Assembly (NCBI RefSeq): GCF_056746865.1
Contig: NZ_CM163382.1
Direction: 5' to 3' (one strand)
DNA length: 64,000 bases
In this document: positions 1-64,000 of the stretch, piece by piece
Position numbering within the stretch: position 1 is the stretch's first letter
Layout of the letters: the number at the start of each line of letters is the position of its first letter
Translations under genes and position numbers: made by a program
Notes under the pieces: model-generated
Told to the model about the DNA's origin: nothing
Database searches by the model: none
Seen by the model: the letters and a program-made list of their open reading frames with translations, nothing else

Positions 1-732
1 CTGCACTTTGCCGCTGAACGATCGCGTCCGGCGGTGGAGCTGCTTGCCAGAGTGCCGCTGGAGAATGTCGAATATGTTGCCGATCTTGGCTGTGGCCCAG
101 GTAACAGCACCGCCCTTCTACAACAACGTTGGCCTGCTGCCAGGATAACGGGCATCGACTCATCTCCGGCGATGGTTGCCGAAGCACGCAGTGCTTTGCC
201 GGACTGCCTGTTTGTGGAAGCAGATATCCGCAACTGGCAACCGGAACAGGCACTCGATCTGATTTTTGCTAATGCCTCACTGCAATGGCTGCCCGACCAC
301 TACGAATTGTTTCCTCATTTGGTTTCGTTACTCAGTCCGCTGGGCGTGCTGGCAGTACAGATGCCAGATAACTGGCTGGAGCCGACCCATGTGCTCATGC
401 GCGAAGTTGCCTGGGAACAAAACTACCCGGATCGCGGGCGTGAGCCGCTGGCTGGCGTTCATGCTTACTACGATATTCTGAGTGAAGCCGGATGTGAGGT
501 CGATATCTGGCGAACCACTTACTATCACCAGATGCCGTCGCACCAGGCGATTATCAATTGGGTGACCGCCACTGGATTACGTCCGTGGTTACAGGATCTG
601 ACCGAGAGCGAACAGCAGCATTTTCTTACGCGCTACCATCAGATGCTGGAAGAGCAATATCCCCTCCAGGAGAACGGACAGATATTGCTGGCATTTCCGC
701 GTCTGTTTATTGTTGCCCGCCGTACGGAGTAA
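1..732 (+). CDS. tam: trans-aconitate 2-methyltransferase, 5' end truncated by the window edge
   Basis: Reading frame is open from base 1 ([20 protein letters not shown]...) to the stop at 732; SAM-binding motif [12 protein letters not shown] is present; synteny with yneE and uxaB. Confidence 0.9.
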
Positions 733-735
733 TTA

Positions 736-1650
736 TCACGTCAGCTGGTAATGGCGATCGGGAAGAATTTTCGCTGGAATTTCTGTTTCATCGTTCATCT
801 GTAACAGGTCAATTTCAATAGCGTTGCAGATGGCATCCAGCGGTAAATCATTGTTTTCAGTACCGAAGGGATCTTCCAGTTCTTCCGCCAGACAATCCAG
901 CGAAATAAAAGTGTAGGAAATCAGCACAGAGATAAAAGGCGTCATGTAATGCAGATCCACGACCAGCGCGAACGGCAGCATGATACAAAACAGATAAACG
1001 GTACGATGCAAAATCAGGGTGTAGGCAAAGGGAATTGGCGTATAGGCAATGCGCTCGCAGCCTGCCAGAACCGCTGAAATATCATTAAGCCGATCGTTGA
1101 GGCTAATAAACAGGATATCTGAAAGCTGTCCATTGCGGCGCTGAACCGCCAACCACTCCCCCATTATTAACAAGATACGGTTAGCTGGAGAGTTCGAAGC
1201 CAGTACACGCTGAAGATCTTCCGTCTTGAGATATTGAGCCAGCACTTCCGCCTGTGGTTGTTTGCGTAATGTCATGCGTAAACAGTGAGCGAAGGCGATT
1301 TGCAGCCGGGCAAATTCCCTTACACTTGCCGAATCTGGCAATGTCGTTTTTACCTCCCGCAGTAACGACCGTGAGGCAATCATCAACTGCCCCCAAAGTT
1401 TTCGCGCTTCAACGTAACGGGCGTACCCGGCATTATTACGAAAACCAAGAAAAATGGCGATGGCGACACCGAGAATGCTGAACGGTGCGAGGGTGAATTT
1501 GATGCCCAGATGCGTGTACCAAGGCAGCATGAAAATAACAGCGATAGAAAAGAGAAAATTGAGTAGTAAGCGCGAGGATATCTTGGATAATACTGAGCCA
1601 TGCCAGACAAAAATACGGCGCAGCCAGTGTTGTTGTGGACGAACTATCAT
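736..1650 (-). CDS. yneE: bestrophin-family membrane protein
   Basis: ORF 736..1701; start trimmed to the ATG at 1650 (MIVRPQQHW...), giving 304 aa; hydrophobic segments; synteny. Confidence 0.85.
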   Translation of the reverse strand: MIVRPQQHWLRRIFVWHGSVLSKISSRLLLNFLFSIAVIFMLPWYTHLGIKFTLAPFSILGVAIAIFLGFRNNAGYARYVEARKLWGQLMIASRSLLREVKTTLPDSASVREFARLQIAFAHCLRMTLRKQPQAEVLAQYLKTEDLQRVLASNSPANRILLIMGEWLAVQRRNGQLSDILFISLNDRLNDISAVLAGCERIAYTPIPFAYTLILHRTVYLFCIMLPFALVVDLHYMTPFISVLISYTFISLDCLAEELEDPFGTENNDLPLDAICNAIEIDLLQMNDETEIPAKILPDRHYQLT

Positions 1651-1819
1651 GGTTATCTTCAGGCGTGGAAAAGTCGCCCTATTAAACGTGATTACGATCA
1701 CATTCTCAAGACGCTACGTACAAATTACCTACAAGCTTACAACATTTACAGGTGTGGCATATGGCACCCGTTAATGATAAAGGCACATAGGATGTTGTAA
1801 CTAATATAGTGAAATAAGA

Positions 1820-1846
1820 AACCCGGTCGAAACCGGGTTCAGAGTA
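1820..1846 (-). terminator. putative intrinsic terminator downstream of uxaB
   Basis: Minus-strand hairpin CCCGG(n)CCGGG followed by a T-rich tract, immediately 3' of the uxaB stop. Confidence 0.5.
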
Positions 1847-3298
1847 TTAGCACAACGGACGTACAGCTTCGCGCATTCCTTTTTCGAGAATCACATCCAG
1901 GTCATTAGCCACCTGCTCGACCAGACCAGGCACTTGCGTCAGGTCCTGCTCCCAGTGGTCTTTTTCTGCCAAAACAATCGCTACCAGTTCCTGGGTACCG
2001 ATAACACGGTCACGATGCTGACTCCAGAGTTGCTGATAACGTTCCAGCCAGTGTGCATCGTCCTGTACCGGATATGTTTCTCCGTTACGCTCACCACGAT
2101 AGAACGCAATCAATGCCGCTAATGCGAAAGTAAGGCGCGCCGGAAGTGTGCCGTTTGCCTTCTGCCCTGCCAGCAGCTGCGGCAGGATGCGGGTGCGGAA
2201 CTTGGTCATACCGTTGAGCGCGATAGACAGCAGCTGATGCTTAATGTACGGGTTACGGAAACGCCCGGTGACTGCACTGGCGAAAGATTCCAGTTCATCA
2301 CGAGGCAAATCCAGTACCGGAATAATTTCTTCGTAGATGGCTTTTTCAACGAATGCGCAAATTTCAGCATCGTTCATCGCTTCACCTACGGTATCCAGCC
2401 CTGCCTGGAACGCCACCGGCACCAGCGCGGTGTGCGCACCGTTGAGGATTGCCACTTTGCGTTCTTTATACGGTTTAATATCGTCAACAATCAGCACGTT
2501 GAGCGGATATTTGTCCAGGCGCAGCTCAGTCGCTAAGGATTTCGGCCCCTGAATCACAAACAGGTAAAAGTGTTCAGCGGTGTCGAGGAAACCATCGTGA
2601 TAACCCAGTTCTTCTTCCAGTTTAGCCACTTCATCGCGCGGATAACCGGTAACGATACGGTCCACCAGCGTAGAACAGAAGCTGTTAGCCTGATCCAGCC
2701 ATTGAATAAATGCTTCTGGCAGTGCCCACTCTTGCGCATAGCGCAGCACCAGTTCACGCAACGCGTCGCCATTGTAGTCAATCAACTCACACGGAATGAT
2801 GATCCAACCTTTATCCAGCGCACCGTTGAAATGGCTAAAGCGTTCGAACAGCAGACGGGTCAGTTTTGCCGGATAGCTTACCGCTGGTGCGTCATCGAAT
2901 TTATCGCCCGCATGGTAGCTGATCCCCGCTTCGGTGGTGTTAGAGAAAACAAAGCGCATTTCCGGGTTGTGCGCCAGTTTCAGGAATTCATCGTATTCAC
3001 TGTAGACGCTGATTTCACGATTAACCGAGCGAATCAGACGCGCGTCGCTGACCGCTTCCCCCTTCTCATTCAGGCCACGGATAATGGTGGTGTACAGACC
3101 ATCCTGCGTGCTCAGTGACGGCGGGAATGAAGTTTCAATCGGACGAACAACGACCACGCCAGAATTCAGATCGGTGTGCTCATTCAGGAGATCGATTTGC
3201 CAGTCAACAAAGGCGCGCAGGAAGTTACCTTCACCAAACTGAATGATACGTTCTGGATACTGTGCACCGGGAAAATCGCGACGATTTAGTGTTTTCAC
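1847..3298 (-). CDS. uxaB: altronate oxidoreductase (tagaturonate reductase)
   Basis: 483-aa ORF recognised as UxaB (mannitol dehydrogenase family); synteny. Confidence 0.93.
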
Positions 3299-3524
3299 AA
3301 TGGGTTCCCTTCTGATTAGTCATACAACCTGTTTGAATTGGTACGACAGGTTAGCAAACTTTAATACGCCGAACCCCTGTTTTGATCAACTCCTGATGAT
3401 TAATGAGCAGTTTTATGAGAAAAGTGTGGCGCGGATCATGGTTTAATCGAGGAAATACGCCTTTTCCTGGATCATAAAGTGGTAGAACACATTGCATTCA
3501 AATCGCGCGGAATGAATAAAGATG

Positions 3525-4943
3525 TCAGACAACTTCCTCACCGTAACGCATAGTGCTGGTACGGTTGCGCCCATCTTTCTTCGAGCGATACAGACACGTA
3601 TCGGCTTCGACCATCAATTTATTAAAATCATCGGTCAGCGTTCGGTACGATGCGCGACCACTACCGACGCCAATACTTACCGTGAGATAAAGCGTTTTTT
3701 GTTGCCAGGTGAACGGTTGCAGTTCAACGCCTTTACGGATTTTTTCCGCCATTAGCAGACCATCGACAGGATTCACCGACGGCACTGCAACAGCAAATTC
3801 TTCGCCGCCCATGCGCGCCACCAGCCCCTTATCACCGACAATCTTCTGAATATGCCGGGCAAACACGCTTAACACTTTATCGCCACATTCATGTCCATAG
3901 TTATCGTTAATGCTTTTGAAATAGTCAATATCAAGCAGCATGACCGTCAGATGTTGTGTCTGTTTCAGCGATGGACTTTTCAGCGCCTCATAAAGACCGG
4001 ACCGTGAGTAAACCTGAGTCAGAAAATCAAAGTCGGCTCGCAGCGCAACTTGCTTCATTAGCGAATTGATCGCTGCCACGCTAAAAGAAACCATAATTGG
4101 GCATATCGCCATCGTAGCAATACCGAGACGTGCGGAGAACATTTGCGGAATGGAGAACGGCGAACCGACCGAGATATCAATCACCGAATTTGCCACCAGT
4201 ACGATTTCCACCGCACCGGTGACAAAGGTCAACAGACATGTTACCTGCGGCGTATAGCGCACGGCACACCAGATTAATGCAGGCAGCGGGAACGCCAGAC
4301 TCCCCGCTCCGCCAATGACTACCGAGGCAATAACCGACACAATAAGCGCGATAGCGGGCATCATCTGTTCTGCTTTAAAGCGCGGCAGCACTCCCGGAAT
4401 AGCCAACGTCAGCATACAAGGCACGATCAACACGCCCGTTGAGAATTGCTCACTGAACCAGTCCGCAAGCAAAGGCCAGAAATCCAGACTATCAATACTG
4501 ACCGAACCAATCGCCCCGACAATAGCGCATAATAATGCGGCAATCAGACAGTAATTAAATAGCCGTAAGGCACTTACTGGCTCATACTTATTTTTCCCCA
4601 GACGCTTATCCCGCGCGACCAGAAAGGCGACGGTAACAATAAACATCATATTGGAGAAATTGATAGCCAGTGAAACCAGCCCCCATTCGGTGGTTATGGC
4701 ATCATAAACCAGCATCGCCACATAACTGATCGCATAGTAATGCAGTCGATTAAGCCAGACATAGCGGGCAAACACCCCCGCCATTACGCCATTCAGCGGC
4801 CAGAAAAGAGAAAGTTCGTGAACCAACCGTAACTCTGCACCAATAAAATAGAACAGCGTGGTTAGCGCAAAAATAGCGATGCTATTACGTAGCAGATGAC
4901 CTTCCTGGAACAAACGGAAAGTTGAAATGGGCTGTACATGCAT
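3525..4943 (-). CDS. dgcF: membrane-anchored diguanylate cyclase
   Basis: 472-aa ORF with N-terminal hydrophobic segments and a C-terminal GGDEF domain (motif RMGGEEFAV); corresponds to yneF. Confidence 0.88.
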   Translation of the reverse strand: MHVQPISTFRLFQEGHLLRNSIAIFALTTLFYFIGAELRLVHELSLFWPLNGVMAGVFARYVWLNRLHYYAISYVAMLVYDAITTEWGLVSLAINFSNMMFIVTVAFLVARDKRLGKNKYEPVSALRLFNYCLIAALLCAIVGAIGSVSIDSLDFWPLLADWFSEQFSTGVLIVPCMLTLAIPGVLPRFKAEQMMPAIALIVSVIASVVIGGAGSLAFPLPALIWCAVRYTPQVTCLLTFVTGAVEIVLVANSVIDISVGSPFSIPQMFSARLGIATMAICPIMVSFSVAAINSLMKQVALRADFDFLTQVYSRSGLYEALKSPSLKQTQHLTVMLLDIDYFKSINDNYGHECGDKVLSVFARHIQKIVGDKGLVARMGGEEFAVAVPSVNPVDGLLMAEKIRKGVELQPFTWQQKTLYLTVSIGVGSGRASYRTLTDDFNKLMVEADTCLYRSKKDGRNRTSTMRYGEEVV

Positions 4944-5081
4944 TAATTATCTGTCCATACAATTGCGGGTGGCAATTATCTCAACGTAATAAGTAAATTC
5001 TTATAAAGGATAGCATGTTCGCTGACAGCGGCGGCAAATAAAGATATCCTGGGAATGCTATTTTATCGTTTTCCGCAATTA

Positions 5082-5441
5082 TCATGGCTGATTCATCTGT
5101 ATAACCAACCAGTGATAGATTACCGCCACGATATAACGTTGTTGTTCCTCGCTTAACGAAACACCCTGCGGAATGTTATGCCACTTAGCCAGACAACCGC
5201 GACAACAGGTTGCAGTGGCGTGCTGAGCGATAAACACCGGATGCCCGCGCATGGGGGTTTGCTTACCGTCGTTAGCCGGTAATGCCGGAGCAAGACGTTT
5301 AGCGACAAAATCCGCCGCATGTTGTTCGATGACTGGCGCGCCTTTCTCCAGACAATACTGACGCTCTTTCACCCCCAAACGAAAGCGAGAGCGAAATTTT
5401 GAACGGAATAAACGCGCGAAGAGTGGATCGAGAGACTGCAT
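5082..5441 (-). CDS. yneG: DUF4186-family protein YneG
   Basis: 119-aa ORF; its start codon overlaps the glsB stop by 1 nt (ATGA), suggesting translational coupling. Confidence 0.85.
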   Translation of the reverse strand: MQSLDPLFARLFRSKFRSRFRLGVKERQYCLEKGAPVIEQHAADFVAKRLAPALPANDGKQTPMRGHPVFIAQHATATCCRGCLAKWHNIPQGVSLSEEQQRYIVAVIYHWLVIQMNQP

Positions 5442-6367
5442 TAATAAACCGAACGCCCTAACTGTTTCGTCAATTGTTCAAGGACGGCGATACCCGCGAG
5501 CGAGTTACCTGCATCATCCAGTTCCGGACTCCAGACTGCGATGGCCATTTCATGCGGAACAATCGCCACAATACCGCCACCAACGCCAGATTTCGCCGGT
5601 AGTCCCACCCGCCAGGCAAACTCCCCCGCGTTCTGGTACATACCACTGGTCGCCATCAGCGCATTAATTTGCCGCGCCTGCATTGGCGTCACCACAGGTT
5701 CATCAATATGAATAGCTTTCCCCTGATTAGCCAGAAAGACAAACGTCCGGGCCAGCTCTACACAGCTCATTTTCAGAGCGCAGTAATGAAAGTAGTTTTG
5801 CAGAACGGTTGTCACGTCATGATGGAAATTGCCAAACGACTTCATCAGCCAGGCGATAGCCGCATTTCGCGCGGAGTGTTCAAATTCGGAACGCGCTACC
5901 ACCGTATCGTAGGAAATATCAGACACACCGCTTAAGCCGCGCACGACTTCCAGCATACGTTGCCGAGGAGCGCTTAATCGCCCTTGCAACATATCGCAGA
6001 CCACCAGCGCACCGGCATTAATAAACGGATTACGCGGAATACCCTGCTCCATTTCCAGTTGCACTAAAGAATTGAACGGTGATCCAGACGGATCTTTGCC
6101 GACGCGTTGCCAGATTTCCTCTTCGGAGTAATGACGCATGGCGACAACGAGACTCAGCACTTTGGAAATAGACTGAATGGAAAAACGTTCTTGTGCGTCT
6201 CCGGCCTGAAAAAGCTGTCCGTCAACGGTACAGATAGCAATGCCCAATCGGGAACCGTCTACTGTAGCCAGCGCCGGAATATAATTCGCGACTTTACCCT
6301 GACCAATGAGCGGCCGTACTTGCCGCAAGATGTTTTCTAAAATTGCATTATCCATGGCGACTGCCAC
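5441..6367 (-). CDS. glsB: glutaminase 2
   Basis: 308-aa ORF with the serine-dependent glutaminase S-x-x-K motif (SISKV); synteny. Confidence 0.92.
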
Positions 6368-6430
6368 TTTCTACTCCTGGACCGCAGGTCTGAAAAGACC
6401 TGCGAGTATATCAGAGCTGAATATGTAGCG

Positions 6431-7819
6431 TCAGATCCGGTCTTTCCACACCGTCTGGATATTACAGAATTCGTGTAAGCCGAAATGGGAAAGCTCACGA
6501 CCAAAGCCACTCTTTTTCACGCCACCAAAGGCCACTCGCGCGTCGCTGGCACAATAACCATTGATAAACACCCCACCGCATTCCAGACGTGCCGCCATCT
6601 GTCTGGCCCGGGTTTCGTCGGTGGTGAAAATGGTCGCTGAAAGGCCGAACTCGCTATTATTAGCCAGTTCCAGTGCATGTTCTGCATCTTTCGCAATGGT
6701 GATTGCCGCAACGGGGCCAAACATTTCTTCCCGAAACGCGGTCATTTCTGGGGTAACATTCGCCAGAACCGTTGGCGGATAGTAGTTACCTGCCCCAGCC
6801 ATCTTTTCCCCGCCCAGTAACAAACGCGCACCCTGCGCCAGGGTTTTCTCCACCTGATGATGCAGCTCATCACGTAAATCAAAACGAGCCATTGGTCCGA
6901 GAGTGTTCTCTTCGTCACGTGGATCGCCCATTTTCAAGGCTGCCGCAGCTGCCACAAAACGTTCGGTAAATGCCGAAGCAATTCCCTCTTCGATGATAAA
7001 GCGTTTTGCCGCTGCACAAACCTGTCCGGTATTCTGATAACGTCCGGCTACCGCCGCTTTAACCGCCAGTTCCAGATCGGCATCGTTAAGCACAATAAAT
7101 GGATCCGAACCGCCCAGTTCCAGTACGCATTTTTTCAGTGCCGCTCCAGCCTGTGCGCCAATAGCCGCTCCCGCACGAACACTTCCGGTCACCGTGACAG
7201 CAGCAATGCGCGAGTCTTTAATCATCTGACTGACGCCGTCGTTGTCGGCATTCAGCCAGCCATATACGCCTTGTGGGATACCCGCATCTTTAAACACCTG
7301 GGCAATGAGCTGTGCACAGCCCATCACATTCGGCGCATGTTTAAGTAAGTAGCCGTTACCTGCAAGAATGATGGGAACCGCGCCACGCATCACCTGCCAT
7401 AATGGAAAATTCCACGGCATAATCGCCAGAATTGTCCCCAACGGTCGATACTCAATAACTGCCTGCTGATTTTCCACCAGCGTAGGTTCCGCCTTCAGCA
7501 TTGCCGGACCATGTTCTGCATACCAGTCACACAAATTCGCCGATTTCGCCACTTCAGCACGCGCCTGGTTGATCGGTTTGCCCATTTCACGGGTGATCAT
7601 TTGCGCCATTTCTTCGCTACGGGCGCGCAGAGCCTTACCGATATCACGCAGTTTTTCAGCACGATAATCTATATTTGTCTCGCGCCAGTCGCGAAAGCCT
7701 GCTGCCGCCAGCTGAAGTGCGTTTTCGATATCATCAGCGCCAGCCCACGGCAGCACAGAAAGTTGTTCACCGGTGGCAGGATTTATCGAAATTGCATGAG
7801 TTGCCGGAGTAATGGTCAT
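6431..7819 (-). CDS. sad: NAD+-dependent succinate-semialdehyde dehydrogenase
   Basis: 462-aa ORF with aldehyde dehydrogenase signatures (LELGGSDP and catalytic Cys in GQVCAAAKR). Confidence 0.92.
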
Positions 7820-7919
7820 CGGGGTATCTCCTTTATGAGTTATGGTAAAAAGATACGCAGATTTACTCTTGCTTGAAAATGAATAATATTAAGCCACTTA
7901 TTCATGAATCGAGAATATT

Positions 7920-8795
7920 ATGGATCTGACCCAACTGGAGATGTTCAACGCGGTTGCCGAAGCTGGCAGCATTACCCAGGCTGCAGCAAAAGTGCATCGC
8001 GTGCCGTCGAATCTCACTACCCGTCTACGCCAGCTGGAAACAGAACTGGGGGTTGATCTGTTTATTCGCGAGAATCAGCGTTTACGTCTCTCGCCTGCCG
8101 GGCATAACTTTTTACGCTATAGCCAACAAATTCTCGCGTTAGTGGATGAAGCGCGGAGCGTTGTCGCTGGCGATGAGCCGCAAGGTTTATTTTCTCTTGG
8201 TTCGCTGGAAAGCACCGCAGCGGTGCGCATTCCGGCCACGCTGGCGCAATTTAACCGTCGTTATCCCAAAATTCAGTTTTCACTTTCCACCGGCCCTTCC
8301 GGCACTATGCTGGAAGGTGTGCTGGAGGGAAAACTGAATGCAGCGTTTATTGATGGGCCCATTAACCATACTGCCATTGACGGGATACCGGTGTACCGCG
8401 AGGAGCTGATGATCGTCACGCCACAAGGACATGCGCCAGTAACCCGCGCCAGTCAGGTTAATGGCAGTAACATTTATGCCTTCCGCGCCAATTGTTCGTA
8501 TCGTCGCCACTTCGAGAGCTGGTTTCATGCTGACGGTGCCGCTCCGGGAACTATCCATGAGATGGAGTCTTATCACGGAATGTTGGCCTGTGTGGTCGCA
8601 GGAGCAGGTATTGCGCTTATTCCGCGCTCTATGCTGGAAAGTATGCCGGGGCATCACCAGGTTGAGGCGTGGCCGTTAGCTGAGCAATGGCGTTGGTTAA
8701 CAACCTGGCTGGTCTGGCGTCGCGGTGCGAAAACGCGTCCGCTTGAGGCATTTATTCAACTACTGGATGTGTCTGACTCGGCAAAACAGAGTTAG
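7920..8795 (+). CDS. yneJ: LysR-family transcriptional regulator
   Basis: N-terminal HTH ([23 protein letters not shown]); divergent from sad; the exact start may lie a few codons upstream. Confidence 0.85.
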
Positions 8796-8878
8796 CAATG
8801 AGCTATTTTTGATAGTTCTTGCGGCTAATATGCTCTATATAGTGATGTTCCGATGACTTATGACTATATGGGGCAAAT

Positions 8879-9994
8879 ATGGTTACGCCAGTAAGCATCA
8901 GCAATTACATATCTCTTCCTGATGATTTTCCCGTACGTAATATTGCACCACAGGTAAAAGAAGTTTTAAAGGATTTCATTGATGCACTCAGTACAATAAT
9001 ATGTGATGAAGAGTGGCGTACGTCTTTAAACATCAACTCAGCCACAAAAAAGATATTTAATAACCTTGACAACTTATCATATATTCAGAGGACTTCTTTT
9101 CGGGGTAACGACACGCTATACAATGAAAAGGTTCAGTTTAAACTCACTTATCCCGTCAAGAATGGAAGACACAAAGAAAATATTGAATTTCAGGTAGTAA
9201 TAAATTTAAGCCCTATTTATTTAGATAATTTCCGCCATGATGGGGAAATTAATATTTTTTGCGCTCCCAACCCAAAGCCTGTCACTATGGGGCGCGTATT
9301 TCAGACCGGCGTCGAGCGTGTACTCTTTCTGTTCCTGAATGACTTTATAGAACAATTTCCAATAATCAACCCTGGCGTTCCTATCAAAAGAGCGCATACG
9401 CCACATATTGAACCCCTGCATCCGGATCACCATACCGCTGCAGATTACTTACGCCAGTTTGATTTGCTTGTCCTGAATTTTATCTCTCGCGGTAATTTTG
9501 TCATACTCCCCCGATTATGGAATAACTCTGAGGTTCACAGATGGTTCGGGAATAAAGAACCTAACTTGCTCACCGCTATTCTCGACATAACGGACAGCGA
9601 ATTAAAAGAGGATTTATTGCAAAGTCTGATGGATTCACTAGGTTCTAACAAACATGTACTACCCGAAGTCTGCATCTGCTTTTTATCCCTTTTAGCAGAA
9701 CAAGATTTTCCACATTTTCAGGACTTGTTTTTATTTTTCGCCAATATGTTATTGCACTATCACCAATTTATGAATCCCAATGAAAGTGATTTGATTGACG
9801 TGTTGATGCCAGCATCATTAAGTGATGATAAAATTATCAAACATATGGCGCGCAAGACCCTCAAACTTTTTGTAAAAAATGAAACGCCGCCAAAAGTTAC
9901 TCATGAAGACCTGGTGAAAAACAGGCCTCGCTCCCCTGTCAGACCACCTATACCCGCAACCTCCAAAACGCCAGACCTCCCTGAACGTCATTAA
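8879..9994 (+). CDS. yneK: uncharacterised protein YneK
   Basis: 371-aa ORF; markedly AT-rich compared with neighbouring genes; no recognisable catalytic motif. Confidence 0.8.
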   Translation: MVTPVSISNYISLPDDFPVRNIAPQVKEVLKDFIDALSTIICDEEWRTSLNINSATKKIFNNLDNLSYIQRTSFRGNDTLYNEKVQFKLTYPVKNGRHKENIEFQVVINLSPIYLDNFRHDGEINIFCAPNPKPVTMGRVFQTGVERVLFLFLNDFIEQFPIINPGVPIKRAHTPHIEPLHPDHHTAADYLRQFDLLVLNFISRGNFVILPRLWNNSEVHRWFGNKEPNLLTAILDITDSELKEDLLQSLMDSLGSNKHVLPEVCICFLSLLAEQDFPHFQDLFLFFANMLLHYHQFMNPNESDLIDVLMPASLSDDKIIKHMARKTLKLFVKNETPPKVTHEDLVKNRPRSPVRPPIPATSKTPDLPERH

Positions 9995-10143
9995 ACCGTG
10001 ATGTGACCGACTCTCTGACGCGTGAACGAATCAGCGTCAGAGAAACGGAAAACGCGATCCAGATCACAAATGCATTGTATTCACATCATTAACCGTTTTA
10101 AGATCATTTCATCACTTTTTCGCAACTCACCCGATAATCTGTT

Positions 10144-11334
10144 ATGACAACAAACACTGTTTCCCGCAAAGTGGCGTGGCTACGGGTCGTTACGCTGGCA
10201 GTCGCCGCCTTCATCTTCAACACCACCGAATTTGTCCCAGTTGGCCTGCTCTCTGACATTGCGCAAAGTTTTCACATGCAAACCGCTCAGGTCGGCATTA
10301 TGTTGACCATTTACGCATGGGTAGTAGCGCTAATGTCATTGCCTTTTATGTTAATGACCAGCCAGGTTGAACGGCGCAAATTACTGATCTGCCTGTTTGT
10401 GGTGTTTATTGCCAGCCACGTACTGTCGTTTTTGTCGTGGAGCTTTACCGTTCTAGTGATCAGTCGCATTGGTGTGGCTTTTGCACATGCGATTTTCTGG
10501 TCGATTACGGCGTCTCTGGCGATCCGTATGGCTCCGGCCGGAAAGCGAGCGCAGGCATTGAGTTTAATTGCCACCGGTACAGCACTGGCAATGGTATTAG
10601 GTTTACCTCTCGGGCGCATTGTGGGGCAGTATTTTGGCTGGCGAATGACCTTCTTCGCGATTGGTATCGGGGCGTTTATTACCCTTTTGTGCCTGATTAA
10701 GTTACTTCCCTTACTGCCCAGTGAGCATTCCGGTTCGCTGAAAAGCCTACCGCTATTATTCCGCCGCCCGGCATTGATGAGCATTTATTTGTTAACTGTG
10801 GTGGTTGTCACCGCCCATTACACGGCATACAGCTATATCGAGCCTTTTGTGCAAAACATTGCGGGATTCAGCGCCAACTTTGCCACGGCATTACTGTTAT
10901 TACTCGGTGGTGCGGGCATTATTGGCAGCGTGATTTTCGGTAAACTGGGTAATCAGTATGCGTCTGCGTTGGTAAGTACGGCGATTGCGCTGTTGCTGGT
11001 GTGCCTGGCACTGCTGCTACCTGCGGCGAACAGTGAAATACACCTCGGGGTGCTGAGTATTTTCTGGGGGATAGCGATGATGATCATCGGGCTTGGTATG
11101 CAGGTTAAAGTGCTGGCGCTGGCACCAGATGCTACCGACGTCGCGATGGCGCTATTCTCTGGGATATTTAATATTGGAATCGGCGCGGGTGCGTTGGTAG
11201 GTAATCAGGTCAGTCTGCACTGGTCAATGTCGATGATTGGTTATGTGGGCGCGGTGCCTGCTTTTGCCGCGTTAATATGGTCAATCATCATTTTCCGCCG
11301 CTGGCCAGTGACACTCGAAGAACAGACGCAATAG
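10144..11334 (+). CDS. sotB: MFS sugar efflux transporter
   Basis: 396-aa ORF with about 12 predicted TM segments (ydeA); synteny next to marC. Confidence 0.9.
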
Positions 11335-11337
11335 TTG

Positions 11338-11361
11338 AAAGGCCCATTCGGGCCTTTTTTA
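11338..11361 (+). terminator. intrinsic terminator after sotB
   Basis: AGGCCC-ATTC-GGGCCT hairpin followed by T6; overlaps the marC stop codon. Confidence 0.6.
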
Positions 11362-12024
11362 GTGGTACGTTTTAATGATTTCCAGGATGCCGTTAATAAT
11401 AAACTGCACCCCCATACATACCAGCAGGAATCCCATCAGACGAGAGATCGCTTCAATGCCCCCCTTACCCACCAGCCGCATAATTGCGCCAGAGCTGCGT
11501 AGACTTCCCCACAAAATAACCGCCACCAGGAAAAAGATCAGCGGCGGCGCAACCATCAGTACCCAATCAGCAAAGGTTGAACTCTGACGCACTGTGGACG
11601 CCGAGCTAATAATCATCGCTATGGTTCCCGGACCGGCGGTACTTGGCATTGCCAGTGGTACAAAAGCAATATTGGCGCTGGGTTCATCTTCCAGCTCTTC
11701 CGACTTGCTTTTCGCTTCCGGTGAATCAATTGCTTTCTGTTGCGGAAAGAGCATTCGAAAACCGATAAACGCGACGATTAAGCCGCCTGCAATTCGCAGA
11801 CCGGGAATCGAAATGCCAAATGTATCCATCACCAGTTGCCCGGCGTAATACGCCACCATCATGATGGCAAAGACGTACACCGAGGCCATCAACGACTGAC
11901 GATTACGTTCGGCACTGTTCATGTTGCCTGCCAGGCCAAGAAATAACGCGACAGTTGTTAATGGGTTAGCTAACGGTAGTAACACCACCAGCCCCAGGCC
12001 AATTGCTTTAAATAAATCTAACAT
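11359..12024 (-). CDS. marC: MarC-family inner membrane protein
   Basis: 221-aa hydrophobic ORF, divergent from marRAB. Confidence 0.92.
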
Positions 12025-12136
12025 TGGTGGTTGTTATCCTGTGTATCTGGGTTATCAGCGAAAAGTATAAGGGGTAAACAACGATAAAGTGTCACTCTTT
12101 AGCTAGCCTTGCATCGCACTGACCAAAACTTGAACC

Positions 12137-12235
12137 GATTTAGCAAAACGTGGCATCGGTCAATTCATTCATTTGACTTATACTTGCCTGGGCAATATTA
12201 TCCCCTGCAACTAATTACTTGCCAGGGCAACTAAT
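12137..12235 (+). promoter_or_regulatory. marO: marRAB promoter-operator (marO): marbox, -35/-10 and two MarR palindromic sites
   Basis: Marbox-like GATTTAGCAAAACGTGGCATC (12137-12157); TTGACT (12173-12178) and TATTAT (12196-12201) with 17-bp spacing; palindromes TTGCCTGGGCAA (12184-12195, overlapping the -10) and TTGCCAGGGCAA (12219-12230, next to the marR GTG start). Confidence 0.8.
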
Positions 12236-12670
12236 GTGAAAAGTACCAGCGATCTGTTCAATGAAATTATTCCATTGGGTCGCTTAATCCATATGGTTAA
12301 TCAGAAGAAAGATCGCCTGCTTAACGAGTATCTGTCTCCGCTGGATATTACCGCGGCACAGTTTAAGGTGCTCTGCTCTATCCGCTGCGCGGCGTGTATT
12401 ACTCCGGTTGAACTGAAAAAAGTGTTATCGGTCGACCTGGGGGCGCTGACCCGTATGCTGGATCGCCTGGTCTGTAAAGGCTGGGTGGAAAGGTTGCCGA
12501 ACCCGAATGACAAGCGCGGCGTACTGGTAAAACTTACCACCAGCGGCGCGGCAATATGTGAACAATGCCATCAATTAGTTGGCCAGGACCTGCACCAAGA
12601 ATTAACAAAAAACCTGACGGCGGACGAAGTGGCAACACTTGAGCATTTGCTTAAGAAAGTCCTGCCGTAA
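12236..12670 (+). CDS. marR: multiple antibiotic resistance repressor (MarR family)
   Basis: 144-aa ORF with a GTG start; winged-helix region; operon context. Confidence 0.95.
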
Positions 12671-12689
12671 ACAAAAAAGAGGTATGACG

Positions 12690-13073
12690 ATGTCCAGACG
12701 CAATACTGACGCTATTACCATTCATAGCATTTTGGACTGGATCGAGGACAACCTGGAATCGCCACTGTCACTGGAGAAAGTGTCAGAGCGTTCGGGTTAC
12801 TCTAAATGGCACCTGCAACGGATGTTTAAAAAAGAAACCGGTCATTCATTAGGCCAATACATCCGCAGCCGTAAGATGACGGAAATCGCGCAAAAGCTGA
12901 AGGAAAGTAACGAGCCGATACTCTATCTGGCAGAACGATATGGCTTCGAGTCGCAACAAACTCTGACCCGAACCTTCAAAAATTACTTTGATGTTCCGCC
13001 GCATAAATACCGGATGACCAATATGCAGGGCGAATCGCGCTTTTTACATCCATTAAATCATTACAACAGCTAG
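12690..13073 (+). CDS. marA: AraC/XylS-family transcriptional activator MarA
   Basis: Start set at [13 protein letters not shown] (127 aa); the ORF track extends it upstream; dual HTH. Confidence 0.93.
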
Positions 13074-13104
13074 TTGATAACGTGACAACGTCACTGAGGC
13101 AATC

Positions 13105-13323
13105 ATGAAACCACTTTTATCCGCAATTGCAGCTGCGCTTATTCTCTTTTCCGCGCAGGGCGTTGCGGAACAAACCACGCAGCAGGTTGTTACTTCCTGT
13201 GCCAATGTCGTGGTTGTTCCCCCATCGCATGAACAACCACCGTTTGATTTAAATCACATGGGTACTGGCAGTGATAAGTCGGATGCGCTCGGCGTGCCCT
13301 ATTATAATCAACACGCTATGTAG
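13105..13323 (+). CDS. marB: periplasmic protein MarB
   Basis: 72-aa ORF with an N-terminal signal peptide, immediately after marA. Confidence 0.9.
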   Translation: MKPLLSAIAAALILFSAQGVAEQTTQQVVTSCANVVVVPPSHEQPPFDLNHMGTGSDKSDALGVPYYNQHAM

Positions 13324-13353
13324 TTTGTTCTGGCCCCGACATATCGGGGCTTA

Positions 13354-14253
13354 TTAACTTCCCACTTTTACCGCTTTACGCCACCGCAAGCCAAATACAT
13401 TGATATACAGCCCGGTCATAATGAGCACCGCACCGAAAAATTGCAGACCCGTTAAGCGTTCATCCAGCAATAGTGCCGCACTTGCCAGTCCTACTACGGG
13501 CACCAGTAACGATAACGGTGCAACCCGCCAGGTTTCATAGCGTCCCAGTAACGTCCCCCAGATCCCATAACCAACAATTGTCGCCACAAACGCCAGATAC
13601 ATCAGAGACAAGATGGTGGTCATATCGATAGTGACCAGACTGTGAATCATGGTTGCGGAACCATCGAGAATCAGCGAGGCAACAAAGAAGGGAATGATTG
13701 GGATTAATGCGCTCCAGATTACCAGCGACATCACCGCCGGACGCGTTGAGTGCGACATGATCTTTTTATTGAAGATGTTGCCACACGCCCAACTAAATGC
13801 TGCCGCCAGGGTCAACATAAAGCCGAGCATCGCCACATGCTGACCGTTCAGACTATCTTCGATTAACACCAGTACGCCAAAAATCGCTAAGGCGATCCCC
13901 GCCAATTGTTTGCCATGCAGTCGCTCACCGAAAGTAAACGCGCCAAGCACGATAGTAAAAAACGCCTGTGCCTGTAACACCAACGAAGCCAGACCAGCAG
14001 GCATACCGAAGTTAATGGCACAAAAAAGAAAAGCAAACTGCGCAAAACTGATGGTTAATCCATACCCCAGCAGCAAATTCAGTGGTACTTTCGGTCGTGC
14101 GACAAAAAAGATAGCCGGAAAAGCAACCAGCATAAAGCGCAAACCGGCCAGCATCAGCGGTGGCATGTTATGAAGCCCCACTTTGATGACCACAAAATTT
14201 AGCCCCCATACGACCACTACCAGTAGCGCCAACACCCCATCTTTTCGCGACAT
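13354..14253 (-). CDS. eamA: cysteine/O-acetylserine exporter (DMT family)
   Basis: ORF 13354..14274 trimmed to MSRKDGV... (299 aa); two EamA-type repeats of TM helices. Confidence 0.88.
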   Translation of the reverse strand: MSRKDGVLALLVVVVWGLNFVVIKVGLHNMPPLMLAGLRFMLVAFPAIFFVARPKVPLNLLLGYGLTISFAQFAFLFCAINFGMPAGLASLVLQAQAFFTIVLGAFTFGERLHGKQLAGIALAIFGVLVLIEDSLNGQHVAMLGFMLTLAAAFSWACGNIFNKKIMSHSTRPAVMSLVIWSALIPIIPFFVASLILDGSATMIHSLVTIDMTTILSLMYLAFVATIVGYGIWGTLLGRYETWRVAPLSLLVPVVGLASAALLLDERLTGLQFFGAVLIMTGLYINVFGLRWRKAVKVGS

Positions 14254-14447
14254 TCTACCGCCTCTGAATTTCATCTTTTGTAAGCAATCAACTTAGCTGA
14301 ATTTACTTTTCTTTAACAGTTGATTCGTTAGTCACCCTTTACGACGGCATTAATGCGCAAATAAGTCGCTATACTTCGGATTTTTGCCATGCTATTTCTT
14401 TACATCTCTAAAACAAAACATAACGAAACGCACTGCCGGACAGACAA

Positions 14448-15635
14448 ATGAACTTATCCCTACGACGCTCTACCAGCGCCCTTCTTGCCTCGTCGTTGTT
14501 ATTAACCATCGGACGCGGCGCTACGCTGCCGTTTATGACCATTTACTTGAGTCGCCAGTACAGCCTGAGTGTCGATCTAATCGGTTATGCGATGACAATT
14601 GCGCTCACTATTGGCGTCGTTTTTAGCCTCGGTTTTGGTATCCTGGCGGATAAGTTCGACAAGAAACGCTATATGTTACTGGCAATTACCGCCTTCGCCT
14701 GCGGTTTTATTGCCATTCCTTTAGTGAATAACGTGACGCTGGTGGTGCTCTTTTTTGCCCTCATTAACTGCGCCTATTCCGTTTTTGCTACTGTGTTGAA
14801 AGCCTGGTTTGCCGACAATCTTTCGTCCACCAGCAAAACGAAAATCTTCTCAATCAACTACACCATGCTCAACATTGGCTGGACCATCGGTCCGCCGCTC
14901 GGCACGCTGTTGGTGATGCAGAGCATCAATCTGCCCTTTTGGCTGGCAGCTATCTGTTCCGCGTTTCCCATGCTTTTCATTCAAATTTGGGTAAAGCGCA
15001 GCGAGAAAATCATCGCCACGGAAACAGCCAGTGCCTGGTCGCCGAAAGTTTTATTACAAGATAAAGCACTGTTGTGGTTTACCTGCTCTGGCTTTCTGGC
15101 TTCTTTTGTTAGCGGCGCATTTGCTTCATGCATTTCACAATATGTGATGGTGATTGCTGATGGGGATTTTGCCGAAAAGGTGGTCGCGGTTGTTCTTCCA
15201 GTGAATGCTGCCATGGTAGTTACGTTGCAATATTCCGTGGGCCGGCGACTTAACCCGGCTAACATCCGCACGCTGATGACAGCAGGCACCCTCTGTTTCG
15301 TCATCGGTCTGGTCGGTTTTATTTTTTCCGGCAACAGCCTGCTATTGTGGGGTATGTCAGCTGCGGTATTTACTGTCGGTGAAATCATTTATGCGCCGGG
15401 CGAGTATATGTTGATTGACCATATTGCGCCGCCAGGAATGAAAGCCAGCTATTTTTCCGCTCAGTCTTTAGGCTGGCTTGGTGCGGCGATTAACCCATTA
15501 GTGAGTGGCATAGTGCTAACCAACCTGCCGCCTTCCTCGCTGTTTATCATCTTAGCGTTGGTGATCATTGCTGCGTGGGTGCTGATGTTAAAAGGAATTC
15601 GTGCAAGACCGTGGGGGCAGCCCGCGCTTTGTTGA
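14448..15635 (+). CDS. ydeE: MFS transporter
   Basis: 395-aa ORF with multiple TM segments; synteny. Confidence 0.88.
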   Translation: MNLSLRRSTSALLASSLLLTIGRGATLPFMTIYLSRQYSLSVDLIGYAMTIALTIGVVFSLGFGILADKFDKKRYMLLAITAFACGFIAIPLVNNVTLVVLFFALINCAYSVFATVLKAWFADNLSSTSKTKIFSINYTMLNIGWTIGPPLGTLLVMQSINLPFWLAAICSAFPMLFIQIWVKRSEKIIATETASAWSPKVLLQDKALLWFTCSGFLASFVSGAFASCISQYVMVIADGDFAEKVVAVVLPVNAAMVVTLQYSVGRRLNPANIRTLMTAGTLCFVIGLVGFIFSGNSLLLWGMSAAVFTVGEIIYAPGEYMLIDHIAPPGMKASYFSAQSLGWLGAAINPLVSGIVLTNLPPSSLFIILALVIIAAWVLMLKGIRARPWGQPALC

Positions 15636-15764
15636 TTTAAGTCGAACACAATAAAAATTTAATTCAGCCTTCGTTTAGGTTACCTCTGCTAATATCTTTC
15701 TCATTGAGATGAAAATTAAGGTAAGCGAGGAAACACACCACACCATAAACGGAGGCAAATAATG

Positions 15765-15769
15765 CTGGG
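15765..15769. repeat. IS2 target-site duplication, left copy (CTGGG)
   Basis: 5-bp direct repeat flanking the element. Confidence 0.85.
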
Positions 15770-15860
15770 TAGACTGGCCCCCTGAATCTCCAGACAACCA
15801 ATATCACTTAAATAAGTGATAGTCTTAATACTAGTTTTTAGACTAGTCATTGGAGAGCAG

Positions 15861-16226
15861 ATGATTGATGTCTTAGGACCGGAGAAACGCAGACGGCGTA
15901 CTACACAGGAAAAGATCGCTATTGTTCAGCAGAGTTTTGAACCGGGAATGACGGTCTCCCTTGTTGCCCGGCAACACGGTGTGGCAGCCAGCCAGTTATT
16001 TCTCTGGCGCAAGCAATACCAGGAGGGAAGTCTTACTGCTGTGGCCGCAGGAGAGCAGGTCGTTCCTGCCTCTGAACTTGCTGCTGCCATGAAGCAGATT
16101 AAAGAACTCCAGCGCCTGCTCGGCAAAAAAACGATGGAAAATGAACTCCTTAAAGAAGCCGTTGAATACGGGCGTGCAAAAAAGTGGATAGCGCACGCGC
16201 CCTTATTGCCCGGGGATGGGGAGTAA
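15861..16226 (+). CDS. insC: IS2 transposase OrfA (InsC)
   Basis: Translation [56 protein letters not shown]... with HTH; 121 aa from the internal ATG. Confidence 0.93.
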
Positions 16227-17089
16227 GCTTAGTCAGCCGTTGTCTCCGGGTGTCGCGTGCGCAGTTGCACGTCATTCTCAGACGAACCGATGACTGGAAA
16301 GATGGTCGCCGCAGCCGTCACTCAGATGATACGGATGTGCTTCTCCGTATACACCATGTTATCGGAGAGCTGCCCACGTATGGTTATCGTCGGGTATGGG
16401 CGCTGCTTCGCAGACAGGCCGAACTTGATGGTATGCCTGCGATCAATGCCAAACGTGTTTACCGGATCATGCGCCAGAATGCGCTGTTGCTTGAGCGAAA
16501 AACCGCTGTACCGCCATCGAAACGGGCACATACTGGCAAAGTGGCCGTGAAAGAAAGCAATCAACGATGGTGCTCTGACGGGTTCGAGTTCCGCTGTGAT
16601 AACGGAGAAAAACTGCGAGTCACGTTCGCGCTGGACTGCTGTGACCGTGAGGCACTGCACTGGGCAGTCACTACGGGCGGCTTCGACAGTGAAACAGTAC
16701 AGGACGTAATGCTGGGAGCGGTGGAACGCCGCTTCGGCAACGAGCTTCCGGCGTCTCCAGTAGAGTGGCTGACGGATAATGGTTCATGCTACCGGGCTAA
16801 TGAAACACGGCAGTTTGCCCGGATGTTGGGGCTTGAACCGAAGAACACGGCGGTGCGGAGTCCGGAGAGTAACGGCATAGCAGAGAGCTTCGTGAAAACG
16901 ATAAAGCGTGACTACATCAGTATCATGCCTAAACCAGACGGGTTAACGGCAGCAAAGAACCTTGCAGAGGCGTTCGAGCATTATAACGAATGGCATCCGC
17001 ATAGTGCACTGGGTTATCGCTCGCCACGGGAATATCTACGGCAGCGGGCCAGTAATGGGTTAAGTGATAACAGGTGTCTGGAAATATAG
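16184..17089 (+). CDS. insD: IS2 transposase OrfB (InsD), DDE catalytic domain; probably expressed as an OrfAB fusion by -1 frameshift
   Basis: 301-aa ORF in the -1 frame relative to insC, overlapping its 3' end; integrase-like core. Confidence 0.93.
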
Positions 17090-17100
17090 GGGCAAATCCA

Positions 17101-17105
17101 CTGGG
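17101..17105. repeat. IS2 target-site duplication, right copy (CTGGG)
   Basis: Identical to 15765-15769. Confidence 0.85.
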
Positions 17106-17220
17106 TAATATGAATGTTTTTATGGCCGTACTGGGAATAATTTTATTTTCTGGTTTTCTGGCCGCGTATTTCAGCCACAAATGGGATGACTAATGAACGG
17201 AGATAATCCCTCACCTAACC

Positions 17221-17259
17221 GGCCCCTTGTTACAGTTGTGTACAAGGGGCCTGATTTTT
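17221..17259 (+). terminator. intrinsic terminator of mgtS
   Basis: Perfect 10-bp stem GGCCCCTTGT / ACAAGGGGCC with an 11-nt loop, followed by TGATTTTT. Confidence 0.75.
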
Positions 17260-17267
17260 ATGACGGC

Positions 17268-17365
17268 AAAAAAAAACCGCCAGTAAACCGGCGGTGAATG
17301 CTTGCATGGATAGATTTGTGTTTTGCTTTTACGCTAACAGGCATTTTCCTGCACTGATAACGGAT
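17268..17365 (-). ncRNA. mgrR: putative PhoP-regulated sRNA MgrR (about 98 nt)
   Basis: Minus-strand hairpin CCGCCGG-UUUA-CUGGCGG followed by U9 (3' end near 17268); candidate -10 TACTGT (plus 17373-17378) puts the 5' end near 17365, giving about 98 nt; PhoP box upstream; location between mgtS and dgcZ. Boundaries are approximate. Confidence 0.5.
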
Positions 17366-17400
17366 CGTTGACACAGTAGCATCAGTTTTCTCAATGAATG

Positions 17401-17418
17401 TTAAACGGAGCTTAAACT
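17401..17418 (-). promoter_or_regulatory. PhoP box direct repeat (GTTTAA-N5-GTTTAA)
   Basis: The minus strand reads GAGTTTAAGCTCCGTTTAAC, matching the (T/G)GTTTA-N5-(T/G)GTTTA consensus; it overlaps the dgcZ stop codon and lies upstream of the putative mgrR. Confidence 0.55.
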
Positions 17419-18302
17419 CGGTTAATCACATTTTGTTCGTCAATAAACATACAGCGATTTCTTCCGGTTTGCTTACCCTCATACATTGCCCGGTCCGCTC
17501 TTCCAATGACCACATCCAGAGGTTCTTCAGGAAATGCGCGACTCACACCTGCAGTCACGGTAATGTTGATATGCCCTTCAGAATGTGTGATGGCATGGTT
17601 ATCGACTAACTGGCAAATTCTGATACCTGCACGACATGCTTCTTCATCATTAGCCGCTTTGACAATAATGATAAATTCTTCGCCACCGTAGCGATAAACC
17701 GTTTCGTAATCGCGCGTCCAACTGGCTAAGTAAGTTGCCAGGGTGCGTAATACTACATCGCCGATTAAATGCCCGTAGGTATCATTAACCAATTTAAATC
17801 GGTCAATATCCAACAACATTAAATAAAGATTCAGAGGCTCAGCGTTGCGTAACTGATGATCAAAGGATTCATCAAGAACCCGACGACCCGGCAATCCCGT
17901 CAAAACATCCATATTGCTACGGATCGTCAGCAAATAAATTTTGTAATCGGTTAATGCCGCAGTAAAAGAAAGCAACCCTTCCTGAAAGGCGTCGAAATGC
18001 GCGTCCTGCCAGTGATTTTCAACAATAGCCAACATTAATTCCCGACCACAGTTATGCATATGTTGATGGGCAGAATCCATTAGCCGAACGTAAGGTAATT
18101 CATCGTTATCGAGTGGTCCCAGATGATCAATCCACCGACCAAACTGGCACAGTCCATAAGAATGGTTATCCGTTATTTCTGGCTTACTGGCATCTCTCGC
18201 GACCACGCTGTGAAACATACTCACCAGCCACTGGTAGTGGGCATCGATAGCCTTATTGAGATTTAACAAGATGGCATCAATTTCCGTTGTCTTCTTGATC
18301 AT
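17412..18302 (-). CDS. dgcZ: zinc-sensing diguanylate cyclase DgcZ
   Basis: Start trimmed to MIKKTTEID (296 aa); C-terminal GGDEF (RYGGEEFII) and N-terminal zinc-binding-like region with His/Cys residues; corresponds to ydeH. Confidence 0.9.
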   Translation of the reverse strand: MIKKTTEIDAILLNLNKAIDAHYQWLVSMFHSVVARDASKPEITDNHSYGLCQFGRWIDHLGPLDNDELPYVRLMDSAHQHMHNCGRELMLAIVENHWQDAHFDAFQEGLLSFTAALTDYKIYLLTIRSNMDVLTGLPGRRVLDESFDHQLRNAEPLNLYLMLLDIDRFKLVNDTYGHLIGDVVLRTLATYLASWTRDYETVYRYGGEEFIIIVKAANDEEACRAGIRICQLVDNHAITHSEGHINITVTAGVSRAFPEEPLDVVIGRADRAMYEGKQTGRNRCMFIDEQNVINRV

Positions 18303-18556
18303 TGCCACTCCTTTTTCACAGTTCCTTGTGCGCGCTATTCTAACGAGAGAAAAGCAAAATTACGTCAATATTTTCATAGAAATCCGAAGTTATGAGTCAT
18401 CTCTGAGATAACATTGTGATTTGAAACAAAATCAGCAGATAAAAAAGTGTTTAATTCTGTAAATTAAGCCTGCATTATCGCAATTAAAAGGATGACAAAT
18501 AGCATAAACCAATACCCTAATGGCCCAGTAGTTCAGGCCATCAGGCTCATTTATTT

Positions 18557-18949
18557 TTATTTCTGCAAATGAGTGACCCGAACGACGGCCGGCGCGCTTT
18601 TCTTATCCAGACTGCCGCTAATGTTGATCATCTGGTCCGGCTGAACTTCTCGTCCATCAAAGACTGCCGCAGGAATAACAACATTAATTTCACCGCTCTT
18701 ATCGCGAAAAACGTAACGGTCCTCTCCTTTGTGAGAAATCAAATTACCGCGTAGTGAAACCGAAGCGCCATCATGCATGGTTTTTGCGAAATCTACGGTC
18801 ATTTTTTTTGCATCATCGGTTCCGCGATAGCCATCTTCTATTGCATGAGGCGGCGGTGGCGCTGCATCCTGTTTTAAACCGCCCTGGTCATCTGCCAACG
18901 CATAAGGCATGACAAGAAAACTTGCTAATACAATGGCCTGAAATTTCAT
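18557..18949 (-). CDS. ydeI: periplasmic OB-fold (YgiW/BOF family) stress protein
   Basis: 130-aa ORF with an N-terminal signal peptide ([19 protein letters not shown]). Confidence 0.85.
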
Positions 18950-19313
18950 ACTGACTCCTTAATTGCGTTTGGTTTGACTTATTAAGTCTGGTTGCTATTT
19001 TTATAATTGACAAATAAGAATACTGCCAATTGTTATAAGGCATTTAAAATCAGGCAACTAGCTGTCAAATATTAAGAGAATTTAACTCACTAAAGTAAGA
19101 AGAAGATTAAAGAGTCTTAAACATATTTCAGAACAATCAGATTTATAAATTTGAAAATTATTATAACGGAAGGGTATACAAAAAAAGTAATTTTGCTGGC
19201 GACTGCGAAACGGCATTCGCATTAGCGGTGAAGTTTGCCCCCACCCAGCTGCTGCAATTACTGCTCTAACCAGGCTGGCCTGGCGATATCTCCAGGCCAG
19301 CCATTGGTGGTGT

Positions 19314-21359
19314 TTATATGTTCAAGCCACGATGTTGCAGCATCGGCATAATCTGAGGTGCCTTACCGCGCCATTGTCGATACAGGCGTTCCAGATCTTC
19401 GCTGTTACCTCTGGAAAGAATCGCCTCGCGAAAACGCCGCCCATTTTCACGCGTTAATCCGCCCTGCTCAACAAACCACTGGTAACCATCATCGGCCAAC
19501 ATTTGCGTCCACAGATAAGCGTAATAACCTGCGGCATATCCGCCACCAAAAATATGGGCGAAATAACTGCTGCGATAGCGTGGCGGTATAGCGGGAAGAT
19601 CCATATTTTCTGCCACCAGCGCCCGCAATTCGAAATCATCGACATCCTGCATTGCTTCGTTTTCTTCCAGGCAATGCCAGCGCATATCGAGAAGTGCGGC
19701 GCTAAGCAGTTCGCTCATCTCATACCCTTTATTGAACAGGCTGGCATTACGCATTTTCTGTTGCAGTTCGTCAGGCATTGCTGCCCCGCTCTGATAATGC
19801 CGGGCGTAGCGAGCGAATACCTGCGGATGCGTTGCCCAGTGTTCGTTGATTTGCGACGGAAATTCGACAAAATCACGCGGCGTGTTGGTGCCGGAAAGTG
19901 TGGCATAACGCTGGCGGGCAAAGAGGCCGTGCAACGTATGACCAAATTCATGGAATAAGGTTATGACATCATCCCAGAGTAACAACGCAGGCTCACCGGC
20001 AGCGGGTTTCTGATAATTGCAGACGTTATAAATTACCGGATGCGTTTCATTAAGCGTTGATTGCTCAACAAAATTGCCCATCCATGCACCGCCGCTTTTT
20101 GAATCACGGGCGAAGAAATCACCGTAAAATAACGCCAGCCCCACGCCATTATGATCAAAAATTTCCCATACACGAACGTCAGGATGGTAGACAGGAATAT
20201 CAAAACGTTCGACAAACTTAATACCGAAGAGCTGATTCGCGGTCCAGAATACACCTTCATTCAACACCGTGTTTAATTCAAAATATGGCTTGAGCTGCGA
20301 TTCATCGAGATCGAATTTCTCACGTCTTACCTGCTCGGCATAAAATGCCCAGTCCCACGGCTGCGCGCTAAACCCGCCCTGCTGCTTATCGATAACCGCC
20401 TGTATGGAGGCTAATTCATCGCTCGCACGTTGACGCGCCGCTGGAACAATTTCCCGCATAAAGTTGAGTGCTGCTTCTGGCGTTTTTGCCATCTGATCGG
20501 CGATTTTCCATGCGGCATAATGAGGGAAACCAAGCAGTTTCGCCTGCTGCGCGCGGATCTCCACCAGACGTTGAATGATAGCGCGGGTATCATTGGCATC
20601 ATTTTTTTCCGCTCGCGTCCAGCCCGCAGTGAACAGTTTTTCACGCGTCGCGCGATCGCGCAGTTCAGCAAGCGCTGGTTGCTGGGTGGTATTCAGCAAC
20701 GGAATCAGCCATTTGTTATCCAGACCTTTCTCGCGAGCCGCCTCTGCCGCCAGCGCAATCTCTTGCTCACTCATTCCTGCCAGCTGCGCGAAATCGTTCA
20801 CAACCAGACCGCCGGATTTATTTGCTGCCAGTAACCGCTGGTTAAACTGGCTGGTCAGGGTCGCAGCTTCTGTATTCAGGACTTTTAATTTTGCTTTATC
20901 AGCTTGTGCAAGTTTGGCTCCGGCAAGGACAAAACGTTGATGAATGACCTCCACCAGGCGGATGGATTCACTATCAAGTCCCAGGGATTCACGGCGTTGC
21001 CAGACAGCATCTACCCGCGCGAATAATTCACCGTTCAGATAGATATCATTAGCCAGTTCCGCCAGTTCAGCGGAAAACTGTTCATCAAGACGCTGTAATT
21101 CATCATTAGTATGCGCCGCAGTCATCGCAAAAAAGACGCTGGTAACGCGGGTAAGTAATTCTCCGCTTTGTTCCAGTGCCAGAATAGTATTGTTGAAATC
21201 AGGTGTTTGCGGGTTAAGCGCGATGGCAGCAATTTCTGCCCGCTTTTGCTGCATTCCCTCATCGAATGCCGGGCGATAGTGATGATTGGCAATTTGATCA
21301 AAATGGGGAGCCAGATACGGCAGTGTGCTTTGCACAAGGAAAGGATTCATTGTTGTCAT
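19314..21359 (-). CDS. dcp: peptidyl-dipeptidase Dcp (M3 metallopeptidase)
   Basis: Start trimmed to MTTMNPFLVQ (681 aa); zinc motif HEFGHTLH present. Confidence 0.93.
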   Translation of the reverse strand: MTTMNPFLVQSTLPYLAPHFDQIANHHYRPAFDEGMQQKRAEIAAIALNPQTPDFNNTILALEQSGELLTRVTSVFFAMTAAHTNDELQRLDEQFSAELAELANDIYLNGELFARVDAVWQRRESLGLDSESIRLVEVIHQRFVLAGAKLAQADKAKLKVLNTEAATLTSQFNQRLLAANKSGGLVVNDFAQLAGMSEQEIALAAEAAREKGLDNKWLIPLLNTTQQPALAELRDRATREKLFTAGWTRAEKNDANDTRAIIQRLVEIRAQQAKLLGFPHYAAWKIADQMAKTPEAALNFMREIVPAARQRASDELASIQAVIDKQQGGFSAQPWDWAFYAEQVRREKFDLDESQLKPYFELNTVLNEGVFWTANQLFGIKFVERFDIPVYHPDVRVWEIFDHNGVGLALFYGDFFARDSKSGGAWMGNFVEQSTLNETHPVIYNVCNYQKPAAGEPALLLWDDVITLFHEFGHTLHGLFARQRYATLSGTNTPRDFVEFPSQINEHWATHPQVFARYARHYQSGAAMPDELQQKMRNASLFNKGYEMSELLSAALLDMRWHCLEENEAMQDVDDFELRALVAENMDLPAIPPRYRSSYFAHIFGGGYAAGYYAYLWTQMLADDGYQWFVEQGGLTRENGRRFREAILSRGNSEDLERLYRQWRGKAPQIMPMLQHRGLNI

Positions 21360-21495
21360 TTTCTTCTCCTGAACGCGAGGTGTTCCATAGCGTAGGCTTA
21401 CTGATAACGGAGTGCAATCTTGCAAACCAGTATTACCCGCTCTTAAGCATCACGTGCTATGTTATTGACACACAAAAGCGTTGAGGAACAGTGAG

Positions 21496-22242
21496 ATGAT
21501 CGTTTTAGTAACTGGAGCAACGGCAGGTTTTGGTGAATGCATTACTCGTCGTTTTATTCAACAAGGGCATAAAGTTATCGCCACTGGCCGTCGCCAGGAG
21601 CGGTTGCAGGAGTTAAAAGACGAACTGGGAGATAATCTTTATATCGCCCAACTGGACGTTCGCAACCGCGCCGCTATTGAAGAGATGCTGGCATCGCTTC
21701 CTGCCGAGTGGAGCAATATTGATATCCTGGTAAATAATGCCGGCCTGGCGTTGGGCATGGAGCCTGCGCATAAAGCCAGCGTTGAAGACTGGGAAACGAT
21801 GATTGATACCAACAATAAAGGCCTGGTATATATGACGCGCGCCGTCTTACCGGGTATGGTTGAACGTAATCATGGTCATATTATTAACATTGGCTCAACG
21901 GCAGGTAGCTGGCCGTATGCCGGTGGTAACGTTTACGGTGCGACGAAAGCGTTTGTTCGTCAGTTTAGCCTGAATCTGCGTACGGACCTGCATGGTACGG
22001 CGGTGCGCGTCACCGACATCGAACCGGGTCTGGTGGGTGGCACCGAGTTTTCCAATGTCCGCTTTAAAGGCGATGACGGTAAAGCGGAAAAAACCTATCA
22101 AAATACCGTTGCATTGACGCCAGAAGATGTCAGCGAAGCCGTCTGGTGGGTATCAACGCTGCCTGCTCACGTTAATATCAATACCCTGGAAATGATGCCG
22201 GTTACCCAAAGCTATGCCGGACTGAATGTCCACCGTCAGTAA
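21496..22242 (+). CDS. ydfG: NADP+-dependent 3-hydroxy acid dehydrogenase (SDR family)
   Basis: Start at MIVLVTGATAGFG (248 aa); Rossmann TGxxxGxG motif and YGATK active-site motif. Confidence 0.92.
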   Translation: MIVLVTGATAGFGECITRRFIQQGHKVIATGRRQERLQELKDELGDNLYIAQLDVRNRAAIEEMLASLPAEWSNIDILVNNAGLALGMEPAHKASVEDWETMIDTNNKGLVYMTRAVLPGMVERNHGHIINIGSTAGSWPYAGGNVYGATKAFVRQFSLNLRTDLHGTAVRVTDIEPGLVGGTEFSNVRFKGDDGKAEKTYQNTVALTPEDVSEAVWWVSTLPAHVNINTLEMMPVTQSYAGLNVHRQ

Positions 22243-22330
22243 TTTTTATACCCGGCGTAACTGCCGGGTTATTGCTTGTCACAAAAAAGTGGTAGACTCA
22301 TGCAGTTAACTCACTCACAAGCAAGAACGA

Positions 22331-23017
22331 ATGACCGTCGAAACGCAACTTAATCCCACACAGCCTGTCAATCAGCAGATTTATCGTATTCTTCGTCGCG
22401 ACATTGTCCATTGCCTGATTGCACCAGGCACACCGTTGTCGGAAAAAGAAGTTTCTGTTCGTTTCAATGTGTCACGCCAGCCGGTTCGTGAAGCCTTTAT
22501 TAAACTGGCGGAAAACGGCCTGATTCAAATTCGTCCGCAGCGTGGCAGCTACGTCAACAAAATTTCCATGGCCCAGGTGCGCAACGGCAGTTTTATCCGT
22601 CAGGCCATTGAGTGCGCGGTGGCGCGTCGGGCGGCGAGCATGATTACCGAAAGCCAGTGCTACCAACTGGAACAAAATCTTCACCAGCAACGCATTGCCA
22701 TTGAGCGCAAGCAACTGGATGATTTTTTTGAACTTGATGACAACTTCCATCAACTCCTGACGCAGATTGCCGACTGTCAACTGGCGTGGGATACCATTGA
22801 GAACCTGAAAGCGACCGTTGATCGCGTGCGCTATATGAGTTTCGACCACGTTTCTCCACCAGAAATGCTGTTACGCCAGCATCTTGAGATTTTCTCTGCC
22901 CTGCAAAAACGTGATGGCGATGCGGTAGAACGTGCAATGACGCAACATTTGCAGGAAATCAGCGAATCCGTGCGCCAGATCCGCCAGGAAAACAGCGACT
23001 GGTTTAGCGAAGAGTAA
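22331..23017 (+). CDS. rspR: GntR/FadR-family transcriptional regulator
   Basis: 228-aa ORF with an N-terminal winged-HTH (ydfH); synteny. Confidence 0.88.
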
Positions 23018-23193
23018 TTCATTTCCTCTCATCCCATTCGGGGTGAGAGTCTCTCCCCCCGCCTTATGGCTCATGCATGCATCAAAAAAGATGTGAGCTT
23101 GATCAAAAACAAAAAATATTTCACTCGACAGGAGTATTTATATTGCGCCCGTTACGTGGGCTTCGACTGTAAATCAGAAAGGAGAAAACACCT

Positions 23194-23397
23194 ATGACGA
23201 CCTACGATCGTAACCGTAACGCAATCACCACTGGCAGCCGTGTTATGGTTAGCGGCACCGGTCACACTGGCAAGATCCTGTCGATTGATACTGAAGGTCT
23301 GACCGCTGAGCAAATCCGCCGCGGAAAAACCGTAGTTGTTGAAGGTTGTGAAGAGAAACTGGCACCTCTGGACCTGATTCGTCTCGGCATGAACTAA
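23194..23397 (+). CDS. ydfZ: small protein YdfZ (putative selenium-binding)
   Basis: 67-aa ORF preceded by a strong SD (GGAGAA); synteny. Confidence 0.8.
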
Positions 23398-23432
23398 GCG
23401 TGTGAATGCCGCCGATGGCGGCATTGCTTTTT

Positions 23433-24893
23433 TTACTTCACGGAATATTTCGCAACGGTCGCTTTCGCACCATGCGCTAATAAAGACAAGTACGCTTCCG
23501 TCACTTTTGCAGTAAACAAGCTATTGTCTGGCAAATCATCACCAAAGATCGCCTTAATCGCCAGCAATGACTGGACGCGCGCTTTCCCTTCGGCACTACT
23601 TTGTACAGCCTTCTGAATAACAGGTAACAGTGGGTCACTGATTTCTATCGGATTTCCCTGTTCATCAACACCACCGACATAACGCATCCAACCTGCGACG
23701 CCCAGCGCCAGCAGATCGAACTTGCTGTCATGCGCCAGATGCCAGCGAACAGAATCCAACATCCGCTGTGGCAATTTCTGGCTGCCATCCATCGCAATCT
23801 GCCAGGTTCGATGACGTAGCGCCGGGTTGCTATAGCGTTCAATTAATCGGTTAGCGTAATCTTGCAAATCAACGCCCTGCACTTTCAACGTCGGCGCTTG
23901 TTCCTGCAACATCAAGGCATACGCTGCATGACGATAATGTTCATCTTCCATGCAGTCATTAATGTGCTGATATCCGGCAAGATACCCCAGATACGCCAGG
24001 AATGAATGACTGCCGTTGAGCATGCGCAACTTCATCTCTTCATAAGGCAGCACATCACTAACCAGTTCGGCTCCCGCTTTTTCCCATTCCGGACGTCCGG
24101 CAACAAAGTTATCTTCTATTACCCACTGGCGGAAAGGTTCACAGGCAACGCCAGCAGGATCGCGCACACCGGTAAGTTGTTCGATTTTCGCCAGCGTATC
24201 CTCTGTCACTGCGGGCACAATACGGTCCACCATTGTTGATGGGAAAGTCACGTTTACTTCGATCCATTGTGCCAGTTTTACATCAACAGCTTGCGCGTAG
24301 GAAGTGACAACGTCACGCATAACATGACCGTTTTCTGGCATGTTGTCACATGACATGACGGTAAATGCGGGAAGTCCTGCCGCTTTACGGCGAGCCAGCG
24401 CCTCAACAATCACCCCTGTTGCAGTTTTCGGCTGGTGGGGATTTTGCACGTCGGCAGCGACCATCGGGTGATCGAGCATTAACTGTCCGGTCGCCGGAGA
24501 GTGGAAATACCCTTTTTCGGTGATTGTCAGAGAGACAATCGCGATTTGCGGTTCACACATCGCAGCCAACACGGTTTCTAAGCCATCTATCTGTACGTGC
24601 AAGGCTTTTTTAACGACGCCAACGACGCGAGCCGTCCACGCATCGGCCGACATTTCCGCAACGGTATAAAGATTATCTTGCTGTTGTAAATCGGCAATTT
24701 GCTGTTCGCCGCCGATTAAATTGACCTCATAATATCCCCAATCACTGAAATGTTTTGTAGCAAGAATATCGGCATACACGCCCTGATGCGCACGGTGAAA
24801 TGCGCCAAAGCCTAAATGAACAATTCTTGGGGCCAAGTTATTACGATCATAAACAGGGAGCGTCGCTTTTGCTGATAACAAATTATTTCCCAT
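23433..24893 (-). CDS. ydfI: mannitol dehydrogenase-family oxidoreductase
   Basis: 486-aa ORF; Rossmann-type N-terminus ([12 protein letters not shown]); synteny. Confidence 0.88.
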
Positions 24894-24982
24894 AACAATT
24901 CCTTAAATTTAAATATGGCAAGCTGCATGTTTTGTTATATGAATAAAAAATCCCCTCTCCGGTAAGAGAAGGGATGGAGGAT

Positions 24983-26350
24983 TTACAGACTTCTTGAAGG
25001 TTGCGCAGCTGTTACAACACGCGGTTGATCTTCCGCGGCATCTTCCAGTGCACTTAAATCACGGTCTCTCACTTCTGGCATTTTCAGCGCAGAGATTAAA
25101 CCAATCACTGAATATGCCATGATCATAATGGCGATCGGATACCAGGATTCCGTCATGGTGCAGAAAATACCCGCCAGGATAGGACCAAAACCGGAAGCGA
25201 TAAGACCACCAATTTCTTTAGAAATCGCCATCCGGGTAAAGCGGTTTTTACAGCCGAACATTTCTGCCATGGTAATGTTTTCCAGAGCAAATAATCCCAG
25301 CACCGCACAGTTATGAATCACAATCAGTGCAACCATAATGGTGCTCGGGGCATAGCTTTTATCTACGATGATAGAAAGCATTGGCCACGCCAGCACAATC
25401 GCAGAGGTATTCATAATAATATACGGGATCCGGCGACCTATTTTATCGGATAACCAACCAAGGAACGGAATGGTCATAAAGCCGAGAATCGAACTGATCA
25501 TCAATGCATCTGTTGGAATTGCTTTGTTAAACAATAACGTCTGCACTAAATAGCCTGCAAGGAAAGTCTGAATTAAACCGGAGTTACCAGCCTGACCAAA
25601 ACGCAGCCCTGTTGCCAGCCAGAAGGATTTGCTCTGGAACATGCTACCAGCAGGTGCAGGTTTTGCTGTCGGTTGGTTGCTGTCGTTAACCTTCTCAAAG
25701 ACCGGGCTTTCTTTCAGATTCATACGCAACCAGATAGCAAAGACCATCACGACAACGCTCGCCAGGAACGGTATACGCCATCCCCACGCAAGCAGTTCCT
25801 CTTTACTGAGAATGAAGAACATAAAGGCCCAGATTGCCGTTGCGCTCAAGGTTCCGCAGTTAGTCCCCATAGCAACAAATGAGGAGATAATTCCGCGCTT
25901 ACCTTTTGGTGCATATTCCGCCAGCATCGTGCCGGCACCGGAAATTTCCGCGCCTGCCCCCAGCCCCTGAATAATACGCAGCGTCACCAGCAAAATTGGC
26001 GCAAACACACCAATTTGTGCATAGGTCGGCAGCACACCAATTAAGGTAGTACAGATCCCCATCATAGTGATGGTAATAAAGAGCACTTTTTTACGCCCGA
26101 TTCTGTCGCCCATTTTGCCGAAAATAAATGCTCCGACAATACGCGCCACATAACCTGCACCGTAGGTTCCCATTGCCAGAATTAACGCCATTGCCGTTGA
26201 TGATTCAGGAAAAAATATTTCATGAAACACTAACGCTGCGCCGAGCGAATATAACTGGAAATCCATAAATTCAAGCGCAGTGCCCAGCCATCCCGATACT
26301 GCTGCTTTCACCAAATCCTTAGTGCTTCTTTCGTGTTTTTCTATTGTCAT
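24983..26350 (-). CDS. ydfJ: MFS metabolite:H+ symporter, full-length
   Basis: 455-aa uninterrupted ORF with multiple TM segments, immediately upstream of rspB. Confidence 0.88.
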   Translation of the reverse strand: MTIEKHERSTKDLVKAAVSGWLGTALEFMDFQLYSLGAALVFHEIFFPESSTAMALILAMGTYGAGYVARIVGAFIFGKMGDRIGRKKVLFITITMMGICTTLIGVLPTYAQIGVFAPILLVTLRIIQGLGAGAEISGAGTMLAEYAPKGKRGIISSFVAMGTNCGTLSATAIWAFMFFILSKEELLAWGWRIPFLASVVVMVFAIWLRMNLKESPVFEKVNDSNQPTAKPAPAGSMFQSKSFWLATGLRFGQAGNSGLIQTFLAGYLVQTLLFNKAIPTDALMISSILGFMTIPFLGWLSDKIGRRIPYIIMNTSAIVLAWPMLSIIVDKSYAPSTIMVALIVIHNCAVLGLFALENITMAEMFGCKNRFTRMAISKEIGGLIASGFGPILAGIFCTMTESWYPIAIMIMAYSVIGLISALKMPEVRDRDLSALEDAAEDQPRVVTAAQPSRSL

Positions 26351-26407
26351 AATGGTTATCTCTAAAAAAGAGGTAAGATGCGTACTACTTACTCGCCGTT
26401 ATTGGTA

Positions 26408-27427
26408 TTATTCAGAAAAAGTGAGTAAGACTTTGCAGCAATGCTTTTGATCCTGTTCAAATAAACTAATGGCATCAGCAACATGCTGGAAATCAAACGT
26501 ATGGGTAATTAGTTTTTCTGGTTTAATTAACCCTTTACTTAACCAGTCGATAACGACCGGGAATTTATTTGCATTTAAGCGTGAAGAGAAAATAGAGAGT
26601 TCTTTTCCGGTAATTCCTTGCTGAATCACTTCAGACGGTTCACTGGAGAAGCCCATCAATACAATACGTGCCGCTGGAGAAGCCAGCGTTACGGCTTCTT
26701 TCAGGATTGAAGGATGACAAGCCGCATCGATAATTAATGTCGGCTTTATGCCTTTTTCAGCGAAAATCTCGCCAAGCGGTGTCTGGCTGTTATTAATCGC
26801 CCAGTCTGCCCCGCTCTCTTTCGCTTTTTCCAGTCGTTCATCAATGCGATCGGCAACAATCACATTCTTAACGTTATAGACGCCTTTTAATACCTGAACG
26901 ATCGTCAGGCCGATTGGACCGGCACCGTAAACCAGAACGGTATCATTTTCAGTCGGTTGACCATGACCGGTAACGTTAGCCGCAATGGTAAAAGGTTCGA
27001 TCATCACCGCATATTGATCGGCCACTGCTTCAGGAATTTTCCACGCATTTTTTGCCGGCACCACGGCATATTCACTGAAACCACCGTCAGCGTGCACACC
27101 TAATACAGCCAGTGTCGTACAAACGTTCGGCTTACCTATAGAGCACGGATAGCAATGCCCACAGCTGACCACCGGATCGACAGCAACGCGTTCACCGACT
27201 CTGGCGCTTTCCACGCCTTCACCCACTGCATCAATGACGCCAAAGAATTCATGACCAATGACGCGCGGATATTTCGCAAAAGGATTATGCCCACGATAAA
27301 TATGGCTATCTGAACCACAAATTCCGGCAAGTTTCACTTTTACTCGTACTTCACCCGCTGACGGGGTGGGTATTTCGCGTTCGATAATTGCCAGTTGATT
27401 CGGTTTTTCAATTAAAATGCTTTTCAT
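26408..27427 (-). CDS. rspB: starvation-sensing protein RspB (zinc-dependent dehydrogenase)
   Basis: Start trimmed to MKSILIEK (339 aa); zinc-ADH motifs GHEFFGVI and CGHCYPC. Confidence 0.92.
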   Translation of the reverse strand: MKSILIEKPNQLAIIEREIPTPSAGEVRVKVKLAGICGSDSHIYRGHNPFAKYPRVIGHEFFGVIDAVGEGVESARVGERVAVDPVVSCGHCYPCSIGKPNVCTTLAVLGVHADGGFSEYAVVPAKNAWKIPEAVADQYAVMIEPFTIAANVTGHGQPTENDTVLVYGAGPIGLTIVQVLKGVYNVKNVIVADRIDERLEKAKESGADWAINNSQTPLGEIFAEKGIKPTLIIDAACHPSILKEAVTLASPAARIVLMGFSSEPSEVIQQGITGKELSIFSSRLNANKFPVVIDWLSKGLIKPEKLITHTFDFQHVADAISLFEQDQKHCCKVLLTFSE

Positions 27428-27438
27428 TATCTTACTCC

Positions 27439-28653
27439 TTACCAGTTCCACAGCGTGCCATCTTCCAGACGTGCGACTGGCAGATAAGCAGGTTCATAGG
27501 GATATTTCGCCGCCAGCTTTTCATCGAATTCGATGCCAAGACCCGGTTTGTCTCCCGGATGCATATAGCCGTTATCGAAAGTCCAGTTGTGCGGGAAGAC
27601 TTCAAGCATTTGTTCGGAATAACCCATGTATTCCTGGACACCGAAATTGGGGACCCACAGATCAAAGTGCAGCGCCGCAGCCATGCAGACTGGTGACAAA
27701 TCGGAAGGACCGTGTGAGCCAGTACGTACCTGATACAACGAAGCAAAATCGGCAATCCGGCGCATACCGGTAATTCCGCCTGCATGGGTCAGCGTGGTGC
27801 GGATATAATCGATAAGTTGCTCTTCAATCAGTTGCTTGCAGTCCCAGATGCTGTTGAAGACTTCACCCACCGCGATGGGTGTGACGGTATGTTGGCGAAT
27901 GAGACGGAAGCATTCCTGGTTTTCCGCAGGCGTCGGGTCTTCCATCCAGAACATGCGATAATCTTCAATGCTTTTACCAAAGCGCGCCGCTTCAATAGGC
28001 GTTAAGCGATGGTGCATGTCATGCAGCAAATGTTCATTAAAACCAAACTTGTTACGTACCGCGTCAAACAATTTCGGCATGAAATCGAGGTATTTCTCCG
28101 TCGACCACAACTGCTCTTCCGGCCACTGTCCTTTGGTTGCGGGTTCATAAGCCAGACCTTTGCCTTTCGACATGCCGTAGGTGGTTTTCATACCAGGGAT
28201 TCCGCACTGCACGCGGATGGCTTTGAATCCCAGCTCCTGATGACGGGCATAATCATCCAGAGCTTCATCAATACTGTGACCGGTGGTATGGCAATAAACC
28301 ATCACCCCTTCACGAGACGCGCCGCCGAGTAACTGGTAAAGCGGCATGTTGGCAGCTTTGGCTTTAATATCCCACAGCGCCATATCAACCGCTGAAATGG
28401 CCGACATCGTCACCGGACCGCGACGCCAGTAAGCACCTTTATAGAAAAACTGCCAGATATCTTCGATACGGTGTGCATCGCGACCAATAAGCTGCGGACA
28501 AAGGTGATCCTGCAAATAAGAGGCCACGGAAAGCTCACGTCCATTGAGGGTGGCATCCCCAAGGCCCGTAATACCGTCCTCAGTGGTGATTTTTAATGTG
28601 ACGAAATTACGCCCCGGACAGGTAACAAAAACTTCAGCCTTTACGATCTTCAT
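27439..28653 (-). CDS. rspA: starvation-sensing protein RspA (enolase-superfamily mannonate dehydratase-like)
   Basis: Start trimmed to MKIVKAEVF (404 aa); operon with rspB. Confidence 0.92.
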
Positions 28654-28858
28654 GTTCGATTCCTTGCATCGCTTGTCGTGATGCATGAAATCTACGCAAC
28701 TGAGCTACTACCATACAAGTATGAAGATCGAAAAAAGCCGGAGTGATCACAAAAAAAGGCGTATATTTGCGCCGTGAATGGTTGACAAAAGATGAAATAG
28801 AATACCTTTTGTCAGCTGACACTTCCTTGTATCTTATTGATAAAATGGATTTATGTCC

Positions 28859-29185
28859 TTACGCGCGCCCCCAGCCCGCAACAATGATCAACATGCCGCA
28901 AAGCGCAATCAACGCCCCCGTCCAGTCATAAAGACTCAGTTTCACGCCATCCACAACGCGCAGCCACATCAACGCCGTGCAGACATAAACGCCACCATAA
29001 GCCGCGTAAACACGCCCACTCGCCGCAGGATGCAACGTTAACAACCAGACAAACAGTGCCAGAGAAATCCCCGCCGGAAGCAACAGCCAGATACTGGCGT
29101 TTCGTTTTAACCACAACCAGGGCAGAAAGCATCCAATAATTTCACACAGCGCAGTAGCAAAAAATAGTAACGTTGTTTTAATCAT
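28859..29185 (-). CDS. ynfA: UPF0060-family small inner membrane protein
   Basis: 108-aa hydrophobic ORF from MIKTTLLFF; synteny. Confidence 0.85.
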
Positions 29186-29319
29186 CTTTGTCACTTATTG
29201 ACATCATGTATAGTTATAGGACGACATAATATCATCAATATAAACATCCTCCTGGTACGTTTTGCGTTCGCAGTGGATGGTGTAGAATCACCTTTAATCA
29301 TTCATACAGGGAATGAATT

Positions 29320-29661
29320 ATGAAAATTACTCTCAGCAAACGAATTGGCCTGCTCGCTTTTCTGCTGCCTTGCGCACTGGCATTGAGCACAACTGTTCAT
29401 GCCGAAACTAACAAACTGGTGATTGAGTCTGGCGACAGTGCGCAAAGCCGCCAGCACGCCGCTATGGAAAAAGAGCAATGGAATGACACGCGCAATCTGC
29501 GCCAGAAAGTGAATAAACGCACTGAAAAAGAGTGGGATAAAGCCGACGCCGCTTTTGATAACCGCGATAAATGTGAGCAAAGCGCCAACATCAATGCCTA
29601 CTGGGAGCCAAATACTTTGCGCTGCCTGGACCGTCGAACTGGCCGCGTTATTACCCCCTAA
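29320..29661 (+). CDS. ynfB: DUF1283-family secreted protein
   Basis: 113-aa ORF with an N-terminal signal peptide. Confidence 0.85.
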
Positions 29662-29695
29662 CCTGTTATTGATTTAAGGAATGTAAGGACACGTT

Positions 29696-30256
29696 ATGCC
29701 AAGCGCCCACAGTGTTAAGCTACGCCCGCTGGAGCGTGAAGATTTACGCTATGTACATCAACTCGACAATAACGCCAGTGTGATGCGTTACTGGTTTGAG
29801 GAACCCTACGAAGCCTTTGTTGAACTCTCTGATCTGTACGATAAGCATATTCACGATCAGAGCGAACGGCGCTTTGTGGTGGAATGTGACGGCGAAAAAG
29901 CCGGTCTGGTGGAGCTGGTGGAAATTAACCATGTTCATCGCCGCGCAGAATTTCAGATAATTATCTCCCCGGAATATCAGGGGAAAGGTCTGGCAACGCG
30001 TGCCGCAAAATTAGCAATGGACTATGGCTTCACCGTTCTCAATCTCTATAAGCTGTATCTGATCGTCGATAAAGAGAATGAAAAAGCGATACACATTTAC
30101 CGCAAGCTTGGCTTTACGGTTGAAGGTGAATTGATGCATGAGTTCTTTATTAATGGTCAATATCGGAATGCCATTCGCATGTGCATATTCCAGCATCAGT
30201 ATCTGGCAGAGCACAAAACACCGGGTCAGACTCTCCTGAAGCCGACCGCACAATAG
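29696..30256 (+). CDS. speG: spermidine N1-acetyltransferase (GNAT)
   Basis: 186-aa ORF recognised as SpeG; synteny. Confidence 0.93.
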
Positions 30257-30258
30257 CA

Positions 30259-30969
30259 TTAATAATAATCGATAGTATTTTTGATGGTGTAAACCCGTTC
30301 GATGGCGGGTTTTACTCCTTCATCAACAATGATTAGCTGACAGTCCACCGGATTGGCGTGACTGTCATATTCACAGCTCTGTTTTACATTACCAACTCTT
30401 TGATTATTCAGTATAGTAACCGCTGTGTAATCTAATTTTTTGATCGGGTCCGTTGATGGCGTGGCGCTAACAGATAATGTTTTGTCGTGACTTTTCGTGG
30501 TTTTACCCAGCGGATACCCCTGATCATCATAGCGATATTCCATCTGCATCTGTTTGCTGCTGGCTTTAATCACAAAGCCATTATCATCGGTTTCCCAACT
30601 CACCCCGGCAGAAGGTAATTCTGCTAGCTGGCATTTTCCCTGCAAACGAACTCTTTTCTCCAGTGTCTGGGCATCACGGTAATAATTGGCGTCCAGTACC
30701 AGGGCAACCACGGTATTATTTTCCAGATCCAGTAATTCGAGTGAATCAAAACAGCCTTCTTCCGACAAAGTCCCCGAAACACGTTTCGTCACTTCACCTT
30801 GCTCATCCATTAATGTCTGAGTGAAATCTTTTACCGGACCACGCAGCGGATCAAAATCGAATTCATTAGAGAAACTGGCCATCTCAGGGGTAAATGAAAG
30901 TGTTACCTCTGTTCGGTCACATCCTGTGAGGAATATCGCGAGTAAGCATGGCAGTAATTTGTATTTCAC
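30259..30969 (-). CDS. ynfC: UPF0257-family lipoprotein
   Basis: Probable GTG start giving MKYKLLPCLLAIFLTGC (lipobox LTGC), 236 aa; the ORF track extends it upstream. Confidence 0.8.
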   Translation of the reverse strand: MKYKLLPCLLAIFLTGCDRTEVTLSFTPEMASFSNEFDFDPLRGPVKDFTQTLMDEQGEVTKRVSGTLSEEGCFDSLELLDLENNTVVALVLDANYYRDAQTLEKRVRLQGKCQLAELPSAGVSWETDDNGFVIKASSKQMQMEYRYDDQGYPLGKTTKSHDKTLSVSATPSTDPIKKLDYTAVTILNNQRVGNVKQSCEYDSHANPVDCQLIIVDEGVKPAIERVYTIKNTIDYY

Positions 30970-31076
30970 AACAGTCACCAGAGAGTAGAGATGATTCTCA
31001 ATCATAGTAGCAAATACAGTACTTTACACGTTAAATGCTATGCTTAAAGAAGTTATCTTCGCGTAAGGAGCTTATG

Positions 31077-31382
31077 ATGAAACTCTCAACCTGCTGTGCC
31101 GCGCTTCTGCTCGCCCTCGCCTCACCCGCGGTACTCGCCGCGCCGGGATCCTGTGAGCGCATACAGAGCGATATATCACAGCGCATTATCAATAATGGCG
31201 TACCCGAAAGCAGCTTCACGTTAAGTATTGTACCCAATGACCAGGTTGATCAGCCTGATTCCCAGGTCGTCGGGCATTGCGCTAATGATACGCATAAAAT
31301 TCTCTACACCCGCACCACCAGCGGTAACGTCTCTGCTCCCGCGCAGTCTACCCAGGATGGCGCGCCTGCCGAACCGCAGTAA
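31077..31382 (+). CDS. ynfD: DUF1161-family secreted protein
   Basis: Start at MKLSTCCAALLLALASPAVLA (signal peptide), preceded by SD AAGGAG; 101 aa. Confidence 0.85.
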   Translation: MKLSTCCAALLLALASPAVLAAPGSCERIQSDISQRIINNGVPESSFTLSIVPNDQVDQPDSQVVGHCANDTHKILYTRTTSGNVSAPAQSTQDGAPAEPQ

Positions 31383-31580
31383 CACATTATCGACTGAACG
31401 CCGGATACGACACATCCGGCGATTTGAACATACAACATAATCCCACCTTATTACTCATACCCTTCTATTGATATGGATTAATAATTCTTAACCCAAAATG
31501 GGTAGACTCCCTCTATTGTTAGCGCGCTAAATATTCAATATATAAACTTTTATATAACGATAAAGATCAGGGAGTGAGTT

Positions 31581-34007
31581 ATGTCCAAAAATGAACAAAT
31601 GGTGGGCATCAGCCGCAGAACACTCGTTAAATCTACCGCGATAGGTTCTCTGGCGCTGGCTGCAGGCGGTTTTTCTTTACCGTTCACCCTGCGCAGTGCA
31701 GCGGCAGCGGTACAGCAGGCCAGCGAGAAAGTGGTCTGGGGTGCCTGTTCCGTCAACTGTGGTAGCCGCTGTGCACTTCGTCTGCATGTTAAAGATAATG
31801 AAGTGACCTGGGTGGAAACTGACAACACCGGCAACGACGAGTATGGCAATCATCAAGTACGTGCCTGTTTGCGCGGTCGCTCCATCCGTCGGCGTATTAA
31901 TCATCCCGATCGCTTGAATTACCCAATGAAACGCGTGGGCAAACGCGGCGAAGGCAAATTCGAACGGATTAGCTGGGATGAAGCCCTGGATACTATCGCC
32001 AGTAGCCTGAAAAAAACCGTCGAACAATATGGCAATGAGGCTGTATATATTCAGTACTCTTCAGGGATCGTTGGCGGCAATATGACCCGCTCTTCGCCAT
32101 CCGCCTCGGCGGTCAAACGCCTGATGAACTGCTACGGCGGTTCACTCAACCAGTATGGCTCCTACAGCACCGCGCAAATTTCCTGTGCCATGCCCTACAC
32201 CTACGGCAGTAATGATGGCAACAGCACCACGGATATTGAAAACAGCAAGCTGGTCGTGATGTTTGGTAACAACCCGGCAGAAACCCGCATGAGCGGCGGT
32301 GGCATCACTTATCTTCTTGAAAAAGCGCGCGAGAAATCGAACGCAAAAATGATTGTTATCGATCCGCGATATACCGATACAGCTGCTGGTCGTGAAGACG
32401 AATGGCTACCTATTCGCCCGGGCACCGATGCCGCGCTGGTTGCGGGTATTGCCTGGGTATTGATTAACGAAAATCTCGTTGATCAACCTTTTCTCGATAA
32501 ATACTGCGTCGGCTATGACGAAAAAACCTTACCCGCAGATGCACCAAAAAATGGTCACTATAAAGCCTATATTCTTGGTGAAGGAGACGACAAAACAGCG
32601 AAAACGCCGCAGTGGGCTTCGCAAATTACCGGTATCCCGGTGGACCGTATCATCAAACTGGCGCGTGAAATTGGCACAGCAAAACCCGCTTATATCTGCC
32701 AGGGCTGGGGACCGCAACGCCAGGCAAACGGCGAGCTGACTGCACGCGCTATTGCGATGTTGCCTATTCTGACGGGCAATGTCGGCATCAGCGGCGGAAA
32801 TAGTGGCGCGCGTGAATCGACCTATACCATTACCATAGAACGCCTACCGGTGCTGGATAATCCGGTCAAAACGTCAATCTCCTGCTTCAGCTGGACAGAT
32901 GCTATCGATCATGGCCCGCAAATGACGGCAATCCGCGACGGTGTCCGGGGCAAAGATAAACTGGATGTGCCCATTAAGTTCATCTGGAACTACGCGGGAA
33001 ATACCCTCGTTAATCAGCATTCTGACATCAACAAAACGCATGAAATTCTGCAGGACGAATCGAAATGCGAAATGATTGTGGTCATCGAAAACTTTATGAC
33101 CTCATCGGCAAAATATGCCGACATTCTGCTGCCAGACCTGATGACCGTTGAGCAGGAAGATATTATTCCTAACGACTACGCCGGTAACATGGGATATCTC
33201 ATTTTCCTCCAGCCTGTCACCAGCGAAAAATTCGAACGCAAACCGATTTACTGGATCCTGAGTGAAGTCGCGAAACGTCTTGGACCTGAAGTCTATCAAA
33301 AGTTCACTGAAGGTCGCACTCAGGAACAATGGTTACAACATCTGTACGCCAAAATGCTTGCCAAAGATCCGGCGTTACCGTCTTACGACGAATTAAAAAA
33401 AATGGGTATCTATAAGCGTAAAGATCCCAATGGTCATTTTGTCGCCTACAAAGCATTTCGTGACGACCCCGAGGCAAATCCACTTAAAACGCCTTCCGGT
33501 AAGATTGAAATTTACTCCAGCAAGCTGGCGGAAATTGCCCGTACCTGGGAACTGGAAAAAGATGAAGTGATAAGCCCACTGCCGGTTTATGCCTCAACCT
33601 TTGAAGGCTGGGACTCCCCTGAACGTAGTACCTTTCCACTGCAACTGTTTGGTTTCCATTACAAATCCCGTACTCACTCGACCTACGGCAACATTGATGT
33701 CCTGAAGGCAGCCTGCCGTCAGGAAGTGTGGATCAACCCTATAGATGCACAGAAACGTGGGATTGCCAACGGCGATATGGTGCGGGTGTTTAACCATCGT
33801 GGCGAAGTTCGGCTACCAGCCAAAGTGACACCACGCATTCTCCCTGGGGTTAGCGCTATGGGCCAGGGAGCCTGGCACGAGGCCAATATGTCTGGCGATA
33901 AAATCGACCATGGCGGCTGTGTGAATACGCTAACCACTCTGCGCCCTTCACCACTGGCGAAGGGAAACCCGCAGCACACTAATCTGGTCGAGATCGAAAA
34001 AATATAA
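31581..34007 (+). CDS. ynfE: Tat-exported molybdopterin oxidoreductase catalytic subunit (DMSO-reductase family, DmsA paralog; selenate reductase)
   Basis: 808 aa; twin-arginine motif SRRTLVKS; N-terminal cysteine cluster CSVNCGSRC; molybdoenzyme domains. Confidence 0.93.
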   Translation: MSKNEQMVGISRRTLVKSTAIGSLALAAGGFSLPFTLRSAAAAVQQASEKVVWGACSVNCGSRCALRLHVKDNEVTWVETDNTGNDEYGNHQVRACLRGRSIRRRINHPDRLNYPMKRVGKRGEGKFERISWDEALDTIASSLKKTVEQYGNEAVYIQYSSGIVGGNMTRSSPSASAVKRLMNCYGGSLNQYGSYSTAQISCAMPYTYGSNDGNSTTDIENSKLVVMFGNNPAETRMSGGGITYLLEKAREKSNAKMIVIDPRYTDTAAGREDEWLPIRPGTDAALVAGIAWVLINENLVDQPFLDKYCVGYDEKTLPADAPKNGHYKAYILGEGDDKTAKTPQWASQITGIPVDRIIKLAREIGTAKPAYICQGWGPQRQANGELTARAIAMLPILTGNVGISGGNSGARESTYTITIERLPVLDNPVKTSISCFSWTDAIDHGPQMTAIRDGVRGKDKLDVPIKFIWNYAGNTLVNQHSDINKTHEILQDESKCEMIVVIENFMTSSAKYADILLPDLMTVEQEDIIPNDYAGNMGYLIFLQPVTSEKFERKPIYWILSEVAKRLGPEVYQKFTEGRTQEQWLQHLYAKMLAKDPALPSYDELKKMGIYKRKDPNGHFVAYKAFRDDPEANPLKTPSGKIEIYSSKLAEIARTWELEKDEVISPLPVYASTFEGWDSPERSTFPLQLFGFHYKSRTHSTYGNIDVLKAACRQEVWINPIDAQKRGIANGDMVRVFNHRGEVRLPAKVTPRILPGVSAMGQGAWHEANMSGDKIDHGGCVNTLTTLRPSPLAKGNPQHTNLVEIEKI

Positions 34008-34067
34008 CCCACTACAACCATAAATTCTGACATGACATTTTGTTTGAAAAGCAATAAGTGAGTAATG

Positions 34068-36491
34068 ATGAAAATCCATACCACAGAGGCGCTCATGAAG
34101 GCTGAAATCAGCCGTAGAAGTCTGATGAAAACCTCCGCACTTGGCAGTCTCGCGCTGGCAAGCAGTGCTTTCACTCTGCCATTTTCCCAAATGGTCCGAG
34201 CGGCAGAGGTACCGGTAGAAGAGAAAGCGGTCTGGAGTTCCTGCACCGTTAACTGCGGGAGCCGCTGTCTGTTACGTTTGCATGTGAAAGATGACACCGT
34301 GTACTGGGTGGAGTCTGATACGACAGGTGACGACGTCTACGGTAATCATCAGGTTCGGGCGTGTTTACGCGGACGCTCTATCCGTCGACGGATGAATCAT
34401 CCTGATAGGTTGAAATATCCCATGAAGCGTGTCGGCAAGCGCGGTGAAGGTAAATTTGAACGGATAAGTTGGGACGAAGCCCTGGATACCATCAGTGATA
34501 ATCTTCGGCGGATCCTAAAAGATTACGGCAATGAGGCTGTACATGTTCTCTATGGAACAGGCGTAGATGGCGGAAACATCACCAACTCAAACGTCCCGTA
34601 CCGTCTGATGAACTCTTGCGGTGGTTTTCTCAGTCGCTATGGCAGCTACAGTACCGCACAGATCAGTGCCGCAATGAGTTATATGTTCGGTGCCAATGAT
34701 GGCAACAGCCCGGATGATATCGCCAATACGAAACTGGTCGTTATGTTCGGAAATAACCCGGCAGAAACTCGGATGAGCGGCGGTGGTGTCACTTACTACG
34801 TCGAGCAAGCCCGAGAACGTTCAAATGCACGCATGATCGTCATCGATCCACGTTATAACGACACAGCTGCCGGACGTGAAGATGAATGGCTGCCCATTCG
34901 CCCTGGCACCGATGGAGCACTGGCCTGTGCGATTGCCTGGGTACTGATTACTGAAAACATGGTCGATCAGCCATTTCTCGACAAATATTGTGTTGGTTAC
35001 GATGAAAAAACGCTGCCCGCCAACGCACCACGTAACGCGCATTATAAAGCCTATATTCTGGGCGAAGGGCCTGACGGCATAGCTAAAACGCCGGAATGGG
35101 CAGCAAAAATCACCAGCATACCGGCAGAAAAAATTATCCATTTGGCACGAGAGATCGGTTCAGCAAAACCTGCTTATATTTGTCAGGGTTGGGGGCCACA
35201 ACGACACTCCAACGGCGAACAAACGTCCCGCGCTATTGCCATGCTTTCCGTTCTCACCGGTAACGTCGGCATAAACGGCGGCAACTCAGGTGTACGCGAA
35301 GGTAGCTGGGATCTGGGGGTAGAATGGTTCCCGATGCTTGAGAATCCTGTTAAAACGCAGATTTCCGTCTTTACATGGACAGATGCCATCGACCACGGTA
35401 CGGAAATGACCGCGACCCGTGATGGTGTTCGTGGAAAAGAAAAACTGGATGTCCCCATCAAGTTTTTATGGTGCTACGCCAGTAACACATTGATCAATCA
35501 ACATGGCGACATCAATCACACCCATGAGGTGCTTCAGGATGACAGCAAGTGCGAGATGATTGTTGGCATTGACCACTTCATGACTGCCTCGGCTAAGTAT
35601 TGCGATATCCTGTTGCCCGACCTGATGCCAACAGAGCAAGAAGACCTTATCTCTCACGAATCTGCCGGGAATATGGGCTATGTGATCCTCGCCCAACCCG
35701 CAACCTCAGCAAAATTTGAACGCAAACCCATCTACTGGATGCTGAGTGAAGTTGCCAAACGCTTAGGACCAGACGTTTATCAAACCTTTACTGAAGGTCG
35801 CAGTCAGCATGAATGGATCAAATATCTCCATGCGAAAACGAAGGAACGTAACCCTGAGATGCCCGACTACGAGGAGATGAAAACGACCGGGATCTTTAAG
35901 AAAAAATGCCCGGAAGAACACTACGTCGCTTTCCGCGCATTCCGTGAAGATCCACAGGCAAACCCGTTGAAAACACCTTCGGGGAAAATCGAAATTTATT
36001 CTGAACGACTGGCGACGATTGCGGATACCTGGGAATTGAAAAAAGATGAAATTATTCATCCCCTTCCTGCGTATACCCCAGGTTTTGATGGCTGGGACGA
36101 TCCCCTGCGGAAAACCTATCCACTGCAGTTAACGGGCTTCCACTACAAAGCGCGTACCCACTCCAGCTACGGCAATATTGATGTGTTACAGCAGGCCTGC
36201 CCACAAGAGGTGTGGATCAACCCTATTGATGCTCAGGCACGCGGTATCCGTCATGGCGATACCGTGCGGGTATTTAACAATAATGGAGAAATGCTGATTG
36301 CCGCAAAAGTGACTCCGCGTATTCTGCCTGGCGTTACCGCCATCGGGCAAGGTGCGTGGCTTAAAGCGGATATGTTTGGTGACCGGGTCGATCACGGCGG
36401 CAGTATCAATATTCTGACCTCTCACCGCCCTTCACCGCTGGCAAAGGGAAACCCGTCGCACAGCAATCTTGTCCAGATCGAAAAGGTTTAA
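34068..36491 (+). CDS. ynfF: Tat-exported molybdopterin oxidoreductase catalytic subunit (DmsA paralog)
   Basis: 807 aa from MKIHTTEAL; twin-arginine motif SRRSLMKT; close paralog of ynfE in tandem. Confidence 0.93.
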   Translation: MKIHTTEALMKAEISRRSLMKTSALGSLALASSAFTLPFSQMVRAAEVPVEEKAVWSSCTVNCGSRCLLRLHVKDDTVYWVESDTTGDDVYGNHQVRACLRGRSIRRRMNHPDRLKYPMKRVGKRGEGKFERISWDEALDTISDNLRRILKDYGNEAVHVLYGTGVDGGNITNSNVPYRLMNSCGGFLSRYGSYSTAQISAAMSYMFGANDGNSPDDIANTKLVVMFGNNPAETRMSGGGVTYYVEQARERSNARMIVIDPRYNDTAAGREDEWLPIRPGTDGALACAIAWVLITENMVDQPFLDKYCVGYDEKTLPANAPRNAHYKAYILGEGPDGIAKTPEWAAKITSIPAEKIIHLAREIGSAKPAYICQGWGPQRHSNGEQTSRAIAMLSVLTGNVGINGGNSGVREGSWDLGVEWFPMLENPVKTQISVFTWTDAIDHGTEMTATRDGVRGKEKLDVPIKFLWCYASNTLINQHGDINHTHEVLQDDSKCEMIVGIDHFMTASAKYCDILLPDLMPTEQEDLISHESAGNMGYVILAQPATSAKFERKPIYWMLSEVAKRLGPDVYQTFTEGRSQHEWIKYLHAKTKERNPEMPDYEEMKTTGIFKKKCPEEHYVAFRAFREDPQANPLKTPSGKIEIYSERLATIADTWELKKDEIIHPLPAYTPGFDGWDDPLRKTYPLQLTGFHYKARTHSSYGNIDVLQQACPQEVWINPIDAQARGIRHGDTVRVFNNNGEMLIAAKVTPRILPGVTAIGQGAWLKADMFGDRVDHGGSINILTSHRPSPLAKGNPSHSNLVQIEKV

Positions 36492-36501
36492 GGAGTAGCC
36501 C

Positions 36502-37119
36502 ATGACCACACAATATGGATTTTTTATCGATTCCAGCCGCTGTACTGGCTGTAAAACCTGCGAACTGGCGTGCAAAGATTTTAAAGATCTTGGCCCGGAA
36601 GTCAGTTTCCGCCGTATTTATGAATATGCTGGCGGCGACTGGCAGGAAGATAATGGCGTCTGGCACCAGAACGTGTTCGCTTATTATCTCTCCATCTCCT
36701 GTAACCATTGCGATGACCCCGCATGTACAAAAGTCTGCCCCAGCGGCGCAATGCATAAGCGTGAAGATGGCTTTGTGGTGGTTGATGAAGATGTTTGTAT
36801 CGGCTGCCGCTACTGCCACATGGCTTGTCCGTACGGCGCGCCACAGTACAATGCTGAAAAAGGACACATGACGAAGTGCGATGGTTGTTATTCGCGCGTC
36901 GCCGAGGGGAAACAACCCATATGTGTCGAATCCTGCCCGCTGCGTGCACTTGAGTTCGGTCCAATTGAAGAGCTGCGCCAGAAGCACGGCACTCTGGCTG
37001 CCGTCGCGCCACTACCGCGCGCGCATTTCACAAAACCCAATATCGTTATCAAACCTAACGCCAACAGCCGCCCGACCGGCGATACCACTGGTTATCTGGC
37101 TAATCCGGAGGAAGTGTAA
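36502..37119 (+). CDS. ynfG: 4Fe-4S ferredoxin-type electron-transfer subunit (DmsB paralog)
   Basis: 205 aa with four Cys clusters (CTGCKTCELAC, CNHCDDPAC, CIGCRYCHMAC, CDGC...C). Confidence 0.93.
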   Translation: MTTQYGFFIDSSRCTGCKTCELACKDFKDLGPEVSFRRIYEYAGGDWQEDNGVWHQNVFAYYLSISCNHCDDPACTKVCPSGAMHKREDGFVVVDEDVCIGCRYCHMACPYGAPQYNAEKGHMTKCDGCYSRVAEGKQPICVESCPLRALEFGPIEELRQKHGTLAAVAPLPRAHFTKPNIVIKPNANSRPTGDTTGYLANPEEV

Positions 37120-37120
37120 A

Positions 37121-37975
37121 ATGGGAAATGGATGGCATGAATGGCCACTGGTTATCTTTACCGTATTGGGTCAATGCGTAGTAGGCGCGCTGATTGTTAG
37201 CGGAATTGGCTGGTTCGCCGCCAATAATGACGCAGACCGTCAGCGTATTGTCCGTGGCATGTTTTTCCTCTGGCTGTTGATGGGCATCGGGTTTATTGCC
37301 TCTGTCATGCACCTGGGATCGCCACTGCGAGCGTTTAACTCGCTGAATCGAATCGGAGCTTCTGGTCTGAGTAACGAGATTGCTGCCGGTTCCATATTTT
37401 TTGCCGTTGGCGGATTATGGTGGCTGGTGGCAGTCATCGGTAAGATGCCGCAAGCGTTGGGGAAACTCTGGTTACTTGTCAGCATGGCGCTCGGCGTCAT
37501 TTTCGTCTGGATGATGACCTGCGTGTATCAAATCGACACAGTGCCAACCTGGCATAACGGTTACACTACGCTGGCTTTCTTCCTGACAGTATTGTTGAGC
37601 GGTCCAATACTTGCTGCCGCAATTCTGCGGGCAGCCCGCATTACATTTAATACCACACCCTTTGCCATCATTAGCGTTCTGGCGCTGATCGCTTGTGCCG
37701 GGGTGATTGTGCTGCAAGGTTTGTCTCTGGCGTCTATTCACTCATCCGTACAACAAGCCAGCGCACTGGTACCAGATTACGCCTCCTTACAGGTCTGGCG
37801 TGTGGTATTGTTATGCGCAGGTCTAGGATGCTGGCTTTGTCCGCTCATTCGTCGCCGTGAACCTCACGTTGCCGGACTTGTTCTGGGGCTAATCCTCATA
37901 CTTGGCGGTGAGATGATCGGGCGTGTGCTCTTTTATGGCCTGCACATGACGGTAGGAATGGCTATTGCAGGTTAA
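37121..37975 (+). CDS. ynfH: membrane anchor subunit (DmsC paralog)
   Basis: Start at MGNGWHEWPLVIF, 2 nt after the ynfG stop; 284 aa; polytopic. The ORF track entry 36881..37975 is over-extended. Confidence 0.9.
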   Translation: MGNGWHEWPLVIFTVLGQCVVGALIVSGIGWFAANNDADRQRIVRGMFFLWLLMGIGFIASVMHLGSPLRAFNSLNRIGASGLSNEIAAGSIFFAVGGLWWLVAVIGKMPQALGKLWLLVSMALGVIFVWMMTCVYQIDTVPTWHNGYTTLAFFLTVLLSGPILAAAILRAARITFNTTPFAIISVLALIACAGVIVLQGLSLASIHSSVQQASALVPDYASLQVWRVVLLCAGLGCWLCPLIRRREPHVAGLVLGLILILGGEMIGRVLFYGLHMTVGMAIAG

Positions 37976-38017
37976 CAAATTGGTGCGGGGCAACCCGCAC
38001 ATTTCAGGATGTTAGGA

Positions 38018-38632
38018 ATGACCCATTTTTCACAGCAAGATAATTTTTCTGTCGCGGCGCGCGTGTTGGGCGCGCTGTTTTATTACGCTCCAGAGAGTGC
38101 GGAAGCCGCACCTCTGGTTGCGGTACTCACCCGTGACGGCTGGGAAACTCAGTGGCCTCTACCAGAAGCGTCATTAGCGCCGCTGGTGACGGCTTTTCAG
38201 GCACAGAGTGAAGAGACTCGCGCCCAGGCCTGGCAGCGTTTGTTTGTCGGTCCGTGGGCTCTGCCATCACCGCCGTGGGGGGCGGTCTGGCTGGATCGCG
38301 AATCTGTGCTGTTTGGCGATTCAACATTGGCACTTCGTCAGTGGATGCGCGAGAAAGGCATTCAGTTTGAAATGAAGCAAAACGAACCGGAAGATCATTT
38401 TGGTTCACTGCTGTTGATGGCTGCGTGGTTGGCGGAGAATGGTCGCCAGACAGAATGCGAAGAATTGCTGGCATGGCACCTTTTTCCGTGGTCAACACGT
38501 TTTCTTGACGTTTTTATCGAAAAAGCAGAACACCCTTTCTACCGTGCACTGGGTGAACTGGCTCGCTTAACGCTGGCGCAATGGCAATCACAACTGTTAA
38601 TTCCTGTCGCGGTTAAACCACTCTTTCGATAG
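38018..38632 (+). CDS. dmsD: Tat proofreading chaperone DmsD
   Basis: Start at MTHFSQQDNFS (204 aa); TorD-family; operon context. Confidence 0.92.
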   Translation: MTHFSQQDNFSVAARVLGALFYYAPESAEAAPLVAVLTRDGWETQWPLPEASLAPLVTAFQAQSEETRAQAWQRLFVGPWALPSPPWGAVWLDRESVLFGDSTLALRQWMREKGIQFEMKQNEPEDHFGSLLLMAAWLAENGRQTECEELLAWHLFPWSTRFLDVFIEKAEHPFYRALGELARLTLAQWQSQLLIPVAVKPLFR

Positions 38633-38825
38633 GATCACCGTAATATTGCCGGATGGTGTCGATTAGGCGCAATTCGGCAATAATAGGTTACAGTGTCACG
38701 TTTTTTATCTCTTAAAGCACGCACTGCTTTTGCGTCTGGCTTCTTTTGCCGCAAAATAGTCGCCCGTATTTCATTGCCCATTTCTGCTCATGCATCATCT
38801 ACACATCTATCCGGATCTGCGCACT

Positions 38826-40082
38826 ATGTTCCGCCGTCTGCTTATCGCAACAGTCGTCGGTATTCTTGCGGCCTTTGCCGTTGCCGGGTTTCGTCATGCA
38901 ATGCTGCTACTGGAGTGGTTGTTCCTCAATAATGACTCGGGCAGTCTGGTCAATGCAGCGACAAATCTTTCCCCCTGGCGACGGCTGCTAACTCCGGCGC
39001 TCGGCGGACTGGCGGCGGGTTTGTTGCTGATGGGCTGGCAGAAATTTACCCAGCAACGCCCTCATGCGCCGACCGATTACATGGAAGCGTTGCAAACCGA
39101 TGGGCAGTTTGATTACGCAGCAAGCCTGGTTAAATCCCTTGCCTCTCTGCTGGTAGTAACCAGCGGCAGTGCAATTGGTCGCGAAGGTGCGATGATTCTT
39201 TTAGCTGCCCTTGCCGCCTCCTGTTTTGCCCAACGTTTTACGCCACGCCAGGAGTGGAAATTATGGATCGCCTGTGGAGCTGCGGCGGGAATGGCTGCGG
39301 CCTATCGCGCCCCGCTTGCTGGCAGTTTATTTATAGCCGAAGTGCTGTTTGGCACTATGATGTTGGCCTCTCTCGGCCCGGTGATTATTTCCGCCGTCGT
39401 GGCATTGCTGGTTAGCAATCTGATTAATCATAGCGACGCGTTACTCTACAGTGTACAACTCTCAGTGACGGTTCAGGCTCGTGACTATGCGCTGATTATC
39501 AGTACAGGTGTGCTGGCAGGTCTGTGCGGACCACTGTTGTTAACGTTGATGAACGCCTGTCATCGTGAATTTGTAAGTCTCAAGCTTGCGCCGCCCTGGC
39601 AACTGGCACTGGGCGGGTTGATCGTGGGTCTGCTTTCCCTGTTCACACCTGCAGTGTGGGGCAACGGCTATAGCACCGTACAATCCTTTTTAACCGCTCC
39701 GCCACTGTTAATGATCATTGCCGGGATCTTCCTCTGTAAACTGTTTGCCGTGCTGGCGAGTAGTGGTTCTGGCGCGCCCGGTGGTGTCTTTACACCGACG
39801 CTATTTATCGGTCTTGCCATTGGCATGTTGTATGGTCGTAGCCTGGGATTATGGTTCCCTGATGGCGAAGAAATTACGCTTTTACTCGGATTGACCGGGA
39901 TGGCGACACTGTTGGCGGCAACCACGCACGCGCCGATTATGTCGACGTTGATGATATGTGAAATGACCGGGGAGTATCAGCTACTCCCCGGTTTATTGAT
40001 TGCCTGCGTAATTGCGTCGGTAATTTCGCGGACGTTACACCGTGACTCTATCTACCGCCAGCACACTGCGAAGCATAGCTAA
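38826..40082 (+). CDS. clcB: ClC-family voltage-gated chloride channel / H+-Cl- antiporter
   Basis: Start at [11 protein letters not shown] (418 aa); ClC selectivity-type motifs GSAIGREGA and [10 protein letters not shown]. Confidence 0.9.
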
Positions 40083-40730
40083 GCGGATGTATTGCCCCAG
40101 TTCACGCTGTTCGGCGCGCGGCAGATAAGGCAGTTCACCAATGAGCGGTGCCGGAAGTTTTTTACCGAGCACATCAATGATTTCCGCATAATGCGCCAGT
40201 CCTGGATTGATTCGGTTAGCCACCCAGCCAATGAGCGGTAGCCCGTCGTTGGCGATCGCCTGAGCTGTTAGCAGTGCATGGTTAATGCAACCTTCCTGAA
40301 TACCGACAACCATCAACACCGGCAGTTGTTCCTGCACCACCCATTCAGAGAGCGGACGCAAATCATTCATCAGACTGCGCCAGCCGCCAGTCCCTTCTAC
40401 CACGACATGATCGACTTTATCGGTCAGGTTTGCCAGGCCGTTTGAAATGAGGGTGTAATTGATTGGGCAACTGTGCGCCACGCTACTTTCTTCTTCGCTT
40501 AACGCGATAGGATTAACTGCTTCATAAGGCAGTTCGATGGTTGAAACACTCTGCAACACCAGGGCATCTTTATTACGCAGCCCTTCGGGTGTCTCTTTGC
40601 TCCCCTTCGCTACGGGTTTATATCCCGCAACCGTTTTTCCCTGGGAGGCTAACGCTTGTAGCAATGCGCGGGAAACCACCGTTTTCCCTACAGAAGTGTC
40701 TGTACCGGTAATAAAGAAACGCTTCAGCAT
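40035..40730 (-). CDS. ynfK: dethiobiotin synthetase paralog (BioD-like ATPase)
   Basis: Start at [17 protein letters not shown] (P-loop); 231 aa; its 3' end overlaps the clcB 3' end by 48 bp (convergent). Confidence 0.9.
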
Positions 40731-40854
40731 CACTAACTCCACCGTTATGCTTCACAAATATAAACCAGGAAAATAATTAACCTTGAAAGTCTAAGTTATG
40801 CTTTCCTGGCCCAAATTGAGATAGCGCAAATTTTGGTAGAACAGTTAAAAAATG

Positions 40855-42075
40855 TTAACCCTGCAACAGACGAATCAACAAAGAACCGTTATACATCGCG
40901 TCTTTTACCAGCGCAGCCCCTGCCATCGTGCCCTGGTTAGAAAACTGAGTACTCTCAACGCTAATGTGCTGACTATACGCAGGAAGGGCCTGCTGACGGA
41001 TGCTATCTGAGATGACCGGGAAGAGGATATCTGCCGCTTTACTTAACGGTGAGCCAATCAGTATTTTTTGTGGGTTAAATAAATTCACCATGATGGCAAG
41101 AATGCGCCCTACATGCGCGCCCACCCCGGTAATGATGTCTTTTGCCAGCAGATCGCCGCGCAATGCCGCCTGACACAATGAGTCCACGGTTAACGGTTGT
41201 CCATGTAACATCGAGCTCATGGATTGATTGAGACGCAGCTGTGCCAGCTCAAGAATACTGTCCACACTGGCGATGGTTTCGAGGCAGCCGTGATTCCCGC
41301 AATAACAGCGTTTCCCATACGGGTCGACCTGCGTGTGACCTATTTCCACAAGGCTACTGCTGCCTACGTGTAGCAGATGACCATCGGTAATGACGCCCGC
41401 CCCCACGTTGTGATCGATAACCACCTGAATCACATCGCGCGCCCCGCGTGAGGCACCAAACAAGGCCTCAGCCATCGTCCATGCGCTGATATCATGCTGA
41501 ATATAAACCGGTACGCCGGTATGCTGCTCCAGCGCCTCGCCGAGCGGCATCTCTTTTACATCCTCGTAGAACGGCATGCGATGTACAATACCATTTTCCG
41601 TATCAATAATTCCCGGCAAGGTAATGGCAATCGAAGTCAGACGCTCAAGTTTTTTCTGGTGGCGGATAAAAAACTGATCGATATGGGAAATGATACGATC
41701 CAGCAATGGTGAGTCATCTTTTAACGCCAGTTCCTGCGCCTCCTCCACCACCAGTTTGCTGCTCAGATCGCGCAGAGCAAGGAAAATCTCCCCGCGACTA
41801 ATGCGCAGAGAAAGATAGTGCCAGGCTTCAGTTTCAACCACCAGCCCCACTGCCGGACGGCCACGGTTCCCCGCTTCTTTGATTTCCAGCTCTTGCACCA
41901 GGTGTGCTTCGAGCATCTCACGGACAATTTTAGTGATACTGGCAGGAGCCAGCTGCGCCAGACGGGAAAGATCGATACGCGAGACTGGACCAAGCTGATC
42001 AATCAGGCGATAAACCGCGCCCGCGTTGGTCTGCTTTATTTGATCAATGTGCCCAGGCTGATTTTCAGCAACCAC
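40855..42075 (-). CDS. mlc: ROK-family global glucose regulator Mlc (DgsA)
   Basis: 406-aa ORF with an N-terminal HTH and ROK sugar-kinase-like fold with zinc cysteines (CYCGNHGC). Confidence 0.93.
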   Translation of the reverse strand: MVAENQPGHIDQIKQTNAGAVYRLIDQLGPVSRIDLSRLAQLAPASITKIVREMLEAHLVQELEIKEAGNRGRPAVGLVVETEAWHYLSLRISRGEIFLALRDLSSKLVVEEAQELALKDDSPLLDRIISHIDQFFIRHQKKLERLTSIAITLPGIIDTENGIVHRMPFYEDVKEMPLGEALEQHTGVPVYIQHDISAWTMAEALFGASRGARDVIQVVIDHNVGAGVITDGHLLHVGSSSLVEIGHTQVDPYGKRCYCGNHGCLETIASVDSILELAQLRLNQSMSSMLHGQPLTVDSLCQAALRGDLLAKDIITGVGAHVGRILAIMVNLFNPQKILIGSPLSKAADILFPVISDSIRQQALPAYSQHISVESTQFSNQGTMAGAALVKDAMYNGSLLIRLLQG

Positions 42076-42209
42076 CGCATACTCCCTATATTTTCGCGCT
42101 CCGAAATAATCTGTAGGCTATGGTGAAGCACTTCAATACGTGTCGTCAAATTTTTACTTAGGCATGTGATTAACAGCACATTTTTCGGGCTTTTTCGCTG
42201 AAATTTCCC

Positions 42210-43103
42210 TCACCTGAGAGCATTCAGCAGATGAATACGAAAGTTACGCGCAGCCGGACTTTGTTCATGGTGTTTCGGCCAGACCAACCACATTTCAGAA
42301 ACCGCATCCTCTTCAGCAATCGGCACCCAGCGCATTTCGTTGAGCTGAACACGTTTAAATGACGCAGGCAAAATTGAAACACCCAGACCAGCGGAAACCA
42401 GACCGATGATGGTCATTGCCTCACCCACCTCCTGAGTGATGACGGGCGTCAAATTGTAACGTCGCATCAGCCCGAGAATATCGTCATACAGCCCTGTCCC
42501 TACGTGCGGATCAAAAAAGACAAAGGGTTCTTTCGCCAGTTCAGCCAGCGTTACACTCGGGTTATTTGCCAGGGGATGATCGTGCGGGATCATCGCCATA
42601 AGCGGTTCATGGACGATGACTGCGTGTTCAAGCGTCTCCGGTAACGCTGTGTTACGCAGCAATCCCATATCCAGCGTTCCTTCAATGAGCGGAGCGATTT
42701 GCTCGCGAGTGTTCATTTCGCGGGTTTGTAAATGGACATCGGGATAATCACGGCGAAACAGCGATAACGTATCGGACACCGCCCGAATAAAAGGAGCGGA
42801 CGAAGTAAAACCAATGCGCAACTCCCCCGCTTCGCCCTGATGCAGCCTTTCAGCGCGAGCGGCAGCATCATCCACCATAGACAAGATTTGCCGACTATCT
42901 ACAAGAAACTGTTTTCCTGCTGCCGTCAGCAATACACTGCGATTGGTCCGTGCCAGCAGTCGGGCACCAATTTGTTGCTCCAGCGCCTGAATCTGTTGAC
43001 TTAGCGGTGGTTGCGAAATATTCAGGCGGGCAGCGGCGCGCCCGAAATGCAGCTCTTCTGCAACCGCAACAAAGTAACGCAGATGACGAAGTTCAATATT
43101 CAT
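42210..43103 (-). CDS. ynfL: LysR-family transcriptional regulator
   Basis: 297-aa ORF with an N-terminal HTH (MNIELRHLRYFVAVAEELHFGRAAARLNISQPPLSQQIQALE); divergent from ynfM. Confidence 0.88.
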   Translation of the reverse strand: MNIELRHLRYFVAVAEELHFGRAAARLNISQPPLSQQIQALEQQIGARLLARTNRSVLLTAAGKQFLVDSRQILSMVDDAAARAERLHQGEAGELRIGFTSSAPFIRAVSDTLSLFRRDYPDVHLQTREMNTREQIAPLIEGTLDMGLLRNTALPETLEHAVIVHEPLMAMIPHDHPLANNPSVTLAELAKEPFVFFDPHVGTGLYDDILGLMRRYNLTPVITQEVGEAMTIIGLVSAGLGVSILPASFKRVQLNEMRWVPIAEEDAVSEMWLVWPKHHEQSPAARNFRIHLLNALR

Positions 43104-43209
43104 ATTTAAAACATCTTATTTGAGATTATTAATATATTAGACAGAACAATTCGATTTTCCTAATCTATTCATAAGCCTGATCCACAGGCATATTTAGCAA
43201 GGATTTCAA

Positions 43210-44463
43210 GTGAGCCGTACTACAACTGTTGATGGAGCTCCGGCAAGCGACACTGACAAGCAAAGCATTTCTCAGCCAAATCAATTTATTAAACGCGGTA
43301 CGCCGCAATTTATGCGTGTCACCCTGGCGCTTTTCTCTGCCGGACTGGCAACCTTCGCACTTCTCTATTGTGTGCAACCTATCCTTCCGGTGCTTTCGCA
43401 GGAGTTTGGCTTAACGCCTGCTAACAGTAGTATTTCACTGTCCATTTCAACGGCGATGTTGGCTATCGGTTTGCTGTTTACTGGCCCGCTATCCGATGCC
43501 ATTGGTCGCAAACCAGTGATGGTCACGGCGCTACTGTTGGCCTCCATTTGTACGTTACTTTCGACAATGATGACCAGCTGGCACGGCATTTTGATTATGC
43601 GCGCCTTGATTGGGCTTTCGTTAAGTGGCGTGGCAGCTGTTGGCATGACTTATCTTAGCGAGGAAATCCACCCCAGTTTCGTGGCCTTTTCGATGGGGTT
43701 GTATATCAGCGGCAACTCAATTGGCGGCATGAGCGGACGCTTAATTAGCGGTGTCTTCACGGACTTTTTCAACTGGCGAATTGCGCTGGCGGCAATCGGT
43801 TGTTTCGCGCTGGCCTCGGCGTTAATGTTCTGGAAAATCCTCCCTGAATCACGCCATTTTCGCCCGACTTCGCTGCGACCTAAGACGTTGTTTATCAACT
43901 TTCGTCTGCACTGGCGTGACCGGGGATTACCGTTATTGTTCGCAGAAGGCTTTTTGCTGATGGGGTCGTTCGTCACGCTGTTTAATTACATCGGCTATCG
44001 GTTGATGCTCTCCCCCTGGCATGTCAGCCAGGCCGTGGTTGGCTTATTATCGCTGGCTTATTTGACCGGTACATGGAGCTCACCCAAAGCCGGAACAATG
44101 ACCACCCGCTATGGGCGCGGTCCGGTGATGTTGTTTTCGACGGGGGTTATGCTGTTTGGTTTACTGATGACCTTATTTAGCTCGCTGTGGCTGATCTTTG
44201 CCGGAATGTTATTCTTCTCAGCCGGATTCTTCGCAGCCCACTCCGTTGCCAGCAGCTGGATCGGCCCCCGCGCAAAACGCGCTAAAGGCCAGGCCTCCTC
44301 GCTGTATCTGTTCAGTTACTATCTGGGGTCGAGTATTGCCGGGACGCTGGGTGGTGTTTTCTGGCATAACTATGGCTGGAACGGCGTCGGCGCATTTATT
44401 GCTCTGATGCTGGTCATTGCTCTGCTGGTCGGGACGCGTTTGCATCGTCGTCTGCACGCCTGA
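43210..44463 (+). CDS. ynfM: MFS transporter
   Basis: 417-aa ORF with multiple TM segments; divergent from ynfL. Confidence 0.88.
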   Translation: MSRTTTVDGAPASDTDKQSISQPNQFIKRGTPQFMRVTLALFSAGLATFALLYCVQPILPVLSQEFGLTPANSSISLSISTAMLAIGLLFTGPLSDAIGRKPVMVTALLLASICTLLSTMMTSWHGILIMRALIGLSLSGVAAVGMTYLSEEIHPSFVAFSMGLYISGNSIGGMSGRLISGVFTDFFNWRIALAAIGCFALASALMFWKILPESRHFRPTSLRPKTLFINFRLHWRDRGLPLLFAEGFLLMGSFVTLFNYIGYRLMLSPWHVSQAVVGLLSLAYLTGTWSSPKAGTMTTRYGRGPVMLFSTGVMLFGLLMTLFSSLWLIFAGMLFFSAGFFAAHSVASSWIGPRAKRAKGQASSLYLFSYYLGSSIAGTLGGVFWHNYGWNGVGAFIALMLVIALLVGTRLHRRLHA

Positions 44464-44465
44464 AA

Positions 44466-44505
44466 AATAAGTCCGGACTGCGGTAAATACCCATCCGGAC
44501 TTATT
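44466..44505 (+). other. 12-bp perfect inverted repeat (stem-loop) immediately downstream of ynfM
   Basis: AATAAGTCCGGA (44466-44477) pairs with TCCGGACTTATT (44494-44505) around a 16-nt loop; no U-tract follows. Confidence 0.5.
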
Positions 44506-44886
44506 GCCTGCTCAAACCAACGTTAATAGCCATCCTAAAATAGACGAAGCGCCAGCCAATTCCCGCAGCGCATCTAGCGTCATCAGGACTATAAGTACCC
44601 AAATAAACGGATTCATTTTGCTGTGTGTCATTTATTACTGATGCGCAGTTATTCTACCGCTTTGTAAGTAGTAAAATAGTTAACCTGATCAAGACTACTA
44701 TTATTGGTAGCTAAATTTCCCTTAAGTCACAATACGTTATTATCAACGCTGTAATTTATTCAGCGTTTGTACATATCGTTACACGCTGAAACCAACCACT
44801 CACGGAAGTCTGCCATTCCCAGGGATATAGTTATTTCAACGGCCCCGCAGTGGGGTTAAATGAAAAAACAAATTGAGGGTATGACA

Positions 44887-45195
44887 ATGAAAAAAGTATT
44901 AGCTCTGGTTGTTGCCGCTGCTATGGGTCTGTCTTCTGCCGCCTTTGCTGCAGAGACTGCGACCACACCTGCTCCGACTGCGACGACCACCAAAGCAGCG
45001 CCTGCGAAAACCACACATCATAAAAAACAGCATAAAGCAGCACCTGCCCAGAAAGCGCAGGCGGCTAAAAAGCATCATAAAAATGCGAAAACTGAACAGA
45101 AAGCCCCTGAACAAAAAGCGCAGGCAGCGAAGAAACACGCCAAGAAACACAGCCATCAGCAACCGGCAAAACCTGCTGCACAACCCGCAGCGTAA
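44887..45195 (+). CDS. asr: acid shock protein Asr (periplasmic, Lys/Ala/His-rich)
   Basis: Start at [21 protein letters not shown] (signal peptide); 102 aa; low-complexity repeats [10 protein letters not shown] / [12 protein letters not shown]. Confidence 0.9.
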
Positions 45196-45287
45196 GTTTT
45201 CAACAGTAATACTGGCGCGCCCCCTCGCGCCTGAAAATTACGGTGCTAAGCGGGTAACGTTTAGCACCGCCTTTAGCGGAGGGTAGT

Positions 45288-45371
45288 ATGGTGGGCCGTT
45301 ATCGCTTTGAGTTCATTCTTATCATCCTTATTTTATGCGCACTGATTGCCACCCGTTTTTATCTTTCCTGA
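45288..45371 (+). CDS. ydgU: small membrane protein YdgU (27 aa)
   Basis: ORF MVGRYRFEFILIILILCALIATRFYLS with a single hydrophobic helix, between asr and ydgD. Confidence 0.6.
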   Translation: MVGRYRFEFILIILILCALIATRFYLS

Positions 45372-45470
45372 TCGTAGTTATCTGATTTTACTCCCACTTT
45401 CATCCCGTCCCGTCTATAGTATTTATGAGGGTTTGCTTTTAATAATCATAATTACCCACCAGAGTGTGAT

Positions 45471-46292
45471 ATGCGTACAACCATTGCTGTAGTGTTGGGT
45501 GCAATTAGTTTGACGTCTGCTTTTGTGTTTGCAGATAAACCAGACGTTGCCAAATCGGCAAACGATGAGGTCAGCACCCTGTTTTTTGGTCATGATGATC
45601 GTGTGCCAGTGAATGACACGACCCAATCACCGTGGGATGCGGTTGGCCAACTGGAAACGGCCAGCGGCAATTTATGTACGGCGACGCTGATTGCACCCAA
45701 TCTGGCATTAACGGCAGGACACTGTTTATTGACGCCGCCAAAGGGTAAAGCCGATAAAGCGGTAGCGCTGCGTTTCGTGTCAAATAAAGGTCTTTGGCGC
45801 TATGAGATCCACGACATAGAAGGCCGCGTTGATCCGACACTGGGAAAGCGGTTAAAAGCAGATGGGGATGGTTGGATTGTTCCTCCCGCAGCTGCGCCGT
45901 GGGACTTCGGTTTGATTGTGCTACGTAATCCCCCTTCTGGCATTACACCGTTGCCGTTATTTGAGGGAGATAAAGCCGCGCTTACCGCCGCATTAAAATC
46001 GGCTGGCCGTAAAGTGACTCAGGCAGGATACCCTGAAGATCATCTCGATACGTTGTACAGTCATCAAAACTGTGAAGTGACTGGCTGGGCGCAAACGTCG
46101 GTGATGTCGCATCAGTGCGATACCTTGCCGGGTGACAGCGGTTCGCCTCTGATGTTGCATACCGATGACGGCTGGCAATTAATTGGGGTGCAAAGTTCGG
46201 CTCCTGCCGCGAAAGATCGCTGGCGCGCCGATAACCGGGCCATTTCTGTTACCGGTTTTCGCGACAGGCTGGATCAACTGTCGCAAAAATAA
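45471..46292 (+). CDS. ydgD: secreted trypsin-like serine protease
   Basis: 273 aa with a signal peptide; catalytic His (LTAGHC) and Ser (GDSGSPL) motifs. Confidence 0.9.
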
Positions 46293-46330
46293 TGTTCAAA
46301 CGCTGCCCGACAGCGCGGGCAGCGTGTTCA

Positions 46331-46660
46331 TCAGGCAAGTTTCACCATGATCATTCCAGCCAACAGCAAGACCAGGCCAATCCAGCCTTTACGATTTAAC
46401 CGTTGACCAAACAAGATCCAACCTGCGGCTAACGTGGCGGCAATACCAAACCCGCCCCACAATGCATAAGCGACAGACAAGTCGATCCCTTTAACGGCCT
46501 GAGAAAGCGCACTAAAGGCAGCCAGCACCGCCGCCAGGGAGAGCAAGCCAAATATTTTGCGACGAAAGCCGTCAGAAAATTTCAAAAAGACGTTAGCAAC
46601 GATTTCCAGCACGATTGCCAATGCCAGCCAGGCGGCGTGAACCCATTCAAACTGCGCCAT
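46331..46660 (-). CDS. mdtI: SMR-family spermidine exporter subunit MdtI
   Basis: 109-aa ORF with four TM helices; overlaps the mdtJ 3' end. Confidence 0.92.
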
Positions 46661-47012
46661 GGTTCACCTCCAGTTCAGGTTTACGCGCTTTACGGGTACC
46701 TGATTTGATCAATACAATCCCGGCGACCAGGGTGGTTAACCCGGCAATTTTCATCAGCGATAAACTTTCGTCGAATAACAAAACACTAAACAAGGTAATA
46801 AATAAAATACCGATACCTTCCCACAGCGCATAAGCCACGCCTAAGGCGATCTTTTTAACGGCGAAAGAGAGAAATATATACGACAGAGAAATCATCACCA
46901 GCATTAAAATAAAGCCGCCATTTCCCTCACTGACGCTCGCCCATTTCATAGACAGCGTACCGGTAATTTCTGTAGCAATAGCCAGACCTAATAAAATCCA
47001 ATAAATATACAT
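46647..47012 (-). CDS. mdtJ: SMR-family spermidine exporter subunit MdtJ
   Basis: 121-aa ORF with four TM helices; 14-bp overlap with mdtI. Confidence 0.92.
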
Positions 47013-47423
47013 TGTCCTTCTCCTGCAAGAGAATTATTTTAATTTTCGCTTAATTCAGCGAAACCAAAGTAAAGTGGTCAAGCCCCGCGCATAGCGCAAG
47101 CTTTGGCAGAAGAAAGGACTAAAGCGCGTTGCGCCAGTGCTGCTCACCTACGAGCAAGATAGTGGATGAGGTACGAAGATGGGTAAATGTAGAAAATAAC
47201 GTCCTGAACAAATTGTCCATAATATTACAATTATCCGCAGTGTTGCTTCTCGTCATCGCGGATGATAATTGTCCTCGGTAGTTGAACACGCCTGATTTGT
47301 ATCATAGCTTAAGAATTAACTCAAAATATTTTCACTTCTTTACCTGAGCGGTTTGATTTTCGTTATGATGACGGAGCGAAATAGACATTATTATTAGCAA
47401 AGGAAGAAAAAACGGGGACAAGC

Positions 47424-48458
47424 ATGGCAAAGCCGATCATCACGCTCAATGGCCTAAAAATCGTCATTATGTTGGGAATGCTGGTCATTATTCTCTGCGG
47501 TATCCGTTTTGCCGCCGAGATCATCGTGCCGTTTATTCTCGCATTATTTATTGCTGTTATTCTTAACCCGCTGGTGCAACACATGGTCCGCTGGCGAGTG
47601 CCGCGTGTACTGGCGGTGTCGATTTTGATGACCATCATCGTGATGGCGATGGTGTTGCTGTTAGCTTATCTGGGTTCCGCACTCAACGAGTTGACGCGGA
47701 CGTTACCGCAATATCGCAACTCTATTATGACGCCGCTGCAAGCGCTTGAACCGTTGTTGCAACGCGTAGGGATTGACGTCTCAGTTGACCAGCTGGCGCA
47801 TTACATTGATCCGAACGCGGCGATGACGTTGCTCACCAACTTATTGACGCAGTTATCTAATGCCATGTCATCAATATTTTTATTGCTGCTGACGGTGCTG
47901 TTTATGCTGCTCGAAGTGCCACAATTGCCCGGAAAATTTCAGCAAATGATGGCGCGTCCGGTTGAAGGGATGGCGGCGATTCAGCGTGCGATTGACAGTG
48001 TGTCTCATTATCTGGTGCTGAAAACAGCCATCAGCATCATCACCGGCCTGGTCGCCTGGGCGATGCTCGCCGCACTCGATGTTCGCTTCGCTTTTGTCTG
48101 GGGATTGCTGGCCTTTGCGCTTAATTACATCCCGAATATTGGTTCAGTTCTCGCGGCAATCCCCCCTATCGCTCAGGTACTGGTGTTTAATGGCTTCTAC
48201 GAAGCGTTGTTCGTGCTGGCGGGATATCTGCTGATTAATCTGGTCTTCGGCAATATTCTGGAGCCACGCATCATGGGGCGTGGGCTGGGGCTTTCCACAT
48301 TGGTGGTATTTTTGTCGTTGATTTTTTGGGGATGGTTGTTAGGACCGGTGGGTATGCTGCTTTCCGTGCCGTTGACAATTATTGTCAAAATTGCGCTTGA
48401 ACAAACAGCGGGAGGTCAAAGCATCGCCGTTCTGTTAAGCGATCTCAATAAAGAGTGA
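47424..48458 (+). CDS. tqsA: AI-2 exporter family transporter TqsA
   Basis: 344-aa polytopic ORF (ydgG); synteny. Confidence 0.9.
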
Positions 48459-48482
48459 CGGCCTCCGCAGAGGCCGTCAGGG
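48459..48482. terminator. bidirectional hairpin between tqsA and pntB
   Basis: GACGGCCTC-CGCA-GAGGCCGTC perfect inverted repeat between convergent genes. Confidence 0.6.
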
Positions 48483-49874
<1,392 letters not shown>

Positions 49875-49881
49875 TTACCCC

Positions 49882-51477
<1,596 letters not shown>

Positions 51478-51937
51478 TCATGTACGAGCTAAATGTTACT
51501 CCGTTAAAATAAATTAGTAACAAACGCCCTATAACGTACTGAAAATTATGCCTGTGATCTAGCGCCAAAAATCAGTATTTCGGCGTGAACTCGCAAAATA
51601 TTAACGATTCAGCCGTGATAGTGGGATAAACACCTTAGAACGCCGGATAAAGACTGATAATTGTCTTCGACGGTCAGGTAAAACGAGACATCGCCCCAGT
51701 ACGAATCACTACTTAACATTAAATTAACTTATACAATTCAGTTGCTTCAGTAGTATTGATGCTGATACGGCTGTTTTTTAAGCATAGACGGTCATTTGAG
51801 CAGGATTAAAATTGGTTTAAGGAATGTGATATGAAAAATGACGCAGACAGTTACACCGTTTAAATGCAATAATCAGCCACGTTTCTCGTTAATAACAATA
51901 CCAGTACCTGGTTTGCGCAAGGCGAAGGATTATTTTT

Positions 51938-52882
51938 ATGAAGCTTAAGAACACCCTCCTGGCGTCGGCACTGCTTTCTGCTACGGCATTCTCCGTTAAC
52001 GCAGCAACAGAACTGACACCGGAGCAAGCGGCAGCGGTTAAACCTTTTGACCGTGTAGTGGTTACCGGTCGTTTTAATGCTATTGGCGAAGCGGTGAAAG
52101 CCGTTTCTCGTCGCGCAGATAAAGAAGGTGCCGCCTCTTTTTATGTTGTCGACACTTCTGATTTTGGTAACAGCGGTAACTGGCGTGTGGTCGCTGACCT
52201 CTATAAAGCCGATGCTGAAAAAGCAGAAGAAACAAGTAATCGCGTAATTAACGGAGTTGTCGAACTGCCGAAAGATCAGGCCGTTCTGATTGAACCGTTT
52301 GACACGGTCACCGTCCAGGGCTTTTATCGTAGCCAGCCAGAAGTCAATGATGCCATCACCAAAGCGGCAAAAGCGAAAGGTGCCTACTCTTACTACATCG
52401 TTCGTCAAATCGATGCCAACCAGGGCGGCAACCAGCGTATTACTGCATTCATCTATAAAAAAGATGCGAAGAAACGTATCGTCCAGAGCCCGGACGTAAT
52501 CCCGGCAGATTCCGAAGCAGGACGTGCAGCTCTGGCTGCCGGTGGCGAAGCTGCGAAGAAAGTTGAGATCCCGGGTGTTGCGACTACCGCATCACCAAGC
52601 TCTGAAGTCGGTCGCTTCTTTGAAACCCAGTCATCAAAAGGCGGGCGTTACACTGTCACGCTTCCTGACGGCACTAAAGTCGAAGAACTGAACAAAGCGA
52701 CCGCAGCGATGATGGTCCCGTTCGACAGCATCAAATTCTCTGGCAACTACGGCAACATGACTGAAGTCTCCTATCAGGTTGCGAAACGTGCCGCGAAGAA
52801 AGGTGCTAAGTATTACCACATCACCCGCCAGTGGCAGGAACGTGGTAATAACCTGACCGTCAGCGCAGATCTGTATAAATAA
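51938..52882 (+). CDS. ydgH: periplasmic protein YdgH with three DUF1471 repeats
   Basis: 314 aa with a signal peptide; three internal repeats of about 90 aa, each ending ...YYxVxxxxxxxxxxxxxxxADLYK-like. Confidence 0.9.
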   Translation: MKLKNTLLASALLSATAFSVNAATELTPEQAAAVKPFDRVVVTGRFNAIGEAVKAVSRRADKEGAASFYVVDTSDFGNSGNWRVVADLYKADAEKAEETSNRVINGVVELPKDQAVLIEPFDTVTVQGFYRSQPEVNDAITKAAKAKGAYSYYIVRQIDANQGGNQRITAFIYKKDAKKRIVQSPDVIPADSEAGRAALAAGGEAAKKVEIPGVATTASPSSEVGRFFETQSSKGGRYTVTLPDGTKVEELNKATAAMMVPFDSIKFSGNYGNMTEVSYQVAKRAAKKGAKYYHITRQWQERGNNLTVSADLYK

Positions 52883-53067
52883 CTATTCAGTTACTCCTAT
52901 AAGGCGGCTTGATGCCGCCTTTCGCATTTTTAGTCACAAATTTCCCCGCGACCATTGCATGCAGACACATCTCTTCGTAAAATCCCGCGCTTCAGTGGCA
53001 AACTCCATTTTTATGCGTTTTGCCCTAATATTTATTCTTCTTATCACGTTTTAATCACTGGATATCG

Positions 53068-54450
53068 ATGGAAAAGAAACTGGGACTGAGCGCACTCACC
53101 GCGCTGGTATTAAGCTCAATGCTGGGCGCGGGTGTTTTCAGTCTGCCGCAAAATATGGCGGCAGTTGCCAGCCCGGCAGCACTGCTCATCGGCTGGGGTA
53201 TTACTGGCGCAGGCATTTTATTGCTGGCCTTTGCCATGCTGATCCTCACGCGCATTCGTCCCGAACTTGACGGCGGTATCTTTACCTATGCCCGCGAAGG
53301 GTTTGGCGAGCTAATCGGCTTTTGTTCCGCATGGGGATACTGGCTGTGCGCGGTCATCGCCAACGTCTCCTATCTGGTGATCGTTTTTTCCGCGTTAAGC
53401 TTTTTTACGGACACGCCGGAATTGCGCCTGTTTGGCGATGGTAATACCTGGCAATCGATCGTCGGTGCATCGGCTTTATTGTGGATTGTTCACTTTTTGA
53501 TCCTGCGCGGGGTGCAAACCGCTGCCAGCATTAACCTGGTGGCAACACTGGCAAAATTGTTGCCGCTGGGTCTGTTTGTTGTGCTGGCGATGATGATGTT
53601 CAAACTGGATACCTTCAAGCTCGACTTCACCGGACTTGCACTTGGCGTACCCGTTTGGGAACAGGTGAAAAACACCATGCTGATCACCCTGTGGGTTTTC
53701 ATTGGTGTGGAAGGTGCCGTGGTTGTTTCTGCGCGTGCGCGTAATAAACGTGATGTTGGCAAAGCGACACTGCTGGCGGTTCTCTCCGCTCTGGGCGTTT
53801 ACTTGCTGGTAACGCTGCTTTCGCTGGGCGTGGTGGCACGTCCTGAACTGGCTGAAATTCGTAACCCGTCAATGGCCGGTCTGATGGTGGAAATGATGGG
53901 ACCATGGGGCGAAATCATCATCGCTGCCGGTTTGATCGTTTCCGTTTGCGGCGCGTACTTAAGCTGGACCATCATGGCGGCAGAAGTTCCGTTCCTGGCA
54001 GCCACTCATAAAGCATTCCCGCGCATTTTTGCGCGCCAGAACGCACAAGCTGCGCCATCCGCTTCACTGTGGCTGACCAATATCTGCGTGCAAATTTGTC
54101 TGGTACTCATCTGGCTGACCGGTTCCGATTACAACACATTGCTGACCATCGCCTCAGAGATGATTCTGGTGCCCTATTTCCTGGTCGGCGCGTTCTTGCT
54201 GAAAATCGCAACCCGTCCACTGCATAAAGCGGTAGGTGTCGGTGCCTGCATTTATGGCTTATGGTTATTGTACGCCTCTGGTCCAATGCACTTGCTGTTA
54301 TCCGTTGTTCTGTATGCGCCGGGGCTGCTGGTTTTCCTGTATGCGCGTAAAACGCATACACATGATAATGTACTGAACCGTCAGGAAATGGTGCTGATTG
54401 GCATGCTGTTAATTGCCTCAGTTCCGGCGACCTGGATGCTGGTGGGATAA
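53068..54450 (+). CDS. ydgI: APC-family arginine:ornithine antiporter
   Basis: 460-aa polytopic ORF (also known as arcD); synteny. Confidence 0.9.
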   Translation: MEKKLGLSALTALVLSSMLGAGVFSLPQNMAAVASPAALLIGWGITGAGILLLAFAMLILTRIRPELDGGIFTYAREGFGELIGFCSAWGYWLCAVIANVSYLVIVFSALSFFTDTPELRLFGDGNTWQSIVGASALLWIVHFLILRGVQTAASINLVATLAKLLPLGLFVVLAMMMFKLDTFKLDFTGLALGVPVWEQVKNTMLITLWVFIGVEGAVVVSARARNKRDVGKATLLAVLSALGVYLLVTLLSLGVVARPELAEIRNPSMAGLMVEMMGPWGEIIIAAGLIVSVCGAYLSWTIMAAEVPFLAATHKAFPRIFARQNAQAAPSASLWLTNICVQICLVLIWLTGSDYNTLLTIASEMILVPYFLVGAFLLKIATRPLHKAVGVGACIYGLWLLYASGPMHLLLSVVLYAPGLLVFLYARKTHTHDNVLNRQEMVLIGMLLIASVPATWMLVG

Positions 54451-54486
54451 CGTTCATCCCATCGTTGGATAGCAAAGGAGATAACG

Positions 54487-55209
54487 ATGGGTAAAACCCA
54501 GCCCTTGCCAATATTAATTACTGGCGGAGGTCGTCGCATCGGCCTCGCACTCGCCTGGCATTTCATTAATCAAAAGCAACCGGTGATTGTCAGCTATCGG
54601 ACGCACTATCCAGCCATTGATGGACTAATTAAGGCAGGTGCGCAGTGTATTCAGGCTGATTTTTCGACCAACGACGGTGTGATGGCGTTTGCCGATGAAG
54701 TACTAAAAAGTACCCATGGTCTGCGTGCTATTTTGCATAACGCCAGCGCGTGGATGGCGGAAAAACCGGGTGCGCCACTGTCCGACGTACTGGCTTGCAT
54801 GATGCAGATCCACGTTAATACCCCATACCTGCTCAACCATGCGCTAGAAAGATTACTGCGTGGGCACGGACACGCCTCCAGCGATATCATTCACTTTACC
54901 GATTATGTGGTGGAGCGCGGTAGCGACAAACATATTGCCTATGCTGCAAGCAAAGCGGCACTGGATAATATGACTCGCTCGTTTGCCCGCAAGCTGGCAC
55001 CGGAAGTGAAAGTGAATTCTATTGCGCCATCGCTGATCCTGTTTAATGAACATGATGATGCCGAATATCGACAACAGGCGCTGAATAAATCACTGATGAA
55101 AACCGCGCCTGGCGAGAAAGAAGTGATCGACCTGGTCGATTACTTACTTACCAGCTGCTTTGTCACCGGACGCAGTTTCCCTCTTGATGGCGGTCGTCAT
55201 CTGCGTTAA
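54487..55209 (+). CDS. folM: dihydromonapterin reductase / alternative dihydrofolate reductase (SDR family)
   Basis: 240-aa ORF; Rossmann motif ITGGGRRIG; YAASK active-site motif. Confidence 0.92.
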   Translation: MGKTQPLPILITGGGRRIGLALAWHFINQKQPVIVSYRTHYPAIDGLIKAGAQCIQADFSTNDGVMAFADEVLKSTHGLRAILHNASAWMAEKPGAPLSDVLACMMQIHVNTPYLLNHALERLLRGHGHASSDIIHFTDYVVERGSDKHIAYAASKAALDNMTRSFARKLAPEVKVNSIAPSLILFNEHDDAEYRQQALNKSLMKTAPGEKEVIDLVDYLLTSCFVTGRSFPLDGGRHLR

Positions 55210-55541
55210 TGCAGCTTTATCCAGCATATAATCAACACCCATGCGCTTATCCCCCAACACGCAACAGAACCAACAAAAGCGGCGGGCAAGCGCATCATTC
55301 CGGTGAAATACCACAGCGACGCCAGGTAAACAAAATAGGGAATAATCGACCACATGCTAAAAATGATGGTTGCGCGTAAGGCTTCAATGCCGCGTTCGCT
55401 GGCAACAATATAATGCGCGATGAGCGCAAAGGTCGGGAAAAGTGGGATCAGCCCGGCGATATAATAATTTTTCGTTTTTGCTAAAACACCAATCAACAGC
55501 ACTACCAGCGCACCGAGCGCGGCTTTGATTACCAGCCCCAT
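55206..55541 (-). CDS. ydgC: GlpM-family inner membrane protein
   Basis: 111-aa hydrophobic ORF; its 3' end overlaps the folM stop by 4 bp. Confidence 0.85.
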   Translation of the reverse strand: MGLVIKAALGALVVLLIGVLAKTKNYYIAGLIPLFPTFALIAHYIVASERGIEALRATIIFSMWSIIPYFVYLASLWYFTGMMRLPAAFVGSVACWGISAWVLIICWIKLH

Positions 55542-55669
55542 CTTTTTACCTTAACACTTCCATAACAAGTCATCAGTAGAATACCTGATGAAAACTTGTT
55601 TAGAAACGATTGATAGTAAGTAAAAACAGCGCGGTGTATTGTGACGTTTTTATATCTACCGTGAATAAT

Positions 55670-56389
55670 ATGAACACTATCGTATTTGTGGAAGATGATG
55701 CGGAAGTCGGTTCACTGATTGCCGCGTACCTGGCAAAACATGATATGCAGGTTACCGTAGAGCCGCGCGGCGACCAGGCCGAAGAAACTATTCTGCGAGA
55801 AAATCCGGATTTGGTGTTACTCGACATCATGCTACCAGGCAAGGACGGCATGACCATTTGTCGTGATTTACGCGCAAAGTGGTCCGGACCGATTGTTCTT
55901 CTAACCTCTCTCGATAGCGATATGAACCACATCCTGGCACTGGAAATGGGTGCCTGCGACTATATTCTCAAAACGACGCCCCCTGCTGTTTTGTTAGCGC
56001 GTTTACGTTTGCATTTGCGTCAGAATGAGCAAGCCACGCTGACCAAAGGTCTTCAGGAAACGTCACTGACTCCCTACAAAGCCCTGCATTTCGGCACGTT
56101 GACCATCGATCCTATCAACCGCGTAGTCACCCTGGCTAACACTGAAATCTCGCTCTCGACAGCTGATTTCGAATTATTGTGGGAATTAGCTACCCATGCC
56201 GGGCAAATCATGGACCGCGATGCATTGCTGAAAAATTTACGCGGCGTCAGTTATGACGGACTGGATCGTAGCGTGGACGTGGCTATTTCGCGGTTAAGAA
56301 AAAAACTGCTCGATAACGCCGCAGAACCTTATCGCATTAAAACTGTGCGTAACAAAGGCTATCTTTTTGCGCCTCATGCATGGGAATAA
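55670..56389 (+). CDS. rstA: OmpR-family response regulator RstA
   Basis: Start at MNTIVFVEDD (239 aa); receiver domain plus winged-helix. Confidence 0.93.
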   Translation: MNTIVFVEDDAEVGSLIAAYLAKHDMQVTVEPRGDQAEETILRENPDLVLLDIMLPGKDGMTICRDLRAKWSGPIVLLTSLDSDMNHILALEMGACDYILKTTPPAVLLARLRLHLRQNEQATLTKGLQETSLTPYKALHFGTLTIDPINRVVTLANTEISLSTADFELLWELATHAGQIMDRDALLKNLRGVSYDGLDRSVDVAISRLRKKLLDNAAEPYRIKTVRNKGYLFAPHAWE

Positions 56390-56392
56390 GCG

Positions 56393-57694
56393 ATGAAAAA
56401 ACTGTTTATCCAGTTTTACCTGTTATTGTTTGTCTGCTTCCTTGTGATGTCTCTGCTGGTTGGGCTGGTGTACAAATTTACCGCCGAACGCGCGGGCAAA
56501 CAGTCGCTGGATGATTTGATGAACAGTTCGCTGTATCTGATGCGCAGCGAATTGCGTGAGATCCCCCCACACGATTGGGGTAAGACGCTGAAGGAGATGG
56601 ATTTAAATCTCTCTTTCGATCTGCGTGTCGAGCCGCTGAGTAAATATCATCTTGATGATATTTCCATGCACCGGCTGCGTGGCGGCGAAATTGTCGCCCT
56701 GGACGATCAGTACACGTTTTTGCAACGTATCCCGCGCAGCCACTACGTGCTGGCAGTTGGTCCTGTTCCTTATCTTTATTACCTCCATCAGATGCGATTA
56801 CTGGATATCGCCCTGATCGCTTTTATTGCCATTTCCCTCGCCTTTCCGGTGTTTATCTGGATGCGTCCGCACTGGCAGGATATGTTAAAACTGGAAGCAG
56901 CGGCGCAACGATTTGGCGATGGGCATCTCAATGAGCGTATCCACTTTGATGAGGGTTCGAGCTTTGAACGACTTGGCGTCGCATTTAACCAGATGGCGGA
57001 CAATATCAACGCCTTGATTGCCAGCAAAAAACAGCTTATTGACGGTATCGCTCATGAACTGCGAACACCGTTAGTGCGCCTGCGTTATCGACTGGAGATG
57101 AGCGATAACCTGAGCGCCGCCGAATCCCAGGCGTTGAATCGCGATATCAGTCAACTTGAAGCTTTAATTGAAGAGCTGCTGACTTATGCCCGACTCGATC
57201 GCCCACAAAACGAGCTTCATCTTAGCGAACCAGACCTGCCGTTGTGGCTGTCAACGCATCTGGCAGACATTCAGGCAGTAACGCCCGATAAAACGGTACG
57301 GATTAAAACGCTCGCGCAAGGCCATTATGCGGCGTTGGATATGCGCTTAATGGAGCGCGTGCTGGATAATTTGCTCAATAACGCCCTGCGCTACTGTCAC
57401 TCAACGGTTGAAACCAGCCTGCTACTGTCGGGGAATAGAGCGACATTAATTGTTGAGGATGATGGCCCAGGGATTGCCCCAGAAAACCGCGAACATATCT
57501 TTGAACCTTTTGTTCGCCTCGATCCCAGCCGGGATCGCTCAACCGGCGGCTGCGGGCTGGGGTTGGCGATTGTCCACTCTATAGCACTAGCAATGGGCGG
57601 TACGGTTAATTGTGACACCAGCGAACTGGGTGGTGCCCGCTTCTCGTTTAGTTGGCCGTTATGGCATAACATCCCGCAATTTACCTCTGCTTGA
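56393..57694 (+). CDS. rstB: sensor histidine kinase RstB
   Basis: 433 aa; TM segments, HAMP, H-box HELRTPL, ATPase motifs (DDGPGI, GGCGLGL). Confidence 0.93.
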   Translation: MKKLFIQFYLLLFVCFLVMSLLVGLVYKFTAERAGKQSLDDLMNSSLYLMRSELREIPPHDWGKTLKEMDLNLSFDLRVEPLSKYHLDDISMHRLRGGEIVALDDQYTFLQRIPRSHYVLAVGPVPYLYYLHQMRLLDIALIAFIAISLAFPVFIWMRPHWQDMLKLEAAAQRFGDGHLNERIHFDEGSSFERLGVAFNQMADNINALIASKKQLIDGIAHELRTPLVRLRYRLEMSDNLSAAESQALNRDISQLEALIEELLTYARLDRPQNELHLSEPDLPLWLSTHLADIQAVTPDKTVRIKTLAQGHYAALDMRLMERVLDNLLNNALRYCHSTVETSLLLSGNRATLIVEDDGPGIAPENREHIFEPFVRLDPSRDRSTGGCGLGLAIVHSIALAMGGTVNCDTSELGGARFSFSWPLWHNIPQFTSA

Positions 57695-57736
57695 CATTAC
57701 GCGCACGATGGTCAAGTCACCACCATTGTGCTATAA

Positions 57737-60099
<2,363 letters not shown>

Positions 60100-60212
60100 G
60101 GCCTGATCCTCACCTGATTAATTTTTTCTTTCTGTTTTGCTTTCGTTAAGCAACTTTTAGCTCACTCATTATTTACTATTTGATAACAAATGTTTGGTCT
60201 TTCGTGCCATGT

Positions 60213-60238
60213 AAAAAAACCGCCCCGAAGGGCGGCTC
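60213..60238 (-). terminator. intrinsic terminator of fumA
   Basis: On the minus strand, GCCGCCC-TTCG-GGGCGG hairpin followed by T7, immediately after the fumA stop. Confidence 0.8.
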
Positions 60239-60241
60239 TGT

Positions 60242-61888
60242 TTATTTCACACAGCGGGTGCACTGTGTGAGTTGTATCTGCTGGAAGAAGTCATTTCCTT
60301 TATCATCCACAAGGATAAACGCCGGGAAATCTTCCACTTCAATTTTCCAGATGGCTTCCATTCCCAGTTCCGGATATTCAACACATTCCAGGCTCTTAAT
60401 ACTACCCTGCGCCAATACAGCGGCCGGACCACCGATACTGCCAAGGTAGAAGCCGCCGTGTTTTTTACAGGCATCCGTCACCTGCTGGCTGCGGTTGCCT
60501 TTCGCCAGCATGATCATACTTCCGCCCTGCGCTTGCAGTTGATCGACATAAGAATCCATCCGGCCGGCGGTCGTTGGGCCAAGAGAACCGGAAGCATAAC
60601 CTTCCGGCGTTTTGGCCGGACCCGCGTAGTAAATCGGATGATCTTTAATGTACTGCGGCAGCCCTTCACCGTTATCCATCCGCTCTTTCAGTTTGGCGTG
60701 AGCAATATCACGACCAACGATAATCGTGCCATTCAGCGATAAGCGTGTAGAAACGGGATACTGCGACAACTGTGCGAGGATCTCTTTCATCGGACGGTTA
60801 AGGTCAACGCGCACCGCTTCGCCTTCTCCCGCTTTGCGCAGCTCTTCCGGGATATATTTGCCTGGATTATGTTCCAGTTTTTCGATCCAAATCCCCTGAC
60901 GGTTGATCTTTGCTTTGATATTACGGTCAGCAGAACAAGAGACGCCCATACCGACCGGGCAGGATGCGCCGTGACGTGGCAGGCGAATCACGCGGATGTC
61001 GTGAGCGAAGTATTTACCGCCAAACTGCGCACCCAGACCAAGATTTTGCGCTTCGATCAGCAATTCTTTTTCCAGTTCCACATCGCGGAACGCCTGTCCG
61101 TGCTCATTCCCTTCCGTTGGCAGTTCATCATAGTATTTAGCGGAAGCCAGTTTCACCGTTTTAAGGTTCGTTTCTGCAGAAGTTCCACCAATAACGAACG
61201 CAATATGATACGGAGGACAGGCCGCCGTACCCAGCGTGCGCATCTTCTCAACCAGGTAATTTTTCAGTTTCCCCGGCGTTAGTAACGCTTTGGTTTCCTG
61301 ATAGAGATACGTCTTGTTTGCCGAACCGCCACCTTTGGCGATACAGAGGAATTTGTACTCGTCGCCATCAACGGCATAAAGATCGATCTGCGCTGGTAGA
61401 TTGGTGCCGGTATTCACCTCTTTATACATATCCAGCGGCGCGTTTTGCGAGTAGCGCAGATTATCTTCGATATAAGTGTTATAGACACCGCGTGCCAGCG
61501 CCGCTTCATCACCGCCACCGGTCCATACACGCTGCCCTTTTTTACCAACAATAATCGCGGTGCCGGTATCCTGACAGGTTGGCAGAACGCCTTTCGCCGC
61601 GATGTCGGAGTTGCGCAGGAATTGCAGCGCCACATATTTATCATTTTCGCTGGCTTCCGGGTCACGCAGAATGTCGGCCACCTGTTGTTGGTGAGCCGGA
61701 CGCAGCATAAATGACGCATCATGAAACGCCTGACGCGCCAACAAAGTTAACGCTTCGGGTGCGACTTTCAAAATCTCCTGCCCTTCAAATTCAGATACGC
61801 TAACGTGTTCGCTGGTTAGCAGGTAATACTCAGTATCATCTTTTTTGAGTGGAAAAGGAGCCTGATAATGAAAGGGTTTGTTTGACAT
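60242..61888 (-). CDS. fumA: fumarate hydratase class I (Fe-S, aerobic)
   Basis: 548-aa ORF recognised as FumA; upstream of fumC. Confidence 0.95.
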
Positions 61889-62086
61889 TGTTCTCTCACT
61901 TACTGCCTGGTTTGGTTATGCTCTGGGCGGGTGTTCCGTTGCCCTGTTAAAAGCGAGTAACAATATCCTACACACTTTTTTAACAAAAACTGAGACTAGT
62001 ACGACTTTTTGCGGCTCCAGGTTACTTCCCGTAGGATTCTTGCTTTAATAGCGGGATTAATTTCCACATATAAACAGGGATTGATC

Positions 62087-63262
62087 ATGCAAAAACTCAT
62101 TAACTCAGTGCAAAACTATGCCTGGGGCAGCAAAACGGCGTTGACTGAACTTTATGGTATGGAAAATCCGTCCAGCCAGCCGATGGCCGAGCTGTGGATG
62201 GGCGCACATCCAAAAAGCAGTTCACGAGTGCAGAATGCCGCCGGAGATATCGTTTCACTGCGTGATGTGATTGAGAGTAATAAATCGACTCTGCTCGGAG
62301 AGGCCGTTGCCAAACGCTTTGGCGAACTGCCTTTCCTGTTCAAAGTATTATGCGCAGCACAGCCGCTCTCCATTCAGGTTCATCCAAACAAACGCAATTC
62401 TGAAATCGGTTTTGCCAAAGAAAATGCCGCAGGTATTCCGATGGATGCCGCCGAGCGTAACTATAAAGATCCTAACCACAAGCCGGAGCTGGTTTTTGCG
62501 CTGACGCCTTTCCTTGCGATGAACGCGTTTCGTGAATTTTCCGAGATTGTCTCCCTACTCCAGCCAGTCGCAGGTGCACATCCGGCGATTGCTCACTTTT
62601 TACAACAGCCTGATGCCGAACGTTTAAGCGAACTGTTCGCCAGCCTGCTGAATATGCAGGGGGAAGAAAAATCCCGCGCGCTGGCGATTTTAAAATCGGC
62701 CCTTGACAGTCAGCAGGGTGAACCGTGGCAAACGATTCGTTTAATTTCTGAATTTTACCCGGATGACAGCGGTCTGTTCTCCCCGCTGTTGCTGAATGTG
62801 GTGAAATTGAATCCTGGCGAAGCGATGTTCCTGTTCGCTGAAACGCCGCACGCTTACCTGCAAGGCGTGGCGCTGGAAGTGATGGCGAACTCCGATAACG
62901 TGCTGCGTGCGGGTCTGACGCCTAAATACATTGATATTCCGGAACTGGTTGCCAATGTGAAGTTCGAAGCCAAACCGGCTAACCAGTTGTTGACCCAGCC
63001 GGTGAAACAAGGTGCAGAACTGGACTTCCCGATTCCTGTGGATGATTTTGCCTTCTCGCTGCATGACCTTAGTGATAAAGAAACCACCATCAGCCAGCAG
63101 AGTGCCGCCATTTTGTTCTGCGTCGAAGGCGATGCAACGCTGTGGAAAGGTTCTCAGCAGTTACAGCTTAAACCGGGTGAATCAGCGTTTATTGCCGCCA
63201 ACGAATCACCGGTGACTGTCAAAGGCCACGGCCGTTTAGCGCGTGTTTACAACAAGCTGTAA
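62087..63262 (+). CDS. manA: mannose-6-phosphate isomerase
   Basis: Start at MQKLINSVQNYAWGS (391 aa); zinc-site motif QVHPNK present. Confidence 0.95.
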   Translation: MQKLINSVQNYAWGSKTALTELYGMENPSSQPMAELWMGAHPKSSSRVQNAAGDIVSLRDVIESNKSTLLGEAVAKRFGELPFLFKVLCAAQPLSIQVHPNKRNSEIGFAKENAAGIPMDAAERNYKDPNHKPELVFALTPFLAMNAFREFSEIVSLLQPVAGAHPAIAHFLQQPDAERLSELFASLLNMQGEEKSRALAILKSALDSQQGEPWQTIRLISEFYPDDSGLFSPLLLNVVKLNPGEAMFLFAETPHAYLQGVALEVMANSDNVLRAGLTPKYIDIPELVANVKFEAKPANQLLTQPVKQGAELDFPIPVDDFAFSLHDLSDKETTISQQSAAILFCVEGDATLWKGSQQLQLKPGESAFIAANESPVTVKGHGRLARVYNKL

Positions 63263-63362
63263 GAGCTTACTGAAAAAATTAACATCTCTTGCTAAGCTTA
63301 TTAAAGGCTTATAACACCTTCAGGCGGCCAGTCCGCCTGATTTCATTTTATGGATAATCATT

Positions 63363-64000
63363 ATGAATAAATCGCTGGTAGCGGTAGGCGTCATTGTTGC
63401 GCTAGGCGTAGTCTGGACAGGCGGCGCATGGTATACAGGCAAGAAGATTGAAACCCATCTCGAAGACATGGTCGCGCAGGCGAACGCGCAACTCAAACTG
63501 ACCGCTCCTGAATCCAACCTGGAAGTGAGTTATCAAAACTATCATCGCGGCGTATTCAGCAGTCAGCTGCAACTGTTGGTGAAACCCATTGCCGGGAAAG
63601 AAAATCCGTGGATTAAAAGCGGTCAGAGCGTCATCTTCAACGAATCGGTTGATCATGGTCCCTTCCCCCTTGCCCAGCTTAAAAAACTGAACCTGATCCC
63701 GTCGATGGCATCAATTCAAACCACGCTGGTTAATAACGAAGTTAGCAAGCCACTGTTTGATATGGCAAAAGGTGAAACGCCTTTTGAGATTAACTCCCGC
63801 ATTGGTTACAGCGGAGATTCCAGTTCCGATATTTCGCTCAAGCCACTGAATTACGAGCAAAAGGATGAAAAAGTCGCCTTTAGCGGCGGCGAGTTCCAGT
63901 TAAATGCAGACAGAGACGGCAAAGCTATCTCCCTTTCCGGGGAGGCGCAAAGTGGTCGGATAGACGCGGTTAACGAATATAACCAGAAAGTACAGTTGAC
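63363..64000 (+). CDS. ydgA: DUF945-family protein YdgA, 3' end truncated by the window edge
   Basis: ATG at 63363 (MNKSLVAVGVIVALGVVWTGGAWYTGKKIE...), open reading frame to the window end; absent from the ORF track because no stop is reached. Confidence 0.8.
   Translation, partial: MNKSLVAVGVIVALGVVWTGGAWYTGKKIETHLEDMVAQANAQLKLTAPESNLEVSYQNYHRGVFSSQLQLLVKPIAGKENPWIKSGQSVIFNESVDHGPFPLAQLKKLNLIPSMASIQTTLVNNEVSKPLFDMAKGETPFEINSRIGYSGDSSSDISLKPLNYEQKDEKVAFSGGEFQLNADRDGKAISLSGEAQSGRIDAVNEYNQKVQL

Follow-up and report, generated by a model that had tools for sequence, protein, structure and literature searches.

yneK of Escherichia coli, an AT-rich Escherichia-restricted gene, probably acquired early between ptrR and ydeA and silenced by H-NS

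The yneK gene of Escherichia coli is, with high probability, an Escherichia-restricted protein gene on an AT-rich insert of about 1.25 kb, which was acquired early, is silenced by H-NS and StpA, is accessory, and is not a target of the neighboring regulator PtrR. In the history that we propose, an early Escherichia ancestor, older than the separation of E. coli and E. albertii, would have received the AT-rich segment at a site bounded by the 3' end of ptrR and the promoter of ydeA. The evidence comes from a 64-kb stretch of DNA, hereafter the window, which is E. coli chromosome carrying tam, uxaB, glsB, sad, ptrR, yneK, ydeA, marC, marRAB, and eamA, from comparison of the locus across species, and from published K-12 data.

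The interval 8800-10140 begins right after the stop of ptrR, ends shortly ahead of the ydeA start, and contains a single long ORF, the yneK CDS (8879..9994, plus strand), which has an ATG start and encodes 371 amino acids (42.9 kDa, pI 6.2). This ORF matched the NCBIfam equivalog model NF033404 'YneK' over residues 1-371 of 371, with 814.8 bits (E = 7.7e-246) against a curated cutoff of 40 bits. Positions 8796-10143 are 100% identical to strain 118UI, in which the RefSeq annotation is yneK, and the yneK region is 97.1% identical to that of K-12. The gene is preceded by ptrR, formerly yneJ (7920..8795, plus strand), which regulates putrescine and GABA use; its Pfam HTH_1 and LysR_substrate domains agree with an earlier note on this DNA, which had placed a LysR regulator, yneJ, upstream of yneK. 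It is followed by ydeA (10144..11334, plus strand), an MFS transporter gene and the ancestral downstream neighbor of ptrR. The genes ptrR and yneK lie on the same strand, 83 bp apart, and the spacer between them (8796..8878, plus strand, GC 0.361) contains neither a strong sigma-70 consensus promoter nor a terminator after ptrR. At and after the yneK stop, two very stable RNA hairpins are predicted (9985..10048, plus strand, -29.5 kcal/mol, z = -5.3), with no U-tract downstream. The main stem is retained in E. albertii, with a G-U-compatible change, and in the deletion allele described below, and an Rfam search of 8500-10400, hairpins included, matched no family. These hairpins may constitute a 3'-end or stabilizer structure. 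Further along the window, an IS3-family (IS2-like) element at 15861-17200 adjoins mgtS/mgtT, with one ORF for a transposase HTH domain (15861-16226) and one for an integrase core domain (16433-17089); strain 118UI, identical in the yneK region, lacks the element at that site, and the window therefore represents another strain.

The composition of yneK departs sharply from that of its surroundings. Its GC content is 0.398 (GC1 0.487, GC2 0.312, GC3 0.395), compared to 0.504 (sd 0.030) for the 58 long ORFs of the window, whose GC3 averages 0.529 (sd 0.053). It thus has the lowest GC of the 58 (z about -3.6) and a GC3 among the lowest (z about -2.5), with the two neighbors at 0.541 (ptrR) and 0.511 (ydeA). 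Measured per 100 bp, GC falls from 0.52-0.56 at 8600-8799 to 0.31-0.47 over 8800-9899 and then returns to about 0.5, the drop starting at the ptrR stop and ending near the yneK stop. Positions 8796-10041 (GC 0.401) form the lowest-GC stretch of 1246 bp in the window; equally low stretches of that length represent 0.3%, and every one of them overlaps this segment. Within it, the density of runs of six or more A/T is 2.6 times the window average, which places the segment in the top 1.2%. Codon usage follows the same trend, with a window-referenced codon adaptation index of 0.601 where the ORF mean is 0.711 (sd 0.045), the second lowest of the 58 ORFs, and 8.1% rare codons against 3.7% elsewhere in the window. 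The windowed GC and codon-adaptation calculations therefore distinguish yneK from its neighbors, and the visual impression from which the earlier note started, an AT-rich 371-codon ORF with AT-rich flanks and GC well below that of the adjacent genes, is borne out. The anomaly is real and not a chance fluctuation. Other low-GC patches are present in the window at 18000-19400, 26000-26500, 46900-47100, and 51400-51600 (500-bp GC of 0.37-0.42).

The locus was compared at 80 sites around ptrR homologues, one genome per species, with sad, ptrR, yneK, ydeA, and marC located in each. Two subspecies of Salmonella, several Citrobacter, and Trabulsiella have a gap of about 110-250 bp between ptrR and ydeA, and the cryptic lineages E. 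whittamii, Escherichia sp. E1V33, and SCPM-O-B-8794 have one of 116 bp. E. coli and E. albertii carry in this gap about 1.25 kb of extra AT-rich DNA with yneK. Synteny, junction alignments, and composition place this lineage-specific segment at 8796..10041, with approximate boundaries (left about 8770-8795, right about 10042). On the right, the ancestral ptrR-ydeA spacer, which is the ydeA upstream region (10042..10143, plus strand), is conserved from Escherichia to Salmonella and Citrobacter and marks the insert edge; it aligns with the ancestral spacer and with remains of the ancestral ptrR stop region. On the left, the last 8-10 or so codons of ptrR differ from those of lineages devoid of yneK, because the insert junction falls within them. 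Both junctions are common to E. coli and E. albertii, and the GC drop coincides with them. By eye, the insert seemed to be flanked by a repeat of the ptrR 3' end or by a target-site duplication, but the similarity was not significant against shuffled sequences. No terminal inverted repeats or other terminal repeats were found in 8500-10400, no integrase or tRNA lies at the insert, and neither a donor homologue (phages, plasmids, IMG/VR) nor a mobile-element signature at the junctions was detected. The comparison provides good support for a probable insertion of the segment in the Escherichia lineage, and insertion and composition together support its likely foreign origin. The proposal that yneK was horizontally acquired thus gains from the short outgroup gap and from the GC drop at the junctions; the HGT databases used in a previous study scored yneK as not horizontally acquired (PMC8894471).

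The insert is not a recent arrival. Synonymous divergence (dS) of yneK between E. coli and E. albertii is 1.2-1.3, similar to the 0.8-1.3 of the flanking genes, which is consistent with vertical descent since these species split. The protein sequences have diverged unequally: YneK is 68% identical between the two species, compared to 91-95% for PtrR, Sad, and YdeA, and the non-synonymous rate of yneK is 3-5 times that of its neighbors. Its dN/dS ratio is 0.15-0.18 overall and drops to 0.06 for residues 141-215. The full frame has been kept in three lineages, namely the common and the divergent minor allele of E. coli and E. albertii, at 15-27% nucleotide divergence, and the chance of a 371-codon frame of such composition staying open is about 1e-10. 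A low dN/dS and a frame open in three lineages indicate that yneK encodes a selected protein; to judge by these substitution patterns, it is a real protein-coding gene under purifying selection. It is also old, predating the separation of E. coli and E. albertii. In the tree of the flanking genes, E. albertii is basal and the cryptic lineages group with E. coli, and yet these nested lineages, placed between E. albertii and E. coli, have a cleanly ancestral-looking site, which calls for a loss, for replacement of the allele, or for a presence/absence polymorphism of long standing. The simplest history has yneK gained once by an ancestor early in Escherichia and lost several times since. The minor allele, about 85% identical to the common one at the DNA level (dS 0.58), is found in 19 of 5426 complete E. 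coli genomes. Around it, 15 kb are 95-99% identical, and the divergence trough reaches no further than yneK and the nearest ends of ptrR and ydeA, a pattern that points to an old allele, either maintained or exchanged through recombination. The Escherichia sp. strain MOD1-EC7003, a close relative of E. coli, has E. coli-type junctions but no yneK, which is replaced by 64 bp of unrelated filler (7862-7925 of its locus). This looks like a separate loss; the filler was considered as a remnant of the insert, but bears no significant similarity to it.

Could yneK instead have arisen locally? In such a scenario, the gene would have been born de novo, or diverged beyond recognition, and, being silent and weakly selected, would have stayed AT-rich by drift toward an AT-biased mutational equilibrium. 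The confinement of its homologues to Escherichia, the lack of mobile-element scars, the rapid non-synonymous evolution relative to neighbors (3-5-fold), and a GC content that stays at 36-40% in the E. coli alleles and E. albertii alike, despite long residence and a dS above 1, are all in line with this possibility. However, about 1.25 kb of additional DNA needs a source, and the outgroup spacer offers only some 110-250 bp. In addition, GC1 and GC2 are low as well, so that AT-richness is built into the conserved protein, and a recent de novo birth fits poorly with a 371-codon, multi-helix protein whose core evolves with a dN/dS of 0.06. We consider a local origin unlikely, and favor early acquisition of the segment.

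The protein itself is an orphan. Neither Pfam, PHROG, PADLOC, nor PDB sequences gave a match to yneK. A search of 5.8 billion protein clusters returned 22 proteins, and wherever a source name was given, it was Escherichia or Shigella; when 1.84 billion representatives were searched exhaustively with a HMMER profile, short fragments of YneK itself were all that came back. Similarly, no relative emerged from phages and plasmids (tblastn) or from IMG/VR viral contigs. Overall, about 15 billion proteins, together with phages, plasmids, and viral contigs, contained no YneK homologue outside Escherichia/Shigella, consistent with reports that YneK is confined to E. coli and Shigella (PMC12757027, PMC11540155). 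Matches labeled as plasmids proved to be mislabeled chromosomes or pieces of chromosome, and fragments of 52-60% identity, candidate distant relatives, came from assemblies fragmented in every gene and were attributed to sequencing errors. One contig, SMXE01000224.1, labeled 'MAG: Caldithrix sp.', is 96-100% identical to E. coli at the protein level over sad-ptrR-yneK-ydeA-marC, and is almost certainly E. coli contamination of a metagenome bin.

Structure prediction did not assign YneK to a family. The AlphaFold (AF2) models are poor, with a pLDDT of 48 over the full length and of 56 over residues 141-340; searched by fold, they returned generic helical matches only, and no significant profile or structural match to any characterized family or fold was obtained. 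The designation of yneK as an orphan gene therefore stands, its only matches being Escherichia and Shigella proteins. Neither a signal peptide nor a transmembrane segment was found, and the product would be a soluble, cytoplasmic-type protein of 43 kDa, with a mixed alpha/beta N-terminal part, a helical C-terminal part, and a disordered, proline-rich basic tail. This tail (residues 336-371, 9884..9991, plus strand) is 25% proline, with predicted disorder, and evolves faster than any other part of YneK. The most conserved part comprises residues 146-215 (9314..9523, plus strand): in 30-residue blocks, residues 151-210 are 87% identical between E. coli and E. albertii, against 68% overall. Within it lies a His-rich stretch, KRAHTPHIEPLxPDHHTAADY (residues 170-190, 9386..9448, plus strand), which is nearly invariant in the alignment, matched no known motif, and is modeled by AF2 as a low-confidence coil. 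It had been claimed that YneK has no recognizable catalytic or secretion motif; this is slightly qualified by the conserved His-rich stretch, which would be a hint of metal binding or catalysis and may form a metal or active site. The N-terminus is rich in Ser, Ile, Pro, and Asn (MVTPVSISNYISLP), and this composition is the sole hint for a type III secretion effector, a speculative lead; no secretion genes adjoin yneK.

In a bolder version of this idea, YneK would be the founder of an Escherichia-only family with a real biochemical activity, silenced by H-NS and called upon only when the cell meets a host or a stress niche, where it might be secreted or interact with the host. If so, HTPHIEPLxPDHH would be its metal or active site, and niche use could explain why yneK is kept in E. 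coli and E. albertii and yet deleted in some lineages. We regard this version as improbable.

Published K-12 data address the silencing of yneK directly. The gene is in the 'H-NS bound' list of Forrest et al. 2022 (PMC8894471), and in a delta-hns strain its mRNA increases by log2 2.58, about 6-fold (P = 8e-11; PMC8894471). Two H-NS-bound regions are listed there, 1,615,763-1,615,828 and 1,616,473-1,616,597 (PMC8894471, Supplementary Data 3), both inside K-12 yneK (1,615,763-1,616,878 in NC_000913.3). Mapped to the window, on the assumption that PMC8894471 uses NC_000913.3 numbering, the first interval corresponds to 8879..8944 (yneK nt 1-66) and borders the 5' GC minimum, and the second corresponds to 9589..9713 (nt 711-835) and lies at the 3' GC minimum (0.31-0.36). 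Srinivasan et al. 2015 report for b1527 a log2 ratio of -5.65 in the wild type relative to delta-hns delta-stpA (P = 1e-67; PMC4288151), yneK being about 50-fold up in the absence of both hns and stpA (PMC4288151); since conditions differ between the two studies, the comparison of 6-fold with 50-fold is only indicative. The same table gives -2.1 for ptrR, +0.8 for sad, and +0.5 for ydeA (PMC4288151), so that sad and ydeA hardly change. Strong derepression in the published delta-hns delta-stpA data extends to three other genes, namely b4599 and the pair b1536 and b1537 immediately downstream of the mar genes. Wild-type cells express yneK very weakly (base mean of 14 reads; PMC9068703). In vitro, K-12 gSELEX peaks for several RNA polymerase holoenzymes and NtrC fall in or beside yneK, the ptrR-yneK spacer included (PMC8743547, PMC5493296), as expected for AT-rich DNA. 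The H-NS high-affinity motif, searched as a consensus, is only about 2-fold enriched in the yneK region at up to 2 mismatches, and is uninformative.

The published data thus show both H-NS binding and derepression of yneK in K-12, whose allele is 97% identical to that of the window's strain. What had been put forward from base composition, that yneK is silenced by H-NS, is backed by binding at two intervals within the gene and by derepression in delta-hns and delta-hns delta-stpA cells. Because the segment is AT-rich, it would be occupied by H-NS, with StpA as backup. In K-12, H-NS is bound at no fewer than two patches, the 5' end of yneK and nt 711-835, and from the general mechanism of this protein we infer that it may nucleate at both and bridge or coat the gene. 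A filament or bridge between the patches would block the weak upstream promoter and promoter-like sites within the gene, and such occupancy would hold yneK transcription near zero.

The position of yneK raises the question of whether it is controlled by PtrR instead. YneJ was renamed PtrR and represses sad in a GABA-responsive manner (PMC9068703). A reading that places yneK in the PtrR regulon, or on one transcript with ptrR, and gives it a part in putrescine, GABA, or glutamate metabolism draws on the shared strand, the 83-bp distance, and the lack of a terminator-like site between the genes, on the increase of yneK mRNA in a ptrR deletion (log2 2.78, about 7-fold, P = 0.032; PMC9068703, Table 5), and on the 4-fold or so increase of ptrR itself in delta-hns delta-stpA (PMC4288151). 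Against it, a pattern search of the window for the PtrR operator (TTCACnAATnGAGAA-like) gave a sole good match, TTCATGAATCGAGAA at 7901..7915 (plus strand) in the sad/ptrR divergent promoter region, with motif and binding described in PMC9068703, and none in 8796-8878 or near yneK. Moreover, the named PtrR ChIP-exo sites exclude yneK (PMC9068703), and the ptrR-sad cluster is kept across Enterobacteriaceae that are devoid of yneK. As for the deletion strain, because no terminator separates ptrR from yneK, the rise in so scarce a transcript can be adequately explained by read-through from the deletion construct. We judge membership in the PtrR regulon quite unlikely, and direct regulation of yneK by PtrR is unlikely; yneK would be no direct PtrR target. 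Regarding the suggestion that YneJ might regulate sad and/or yneK, the sad part is established in the literature, and the yneK part finds no operator to act through near the gene.

Loss of yneK is frequent. A 1012-bp deletion, which removes 8964..9975 and leaves a 40-codon remnant, is carried by 1116 of the 5426 complete E. coli genomes (21%), including NC101. Other disrupted forms include an IS903B insertion and split genes; truncated entries are common in the databases, with Shigella sonnei a notable source, and in the type strain of E. albertii the copy is interrupted by an internal stop. That yneK is a decaying remnant, an annotated ORF with no selected product, is very unlikely: although this deletion, the S. 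sonnei partial forms, the E. albertii stop, near silence in the wild type, an unconfirmed CAST screen hit (PMC12757027), and a weak adherence association (PMC11540155) would suit it, the purifying selection, strongest in the core, and the frame kept in three divergent lineages against such odds do not. We conclude that yneK is a selected yet dispensable accessory gene and not junk. Its role would be accessory and conditional, the gene being preserved where it is kept and deleted without replacement in whole lineages.

Orphan status, restriction to E. coli and Shigella, H-NS binding, and derepression of yneK were already documented in the public record, and the gene is an ordinary case of xenogeneic silencing. 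For genome scans, the lesson is that a composition anomaly can be real and already explained. Beyond annotation its value is small, and lies in being a clean single-gene example, an old and isolated AT-rich insert on which H-NS silencing persists. The insert shows no drift to host GC after divergence with a dS above 1, and it combines faster evolution than its neighbors, purifying selection, and repeated loss. It could serve as a handy small model for the persistence of silenced orphans and for the cost and gain of an H-NS-silenced gene.

Among known systems, yneK most resembles the AT-rich acquired genes subject to H-NS/StpA xenogeneic silencing in E. coli and Salmonella (PMC8894471, PMC4288151, PMC3923964). 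Like them, it is AT-rich and lineage-restricted, bound by H-NS within the gene, derepressed in hns and hns stpA mutants, and expressed at a very low basal level, and it diversifies faster than the flanking core genes. Unlike the typical silenced islands, it is an isolated gene of about 1.25 kb and not part of a multi-gene island; it also differs from silenced acquired genes in that its insert bears no integrase, tRNA, or IS scars, in being old and unflagged by the HGT databases used, and in having no known counter-silencer. With respect to the ptrR (yneJ)-sad-glsB cluster (PMC9068703), yneK shares its location directly downstream of ptrR on the same strand and an mRNA level that shifts in the ptrR deletion, but it lacks a PtrR operator and differs sharply from the cluster genes in composition and rate. 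Finally, YneK (UniProt P76150, NCBIfam NF033404) is similar to the other ORFan y-genes of E. coli K-12 in being uncharacterized and devoid of Pfam or KEGG assignment. To that earlier ORFan record, the present analysis adds an E. albertii orthologue (68% amino-acid identity), signs of purifying selection, the location of the insertion site, and counts of the losses.

Follow-up and report, generated by a model that had tools for sequence, protein, structure and literature searches.

An intact, K-12-like marRAB control region with a common MarR allele in Escherichia coli

Introduction

Is the marRAB operon of this chromosome held off until it is induced, or does its control region carry a lesion of the kind that leaves mar constitutively on? 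The question arises in a stretch of 64,000 nucleotides of contig NZ_CM163382.1 (RefSeq assembly GCF_056746865.1), hereafter the window, because an earlier note had read a marbox and two intact MarR palindromes ahead of marR, and had taken mar-type multidrug resistance through an operator mutation to be not indicated.

In the mar system, dimers of MarR occupy a pair of near-identical sites, of which site I blocks RNA polymerase, and the operon is kept off. MarR is released by inducers (salicylate, copper(II)) or by loss-of-function mutations in marR or marO; the marbox, which lies upstream of the -35 element, is then bound by MarA, SoxS or Rob, and transcription rises with the assistance of Fis. 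MarA in turn raises the expression of acrAB-tolC and micF, leading to low-level multidrug resistance. This mechanism was reportedly described by Cohen in 1993 and by Martin and Rosner in 1995 and 1997. It is restated in part by PMC3832178 and PMC7355843. A 20-bp tandem duplication of GCAACTAATTACTTGCCAGG in marO is a mar-derepressing lesion (PMC3832178), and this duplication and the MarR point mutants M74T, A70T, L33R and G15S are described in PMC3832178 and PMC11753663.

Architecture of the control region

The stretch that is read here as marO, and that the preferred explanation spans, runs from 12025 to 12235. The interval 12137-12235, which ends 1 base short of the marR GTG, contains the marbox, the -35 and -10 elements and both MarR operator repeats (Table 1), and all of the strings quoted in the earlier note were found where it had placed them, including the marbox string GATTTAGCAAAACGTGGCATC at 12137-12157. 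The arrangement is that of marO: a pair of TTGCC-NG-GGCAA sites, one between -35 and -10 and the other just upstream of the marR start; a backward-oriented marbox upstream of -35; marC divergent upstream, and marR-marA-marB downstream. The same placement of the MarR sites, one between -35 and -10 and a second near the initiation codon, is given by PMC3832178.

Each MarR site is the core of one copy of a 15-nt direct repeat, TACTTGCC(T/A)GGGCAA; the two copies are identical at 14 of 15 positions and have a spacing of 35 bp. Exact occurrences of TTGCCNGGGCAA number two in the whole window, namely MarR sites I and II only, as against an expectation of 0.07 by shuffling, where two occurrences were reached in 1 of 100 shuffles. 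The sites had been described as two near-identical palindromes; near-identical they are, but the palindromy is imperfect, each consisting of 5-bp arms (TTGCC/GGCAA) around a 2-bp centre. Similarly, site I does lie at the promoter, but instead of overlapping the -10, as had been thought, it fills the spacer and abuts TATTAT, while site II sits next to the GTG at 12236 just as had been claimed.

On its minus strand the marbox shows 1 mismatch to the published consensus AYNGCACNNWNNRYYAAAYN. Because about 1.3 such matches are expected by chance per window, the consensus match was rejected as evidence in itself, and the status of the element instead follows from its identity to the characterised K-12 marbox. 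The four mar proteins, MarR, MarA, MarB and MarC, exceed their NCBIfam equivalog cutoffs (Table 1) and fall in the expected Pfam families, MarR being placed in the MarR family by NF008565 over residues 1-144 and by PF01047 with an E-value of 1.8e-18.

Table 1. Coordinates of the mar locus and of other features discussed in the text
Feature	Position	Strand	Remarks
marC	11359-12024	-	NAAT-family membrane protein, divergent; protein identical to K-12; NF008228, 376.6 bits (cutoff 162)
Fis-consensus match	12121-12135	+	GACCAAAACTTGAAC; just upstream of the marbox
marbox	12137-12156	-	20 bp, identical to K-12; MarA/SoxS/Rob binding site, operon autoactivation
marRAB sigma-70 promoter	12173-12201	+	promoter scan 10/12, identical to K-12; 17-bp spacer
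-35 element	12173-12178	+	TTGACT
MarR operator site I	12184-12195	+	TTGCCTGGGCAA; between -35 and -10
-10 element	12196-12201	+	TATTAT
MarR operator site II	12219-12230	+	TTGCCAGGGCAA; ends 5 nt upstream of the marR GTG
marR	12236-12670	+	repressor, 144 aa, GTG start; NF008565, 320.1 bits (cutoff 240)
marA	12690-13073	+	AraC-family activator, 127 aa, identical to K-12; NF008564, 294 bits (cutoff 202)
marB	13105-13323	+	72 aa; NF007508, 140.5 bits (cutoff 87)
mgtS (yneM), interrupted	15762-17196		31 codons; ATG at 15762
IS2	15770-17100		complete, 1331 bp; same orientation as mgtS
IS2 TnpB ORF	16184-17089		
IS2 target duplication	15765-15769 and 17101-17105		5 bp, CTGGG
ydfJ	24983-26350		455 aa, full length
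fumC	58696-60099	-	
Perfect marbox-consensus match	60192-60210	-	ATGGCACGAAAGACCAAAC; fumA-fumC intergenic region, upstream of fumC

Comparison with K-12 and other E. coli genomes

Between marC and marB (1965 bp) the alignment to MG1655 is gapless, with 39 single-base differences (98.0% identity), and no difference from K-12 falls between 12124 and 12420 in that alignment. The 99 bases of 12137-12235 are those of K-12 MG1655, with no insertion, deletion, duplication or substitution in the elements, and the description of an operator free of insertions and lesions is thereby borne out. The K-12 marO-marRAB (b1530-b1532, NC_000913.3 1618909-1620207) shows no length differences from the window, and the two share the gene order ydeA, marC (divergent), marO, marR, marA, marB, eamA, ydeE. 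Whereas the 99-bp control region, MarA and MarC are identical between them, MarR differs by two substitutions, G103S and Y137H only, and MarB by four (S5L, P27Q, Q42H and H44Q). The three intergenic substitutions (12082 G>C, 12119 T>C and 12123 A>C) all lie upstream of the marbox.

Of 5418 E. coli records, 3804 contain the 99-bp interval without a mismatch (about 70% of complete-genome records), and 5,403 of the 5,426 complete genomes have a match to at least 80% of the 1306 bp that run from marO to marB. These 1306 bp are 100% identical to the marRAB allele of enteroaggregative E. coli 042 (NC_017626.1 1750719-1752024) and to that of at least 29 further genomes among those listed, of human, animal and water origin. 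Natural variants in the sampled strains fall between the control elements, for example at 12161 in EM18-18-42 and at 12170 in IAI1.

Over the span compared with 042 (1-26273), the window differs from 042 at 0-1 positions per kb in 11-18 kb and again in 22-26 kb, as against 1-5% divergence across the first 10 kb, which suggests a mosaic relatedness to 042 with a recombination boundary near ydeA/marC. Unlike 042, the window has an IS2 in mgtS and is without the prophage that cuts ydfJ in 042; its ydfJ ORF is full length, as in NRZ14408. The marB-eamA junction is K-12-like, without the PTS/6-phospho-beta-glucosidase island of IAI1 and NRZ14408.

Predicted regulation of the operon

The locus is the textbook marO-marRAB, already known. 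From cis elements identical to those of K-12 and a common MarR allele, normal repression and inducibility are predicted, and we regard it as almost certain that this is a wild-type E. coli marO with intact marR, marA and marB, repressed and inducible and not constitutively on. MarR binding and repression, as well as activation by MarA, are inferred from the identity of the locus to the characterised K-12 region. MarR would occupy sites I and II, holding marRAB off until induced, and MarA, SoxS or Rob at the marbox, together with Fis, would drive marRAB and, via MarA, raise AcrAB-TolC efflux. This wild-type prediction covers the sequence of the window; the genes soxR, rob, lon and acrR, changes in which could derepress mar in trans, lie outside it, as do ramA-like loci.

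Substitutions in MarR and upstream of the marbox

The residue-level comparison with K-12 that had been recommended finds the marO elements unchanged, but it also returns G103S and Y137H in MarR, and these might be read as a partial loss of repressor function that derepresses marRAB and adds to multidrug resistance. They are real non-synonymous changes relative to K-12, they are listed among resistance-associated mutations in many genome reports, and one such report offers the speculation that upregulation of acrA and acrB "may be related" to them (PMC8976530). Nevertheless, we consider this reading extremely unlikely. Exact 57-mers centred on codon 103 and on codon 137 and carrying the S103 and H137 alleles are found in 3009 of 5414 and 4192 of 5416 complete-genome records, respectively, counts that are lower bounds and amount to at least 56% for S103 and at least 77% for H137; thus S103 and H137 each prevail in E. 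coli, and it is K-12 that has the less common residues. If most of the species were fixed for an allele that derepresses mar, the resulting state would simply be its normal set-point. Both residues are present in commensal and reference strains, and the window MarR (WP_000843419.1, an accession also annotated in 042) is identical to the protein of IAI1 (B1), O157:H7, 13P484A and EM18-18-42. It is the solved MarR structures (3VOE, 5H3R and others) that have the K-12 residues, 3VOE matching the window protein at 142 of 144 positions. The primary test of the neutrality of the G103S/Y137H alleles is said to be that of Oethinger in 1998. G103S/Y137H is the commonest MarR pattern among Norwegian isolates (PMC7082582), and it was not associated with any level of levofloxacin resistance in PMC4317672, where an isolate carrying both substitutions had a levofloxacin MIC of 0.016 ug/mL, the same value as MG1655. 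A passage of PMC11753663 likewise states that the pair is without effect on repressor activity. The earlier note had held that any operator or marR substitution relative to K-12 would overturn its reading; taken literally, G103S, Y137H and the three substitutions upstream of the marbox are such differences, but that standard is too strict because K-12 itself has the minority allele at codons 103 and 137.

The three upstream substitutions raise a related question about activation. The match GACCAAAACTTGAAC is the only one to GNNYRNNWNNYRNNC in the intergenic region, in the window and in K-12 alike, and we take its position (Table 1) to be that of the Fis site at marO. The +1 presumably lies near 12208, a placement that follows from a marbox centre which we take to be at -61.5, and this puts 12119 and 12123 at about -89 and -85. 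Fis binding to marO upstream of the marbox, with an effect of about two-fold, is mentioned in a passage of PMC7355843 that cites Martin and Rosner 1997, and just 365 records (about 7% of the complete E. coli genomes) contain the exact 57-mer that spans both positions (12093-12149); for this 57-mer the exact count alone is usable, with 1,222 genomes giving no match, and K-12-type alleles are uncountable because, with two mismatches 4 bp from each other, megablast has no 28-base exact word to start from. It could accordingly be argued that the changes at 12119 and 12123 alter Fis-assisted activation and leave the mar response to MarA, SoxS or Rob weaker or stronger, but this is very improbable. 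Position 12123 corresponds to an N in the Fis consensus, so that the full match is kept, 12119 falls 2 nt beyond the 15-bp core, and the reported effect of Fis is itself small. Moreover, K-12 is the exception at 12123, because C is found there in five of the six other strains that align (1428, IAI1, ST131, O157:H7 and EM18-18-42). Strain 1428 also has C at 12119 and at 12082. On this sequence comparison the differences at 12082, 12119 and 12123 are lineage polymorphisms, not new mutations. There is a very slim chance that, in this lineage, C at all three positions slightly adjusts the activation assisted by Fis or the divergent transcription of marC; were that so, the upstream C/C/C combination would be a naturally occurring variant with a quantitative effect on mar inducibility.

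Derepressing lesions and variant mar loci in other strains

The reading of the locus as a wild-type, inducible marO-marRAB can be set against lesions documented elsewhere. The tandem duplication, the MarR substitutions M74T, A70T, L33R and G15S and a deletion of the MarR wing affect this locus and the elements described here for the window, and sequence comparison found none of the documented mar-derepressing lesions in the marO or MarR of the window. Nor does the locus look like that of a constitutive mar mutant, its operator being unchanged and its MarR changes being the majority residues S103 and H137. With every operator element identical to K-12, the view that operator-mutation mar resistance is not indicated stands. 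For resistance prediction the value of the result is that of a plain negative with respect to mar, and any efflux-type multidrug resistance shown by the strain would need another source. The comparison also exposes a pitfall, in that G103S and Y137H are often scored as "mutations" since K-12 is the reference; they should not count as resistance mutations.

Real changes at the mar locus do occur in several related genomes. In ST131 strain 4224 (NZ_CP103592.1, a blood isolate; L006, 1747-2148), MarR is 133 aa long, with an in-frame deletion of residues 86-96 in the wing of the winged helix, a candidate loss-of-function lesion that contrasts with the intact MarR of the window. Neither this deletion nor the substitutions K62R (NRZ14408) and A53E (strain 1428) are present in the window MarR. 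In EM18-18-42 (NZ_CP063473.1, chicken meat; L004, 817-1411), genes for a RelE/ParE toxin and an HTH antitoxin lie between marC and marR, and the alignment with marO breaks off upstream of about -95; the marbox, the promoter and both MarR sites are kept. In 13P484A (NZ_CP019280.1; L003, upstream of marR at 1643), marC and marR are separated by 210 rather than 211 bp; a 1-bp deletion, close to what corresponds to window position 12163 and so between the marbox and -35, would change the marbox-promoter spacing by one base.

Other features of the window

The most notable feature near the mar locus, and one unrelated to mar, is a complete IS2 with terminal inverted repeats, inserted about 3.5 kb downstream in codon 3 of mgtS and flanked by a target duplication (Table 1). 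The upstream remnant of mgtS reads MLGRLAP-stop, and the remainder (NMNVFMAV...) resumes at 17106. The insertion probably inactivates MgtS, which is a Mg2+-responsive regulator of MgtA and PitA. A 71-bp query across the IS2-mgtS junction matched none of 5,426 complete E. coli genomes, and the insertion thus looks strain-specific.

At the far side of the window, ATGGCACGAAAGACCAAAC fits the 20-bp marbox consensus perfectly, as no other site in the whole stretch does, and it lies upstream of fumC (Table 1). Since fumC is a member of the mar/sox/rob regulon, a MarA target promoter shares the window with marRAB.

What the first reader, a model, noticed from the sequence alone, without database searches (positions are those of the whole stretch)
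15762..17193. IS2 insertion splits the small PhoPQ-regulated gene mgtS after codon 3
A complete 1331-bp IS2 (15770-17100) with a 5-bp CTGGG duplication sits inside mgtS (yneM). The sequence reads ATG-CTG-GG | IS2 | CTGGG-TAATATGAATGTT... Removing the IS and one copy of the duplication restores the intact 31-codon ORF. This separates the native promoter and the first codons from the rest of the gene, so the strain is probably an mgtS null or hypomorph. MgtS stabilises the Mg2+ importer MgtA and affects PitA under low Mg2+, so PhoPQ-dependent Mg2+ homeostasis could be altered. That this is a natural IS-mediated inactivation of a small-protein gene is my inference.
Basis: partly seen in the sequence, partly recalled or inferred. 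Interest (0 to 1): 0.6.

Follow-up and report, generated by a model that had tools for sequence, protein, structure and literature searches.

The report
IS2 insertion knocks out mgtS
A 1.3-kb IS2 element has inserted eight bases into the tiny magnesium-stress gene mgtS of one E. coli strain, almost certainly silencing it and its downstream partner mgtT; this is an ordinary strain-private gene knockout, not a new kind of system.

Summary
A 1331-bp IS2-type element occupies 15770-17100 and is flanked by a 5-bp CTGGG duplication. Removing it restores the 31-codon mgtS ORF, which passes the NCBIfam MgtS equivalog model.

What I added:
- The element is an IS2 isoform. It is 95.8% identical to K-12 IS2A and 100% identical to a copy on an IncHI2 plasmid, with intact ends, orfA, A6G frameshift site and orfB.
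- The insertion is private and recent. The junction is absent from 5,426 complete E. coli genomes and from the metagenome and species-representative collections. The nearest relatives differ by 8 and 15 SNPs over 62.7 kb and have an intact mgtS.
- mgtS is contiguous in 5,411 of 5,426 genomes, so loss is rare.
- No rescue route is predicted. The right end forms no hybrid promoter. The alternative start codons have weak Shine-Dalgarno pairing (-3.1 to -3.7 versus -9.5 kcal/mol).
It is co-transcribed with mgtS, overlaps its stop codon, and should also lose its PhoPQ-driven transcript.
- The convergent sRNA gene mgrR is intact.

Verdict: a real insertion and a probable mgtS/mgtT null. It is mechanistically ordinary, and the phenotype is likely mild. 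Interest is low.

The parts
15672..15695 (+). Candidate PhoP-dependent mgtS promoter: a CGTTTA half-site (15672-15677) lies 12 bp upstream of a TAATAT -10 hexamer (15690-15695). It remains attached only to the 8-nt 5' stub of mgtS.
   Evidence: Read from the sequence. This stretch is identical to K-12. PhoPQ dependence of mgtS transcription is taken from the literature. The exact box and transcription start are my inference. The sigma-70 scan finds no -35/-10 pair here, as expected for an activator-dependent promoter.
15751..15755 (+). Native mgtS Shine-Dalgarno sequence GGAGG, 6 nt upstream of the ATG.
   Evidence: Anti-SD duplex energy is -9.5 kcal/mol, the strongest of all the starts tested.
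15762..15785 (+). Stub ORF left at the native start: ATG CTG GGT AGA CTG GCC CCC TGA, encoding MLGRLAP*. The first 8 nt are mgtS and the rest is IS2 IRL.
   Evidence: Translation.
15765..15769 (.). Left copy of the 5-bp target-site duplication CTGGG.
   Evidence: In the empty sites of M00057 and CE0007a this pentamer occurs once.
15770..17100 (+). Complete IS2-type insertion sequence of 1331 bp. Its transposase genes run in the same direction as mgtS.
   Evidence: 95.8% identical to MG1655 IS2A over the full length with no indels. 100% identical to the copy on IncHI2 plasmid p573-1. It is the only IS2 sequence in the window.
15770..15811 (+). IS2 left inverted repeat (IRL, 42 bp). The weak P_IRL promoter and the OrfA operator lie just inside it.
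   Evidence: The first 87 nt are identical to K-12 IS2A. The IRL/IRR lengths and P_IRL are from PMC3299598.
15861..16226 (+). orfA / insC, encoding the IS2 repressor TnpA (121 aa).
   Evidence: Protein identical to K-12 InsC. NCBIfam NF006928 scores 276.4 bits against a cut-off of 229.
16178..16184 (+). A6G (AAAAAAG) programmed -1 frameshift site that joins orfA to orfB.
   Evidence: Located. Its role is from PMC3299598.
16184..17089 (+). orfB / insD, the IS2 transposase catalytic part (301 aa).
   Evidence: Open and full length, with 10 substitutions relative to K-12 InsD. NCBIfam NF006918 scores 707.8 bits against a cut-off of 597.
17060..17100 (+). IS2 right inverted repeat (IRR, 41 bp). 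It carries the outward -35 hexamer TGGAAA (17079-17084) that is used in the minicircle promoter Pjunc.
   Evidence: Sequence. Pjunc's absolute need for a 17-bp spacer is from PMC3299598. The IRR carries one difference from K-12 (IS position 1305, A to G), which turns an ATG into the GTG at 17074.
17101..17105 (.). Right copy of the target-site duplication CTGGG.
17106..17193 (+). Promoterless 3' part of mgtS, ORF nucleotides 9-96 including the stop codon. It has no native start codon or Shine-Dalgarno sequence.
17074..17193 (+). Mechanical 39-codon [12 protein letters not shown] fused to MgtS residues 2-31. It starts at a GTG inside the IRR.
   Evidence: Listed. SD pairing is only -3.1 kcal/mol. 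It still scores 76.9 bits on the MgtS model, so an annotation pipeline could call it an intact mgtS.
17193..17297 (+). mgtT, the 34-codon second cistron. Its ATG overlaps the mgtS stop (TAATGA). The sequence is intact, but it now lies downstream of the IS.
   Evidence: ORF. The protein differs from K-12 MgtT by E26K. Annotated as mgtT in relatives. The operon structure is from PMC11429745 and Weaver et al..
17221..17259 (+). GC-rich hairpin (GGCCCCTTGT...ACAAGGGGCC) followed by TGATTTTT. It looks like a terminator for mgtS transcription and lies inside mgtT.
   Evidence: Read from the sequence. The loop is too long for the scanner's rule, so one search did not list it. Its function is my inference.
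17187..17400 (-). mgrR region, matched by Rfam STnc560. mgrR is a convergent PhoP-dependent sRNA gene with its own terminator at 17276-17295 (- strand). The IS does not touch it.
   Evidence: Rfam RF01407 scores 281 bits, full model. Terminator.

Best explanation
An active-looking IS2 isoform transposed recently into the chromosome of a phylogroup-D-like E. coli. It landed in the pentamer CTGGG at nucleotides 4-8 of mgtS and duplicated it.

The PhoP-activated promoter, the 5' UTR, the strong Shine-Dalgarno sequence and the ATG now drive only a 7-codon stub, MLGRLAP*, which ends 16 nt into the IS. The remaining 88 nt of mgtS sit 1.3 kb downstream with no promoter, no Shine-Dalgarno sequence and no start codon of their own. 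mgtT, which normally shares the mgtS transcript, sits behind them.

The stub ORF stops early, and the next translated ORF, insC, begins 76 nt later. Transcripts entering from the mgtS promoter are therefore expected to be largely ended by Rho inside IS2. Any read-through RNA would be translated poorly at the remaining in-frame starts.

The net effect is a null, or at best a very weak hypomorph, for MgtS, with reduced MgtT. mgrR, dgcZ and ydeE are unaffected. Under low Mg2+ the strain would lack MgtS-mediated stabilisation of MgtA and inhibition of PitA.

What is shown: the anatomy, the exact reconstitution, the privacy and recency of the insertion, and the absence of a hybrid promoter or good alternative ribosome-binding sites. 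What is inferred: Rho polarity in this orientation, the loss of protein, and the phenotype.
For: - Anatomy: the boundaries, the duplication and the restored ORF are exact. The restored ORF passes the MgtS equivalog model at 80.6 bits against a cut-off of 35.
- The IS looks active. It is full length. Its first 87 nt and last 26 nt match K-12 IS2A, and the 41-bp IRR carries one difference from K-12 (IS position 1305, A to G). InsC is identical to K-12, InsD is open, and the A6G site is present. Both proteins score above the IS2-specific NCBIfam cut-offs.
- Recency and privacy. The window is collinear with M00057 (15 SNPs) and CE0007a (8 SNPs) over 62.7 kb, and the IS is the only structural difference. 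None of 5,426 complete genomes carries the junction. There are no exact junction matches in the metagenome or species-representative collections.
- No rescue by promoter. With the IRR -35 TGGAAA, spacers of 16-18 bp give -10 candidates CTGGGT, TGGGTA and GGGTAA, each matching 1 of 6 positions. TAATAT lies at a spacer of 21 bp. Pjunc-type promoters need exactly 17 bp (PMC3299598). The promoter scan finds nothing reading out of the IS.
- No rescue by translation. SD pairing is -3.1 kcal/mol for GTG 17074, -3.7 for ATG 17111 and -3.3 for ATG 17123, against -9.5 for the native start.
- mgtS and mgtT form one PhoQP-dependent operon (PMC11429745).
Against: - No expression data exist for this strain.
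- The orientation of IS2 in the gal reporter is not stated in the paper I could read, so polarity in this orientation is assumed.
[quoted passage not shown] Some transcription can therefore pass or emerge from IS2.
- A 39-codon in-frame ORF from GTG 17074 retains MgtS residues 2-31. It lies within 15 nt of the insD stop, so low-level termination-reinitiation cannot be excluded.
- The rest of the genome (mgtA, phoPQ, pitA, any second mgtS copy) is outside the window.
Confidence: 0.85

Rival explanations
1. Rewiring rather than knockout. The remnant is still expressed, either as the 39-aa IRR::MgtS fusion from GTG 17074 or as a 27-aa product from the Met5 codon at 17111. Expression would come from read-through of IS2 (mgtS promoter or P_IRL) with reinitiation after the insD stop. 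The result would be a low-level MgtS activity whose regulation is altered or follows that of IS2.
For: The fusion ORF is in frame and keeps 30 of the 31 MgtS residues, scoring 76.9 bits on the MgtS model. The insD stop (17087-17089) lies 13 nt after the GTG and 22 nt before ATG 17111. The IS2 genes run in the same direction as mgtS, so read-through RNA would be sense. [quoted passage not shown]
Against: SD pairing at these starts is only -3.1 to -3.7 kcal/mol. No hybrid or outward promoter is predicted. P_IRL is weak and repressed by OrfA, and OrfAB/OrfB translation is rare (PMC3299598). IS2 carries Rho-dependent terminators. The function of an N-terminally altered MgtS is unknown.
Confidence: 0.1
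2. The insertion is an assembly or cultivation artefact. Either an IS2 copy was misplaced by the assembler, or the IS jumped during laboratory passage of the sequenced stock. In both cases the natural strain would have an intact mgtS.
For: The junction is seen in no other genome or metagenome. IS2 transposes readily in laboratory culture (general knowledge).
Against: A misassembly would not produce a perfect 5-bp duplication, precise IS termini, and flanks that rejoin exactly into the empty site. A jump during passage would still be a genuine transposition with the same consequences for that stock.
Confidence: 0.04
3. The loss is adaptive rather than neutral. Disruption of the mgtS-mgtT-mgrR-dgcZ neighbourhood would be recurrently selected, or the first bases of mgtS would be an IS hot spot, and this IS2 insertion would be one instance.
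For: Independent IS events cluster at this locus. In strain 7_12_15B an IS1 abuts mgtS nucleotide 4 and a deletion extends to ydeJ. In EC1 an IS1 sits 34 nt upstream of the ATG and a deletion extends into dcp. In EcPF40 an IS200C lies inside mgtT. Overexpression of MgtS is harmful (PMC11429745).
Against: mgtS is contiguous in 5,411 of 5,426 genomes, and 5,373 of the 5,417 matching records are at least 99% identical. That pattern indicates purifying selection, not repeated loss. The IS1 cases delete several genes, so mgtS need not be the target. Four events make too small a sample to establish a hot spot.
Confidence: 0.1

Closest known systems
IS2 (IS3 family) insertional inactivation with polarity, e.g. 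galEP3 / gal3, an IS2 at the start of the gal operon
   Same: The same element type is inserted near the 5' end of a transcription unit. It uncouples promoter from coding sequence and imposes Rho-dependent polarity on downstream cistrons (PMC3737525). It has the 5-bp duplication, the orfA/orfB pair with the A6G frameshift site, and IRL and IRR.
   Different: The target is a 96-nt small-protein gene, and the break lies 8 nt into the ORF. The element is a 95.8% isoform identical to a plasmid-borne copy. Polarity here is inferred, not measured.
IS2 hybrid-promoter activation (Jaurin and Normark 1983, ampC; acrEF activation)
   Same: The IRR with its outward -35 hexamer faces the downstream gene remnant, the geometry that can create a fusion promoter (PMC9330008).
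   Different: There is no usable -10 at a 16-18 bp spacing, with only 1 of 6 matches at each. Activation is therefore not expected. The downstream sequence also lacks its ribosome-binding site and start codon.
Engineered mgtS (yneM) deletion mutants of E. coli K-12
   Same: The expected molecular phenotype is the same: no MgtS, hence less MgtA stabilisation and no PitA inhibition under PhoPQ-inducing conditions.
   Different: The laboratory deletions were designed to spare mgtT (PMC11429745). This natural allele should also lower mgtT expression, and it leaves an IS2 under a PhoP-activated promoter. The strain background is a wild phylogroup-D-like strain, not K-12.
IS1-mediated deletions of the same locus in E. 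coli EC1 and 7_12_15B
   Same: These are IS-associated losses of mgtS whose breakpoints lie within about 45 bp of the one in this window.
   Different: Those events removed mgtS, mgtT, mgrR, dgcZ and ydeI, and in EC1 part of dcp as well. The IS2 event is a simple insertion that leaves all flanking DNA in place.

Membership tests
IS2 (IS3 family, IS2 group) | Length of about 1331 bp with imperfect terminal inverted repeats (IRL 42 bp, IRR 41 bp) | tested here: met
   The element is 1331 bp. Its first 87 nt and last 26 nt are identical to MG1655 IS2A, and the 41-bp IRR carries one difference from K-12 at IS position 1305. IR lengths are from PMC3299598.
IS2 (IS3 family, IS2 group) | Two overlapping ORFs (orfA, orfB) joined by an A6G -1 frameshift site | tested here: met
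   orfA is at 15861-16226, orfB at 16184-17089 and AAAAAAG at 16178-16184.
IS2 (IS3 family, IS2 group) | Proteins match the IS2-specific family models above the curated cut-offs | tested here: met
   NF006928 (IS2 TnpA) scores 276.4 against a cut-off of 229. NF006918 (IS2 TnpB) scores 707.8 against 597.
IS2 (IS3 family, IS2 group) | 5-bp target-site duplication | tested here: met
   CTGGG at 15765-15769 and 17101-17105. It occurs once in the empty sites of relatives.
IS2 (IS3 family, IS2 group) | Nucleotide identity to reference IS2 high enough to count as an isoform (ISfinder convention of about 95% or more, recalled from memory) | tested here: met
   95.8% identity to MG1655 IS2A (56 of 1331 positions differ), which is borderline. 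InsD is 96.7% identical and InsC 100%. RefSeq labels the identical plasmid copy only 'IS3 family transposase'.
IS2 (IS3 family, IS2 group) | Transposition competence | not testable with these tools
   All sequence parts are intact and the duplication shows a past transposition event. Current activity needs an experiment.
MgtS (NCBIfam NF033842, 31-aa PhoPQ-regulated small membrane protein) | Sequence matches the equivalog model over its full length | tested here: met
   The reconstructed ORF scores 80.6 bits against a cut-off of 35, covering positions 1-31 of 31. It is identical to K-12 MgtS.
MgtS (NCBIfam NF033842, 31-aa PhoPQ-regulated small membrane protein) | Uninterrupted gene with its own start codon and ribosome-binding site in this genome | tested here: not met
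   The ORF is split after nucleotide 8 by 1331 bp of IS plus the 5-bp duplication. It is a disrupted allele, not a functional member.
MgtS (NCBIfam NF033842, 31-aa PhoPQ-regulated small membrane protein) | Conserved genomic context ydeE - mgtS - mgtT - mgrR (convergent) - dgcZ | tested here: met
   Annotation of the collinear loci in strains 042, M00057 and CE0007a. mgrR is matched by Rfam STnc560.
MgtS (NCBIfam NF033842, 31-aa PhoPQ-regulated small membrane protein) | PhoPQ- and low-Mg2+-dependent transcription | not testable with these tools
   The upstream region differs from K-12 by one base, at 15656. Regulation is taken from the literature.
IS-generated hybrid (fusion) promoter | A -10-like hexamer in the flank, 17 bp (16-18 bp) from the outward -35 of the IRR | tested here: not met
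   Each candidate hexamer at spacers of 16, 17 and 18 bp matches TATAAT at 1 of 6 positions. TAATAT lies at a spacer of 21 bp. The 17-bp requirement is from PMC3299598.

The most novel reading that the evidence does not exclude
The insertion does more than destroy mgtS. It places a complete, intact IS2 directly behind one of the strongly PhoP-induced promoters. Low Mg2+, acid or antimicrobial-peptide stress could then drive transcription into the element, making IS2 transposase expression, and hence genome plasticity, stress-inducible in this strain. Alternatively, the in-frame 39-aa IRR::MgtS fusion could supply an MgtS activity that is uncoupled from PhoPQ.
Probability: 0.07. Interest if true: 0.4.

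Novelty: new member of a known kind. Interest (0 to 1): 0.2.

Why it matters
If the inference holds, this strain is a natural double knock-down of mgtS and mgtT in a wild, non-K-12 background. Near-isogenic IS-free comparators are already sequenced (CE0007a at 8 SNPs and M00057 at 15 SNPs across the window). That makes it a convenient test of what MgtS contributes to Mg2+ homeostasis outside the laboratory strain.

There is also a practical annotation point. The 39-codon ORF that starts inside the IS2 right end scores above the MgtS model cut-off, so automatic pipelines may report an intact mgtS where the gene is in fact broken.

Beyond that, this is a routine example of IS-mediated gene inactivation. 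mgtS is otherwise almost universally conserved in E. coli, being contiguous in 5,411 of 5,426 genomes.

Tried and rejected
- Same insertion elsewhere. A 201-bp left-junction query against 5,426 complete E. coli genomes gave no hit covering at least 80% of the query. An exact 38-mer of the junction was absent from metagenome contigs and genome contigs.
- Hybrid promoter at the IRR-flank junction. Rejected, with 1 of 6 matches to the -10 consensus at spacers of 16-18 bp.
- Any sigma-70-like promoter reading out of the IS. None was found.
- Good ribosome-binding sites for the alternative starts GTG 17074, ATG 17111 and ATG 17123. Rejected, at -3.1 to -3.7 kcal/mol.
- Damage to mgrR. Rejected. The Rfam match is full length and the terminator is intact.
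- Other structural differences in the window relative to close relatives. None were found, only 8-15 SNPs.
- Literature reports of IS2 in mgtS or yneM. None are in the searchable library.
- Primary MgtS, MgrR and IS2 left-end papers (PMC5465934, PMC6351178, PMC2841474, PMC321474). These are not held, so the promoter and transcription-start details for mgtS are my inference from the sequence.
- Sequestration of the insC Shine-Dalgarno sequence in read-through RNA. The minimum-free-energy fold pairs IRL UCUCC with the insC GGAG, but the z-score is only -1.65, so I treat it as a hint only.
- A full list of the roughly 15 genomes lacking a contiguous mgtS. The tool output does not allow one, so only three were examined.
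Full report
**Observation**

The window reads ...CGGAGGCAAATA ATG CTG GG | TAGACTGGCCCCCTGAATC ... GGGGCAAATCCA | CTGGG TAATATGAATGTT....
- The inserted block is 15770-17100, exactly 1331 bp.
- The pentamer CTGGG is present on both sides, at 15765-15769 and 17101-17105.
- Joining 15762-15769 to 17106-17193 gives a 31-codon ORF, MLGNMNVFMAVLGIILFSGFLAAYFSHKWDD.
- That ORF is identical to K-12 MgtS and scores 80.6 bits on the NCBIfam MgtS equivalog model, cut-off 35.

The one imprecision is that the break lies after ORF nucleotide 8, inside codon 3, rather than after codon 3.

**What the inserted element is**

Compared with MG1655 IS2A (annotated as a mobile element at NC_000913.3 381260-382590), the element has the same length and no indels. 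It has 56 substitutions, giving 95.8% identity.
- Its first 87 and last 26 nucleotides are identical to IS2A. The 41-bp IRR therefore carries one difference from K-12, at IS position 1305.
- orfA (insC, 15861-16226) encodes a protein identical to K-12 InsC.
- The A6G frameshift site is present at 16178-16184.
- orfB (insD, 16184-17089) is open, with 10 amino-acid substitutions.
- Both proteins exceed the IS2-specific NCBIfam cut-offs, 276.4 against 229 and 707.8 against 597.

A 100% identical copy lies next to repHI2 on plasmid p573-1, from a chicken isolate in China. Copies at 99.9% identity lie on several other large plasmids. The element is therefore an intact IS2 isoform of a type that circulates on plasmids. 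It is the only IS2 sequence in the window.

**Context**

The locus is the canonical ydeE - mgtS - mgtT - mgrR - dgcZ region.
- mgrR is recognised by Rfam STnc560 at 17187-17400 on the minus strand, at 281 bits. It has its own intrinsic terminator at 17276-17295.
- mgrR is convergent with mgtS and, like it, PhoPQ-dependent (bioRxiv 10.1101/2021.06.30.450655). The IS does not touch it.
This 34-codon ORF (17193-17297) has an ATG that overlaps the mgtS stop codon.
- mgtT was found by ribosome profiling (Weaver et al.). It is reported to form a PhoQP-dependent operon with mgtS (PMC11429745).
- In this window mgtT is intact, with E26K relative to K-12. It now lies downstream of the IS.

**How private and how recent the insertion is**

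The window is collinear with E. coli M00057 (human faeces, Australia), with 15 SNPs over 62.7 kb. It is also collinear with CE0007a (bovine faeces, New Zealand), with 8 SNPs. The IS is the only structural difference, and both relatives have an intact mgtS.
- A 201-bp query across the left junction found no genome among 5,426 complete E. coli assemblies with a contiguous match.
- An exact 38-mer of the junction is absent from the metagenome and species-representative genome collections.
- A 229-bp segment from the 5' UTR to the terminator of mgtS is contiguous in 5,411 of 5,426 genomes. It is at least 99% identical in 5,373 of the 5,417 matching records.

mgtS is thus a highly conserved core gene, and its disruption is rare. 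The insertion is a young event restricted to the source lineage.

**Consequences for expression (inference from anatomy)**

The native Shine-Dalgarno sequence (GGAGG, 15751-15755) pairs with the anti-SD at -9.5 kcal/mol. Together with the ATG it now opens a 7-codon stub, MLGRLAP*, which ends at 15785 inside the IRL.

The mgtS remnant has three conceivable in-frame starts:

| Start | Product | SD pairing (kcal/mol) |
|---|---|---|
| GTG 17074, inside the IRR | 39-aa fusion MSGNIGANP + MgtS residues 2-31 | -3.1 |
| ATG 17111 (Met5) | 27-aa truncated MgtS | -3.7 |
| ATG 17123 (Met9) | shorter truncated MgtS | -3.3 |

IS2 can activate neighbouring genes through the outward -35 in its IRR (PMC9330008). 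[quoted passage not shown] In this window the -35 TGGAAA lies at 17079-17084. The hexamers at spacers of 16, 17 and 18 bp are CTGGGT, TGGGTA and GGGTAA, each matching the -10 consensus at 1 of 6 positions. The good-looking TAATAT is at a spacer of 21 bp. The general scan finds no outward promoter.

Sense RNA over the remnant can therefore come only from read-through of the whole IS. An IS2 at the start of the gal operon serves as a standard cassette of Rho-dependent terminators (PMC3737525). In this window, the early stop of the stub ORF leaves 76 nt of untranslated RNA before insC. A fold of a read-through RNA pairs IRL UCUCC with the insC GGAG, but the z-score is only -1.65, so this is a weak hint.

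I conclude that MgtS is absent or nearly so, and that mgtT loses most of its PhoP-driven transcript. One counter-example should be kept in mind: an IS2 in the rho leader reduced Rho only to about 40% (PMC5449661). Some leakage of transcription is therefore possible, but translation of the remnant remains the bottleneck.

**Expected phenotype**

MgtS binds and stabilises the Mg2+ importer MgtA and inhibits PitA (review PMC10710835). Weaver et al. describe cells lacking MgtS as sensitive to low Mg2+. In the systematic study of low-Mg2+-induced small proteins, however, neither the mgtS nor the mgtT deletion had a growth effect (PMC11429745). The likely phenotype is a modest, condition-dependent defect in Mg2+ accumulation.

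**Rivals**

1. Residual or rewired expression from the fusion ORF or from Met5. This is possible at low level but unsupported by promoter or ribosome-binding-site analysis (confidence 0.1).
2. Assembly or passage artefact. This is unlikely given the perfect duplication and exact reconstitution (0.04).
3. Adaptive or hot-spot loss (0.1).
   - For: three other IS-associated events lie nearby. An IS1 abuts mgtS nucleotide 4 in strain 7_12_15B. An IS1 lies 34 nt upstream of the ATG in EC1. Both have adjacent multi-gene deletions. An IS200C lies inside mgtT in EcPF40.
   - Against: the 99.7% conservation argues against recurrent selection for loss.

**Comparison with known systems**

The element meets all testable criteria for IS2. 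The disrupted gene is mgtS by sequence and synteny, but it is no longer an intact member of that family. The mechanism is classical IS insertional inactivation with polarity. It is not an instance of IS2 promoter creation, because that defining feature was tested and not met. I found no report of an IS in mgtS or yneM in the searchable literature.

**Verdict**

It is a new instance of a well-known kind of event and is restricted to one lineage. Interest is low (0.2). Its value lies in providing a natural mgtS/mgtT-deficient wild strain with sequenced IS-free near relatives. It also serves as a warning that the IS-derived 39-codon ORF passes the MgtS HMM cut-off and may be annotated as an intact gene.

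Noticed in passing
window 17193-17297 (+): mgtT, a 34-codon ORF whose ATG overlaps the mgtS stop codon, spans the terminator-like hairpin at 17221-17259. It runs antisense across the mgrR terminator (17276-17295, minus strand). Its allele here carries E26K relative to K-12, caused by a G-to-A change that lengthens an A-run to nine. RefSeq calls this allele 'hypothetical protein' in M00057 and CE0007a, and 'frameshifted' in strain 042.
   Followed up: partly
L008 (E. coli 7_12_15B, NZ_CP074849.1) about 4060-4110; L007 (E. coli EC1, NZ_CP058574.1) about 3700-3770: Two unrelated complete genomes carry IS1 at or next to the mgtS start. In 7_12_15B the junction is ATGC|GGTAATGACTCC, after mgtS nucleotide 4. 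In EC1 the IS1 lies 34 nt upstream of the ATG. Both have adjacent deletions that remove mgtS, mgtT, mgrR, dgcZ and ydeI, and in EC1 part of dcp as well. Together with this IS2, that makes three independent IS breakpoints within about 45 bp.
   Followed up: partly
L012 (E. coli EcPF40, NZ_CP054214.1) about 635-1300: An IS200C element is inserted inside mgtT, after 78 nt of the ORF, between mgtS and mgrR. mgtT is truncated and mgtS is left intact.
   Followed up: no
window 17074-17076 (IS position 1305): The start codon of the outward-reading ORF in the IS2 right end is GTG in this isoform but ATG in K-12 IS2A (A to G at IS position 1305, inside the IRR). In K-12-type IS2, an insertion in the same frame would offer a better start codon for a fusion peptide.
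   Followed up: no
window 15787-15791 with 15851-15856 (+): In a transcript entering IS2 from outside, the predicted fold pairs IRL UCUCC with the insC Shine-Dalgarno GGAG. Transcripts from the internal P_IRL would lack the 5' arm. This would be a shield against read-through-driven transposase translation. The fold is not significantly better than shuffled sequences (z = -1.65).
   Followed up: partly
window about 17402-17420 (-): On the minus strand upstream of mgrR there is a direct repeat, GTTTAA-GCTCC-GTTTAA, that looks like a PhoP box. It lies just beyond the 3' end of dgcZ (17412).
   Followed up: no
window about 19180-19270 (between ydeI and dcp): In the collinear relatives, the position where other strains such as 7_12_15B have a full ydeJ is annotated as an 81-nt remnant of a 2-oxo-tetronate isomerase gene (ydeJ-like, missing its N-terminus). 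This is a lineage-specific deletion scar.
   Followed up: no
L005 (plasmid p573-1, NZ_CP102854.1) 4001-5331: The only 100% identical copy of this IS2 isoform found among complete E. coli records lies next to repHI2 on a 233-kb IncHI2 plasmid. Copies at 99.9% identity are on other large plasmids. This suggests, without proving, a plasmid origin for the chromosomal copy.
   Followed up: partly

Follow-up and report, generated by a model that had tools for sequence, protein, structure and literature searches.

An IS2 insertion in codon 3 of mgtS that probably inactivates or severely weakens the gene in an Escherichia coli strain

MgtS, a small membrane protein, stabilises MgtA, to which it binds, and also modulates PitA. 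According to the literature, transcription of its gene mgtS (also yneM) is directly activated by PhoP from the upstream region, and mgtS forms a single PhoQP-dependent operon with mgtT, which is the second gene. A further short coding sequence, referred to as 'CDS58', was reported by PIRT-seq upstream of mgtST (PMC12350097). In a survey from 2025, deletion of mgtS caused no growth phenotype.

Two described systems are close to the situation analyzed here. The insertion sequence IS2 carries an outward-facing −35 element in its right inverted repeat (IRR), which forms fusion promoters with −10 elements in the flanking DNA, as seen at ampC (Jaurin & Normark 1983) and upstream of acrEF/acrAB. The same −35 element is part of the promoter Pjunc in the IS2 minicircle junction (PMC3299598, PMC3219604). 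This junction promoter is reported to tolerate only a 17-bp spacer, spacers above 17 bp being described as non-functional (PMC3299598). At its left end, IS2 harbors PIRL, a weak extended −10 promoter that is repressed by OrfA (PMC3299598). The second system is mgrB of Klebsiella pneumoniae, likewise a very short PhoP-regulated gene for a single-helix membrane protein, which is disrupted by insertion sequences (PMC11429745). Its loss is selected by colistin and has recurred in many lineages.

The window analyzed here, i. e. the whole stretch of 64,000 nucleotides from contig NZ_CM163382.1 (assembly GCF_056746865.1), contains the E. coli region ydeE–mgtS–mgtT–mgrR–dgcZ in the same gene order as in K-12, with an IS2 copy inside mgtS. 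The insertion is composed of the following elements:

15770-17100, + strand: complete IS2 isoform of 1331 bp, 95.8% identical to K-12 IS2A with 0 indels
15770-15811 and 17060-17100: terminal repeats IRL and IRR of IS2, respectively
15861-16226, + strand: orfA of IS2, insC-type, 121 aa, with an HTH_Tnp_1 domain (Pfam); the protein is identical to that of K-12
16184-17089, + strand: orfB of IS2, 301 aa, with an rve integrase core, DDE (Pfam); stop codon TAG at 17087-17089
15765-15769, no strand: left copy of the target-site duplication CTGGG
17101-17105, no strand: right copy of the target-site duplication CTGGG

The element has the features of IS2, a member of the IS3 family. Its ends form imperfect terminal inverted repeats of 42 and 41 bp (TAGACTGG.../...CAAATCCA), with TAGACTGGCCCCC... 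as the left terminus and ...GGGGCAAATCCA as the right one. In addition, orfA (HTH) and orfB (DDE/rve) overlap at an A6G frameshift window, the slippery site being located near 16178-16184, ahead of orfB (GCAAAAAAGTGG at about 16176-16187). Compared to K-12 IS2A, 56 substitutions have accumulated, which leave OrfA identical and result in 10 changes in OrfB. Over the last 26 bp of IRR, this copy does not differ from K-12 IS2, and the published work on IS2 promoters hence applies to this copy. The entire element shows 100% identity to an IS2 copy carried by a 233-kb plasmid in isolate 573 from chicken (NZ_CP102854.1), pointing to a source on a plasmid.

On either side of IS2, the 5-bp sequence CTGGG is present as a perfect direct repeat, as is characteristic of its target duplications, and the insertion point lies after nucleotide 8 of mgtS, in codon 3. 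When IS2 and one copy of CTGGG are removed in silico, an uninterrupted mgtS colinear with K-12 is obtained. This restored empty site differs from K-12 by 53 mismatches over 3160 bp, none of which (0) falls inside mgtS, and over 300 bp it shows 100% identity to strains with an uninterrupted locus, for instance 118UI. Given the perfect duplication and the exact restoration of the empty site, IS2 reached codon 3 of mgtS by bona fide transposition. The junction is not an assembly artefact.

Both the element (IS2) and the gene (mgtS) are known, while their combination represents a previously unrecorded insertion site. The junction between the IS2 right end and mgtS (GGGGCAAATCCACTGGGTAATATG) does not occur in any of 5,426 complete RefSeq E. 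coli genomes, 5,407 of which have an uninterrupted mgtS locus. Nor is this junction present in the GTDB species representatives or in JGI metagenome contigs. To the right of IS2, several isolates of human, bovine and avian origin with an intact locus share 23.9 kb at 100% identity. On 13 public contigs, the annotation lists a 27-aa 'protein MgtS' identical to the mgtS remnant described below, and the IS2-truncated allele, or a similar one, may thus be carried by a small clade. A look-up of the neighboring MgtT returned intact loci only.

Other altered forms of mgtS were encountered along the way. Public protein collections contain further shortened or fused MgtS ORFs, for example MQPSFRLLGIILFSG... 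with a foreign N-terminus, and from these sequences mgtS appears to have been truncated independently more than once. In strain EC1 (NZ_CP058574.1), one of the exceptions among the complete genomes, an IS1 is found where mgtS, mgtT, mgrR, dgcZ, ydeI and the end of dcp belong (3589-4355 of the stretch compared). Judging from this arrangement, EC1 appears to have lost this whole region in an IS1-associated deletion, which would make it another natural mgtS-null strain.

The control region of mgtS is preserved on the left side of IS2, where two short reading frames are found:

15709-15762, + strand: leader ORF of 17 aa (MKIKVSEETHHTINGGK), from translation; upstream of IS2 and intact
15762-15785, + strand: native mgtS start with its GGAGG Shine-Dalgarno (SD) sequence, now opening a 7-codon ORF (MLGRLAP, then stop) that ends inside the IS2 left end (IRL)

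Only 8 nt of mgtS itself remain on this side (15762-15769). The mgtS promoter region, the leader and the strong SD sequence are intact and point in the same direction as the IS2 genes. They are now located 1.34 kb upstream of the mgtS remnant with IS2 in between, so that the native expression context of MgtS is lost. The TAA stop codon of the leader ORF overlaps the mgtS ATG (TAATG). Leader, mgtS and mgtT thereby constitute a chain of three small ORFs, each joined to the next by a TAATG overlap. The 17-codon leader ORF is probably 'CDS58'.

As a consequence of the co-orientation, the PhoP-activated mgtS promoter now runs straight into the IS2 left end and the transposase genes (15640-15861), and low-Mg2+ stress could raise IS2 transposase transcription in this strain. 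RNA folding of read-through transcripts provided no indication of a fold-back that masks the ribosome-binding site of orfA. Its opening energy amounts to 6.4 kcal/mol in the read-through transcript versus 9.8 kcal/mol in the PIRL transcript, and masking was rejected on these values.

To the right of IS2, the following features are relevant:

17110-17193, + strand: mgtS remnant of 27 codons, from the native Met5 to the native stop (translation, Pfam)
17074-17193, + strand: 39-codon ORF that starts with a GTG inside IRR, in frame with mgtS (translation, Pfam)
17193-17297, + strand: mgtT, 34 aa (Pfam MgtT), intact; its start overlaps the mgtS stop (TAATG)
17187-17400, − strand: Rfam STnc560 Hfq-binding sRNA locus (MgrR region), 281 bits, convergent with mgtS-mgtT

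A first-pass annotation of this DNA had drawn attention to an in-frame ATG 9 nt downstream of the IS2 right end, and the sequence confirms it: the first 9 nt past the element, CTGGGTAAT (17101-17109), are followed by an ATG at 17110. This is the native Met5 codon of mgtS, and it is neither a chance feature nor a product of the insertion. The encoded 27-aa product, MNVFMAVLGIILFSGFLAAYFSHKWDD, equals MgtS residues 5-31 and is recognized by the Pfam family MgtS-like (PF22865) with 76.7 bits (cutoff 27) over profile positions 5-31 of 31. Compared to full-length MgtS of 31 aa, residues 1-4 are gone. The whole predicted helix, which the same annotation had described as retained, is indeed present, as the most hydrophobic 19-residue window of MgtS (residues 7-25) is entirely kept in the remnant. 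All full-length MgtS homologues retrieved preserve a 4-residue N-terminal extension of the form M-x-x-N/S. Among them, none has its natural start at position 5, which is occupied by Ile in some. This conservation hints that the extension may matter for MgtS. Data on N-terminal truncations of MgtS were not found in the accessible literature.

The longer frame of 39 codons scores 86.9 bits with the same Pfam family (cutoff 27). Its first codon at 17074 is GTG here and ATG in K-12 IS2, and the exact 39-aa IS2-MgtS protein is absent from a collection of 15 billion proteins. The start codon within IRR is located 27 nt from the IS2 end (for K-12 IS2A, position 1365 of the stretch compared), and the frame remains open to the tip of the element. 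IS2 insertions in one frame can therefore yield N-terminal fusions that start with MSGNIGANP-. In the present case, this frame coincides with that of mgtS and gives the 39 aa. The first-pass annotation had omitted this ORF along with mgtT and the intact upstream control region.

Since mgtT belongs to the mgtS operon, the insertion affects two genes and not one, and mgtT is probably silenced together with mgtS. The sRNA locus on the opposite strand is left untouched by IS2. The intrinsic terminator of the MgrR region at 17295-17276 (− strand) overlaps the mgtT 3' end in antisense. Loss of convergent mgtS-mgtT transcription could change this antisense overlap with MgrR.

With regard to translation, the absence of an obvious SD sequence ahead of ATG 17110, also pointed out previously, is borne out by pairing energies to the 16S 3' end, which were used as the measure of SD strength. 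The best properly placed pairing is CUGGGU with −3.7 kcal/mol and a 3-nt gap, versus −9.5 kcal/mol for the GGAGG of the native mgtS start. A UAGGGG in the IS2 tip pairs more strongly (−5.6 kcal/mol), but is situated 16 nt from ATG 17110 and thus too distant. The opening energy around ATG 17110 is 6.3 kcal/mol, which is no worse than that of the native start, and no special RNA structure was detected around the remnant start, where local folding is unremarkable (z = 0.61). The TAG stop codon of orfB (17087-17089) is positioned 20 nt upstream of ATG 17110.

Transcription of the remnant might conceivably originate from the IS2 right end, where one promoter element can be placed:

17079-17084, + strand: outward −35 hexamer TGGAAA of IS2, reconstructed from the minicircle-junction geometry and identical to K-12 IS2

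For this placement, the junction was rebuilt from the ends of this very copy, with a 17-bp spacer that includes 1 junction bp and with TAGACT at the IRL tip as −10 element. The hexamer is hence derived from the published geometry and not taken from a figure.

The first-pass annotation had proposed that the right end acts as an outward or hybrid promoter from which the 27-codon ORF is transcribed constitutively, uncoupled from PhoP. Its premise that IS2 right ends can provide an outward −35 element for hybrid promoters is well backed by the literature on ampC, acrEF/acrAB and the minicircle junction. The parallels go further, as the same element is involved with the −35 element in its right end, TGGAAA is present, and the orientation found here is the sole one that directs the IRR −35 element toward the remnant. 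In the known fusion promoters, however, a −10 element is situated 17 bp from the −35 element, either in the flank or in IRL, whereas the corresponding position here (17102-17107) reads TGGGTA, which agrees with TATAAT at 1/6 positions. The −10 candidates at all spacers from 15 to 18 bp are equally poor (1/6), and the best relaxed combination, TGGAAA-19 bp-GGTAAT, depends on a spacer of 19 bp and is missing the important A at −11. A standard scan of 15600-17450 on both strands revealed no sigma-70-like promoter, with the proviso that consensus promoter scans are crude. A complete outward promoter within the last 60 bp of IS2 was considered as well and rejected, since the relaxed best matches reach at most 8/12 with non-optimal 15- or 19-bp spacers. 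Moreover, the IS2 −35 element ends 16 nt before the IS2 end, and by standard promoter geometry a promoter with a 17-bp spacer would initiate transcription at about 17113-17116, i. e. downstream and not upstream of ATG 17110. Such an IS2-type hybrid promoter therefore cannot encode the 27-codon ORF. Unlike in the known fusion promoters, the start codon is just 9 nt past the IS2 end and too near for a transcript of this kind. At most, a transcript from the IRR −35 element, with its start predicted at about 17113-17118, could serve as a near-leaderless mRNA for 23 aa that begin with Met9 (ATG 17122). Spacing, the quality of the −10 element and the geometry of the start site thus all led to the rejection of a hybrid promoter using the IRR −35 element, and PhoP-independent expression of the 27-aa MgtS from such a promoter is very unlikely.

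Without a promoter at the right end, read-through remains the only plausible source of transcripts for the remnant. Transcripts might arise from the PhoP-activated mgtS promoter, from PIRL (extended −10 element TGAT at 15817-15820), or from both, with translation starting at ATG 17110 (27 aa) or at GTG 17074 (39-aa fusion) to give low but meaningful amounts of MgtS'/MgtT that are induced by low Mg2+. This scenario is consistent with the co-orientation of the mgtS promoter and the IS2 genes with the remnant. Furthermore, terminator prediction for the + strand yielded no intrinsic terminator from the ydeE terminator (15610-15626) through to the 3' end of mgtT. The sense strand of IS2 is rich in G, not in C, and has no C-rich/G-poor stretch typical of Rho loading sites. 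The opening energy around ATG 17110 and the retained hydrophobic core fit as well, and the proximity of the orfB stop makes some re-initiation conceivable. Yet, translation in the orfB frame needs a rare frameshift or the weak GTG start, which would render coupling inefficient, the SD pairing is poor, and the lost M-x-x-N/S motif is conserved in all full-length homologues. From established knowledge on insertion sequences, a poorly translated orfB of 0.9 kb may also invite Rho-dependent polarity. Meaningful expression by read-through, the main rival of the reading given below, is unlikely. If it occurred from the PhoP-activated mgtS promoter, which is intact and co-oriented upstream, expression of the remnant would remain linked to PhoP, and the earlier statement that it is uncoupled from PhoP control is accordingly doubtful. 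A more far-reaching version, in which the locus is rewired and not merely killed, combines PhoP-driven read-through with an Mg2+-stress-inducible IS2 transposase and with functional 27-aa or 39-aa MgtS plus MgtT from a tricistronic-like mRNA. This combination is quite improbable.

We consider an ordinary loss of function the likely reading: the IS2 insertion is probably recent and restricted to this strain, and it knocks mgtS out, or weakens it strongly, with a polar effect on mgtT. An intact IS2 has transposed into mgtS codon 3, so that the body of mgtS, along with mgtT, whose translation is linked to it, is now cut off from the PhoP-activated promoter, from the leader ORF and from the strong ribosome-binding site. 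On this reading, the mgtS allele would be null or severely weakened, and the 27-codon ORF would represent a plain leftover of mgtS from Met5 onward, for which IS2 is not expected to create a promoter. Residual MgtS' and MgtT could be made only via transcripts that cross the whole 1.3-kb IS2 from the PhoP-dependent mgtS promoter or PIRL. Translation of the remnant would presumably be poor and depend on the very weak SD sequence or on ribosomes that occasionally re-initiate after terminating at the orfB stop, 20 nt ahead of ATG 17110. The anatomy of the insertion, the lack of a hybrid or complete promoter, the weak SD sequence and the rarity of the allele are shown by the sequences, from which we infer the expression level of the remnant and the resulting phenotype.

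Compared to the wild-type mgtS-mgtT operon of K-12, gene order and sequences are alike. The difference lies in the 1331-bp IS2 and the 5-bp duplication, which here split codons 1-3 from codons 3-31. The closest parallel in terms of outcome is the disruption of mgrB in K. pneumoniae, and loss of function is expected in the case of mgtS, too. In contrast to the loss of mgrB, the insertion into mgtS has no known selective benefit and is found in 0/5,426 complete genomes.

Beyond annotation, the relevance of this insertion is small. In this genome, mgtS should be regarded as IS2-disrupted and not as a gene for a 27-aa 'MgtS', and the annotation of mgtT should carry a note that polarity probably silences this gene. 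More generally, an IS2 hybrid promoter helps only genes that start at a distance of more than about 15 nt from the IS2 end, and it also needs flank positions +2 to +7 that resemble TATAAT. The strain is likely a natural mutant of mgtS, and perhaps of mgtT, which is relevant to work on Mg2+ homeostasis and PhoPQ. In addition, this strain could offer a natural test of the dispensability of the four N-terminal residues of MgtS.

What the first reader, a model, noticed from the sequence alone, without database searches (positions are those of the whole stretch)
17221..17418. Convergent terminators and a PhoP box define a putative MgrR sRNA between mgtS and dgcZ
Two back-to-back intrinsic terminators are present: a plus-strand one for mgtS (17221-17259) and a minus-strand one with a U9 tail (3' end near 17268). 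Upstream on the minus strand there is a near-perfect PhoP direct repeat GTTTAA-GCTCC-GTTTAA (17401-17418) overlapping the dgcZ stop codon. With a candidate -10 (TACTGT) the transcript would be about 98 nt, the reported size of MgrR. The sRNA promoter is therefore embedded in the 3' end of the dgcZ coding sequence. It is intact here although the neighbouring PhoP-regulated mgtS is disrupted.
Basis: partly seen in the sequence, partly recalled or inferred. Interest (0 to 1): 0.35.

Follow-up and report, generated by a model that had tools for sequence, protein, structure and literature searches.

The report
Known PhoP-regulated small RNA MgrR

Summary
The feature is real and already known. Window 17269..17366 (minus strand) is mgrR: 96 of 98 bases match the annotated E. 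coli K-12 gene b4698, and the Rfam family STnc560 matches at 281 bits (threshold 55).

Three details need correcting.
- **PhoP box.** Across 63 distinct promoter sequences from about 15 enterobacterial genera, the conserved box is cGTTTA-acatt-cATTGA (17407..17391). It sits 12 nt upstream of an extended -10 (TGcTACTGT), the same geometry as the neighbouring mgtS promoter.
- **Overlap with dgcZ.** The half-site made by the last dgcZ codon and stop codon is not conserved outside Escherichia. The core promoter is intergenic, not inside dgcZ.
- **The "mgtS terminator".** This hairpin lies inside mgtT, a published 34-aa gene. mgtT overlaps the mgrR 3' end by 29 nt.

mgtS is split by an IS2 (15770..17100, CTGGG target duplication). 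None of 5,426 complete E. coli genomes has that insertion.

Novelty: none for MgrR itself. Interest is low.

The parts
17269..17366 (-). mgrR sRNA gene. It is 98 nt by the K-12 annotation; a ninth T at 17268 could make the RNA 99 nt.
   Evidence: K-12 b4698 maps here. 96 of 98 bases are identical: U4 is C, and the base after U8 is T instead of C. Rfam RF01407 matches 17187..17400 at 281 bits.
17332..17362 (-). 5' stem-loop of MgrR (nt 5-35)
   Evidence: Present in the minimum-free-energy fold. The homologues from other genera mostly fold a 5' stem-loop of different sequence here (35 of 63 by a strict criterion).
17315..17330 (-). A-rich (ARN)-type motif AAAAGCAAAACACAAA (nt 37-52), the proposed site for the distal face of Hfq
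   Evidence: Predicted single-stranded. Described as an (ARN)5 motif of a Class II sRNA in PMC6239178.
17299..17312 (-). Seed UAUCCAUGCAAGCA (nt 55-68), which pairs with eptB, ygdQ and other mRNAs
   Evidence: Identical to K-12. The pairing region U55-A68 is stated in PMC6239178. It lies within the core shared by 65 enterobacterial homologues, although the 18-mer was the search pattern, so its invariance is by construction.
17268..17295 (-). Intrinsic terminator of MgrR: hairpin 17295..17276 and a U9 run 17276..17268. The U tail binds the proximal face of Hfq.
   Evidence: Terminator scan, fold. All 7 pairs are kept in 34 aligned homologues, one of them with compensatory changes.
17373..17381 (-). 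Extended -10 element TGcTACTGT (-15 to -7)
   Evidence: Used as the gapless alignment anchor: TG/GGnTAnnnT is found at this distance in 63 distinct promoter sequences. No -35 hexamer is present, and the sigma-70 scan finds no site.
17391..17407 (-). Conserved PhoP box cGTTTA-acatt-cATTGA (-41 to -25). This is the probable working PhoP site.
   Evidence: 1.63 and 1.30 bits per column in the two half-sites, against 0.13-0.39 in the flanks, with no gaps across about 15 genera. The geometry matches the mgtS promoter. The composite motif occurs once in the window against 0.04 expected.
17413..17418 (-). Extra upstream half-site aGTTTA (-52 to -47), in phase with the box (11 bp). Its GTTTAA is the last dgcZ codon GTT plus the stop TAA.
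Evidence: Read from the sequence. It is not conserved outside Escherichia (0.21 bits).
17412..18302 (-). dgcZ (diguanylate cyclase). The stop codon is at 17414..17412, 45 nt upstream of the mgrR start, with no terminator in between.
   Evidence: ORF list, K-12 and 118UI annotation, terminator scan.
17193..17297 (+). mgtT, a 34-aa small-protein gene. Its ATG overlaps the mgtS stop (TAATG). It runs through the plus-strand hairpin and overlaps the mgrR 3' end by 29 nt; its stop TGA is at 17295-17297.
   Evidence: ORF. K-12 b4775 and RefSeq annotation. The protein was detected, and an mgtS-mgtT operon dependent on PhoQP was reported.
17221..17259 (+). Plus-strand terminator-like hairpin (17221..17251) plus U5 tract, convergent with the mgrR terminator. 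It lies inside mgtT.
   Evidence: Fold. Also drawn as a helix in the Rfam alignment.
17101..17193 (+). mgtS 3' fragment (codons 2-31 and stop), cut off from its start codon, ribosome-binding site and promoter
   Evidence: Alignment to K-12 breaks at CCCAG|TGGATTT; sequence.
15770..17100 (+). IS2 copy (1331 bp) in the same orientation as mgtS. The target duplication CTGGG is at 15765-15769 and 17101-17105.
   Evidence: 95.8% identical over the full length to K-12 IS2A. Junctions are shown.
15662..15695 (+). mgtS promoter, left of the IS2: PhoP box ATTCA-N6-GTTTA, then N9, then TGcTAATAT
   Evidence: Read from the sequence. Conserved across genera with the same spacing as the mgrR promoter.

Best explanation
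Window 17269..17366 (minus strand) is the gene for MgrR, the Hfq-dependent small RNA of the PhoQ/PhoP low-magnesium regulon.

**Transcription (partly inferred).** Phosphorylated PhoP binds the direct repeat cGTTTA-N5-cATTGA at -41 to -25. This takes the place of the missing -35 element. RNA polymerase uses the extended -10 TGcTACTGT and starts at G17366.

**The RNA.** Transcription ends at the hairpin and U9 terminator, giving a 98-99 nt RNA. It has a 5' stem-loop, a single-stranded A-rich Hfq site, a single-stranded seed (UAUCCAUGCAAGCA) and a U tail.

**Action (from the literature).** With Hfq, the seed pairs with mRNAs such as eptB, ygdQ and pitA and represses them.

**Shown versus inferred.**
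- Shown here: identity, boundaries, sequence integrity, predicted structure, and promoter conservation and geometry.
- Taken from the literature: PhoP dependence, Hfq binding and the targets.
- Inferred: The IS2 insertion in mgtS lies on the far side of both terminators. It leaves the mgrR promoter, RNA body and terminator untouched.
For: **Identity**
- Rfam RF01407 (STnc560) matches at 281 bits against a threshold of 55, over its full model length. It is the only Rfam hit in the 64-kb window.
- K-12 annotates ncRNA mgrR at the collinear position and strand. 96 of 98 bases are identical, and the 600 bp around it are 100% identical to many E. coli genomes.
- The predicted fold has the published architecture, z-score -2.6 (PMC6239178).

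**Homologues**
- About 65 homologues from Escherichia, Salmonella, Citrobacter, Enterobacter, Lelliottia, Leclercia, Kosakonia, Phytobacter, Pluralibacter, Silvania, Yokenella and others share the core. The 63 distinct RNA sequences have predicted lengths of 92-103 nt, and 62 of them have a terminator.

**Promoter**
- Aligned without gaps on the -10, the conservation peaks are GTTTA at -40..-36 (59 of 63 exact) and RTTKA at -29..-25. The flanks are at background.
- The mgtS promoter in the same locus has the identical layout: half-site, N6, half-site, N9, TGnTAnnnT.
- The composite motif occurs once in the window against 0.04 expected.
- There is no -35 element, consistent with dependence on an activator.

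**Literature**
- mgrR and yneM (mgtS) are directly activated by PhoP (PMC3536696).
- PhoP boxes lie at the -35 region (PMC7667037).
Against: - No expression data exist for this strain, so activity is inferred from sequence identity.
- The primary paper that mapped the promoter (Moon and Gottesman 2009) could not be read. I could not check which repeat its authors called the PhoP box.
- The homologues are related by descent, so conservation is not a set of independent observations. The near-random flanking columns argue against simple lack of divergence.
- The -10 columns are conserved partly by construction, because they were the alignment anchor.
Confidence: 0.93

Rival explanations
1. One reading: PhoP activates mgrR solely through the near-perfect repeat GTTTAA-GCTCC-GTTTAA at -51..-35. 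On this view the working promoter reaches into the end of the dgcZ coding sequence.
For: - It is an exact GTTTA-N6-GTTTA, expected 0.14 times per window.
- It matches the consensus better than the downstream pair does.
- It is in helical phase, 11 bp from the downstream half-site.
- PhoP boxes further upstream than -35 are reported for some promoters (PMC7667037).
Against: - The upstream half-site is at background conservation across genera, 0.21 bits per column.
- It is altered within Escherichia: AGTTTT in L019, shifted in E. albertii.
- It coincides with a codon and a stop codon, so its presence has another explanation.
- It lies 23 nt from the -10. In the conserved arrangement, and in the mgtS promoter, the distance is 12 nt.
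- In Salmonella and most of the other genera captured, dgcZ is not upstream at all, yet the promoter is conserved.
Confidence: 0.15
2. The RNA is not a primary transcript. It would be a processed 3' fragment of the dgcZ mRNA, which runs into the same terminator.
For: dgcZ is on the same strand and ends 45 nt upstream, with no terminator in between.
Against: - A complete activator-type promoter lies at the correct distance from the annotated 5' end.
- That promoter is conserved in genera where dgcZ is not the upstream gene.
- The literature reports promoter fusions and PhoP dependence.
Confidence: 0.03
3. The hairpins and repeat are chance features of an intergenic region, and no functional sRNA is made.
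For: None beyond the absence of expression data for this strain.
Against: - A 281-bit covariance-model match.
- Near identity to an experimentally characterised gene.
- Conservation across many genera.
Confidence: 0.01

Closest known systems
MgrR of Escherichia coli K-12 (b4698; NC_000913.3 1622817..1622914, minus strand)
   Same: Same locus (ydeE-mgtS-mgtT / mgrR-dgcZ), strand and length. The promoter from -65 to +3 is identical, as are the seed, the A-rich motif and the terminator stem. 96 of 98 bases match.
   Different: Base 4 is C instead of U; C is the Rfam majority form. The U tract is followed by a further T, giving U9 instead of U8. The convergent mgtS gene is split by IS2 here and intact in K-12.
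Rfam RF01407 'STnc560 Hfq binding RNA' (the name from the Salmonella Hfq co-purification screen)
   Same: Full-length match at 281 bits. All helices drawn by the model are present.
   Different: The 214-nt model is more than twice the length of the RNA. It starts 34 nt upstream of the transcription start. It runs 82 nt past the 3' end, through the antisense of the mgtT/mgtS hairpin and into the end of mgtS. Its ends are therefore not the ends of the sRNA.
Canonical PhoP-activated promoters (direct repeat (T/G)GTTTA-N5-(T/G)GTTTA replacing the -35), such as the neighbouring mgtS promoter
   Same: Direct repeat on the sense strand with 11-bp periodicity. Its proximal edge is 12 nt from an extended -10, and there is no -35 hexamer. 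The layout is identical to the mgtS promoter in this window.
   Different: In mgrR the distal half-site is the exact one and the proximal one is degenerate (ATTGA). In mgtS it is the reverse. E. coli mgrR also has a third in-phase half-site upstream.
3'-end sRNAs with their own promoter inside or at the end of the upstream gene and a shared terminator (for example DapZ, MicL; recalled from the literature, not tested here)
   Same: Same strand as the upstream gene dgcZ. The promoter abuts the stop codon, and there is no intervening terminator, so the terminator is probably shared.
   Different: The conserved core promoter is intergenic. The association with dgcZ is limited to Escherichia and, at a greater distance, Citrobacter. 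MgrR is therefore an independent gene that happens to sit close to dgcZ.

Membership tests
MgrR / Rfam RF01407 (STnc560) | Covariance-model score at or above the curated gathering threshold (55 bits) | tested here: met
   281.1 bits, E = 5e-65, model positions 1-214 of 214. It is the only Rfam hit in the window.
MgrR / Rfam RF01407 (STnc560) | Collinear with the annotated mgrR of E. coli K-12, on the same strand | tested here: met
   K-12 mgrR 1622817..1622914 (minus) aligns to window 17269..17366 (minus) with 96 of 98 bases identical.
MgrR / Rfam RF01407 (STnc560) | Seed region U55-A68 that pairs with eptB and ygdQ | tested here: met
   UAUCCAUGCAAGCA is identical to K-12 and predicted mostly unpaired. 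The region is defined in PMC6239178. Pairing itself was not tested.
MgrR / Rfam RF01407 (STnc560) | Hfq-binding modules of a Class II sRNA: internal A-rich (ARN) motif plus an intrinsic terminator with a U tail | tested here: met
   The sequence has AAAAGCAAAACACAAA and an 8-bp hairpin followed by U9. Hfq binding itself cannot be tested with these tools.
MgrR / Rfam RF01407 (STnc560) | Transcript of about 98 nt that depends on PhoP/PhoQ and low Mg2+ | not testable with these tools
   Needs a Northern blot or RNA-seq in this strain. The literature shows it for K-12.
PhoP-activated promoter | Direct repeat of (T/G)GTTTA with 11-bp periodicity on the sense strand at the -35 region | tested here: met
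   cGTTTA-acatt-cATTGA lies at -41..-25. It is conserved across about 15 genera. The position criterion comes from PMC7667037.
PhoP-activated promoter | No recognisable -35 hexamer; -10 at a fixed distance from the box | tested here: met
   The sigma-70 consensus scan finds no site in 16500..18500. There are 12 nt between the box and TAnnnT in every homologue and in the mgtS promoter.
PhoP-activated promoter | Physical binding of PhoP and loss of transcription in a phoP mutant | not testable with these tools
   Direct activation is stated in the literature for K-12 mgrR. The paper with the site mapping could not be read.
   The conserved box, -10 and start site (17407..17366) all lie downstream of the dgcZ stop codon (17414..17412). 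Only a non-conserved extra half-site overlaps the last codon and stop.

The most novel reading that the evidence does not exclude
In E. coli the mgrR promoter carries three in-phase PhoP half-sites: aGTTTA at -52, cGTTTA at -41 and cATTGA at -30. The most upstream one is formed by the last codon and stop codon of dgcZ. This gives two overlapping PhoP boxes. The extra site could raise PhoP occupancy and help explain why MgrR is induced at only moderately low Mg2+. It would also tie the evolution of the dgcZ C-terminus and stop codon to sRNA regulation. In one Escherichia lineage (L019) the stop codon is lost and the whole box lies inside dgcZ.
Probability: 0.2. Interest if true: 0.3.

Novelty: already known. 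Interest (0 to 1): 0.1.

Why it matters
For MgrR itself it matters little. The gene, its regulator, its Hfq binding and its targets are published, and the copy here is essentially the common E. coli allele.

There are three modest points of value:
- The Rfam family ends and the best-scoring PhoP repeat are both misleading guides to the real sRNA boundaries and promoter. Comparison across genera gives a cleaner promoter model: half-site, N6, half-site, N9, TGnTAnnnT, shared with mgtS.
- The region between the two convergent PhoP-controlled genes is denser than it looks. mgtT is translated across both terminator hairpins and lies antisense to the MgrR 3' end.
- This strain has lost mgtS, the protein arm of the mgtS/mgrR pair, to an IS2 insertion not seen in 5,426 complete E. 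coli genomes. It keeps the RNA arm. According to the title of Yin et al. 2019 (cited), both arms act on the PitA phosphate transporter.

Tried and rejected
- **Primary papers.** I tried to read Moon and Gottesman 2009 (PMC2841474, PubMed 19889087), Yin et al. 2019 (PMC6351178) and Moon et al. 2013 (PMC3765083). None is held. The published drawing of the PhoP box could not be checked.
- **Literature searches.** Searches for 'mgrR' with 'PhoP box', and for 'STnc560' with 'MgrR', gave no statement on the site. A search for dgcZ/ydeH with mgrR gave nothing on co-transcription.
- **Promoter and terminator scans.** The sigma-70 scan found no promoter in 16500..18500. I read this as expected for an activator-dependent promoter without a -35, not as evidence against a promoter. 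The same scan missed the plus-strand hairpin because of a bulged base; folding recovered it.
- **Consensus structure.** RNAalifold on a MAFFT alignment of 34 homologues recovered only the terminator, because the 5' stem-loop differs in sequence between genera. Folding each RNA separately shows a 5' hairpin in most, 35 of 63 by a strict criterion. I do not claim covariation for that helix.
- **Source genome.** A look-up of the 39-aa IS2-mgtS fusion ORF found nothing on record.
- **IS2 in other genomes.** No complete E. coli genome has IS2 at this site. Records that appeared to cover the IS carry it elsewhere, for example between ydeI and ydeJ in strain MB56.
- **Coding potential of the RNA.** I rejected a small-peptide reading. 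The only minus-strand ORF across it (17258..17374) starts upstream of the transcription start.

Full report
**1. Is the observation in the sequence?**

Yes. On the plus strand, a 13-bp G+C-rich hairpin with one bulged base spans 17221..17251. It is followed by UGAUUUUUAU, so the U5 run ends at 17259. The simple terminator scan missed it because of the bulge.

On the minus strand, the scan finds the hairpin ACCGCCGG-TTTA-CTGGCGGT at 17295..17276, followed by nine T down to 17268.

Further upstream on the minus strand, the sequence reads GAGTTTAAGCTCCGTTTAACATTCATTGAGAAAACTGATGCTACTGTGTCAACGATCC.
- Its upstream GTTTAA is the last dgcZ codon (GTT, Val) plus the stop TAA at 17414..17412.
- TACTGT lies at 17378..17373.

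An exact GTTTA-N6-GTTTA is expected 0.14 times in a shuffled window and occurs twice. With one mismatch allowed, there are 8 matches against 4.0 expected, so that looser pattern is uninformative.

**2. What is it?**

It is mgrR.
- A scan of Rfam gives one match in the whole 64-kb window: RF01407 'STnc560 Hfq binding RNA' at 17187..17400 on the minus strand. The score is 281 bits against a threshold of 55, and the full model length is matched.
- The K-12 MG1655 record annotates, in the same gene order (ydeE, mgtS, mgtT on one strand; mgrR, dgcZ on the other), the ncRNA mgrR (b4698) at 1622817..1622914 on the minus strand, 98 nt.
- A gap-free alignment places this on window 17269..17366 (minus strand) with 96 of 98 identical bases. 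The differences are C for U at position 4, which is the Rfam majority form, and a T instead of C just after the U8 tail, giving U9.
- The 600 bp right of the IS2 are 100% identical to many complete E. coli genomes, such as strain 118UI.

The RNA folds into a 5' stem-loop (nt 5-35), a long unpaired middle and the terminator hairpin. The energy is -25.9 kcal/mol, z = -2.6. This is the architecture described for the 98-nt MgrR. The published features are an (ARN)5-like A-rich stretch, the pairing region U55-A68 and a U8 tail (PMC6239178). In window coordinates the seed UAUCCAUGCAAGCA is 17312..17299.

The literature held here states that MgrR is PhoP/PhoQ-dependent and Hfq-dependent. It also states that mgrR and yneM (mgtS) are directly activated by PhoP (PMC3536696).

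The Rfam model is 214 nt, more than twice the length of the RNA. It begins 34 nt upstream of the start site. It runs 82 nt past the 3' end, through the antisense of the plus-strand hairpin and into the end of mgtS. Its ends should not be read as the ends of the sRNA.

**3. The promoter, examined across genera**

One scan of the species-representative genome collection with the 18-mer CAAATCTATCCATGCAAG (MgrR nt 49-66) returned 73 loci. About 65 are true homologues with a terminator. They come from Escherichia, Salmonella, Citrobacter, Enterobacter, Lelliottia, Leclercia, Kosakonia, Phytobacter, Pluralibacter, Silvania, Yokenella, Huaxiibacter and others. The remainder are chance hits, plus two obviously mislabelled or contaminated contigs.

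I anchored the sequences on a TG/GGnTAnnnT element at the expected distance. The 63 distinct promoter sequences then align without a single gap. Information content per column:

| Region (relative to start) | Bits per column |
|---|---|
| Far upstream flank | 0.13 |
| Spacer next to the -10 | 0.39 |
| Half-site at -41..-36 | 1.63 |
| Half-site at -30..-25 | 1.30 |

- In the -41..-36 half-site, GTTTA is exact in 59 of 63 sequences.
- The -30..-25 half-site is ATTGA, GTTGA, ATTTA or GTTTA.

The conserved element is therefore cGTTTA-N5-(C/T)(A/G)TT(G/T)A, then 9 nt, then TGnTAnnnT, with the start 7 nt after the -10. In the window this is 17407..17391 for the box and 17381..17373 for the extended -10. 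The composite pattern occurs once in the window against 0.04 expected.

The mgtS promoter provides an internal comparison. It lies in the same locus and is controlled by the same regulator. Across genera it reads (A/G)TTCA-N6-GTTTA-N9-TGcTAnTAT, which is exactly the same layout. In the window it lies at 15662..15695.

A published summary places E. coli PhoP boxes at the -35 region (PMC7667037). The conserved pair spans -41..-25 and covers it. No -35 hexamer is present, as expected for a promoter that depends on an activator.

I conclude, with about 70-80% confidence, that the working PhoP box is the conserved downstream pair. It is degraded in another Escherichia lineage (AGTTTT in L019) and shifted in E. 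albertii. I could not read the 2009 paper that mapped the promoter, so I do not know which repeat it labels.

**4. Is the promoter inside dgcZ?**

Only marginally. The dgcZ stop codon is at 17414..17412. The conserved box, the -10 and the start site (17407..17366) all lie in the 45 nt after it.

The position of dgcZ relative to mgrR varies by genus:
- In Escherichia, dgcZ ends next to the promoter. In E. albertii it ends 11 nt further away.
- In Citrobacter, it ends 57-68 nt or more further upstream.
- In Salmonella and most of the other genera captured, it is not the upstream gene at all.
- In L019, the TAA has become TTA, so the dgcZ frame runs on to the TGA inside CATTGA. There the whole box is coding.

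No terminator separates dgcZ from mgrR. dgcZ transcripts therefore probably end at the mgrR terminator. This is inference.

**5.

The plus-strand hairpin called 'the mgtS terminator' lies inside mgtT.
- mgtT is a 34-codon gene at 17193..17297. Its ATG overlaps the mgtS stop (TAATG).
- Its frame runs through both hairpins, and its stop TGA (17295-17297) sits at the foot of the mgrR terminator stem.
- MgtT was found by ribosome profiling and confirmed by epitope tagging, at a lower level than MgtS (bioRxiv 10.1101/511675).
- It is reported as part of a PhoQP-dependent mgtS-mgtT operon, with no phenotype on deletion or overexpression (PMC11429745).
- mgtT overlaps mgrR by 29 nt (17269..17297), in antisense.
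- Outside Escherichia, only the first 20-30 codons are recognisable.

The hairpin may still stop a fraction of transcripts, but it cannot be a full stop for the operon.

**6. The neighbouring disruption**

mgtS is split after ATG CTG GG by a 1331-bp IS2 at 15770..17100.
- It is 95.8% identical to K-12 IS2A and lies in the same orientation as mgtS.
- It is flanked by the 5-bp duplication CTGGG at 15765-15769 and 17101-17105.
- The PhoP promoter, ribosome-binding site and start codon stay on the left. Codons 2-31 and mgtT stay on the right.
- None of 5,426 complete E. coli genomes has an IS at this site. Records that seemed to cover it carry an IS elsewhere, for example between ydeI and ydeJ in strain MB56.
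- The insertion lies 168 nt beyond the mgrR 3' end, on the other side of both hairpins. It does not touch mgrR.

**7. Mechanism**

Steps marked 'shown' rest on tool results here. The rest come from the literature or are inferred.
- Low Mg2+ activates PhoQ, which phosphorylates PhoP (literature).
- PhoP binds the direct repeat at -41..-25 and recruits RNA polymerase to the extended -10. The sequence and its conservation are shown; binding is inferred.
- Transcription starts at G17366 and ends after the hairpin and U tract at 17269/17268. The boundaries rest on the K-12 annotation and on homologue lengths of 92-103 nt.
- Hfq binds the U tail and the A-rich stretch. The seed pairs with eptB, ygdQ and pitA mRNAs and represses them (literature).

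**8. Comparison, novelty and verdict**

This is a member of a fully characterised family, and essentially the common E. coli allele. Every sequence-level defining feature I could test is met. Expression and binding cannot be tested here.

Novelty: already known. Interest: 0.1.

The most novel reading left open is that E. coli has acquired a third in-phase PhoP half-site from the dgcZ Val-stop codons, which would tune the sensitivity of the promoter. I give it a probability of about 0.2 and modest interest if true.

Noticed in passing
window 15770..17100 (junctions 15765-15769 and 17101-17105): An IS2 copy (1331 bp, 95.8% identical to K-12 IS2A) splits mgtS after its second codon, with a CTGGG target duplication. 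No complete E. coli genome of 5,426 has an IS at this site, while the flanks are 100% identical to strains such as 118UI. An in-frame GTG inside the IS2 end (17074) and the internal Met codon (17110) leave possible truncated or fused MgtS peptides.
   Followed up: partly
window 17193..17297 (+): mgtT, a published 34-aa small protein, is translated across both convergent terminator hairpins. It lies antisense to the last 29 nt of mgrR, and its stop codon sits at the foot of the mgrR terminator stem. Translation of mgtT could oppose formation of the plus-strand hairpin and modulate read-through towards mgrR. This is untested.
   Followed up: partly
window 63234..63249 (+): The only other exact GTTTA-N6-GTTTA in the window lies in the last codons of manA (ORF 62009..63262), about 115 nt upstream of the next ORF (start about 63364). 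No TAnnnT element lies 12 nt downstream, so it may be chance. Like the mgrR repeat, it overlaps the 3' end of a coding sequence.
   Followed up: no
L018 (Enterobacteriaceae bacterium RIT691), matches at 1440-1457 and 3034-3051 (-): Two MgrR-like copies lie about 1.6 kb apart with identical seed and terminator. Only one has the conserved PhoP box and extended -10 upstream, and mgtS lies next to the other copy.
   Followed up: no
L019 (Escherichia, GTDB species representative SCPM-O-B-8794), promoter region upstream of the match at 9940-9957 (-): The dgcZ stop codon TAA is TTA here. The reading frame therefore continues for seven codons to the TGA inside the proximal PhoP half-site (CATTGA), and in this lineage the whole mgrR PhoP box is coding sequence.
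   Followed up: partly
L003 (contig labelled Caldithrix sp. MAG) and L053 (labelled Chryseobacterium sp. 18061): Both contigs carry enterobacterial mgrR with mgtS. The L003 copy is identical to E. coli K-12 over the stretch held and also has mgtT. This points to contamination or mislabelling of these public assemblies.
   Followed up: no
window 17366..17412 (-): No terminator lies between the dgcZ stop codon and the mgrR start. dgcZ mRNA therefore probably carries the whole MgrR sequence in its 3' untranslated region and ends at the mgrR terminator.
   Followed up: no
window about 18950..19310, between ydeI (18557..18949) and dcp (19314..21425): ydeJ, present between ydeI and dcp in K-12, is absent here, as in strain 118UI, which keeps only an 81-nt remnant. 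The distance from dgcZ to manA is also about 20 kb shorter than in K-12. From memory, that is consistent with absence of the Qin prophage.
   Followed up: no

Follow-up and report, generated by a model that had tools for sequence, protein, structure and literature searches.

The short interval between ydeI and dcp in the window, by which we mean the entire 64,000-nucleotide stretch of DNA analyzed, is almost certainly the product of a single, old, non-homologous deletion of 475 bp in ydeJ. The interval measures 364 bp (18950–19313), compared with 837 bp in K-12-type genomes. Along with the first 146 codons of ydeJ, the deletion took the start codon and the region for ribosome binding, and it left behind the native AT-rich region proximal to ydeI, a dead 25-codon fragment of ydeJ and a hairpin shared with dcp, with ydeI and dcp themselves untouched. 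Because the junction is identical wherever it is found, the allele must have arisen once, and it has been inherited by about 30% of sequenced E. coli, including D strains (ST69, with a 100% match to the window) and B2 strains. In the latter, a nested 504-bp deletion later took most of ydeI.

The deletion junction and what remains of ydeJ

In the K-12-derived record (L001), which served as the reference for all K-12 comparisons, the gene order is dgcZ, ydeI (minus strand), ydeJ (plus strand, 519 bp, 172 codons, L001 2326–2844) and dcp (minus strand). This agrees with the preliminary description of the window, which had placed a CinA-like gene of about 172 codons between ydeI and dcp. The interval of 364 bp given there also follows from the gene coordinates. 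The features of the locus in the window are:

18557–18949, minus strand: ydeI, an ORF of 130 amino acids (PF04076, E = 4.9e-41), named ydeI in syntenic records
18950–19190, no strand: remaining native AT-rich ydeI–ydeJ divergent intergenic region, colinear with L001 2051–2290; its right end is the deletion junction
19071–19190, no strand: block of high divergence, about 120 bp long with 16 differences from K-12, where the background is 1–2 per 100 bp
19190/19191, no strand: deletion junction GTAA/TTTT, placed by BLAST HSP boundaries, alignment and sequence context
19191–19269, plus strand: ydeJ 3′ remnant (pseudogene fragment), consisting of 1 nt of codon 146, then 25 codons, then TAA; without a start codon or ribosome-binding site (RBS)
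19273–19302, no strand: GC-rich hairpin GGCTGGCCTGG...CCAGGCCAGCC between the convergent stop codons of ydeJ and dcp
19314–21359, minus strand: dcp, an ORF with its stop codon from 19314, encoding an intact 681-amino-acid peptidyl-dipeptidase Dcp, identified by syntenic annotation and full-length tblastn matches in outgroups

Alignment to the K-12 locus, the check that the preliminary description had proposed, revealed one single gap of 475 bp in the window (L001 2291–2765), with colinear sequence on both sides according to both the alignment and the BLAST HSP boundaries; the K-12 spacer is not a short one. The missing segment comprises the 35 bp upstream of ydeJ and the first 440 bp of the gene. 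When the two endpoints were compared for direct repeats or microhomology, just one nucleotide, an A, proved to be common to them. With microhomology limited to this nucleotide, slipped-strand or repeat-mediated deletion is unsupported. No more than a single nucleotide could be assigned to either side of the junction, and this points to illegitimate recombination with 1 nt of microhomology, rather than repeat-mediated deletion, as the likely mechanism. A tblastn search detected no second copy of ydeJ within the window.

The preliminary description had noted a start-less open frame ending in TAA at 19267–19269 and had suggested that it might be the 3′ remnant of a deleted gene. The frame is indeed there, open back to 19111 (preceding stop at 19108–19110) and without a start codon; it reads ...NFAGDCETAFALAVKFAPTQLLQLLL up to its stop, with ...FAGDCETAFALAVKFAPTQLLQLLL as its C-terminal end. 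Its identity as a ydeJ remnant is supported at both the nucleotide and the protein level: 72 of the 79 nt match K-12 ydeJ, and 20 of the 25 amino acids (80%) match the C-terminus of K-12 YdeJ. Against the YdeJ equivalog NF002972, the remnant aligns to profile positions 148–172 of 175 (E = 6e-5, 22.8 bits). This score lies far below the curated whole-protein cut-off of NF002972 (201 bits), and the remnant gave no Pfam match at all, the cut-off for PF02464 being 23.5 bits; K-12 YdeJ scores 329 and 162 bits against the two models. Its position is orthologous to that of ydeJ, between ydeI and dcp and convergent with dcp, as judged from colinearity with K-12, O157:H7 and the outgroup. In other genomes, PGAP tags the same 81-bp fragment as 'incomplete; missing N-terminus'. 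Of the seven substitutions that separate the remnant from K-12, four are common to B2 strains.

Compared with K-12 ydeJ, the window lacks 85% of the gene as well as the start codon and RBS, both of which fall inside the deleted 475 bp, and for this reason no YdeJ can be made in the window strain. No ATG, GTG or TTG codon in the remnant frame, open from 19111, starts an ORF of at least 30 amino acids, and the remnant is not expected to be translated.

The hairpin at 19273–19302 is retained in K-12 and in every allele examined, and has thus outlived the deletion. Folded as the plus strand it has a free energy of −30.5 kcal/mol (z = −4.7), and as the minus strand one of −28.8 kcal/mol (z = −5.1), so that it has the stable GC-rich stem-loop expected of a Rho-independent terminator. 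The stem is followed by ATTGGTGGTGTTTA on the plus strand and by TGGTTAGAGC on the minus strand; there is no canonical U-tract 3′ of it, and a terminator scan did not pick out the hairpin on either strand. The hairpin is probably a shared 3′-end or terminator structure for ydeJ and dcp.

The strong AT-richness of the interval, which the preliminary description had also pointed out, is borne out by a GC content of 27.0% at 18950–19190, as against 49.5% in the full window. Since the K-12 counterpart of the ydeI–ydeJ spacer is likewise low in GC (28.4%), this composition is not caused by the deletion, and the stretch is native ydeI–ydeJ intergenic DNA rather than a deletion scar. The interval at 18950–19313 contains no intact conserved ORF, as described earlier; the ORF list holds only chance frames of 38–51 amino acids (19082–19222 and 18888–19043 on the minus strand, 19235–19351 on the plus strand), one of which crosses the junction. 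None of these is annotated in any record compared, K-12-type records included. The approximately 120 bp adjoining ydeI are the best kept relative to an outgroup that is 88% identical, with 15 differences in 121 positions as opposed to 30 in 122 farther out. The ydeI promoter should sit within 18950–19190. In consensus scans of the window spacer and the K-12 spacer, neither promoter nor terminator matches rose above those in shuffled sequence, and neither the ydeI nor the ydeJ promoter was placed. The ydeI product carries a BOF/OB-fold domain (Pfam PF04076, E = 5e-41) and is predicted to be an intact, 130-amino-acid YdeI-family periplasmic OB-fold (BOF) stress-tolerance protein.

Several observations concern other parts of the window. 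A search with Rfam covariance models over 17000–21600 (E ≤ 1) gave no match in the spacer, its sole match being the Hfq-binding sRNA STnc560 at 17187–17400 (minus strand; full-length, 281 bits, E = 2e-65), with mgtS/mgtT on one side and the 3′ end of dgcZ on the other. A complete, 1,331-bp IS2 at 15770–17100 interrupts mgtS after its second codon (ATG CTG GG/IS2), flanked by the target duplication CTGGG at 15765–15769 and 17101–17105. The remainder of mgtS is thereby cut off from its promoter, RBS and start codon, and a 39-amino-acid ORF (17074–17193) runs from a GTG within the end of IS2 into the frame of MgtS. This IS2 is absent from otherwise 100% identical genomes of the ST69 type. In addition, 498 bp of the window (4511–5008) are missing from the K-12-derived record, where dgcF is annotated as a pseudogene without its N-terminus.

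Distribution and ancestral state of the deletion allele

To place the window among sequenced E. coli, 18400–19500 (a 1,101-bp query) was compared by megablast with 5,426 complete genomes, 5,417 of which contain the locus. It occurs in three forms: a long form with annotated ydeJ (1,574 bp per 1,101-bp query), a colinear form like that in the window, in which PGAP annotates an 81-bp pseudogene, and a still shorter form, found for example in ABU 83972. Of the 5,426 genomes, 3,618 contain the interior of ydeJ, in every case with an identity to K-12 of about 98% or higher. A 70-nt junction probe (19160–19229; at least 95% identity over its full length) detected the identical junction in 1,634 of the 5,426 (30%; 1,633–1,634 full-length matches), a frequency that, like the others given here, mirrors the composition of RefSeq complete genomes and not natural populations. 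Only one ydeJ-positive genome matched the junction probe, and only partially, and none of the deletion-bearing genomes gave a megablast match to the ydeJ interior. About 165 genomes with the locus (5,417 − 3,618 − 1,634) have neither the ydeJ interior nor this junction, so other alleles exist. The comparison across E. coli that the preliminary description had called for thus uncovered a presence/absence polymorphism, and its suggestion of a strain-specific deletion is not borne out.

At least 60 complete genomes contain the 364-bp spacer with 100% identity, one of them labelled O15:H18 ST69, a sequence type that we take to be phylogroup D. In ABU 83972, the ydeJ junction is joined by a second, nested deletion of 504 bp equivalent to 18644–19147 of the window (junction between L003 positions 1744 and 1745). 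This deletion has 2 nt of microhomology and takes 198 bp of spacer together with 102 of the 130 codons of ydeI. The annotation of this strain also marks dgcZ and mgtT as frameshifted. A 50-nt probe on the second junction matched 1,037 genomes, including UTI89, ST131 and NRG 857C; together with ABU 83972 these are presumably B2 strains, phylogroups being assigned here by strain name rather than by typing. All 1,037 carry the second junction on the same first junction, and the single deletion, as in the window, is found in about 597. Of the two events, the loss of ydeJ was clearly the earlier, and that of ydeI took place afterwards on the same background.

Outside E. coli, the order dcp-ydeJ-ydeI is intact in Salmonella enterica subsp. 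arizonae and diarizonae, Citrobacter sedlakii and Intestinirhabdus alba. A contig search based on YdeI yielded 8 loci only, E. albertii, E. fergusonii and E. marmotae not being among them; a search with the YdeJ protein provided a closer outgroup, the Escherichia-like genome GCA_020783085.1, which is 88% identical to E. coli at the locus and has ydeJ intact and in place. Because the outgroups keep dcp-ydeJ-ydeI and the window retains a remnant, the presence of ydeJ is the ancestral state, and the 'different ancestral state' that the preliminary description had offered as an option can be rejected. In Escherichia sp. E1V33, ydeI adjoins dcp across a 280-bp gap with neither ydeJ nor a remnant. 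E1V33 and the window both lack ydeJ; the spacer sequence and the hairpin of E1V33 differ from those of the window, and since its spacer is different and remnant-free, the loss there is a separate event.

Between K-12 and the 88%-identical outgroup, ydeJ has a dN/dS of 0.09, compared with 0.02–0.06 for the neighbouring genes, and the highest dN in the locus. These values show that ydeJ is under purifying selection where present, more weakly so than its neighbours, and on account of this selection the intact gene is best regarded as the functional state. The gene is thus functional yet comparatively dispensable, and Escherichia has lost it on more than one occasion. The YdeJ of E. fergusonii (P0034) shares 66% identity with K-12 YdeJ and is no closer to it than the Citrobacter or Salmonella proteins, which suggests very fast evolution or replacement of the gene in that species.

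Divergence at the junction and alternative origins

Over 25 kb, the window diverges from K-12 by about 2.3%, with a peak at the junction, where the seven differences in the remnant lie beside the 16 in the block at 19071–19190. The differences in the block are fixed between six deletion alleles and three ydeJ-positive alleles. When polarized with the outgroup, eight changes in the spacer block are derived on the window haplotype and seven on the K-12 haplotype. This near-even split rules out post-deletion decay or an indel-associated mutational burst as the only source of the cluster. In the remnant, five changes are derived on the window haplotype and one on that of K-12, as expected for a pseudogene. 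The patch sits poorly with a simple recent deletion, which does not explain it. It looks like the trace of an older haplotype split whose flanks may have been homogenized by recombination, and we treat it, with modest confidence, as ordinary E. coli mosaicism. Divergence from K-12 is also raised within dcp (20300–20700), where 400 bp contain 27 mismatches while nearby sequence has 1–2 per 100 bp; this second patch is probably an imported recombination tract. At the ydeI–dcp locus of MB06022 (L023, NZ_CM129892.1), an isolate from seawater in the Galapagos, ydeJ is intact and accompanied by variants otherwise seen on the deletion haplotype only: an AAG insertion and other SNPs in the spacer, and a V-to-A change in the region equivalent to the remnant (GGT to GGC ... 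GTA to GCA). This locus is an intermediate or recombinant haplotype.

The peak of divergence at the junction would be explained if the deletion haplotype had not formed in the direct ancestor of the phylogroups that carry it, but had been brought in or propagated through recombination as a short, divergent segment from a distant Escherichia lineage, or if the two haplotypes were an ancient polymorphism older than their flanks. The ratio of window-to-K-12 divergence (16 differences) to outgroup divergence (about 30) is 0.54 in 19071–19194, whereas it is 0.14–0.22 in flanking genes and spacers; the 8-to-7 distribution of derived changes shows more than mere post-deletion decay; and recombinant or intermediate haplotypes exist, in CNR85I8 as well as in ydeJ-positive MB06022. 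The patch is nevertheless small (about 120 bp) and was picked post hoc. Of all segments it also evolves fastest relative to the outgroup (24%), so that a locally high rate contributes, and similar patches, such as the one in dcp, are routine in a genome as mosaic as that of E. coli. No donor lineage came to light. We consider such an origin possible, if unlikely. A far more speculative extension holds that the deleted and intact haplotypes form an ancient Escherichia polymorphism deeper than the surrounding genome, and that loss of YdeJ, followed by that of ydeI in B2, is not neutral decay but shifts DNA-supercoiling or stress set-points, parting D/B2, which are rich in extraintestinal pathogens, from A/B1/E. 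This we regard as a long shot, and any phenotypic effect of YdeJ loss would be a presumed one.

Other origins fit the data less well still. A role for insertion sequences, through IS-adjacent deletion or recombination between IS copies, could be imagined from the AT-rich spacer, which is an IS target, from an IS1 in AF206 that lies 26 bp from the junction and from the IS2 about 2 kb away in the window. At the junction itself, however, there is no IS end, remnant or terminal repeat, native sequence being colinear with K-12 on both sides, and the IS1 and IS2 insertions each occur in one strain and are absent from genomes otherwise 100% identical to the carrier. The 5,426 genomes also offer no intermediate allele in which an IS abuts a deletion endpoint, and this route is very unlikely. 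That the deletion might be recent and strain-specific, or an assembly artefact in the window, has nothing in its favour beyond the fact that the preliminary description was made from one genome; a spacer that is perfectly conserved in 60 or more independent complete genomes, a junction shared by 1,634 and remnant substitutions that are partly common to B2, and hence indicate age, leave it with practically no credibility. The converse scenario, in which absence of ydeJ is ancestral and the gene was inserted in the K-12 (A/B1/E) lineage, draws on distribution only, about a third of E. coli and Escherichia sp. E1V33 being without ydeJ. An empty site would contain no ydeJ coding sequence, whereas the window has 79 nt of it in the right place and orientation; Salmonella, Citrobacter, Intestinirhabdus and the Escherichia-like genome all share dcp-ydeJ-ydeI; and the different, remnant-free spacer of E1V33 speaks for a separate loss. 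We judge this scenario to be as good as excluded by these observations. The single old deletion of ydeJ accordingly remains our preferred explanation.

The AF206 insertion (L004, NZ_OZ547571.1) is an IS1 with a 9-bp target duplication at the equivalent of window positions 19156–19164, to the left of the junction.

YdeJ function and relation to known alleles

YdeJ is a single-domain paralogue of CinA/PncC that is reported to have substitutions at key positions of the active site and no NMN deamidase activity (PMC3855486). The Salmonella ydeJ promoter responds to supercoiling, and deletion of the gene raises negative supercoiling, for which reason it was renamed rdsA (PMC7387798). PGAP and NF002972 call YdeJ '2-oxo-tetronate isomerase' in all RefSeq records examined, while its domain is CinA (PF02464). 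In the literature consulted, the E. coli enzyme with 2-oxo-tetronate isomerase activity is b2739/YgbM (PMC12506659), and the name given to YdeJ looks like a mislabel.

In its nature this is an ordinary gene-deletion allele that involves no new type of element or mechanism and matters little beyond bookkeeping. Its use may lie in providing a lineage marker of single origin with two steps, the ydeJ deletion and then the nested ydeI deletion in B2, which could help in typing or rooting. About a third of sequenced E. coli are without ydeJ, the Salmonella homologue of which modulates DNA supercoiling (PMC7387798). Findings made with the K-12 gene, or with reporters that use its promoter to follow supercoiling, will therefore not carry over to ST69, ST131 and clinical lineages related to them. 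Our literature search found no paper on the presence/absence polymorphism of ydeJ.

The intact counterparts of the remnant, K-12 ydeJ (b1537; PF02464, NF002972) and Salmonella rdsA, lie in this position between ydeI and dcp as well, with the same orientation. Much closer to the window are the ydeJ pseudogene fragments NL415_RS02160 of MLI121 and AC9VRX_RS14715 of AF206, whose junction, 81-bp fragment and flanks are the same as in the window; across 18400–19500, AF206 is 100% identical to it apart from the IS1. The window is thus another carrier of an already annotated allele, the remnant being recorded as a pseudogene in many RefSeq genomes. The double-deletion allele of B2 strains (ABU 83972 ECABU_RS29375/29380, UTI89, ST131 and NRG 857C) shares an identical ydeJ junction and remnant with the window but lacks most of ydeI, which in the window is intact.
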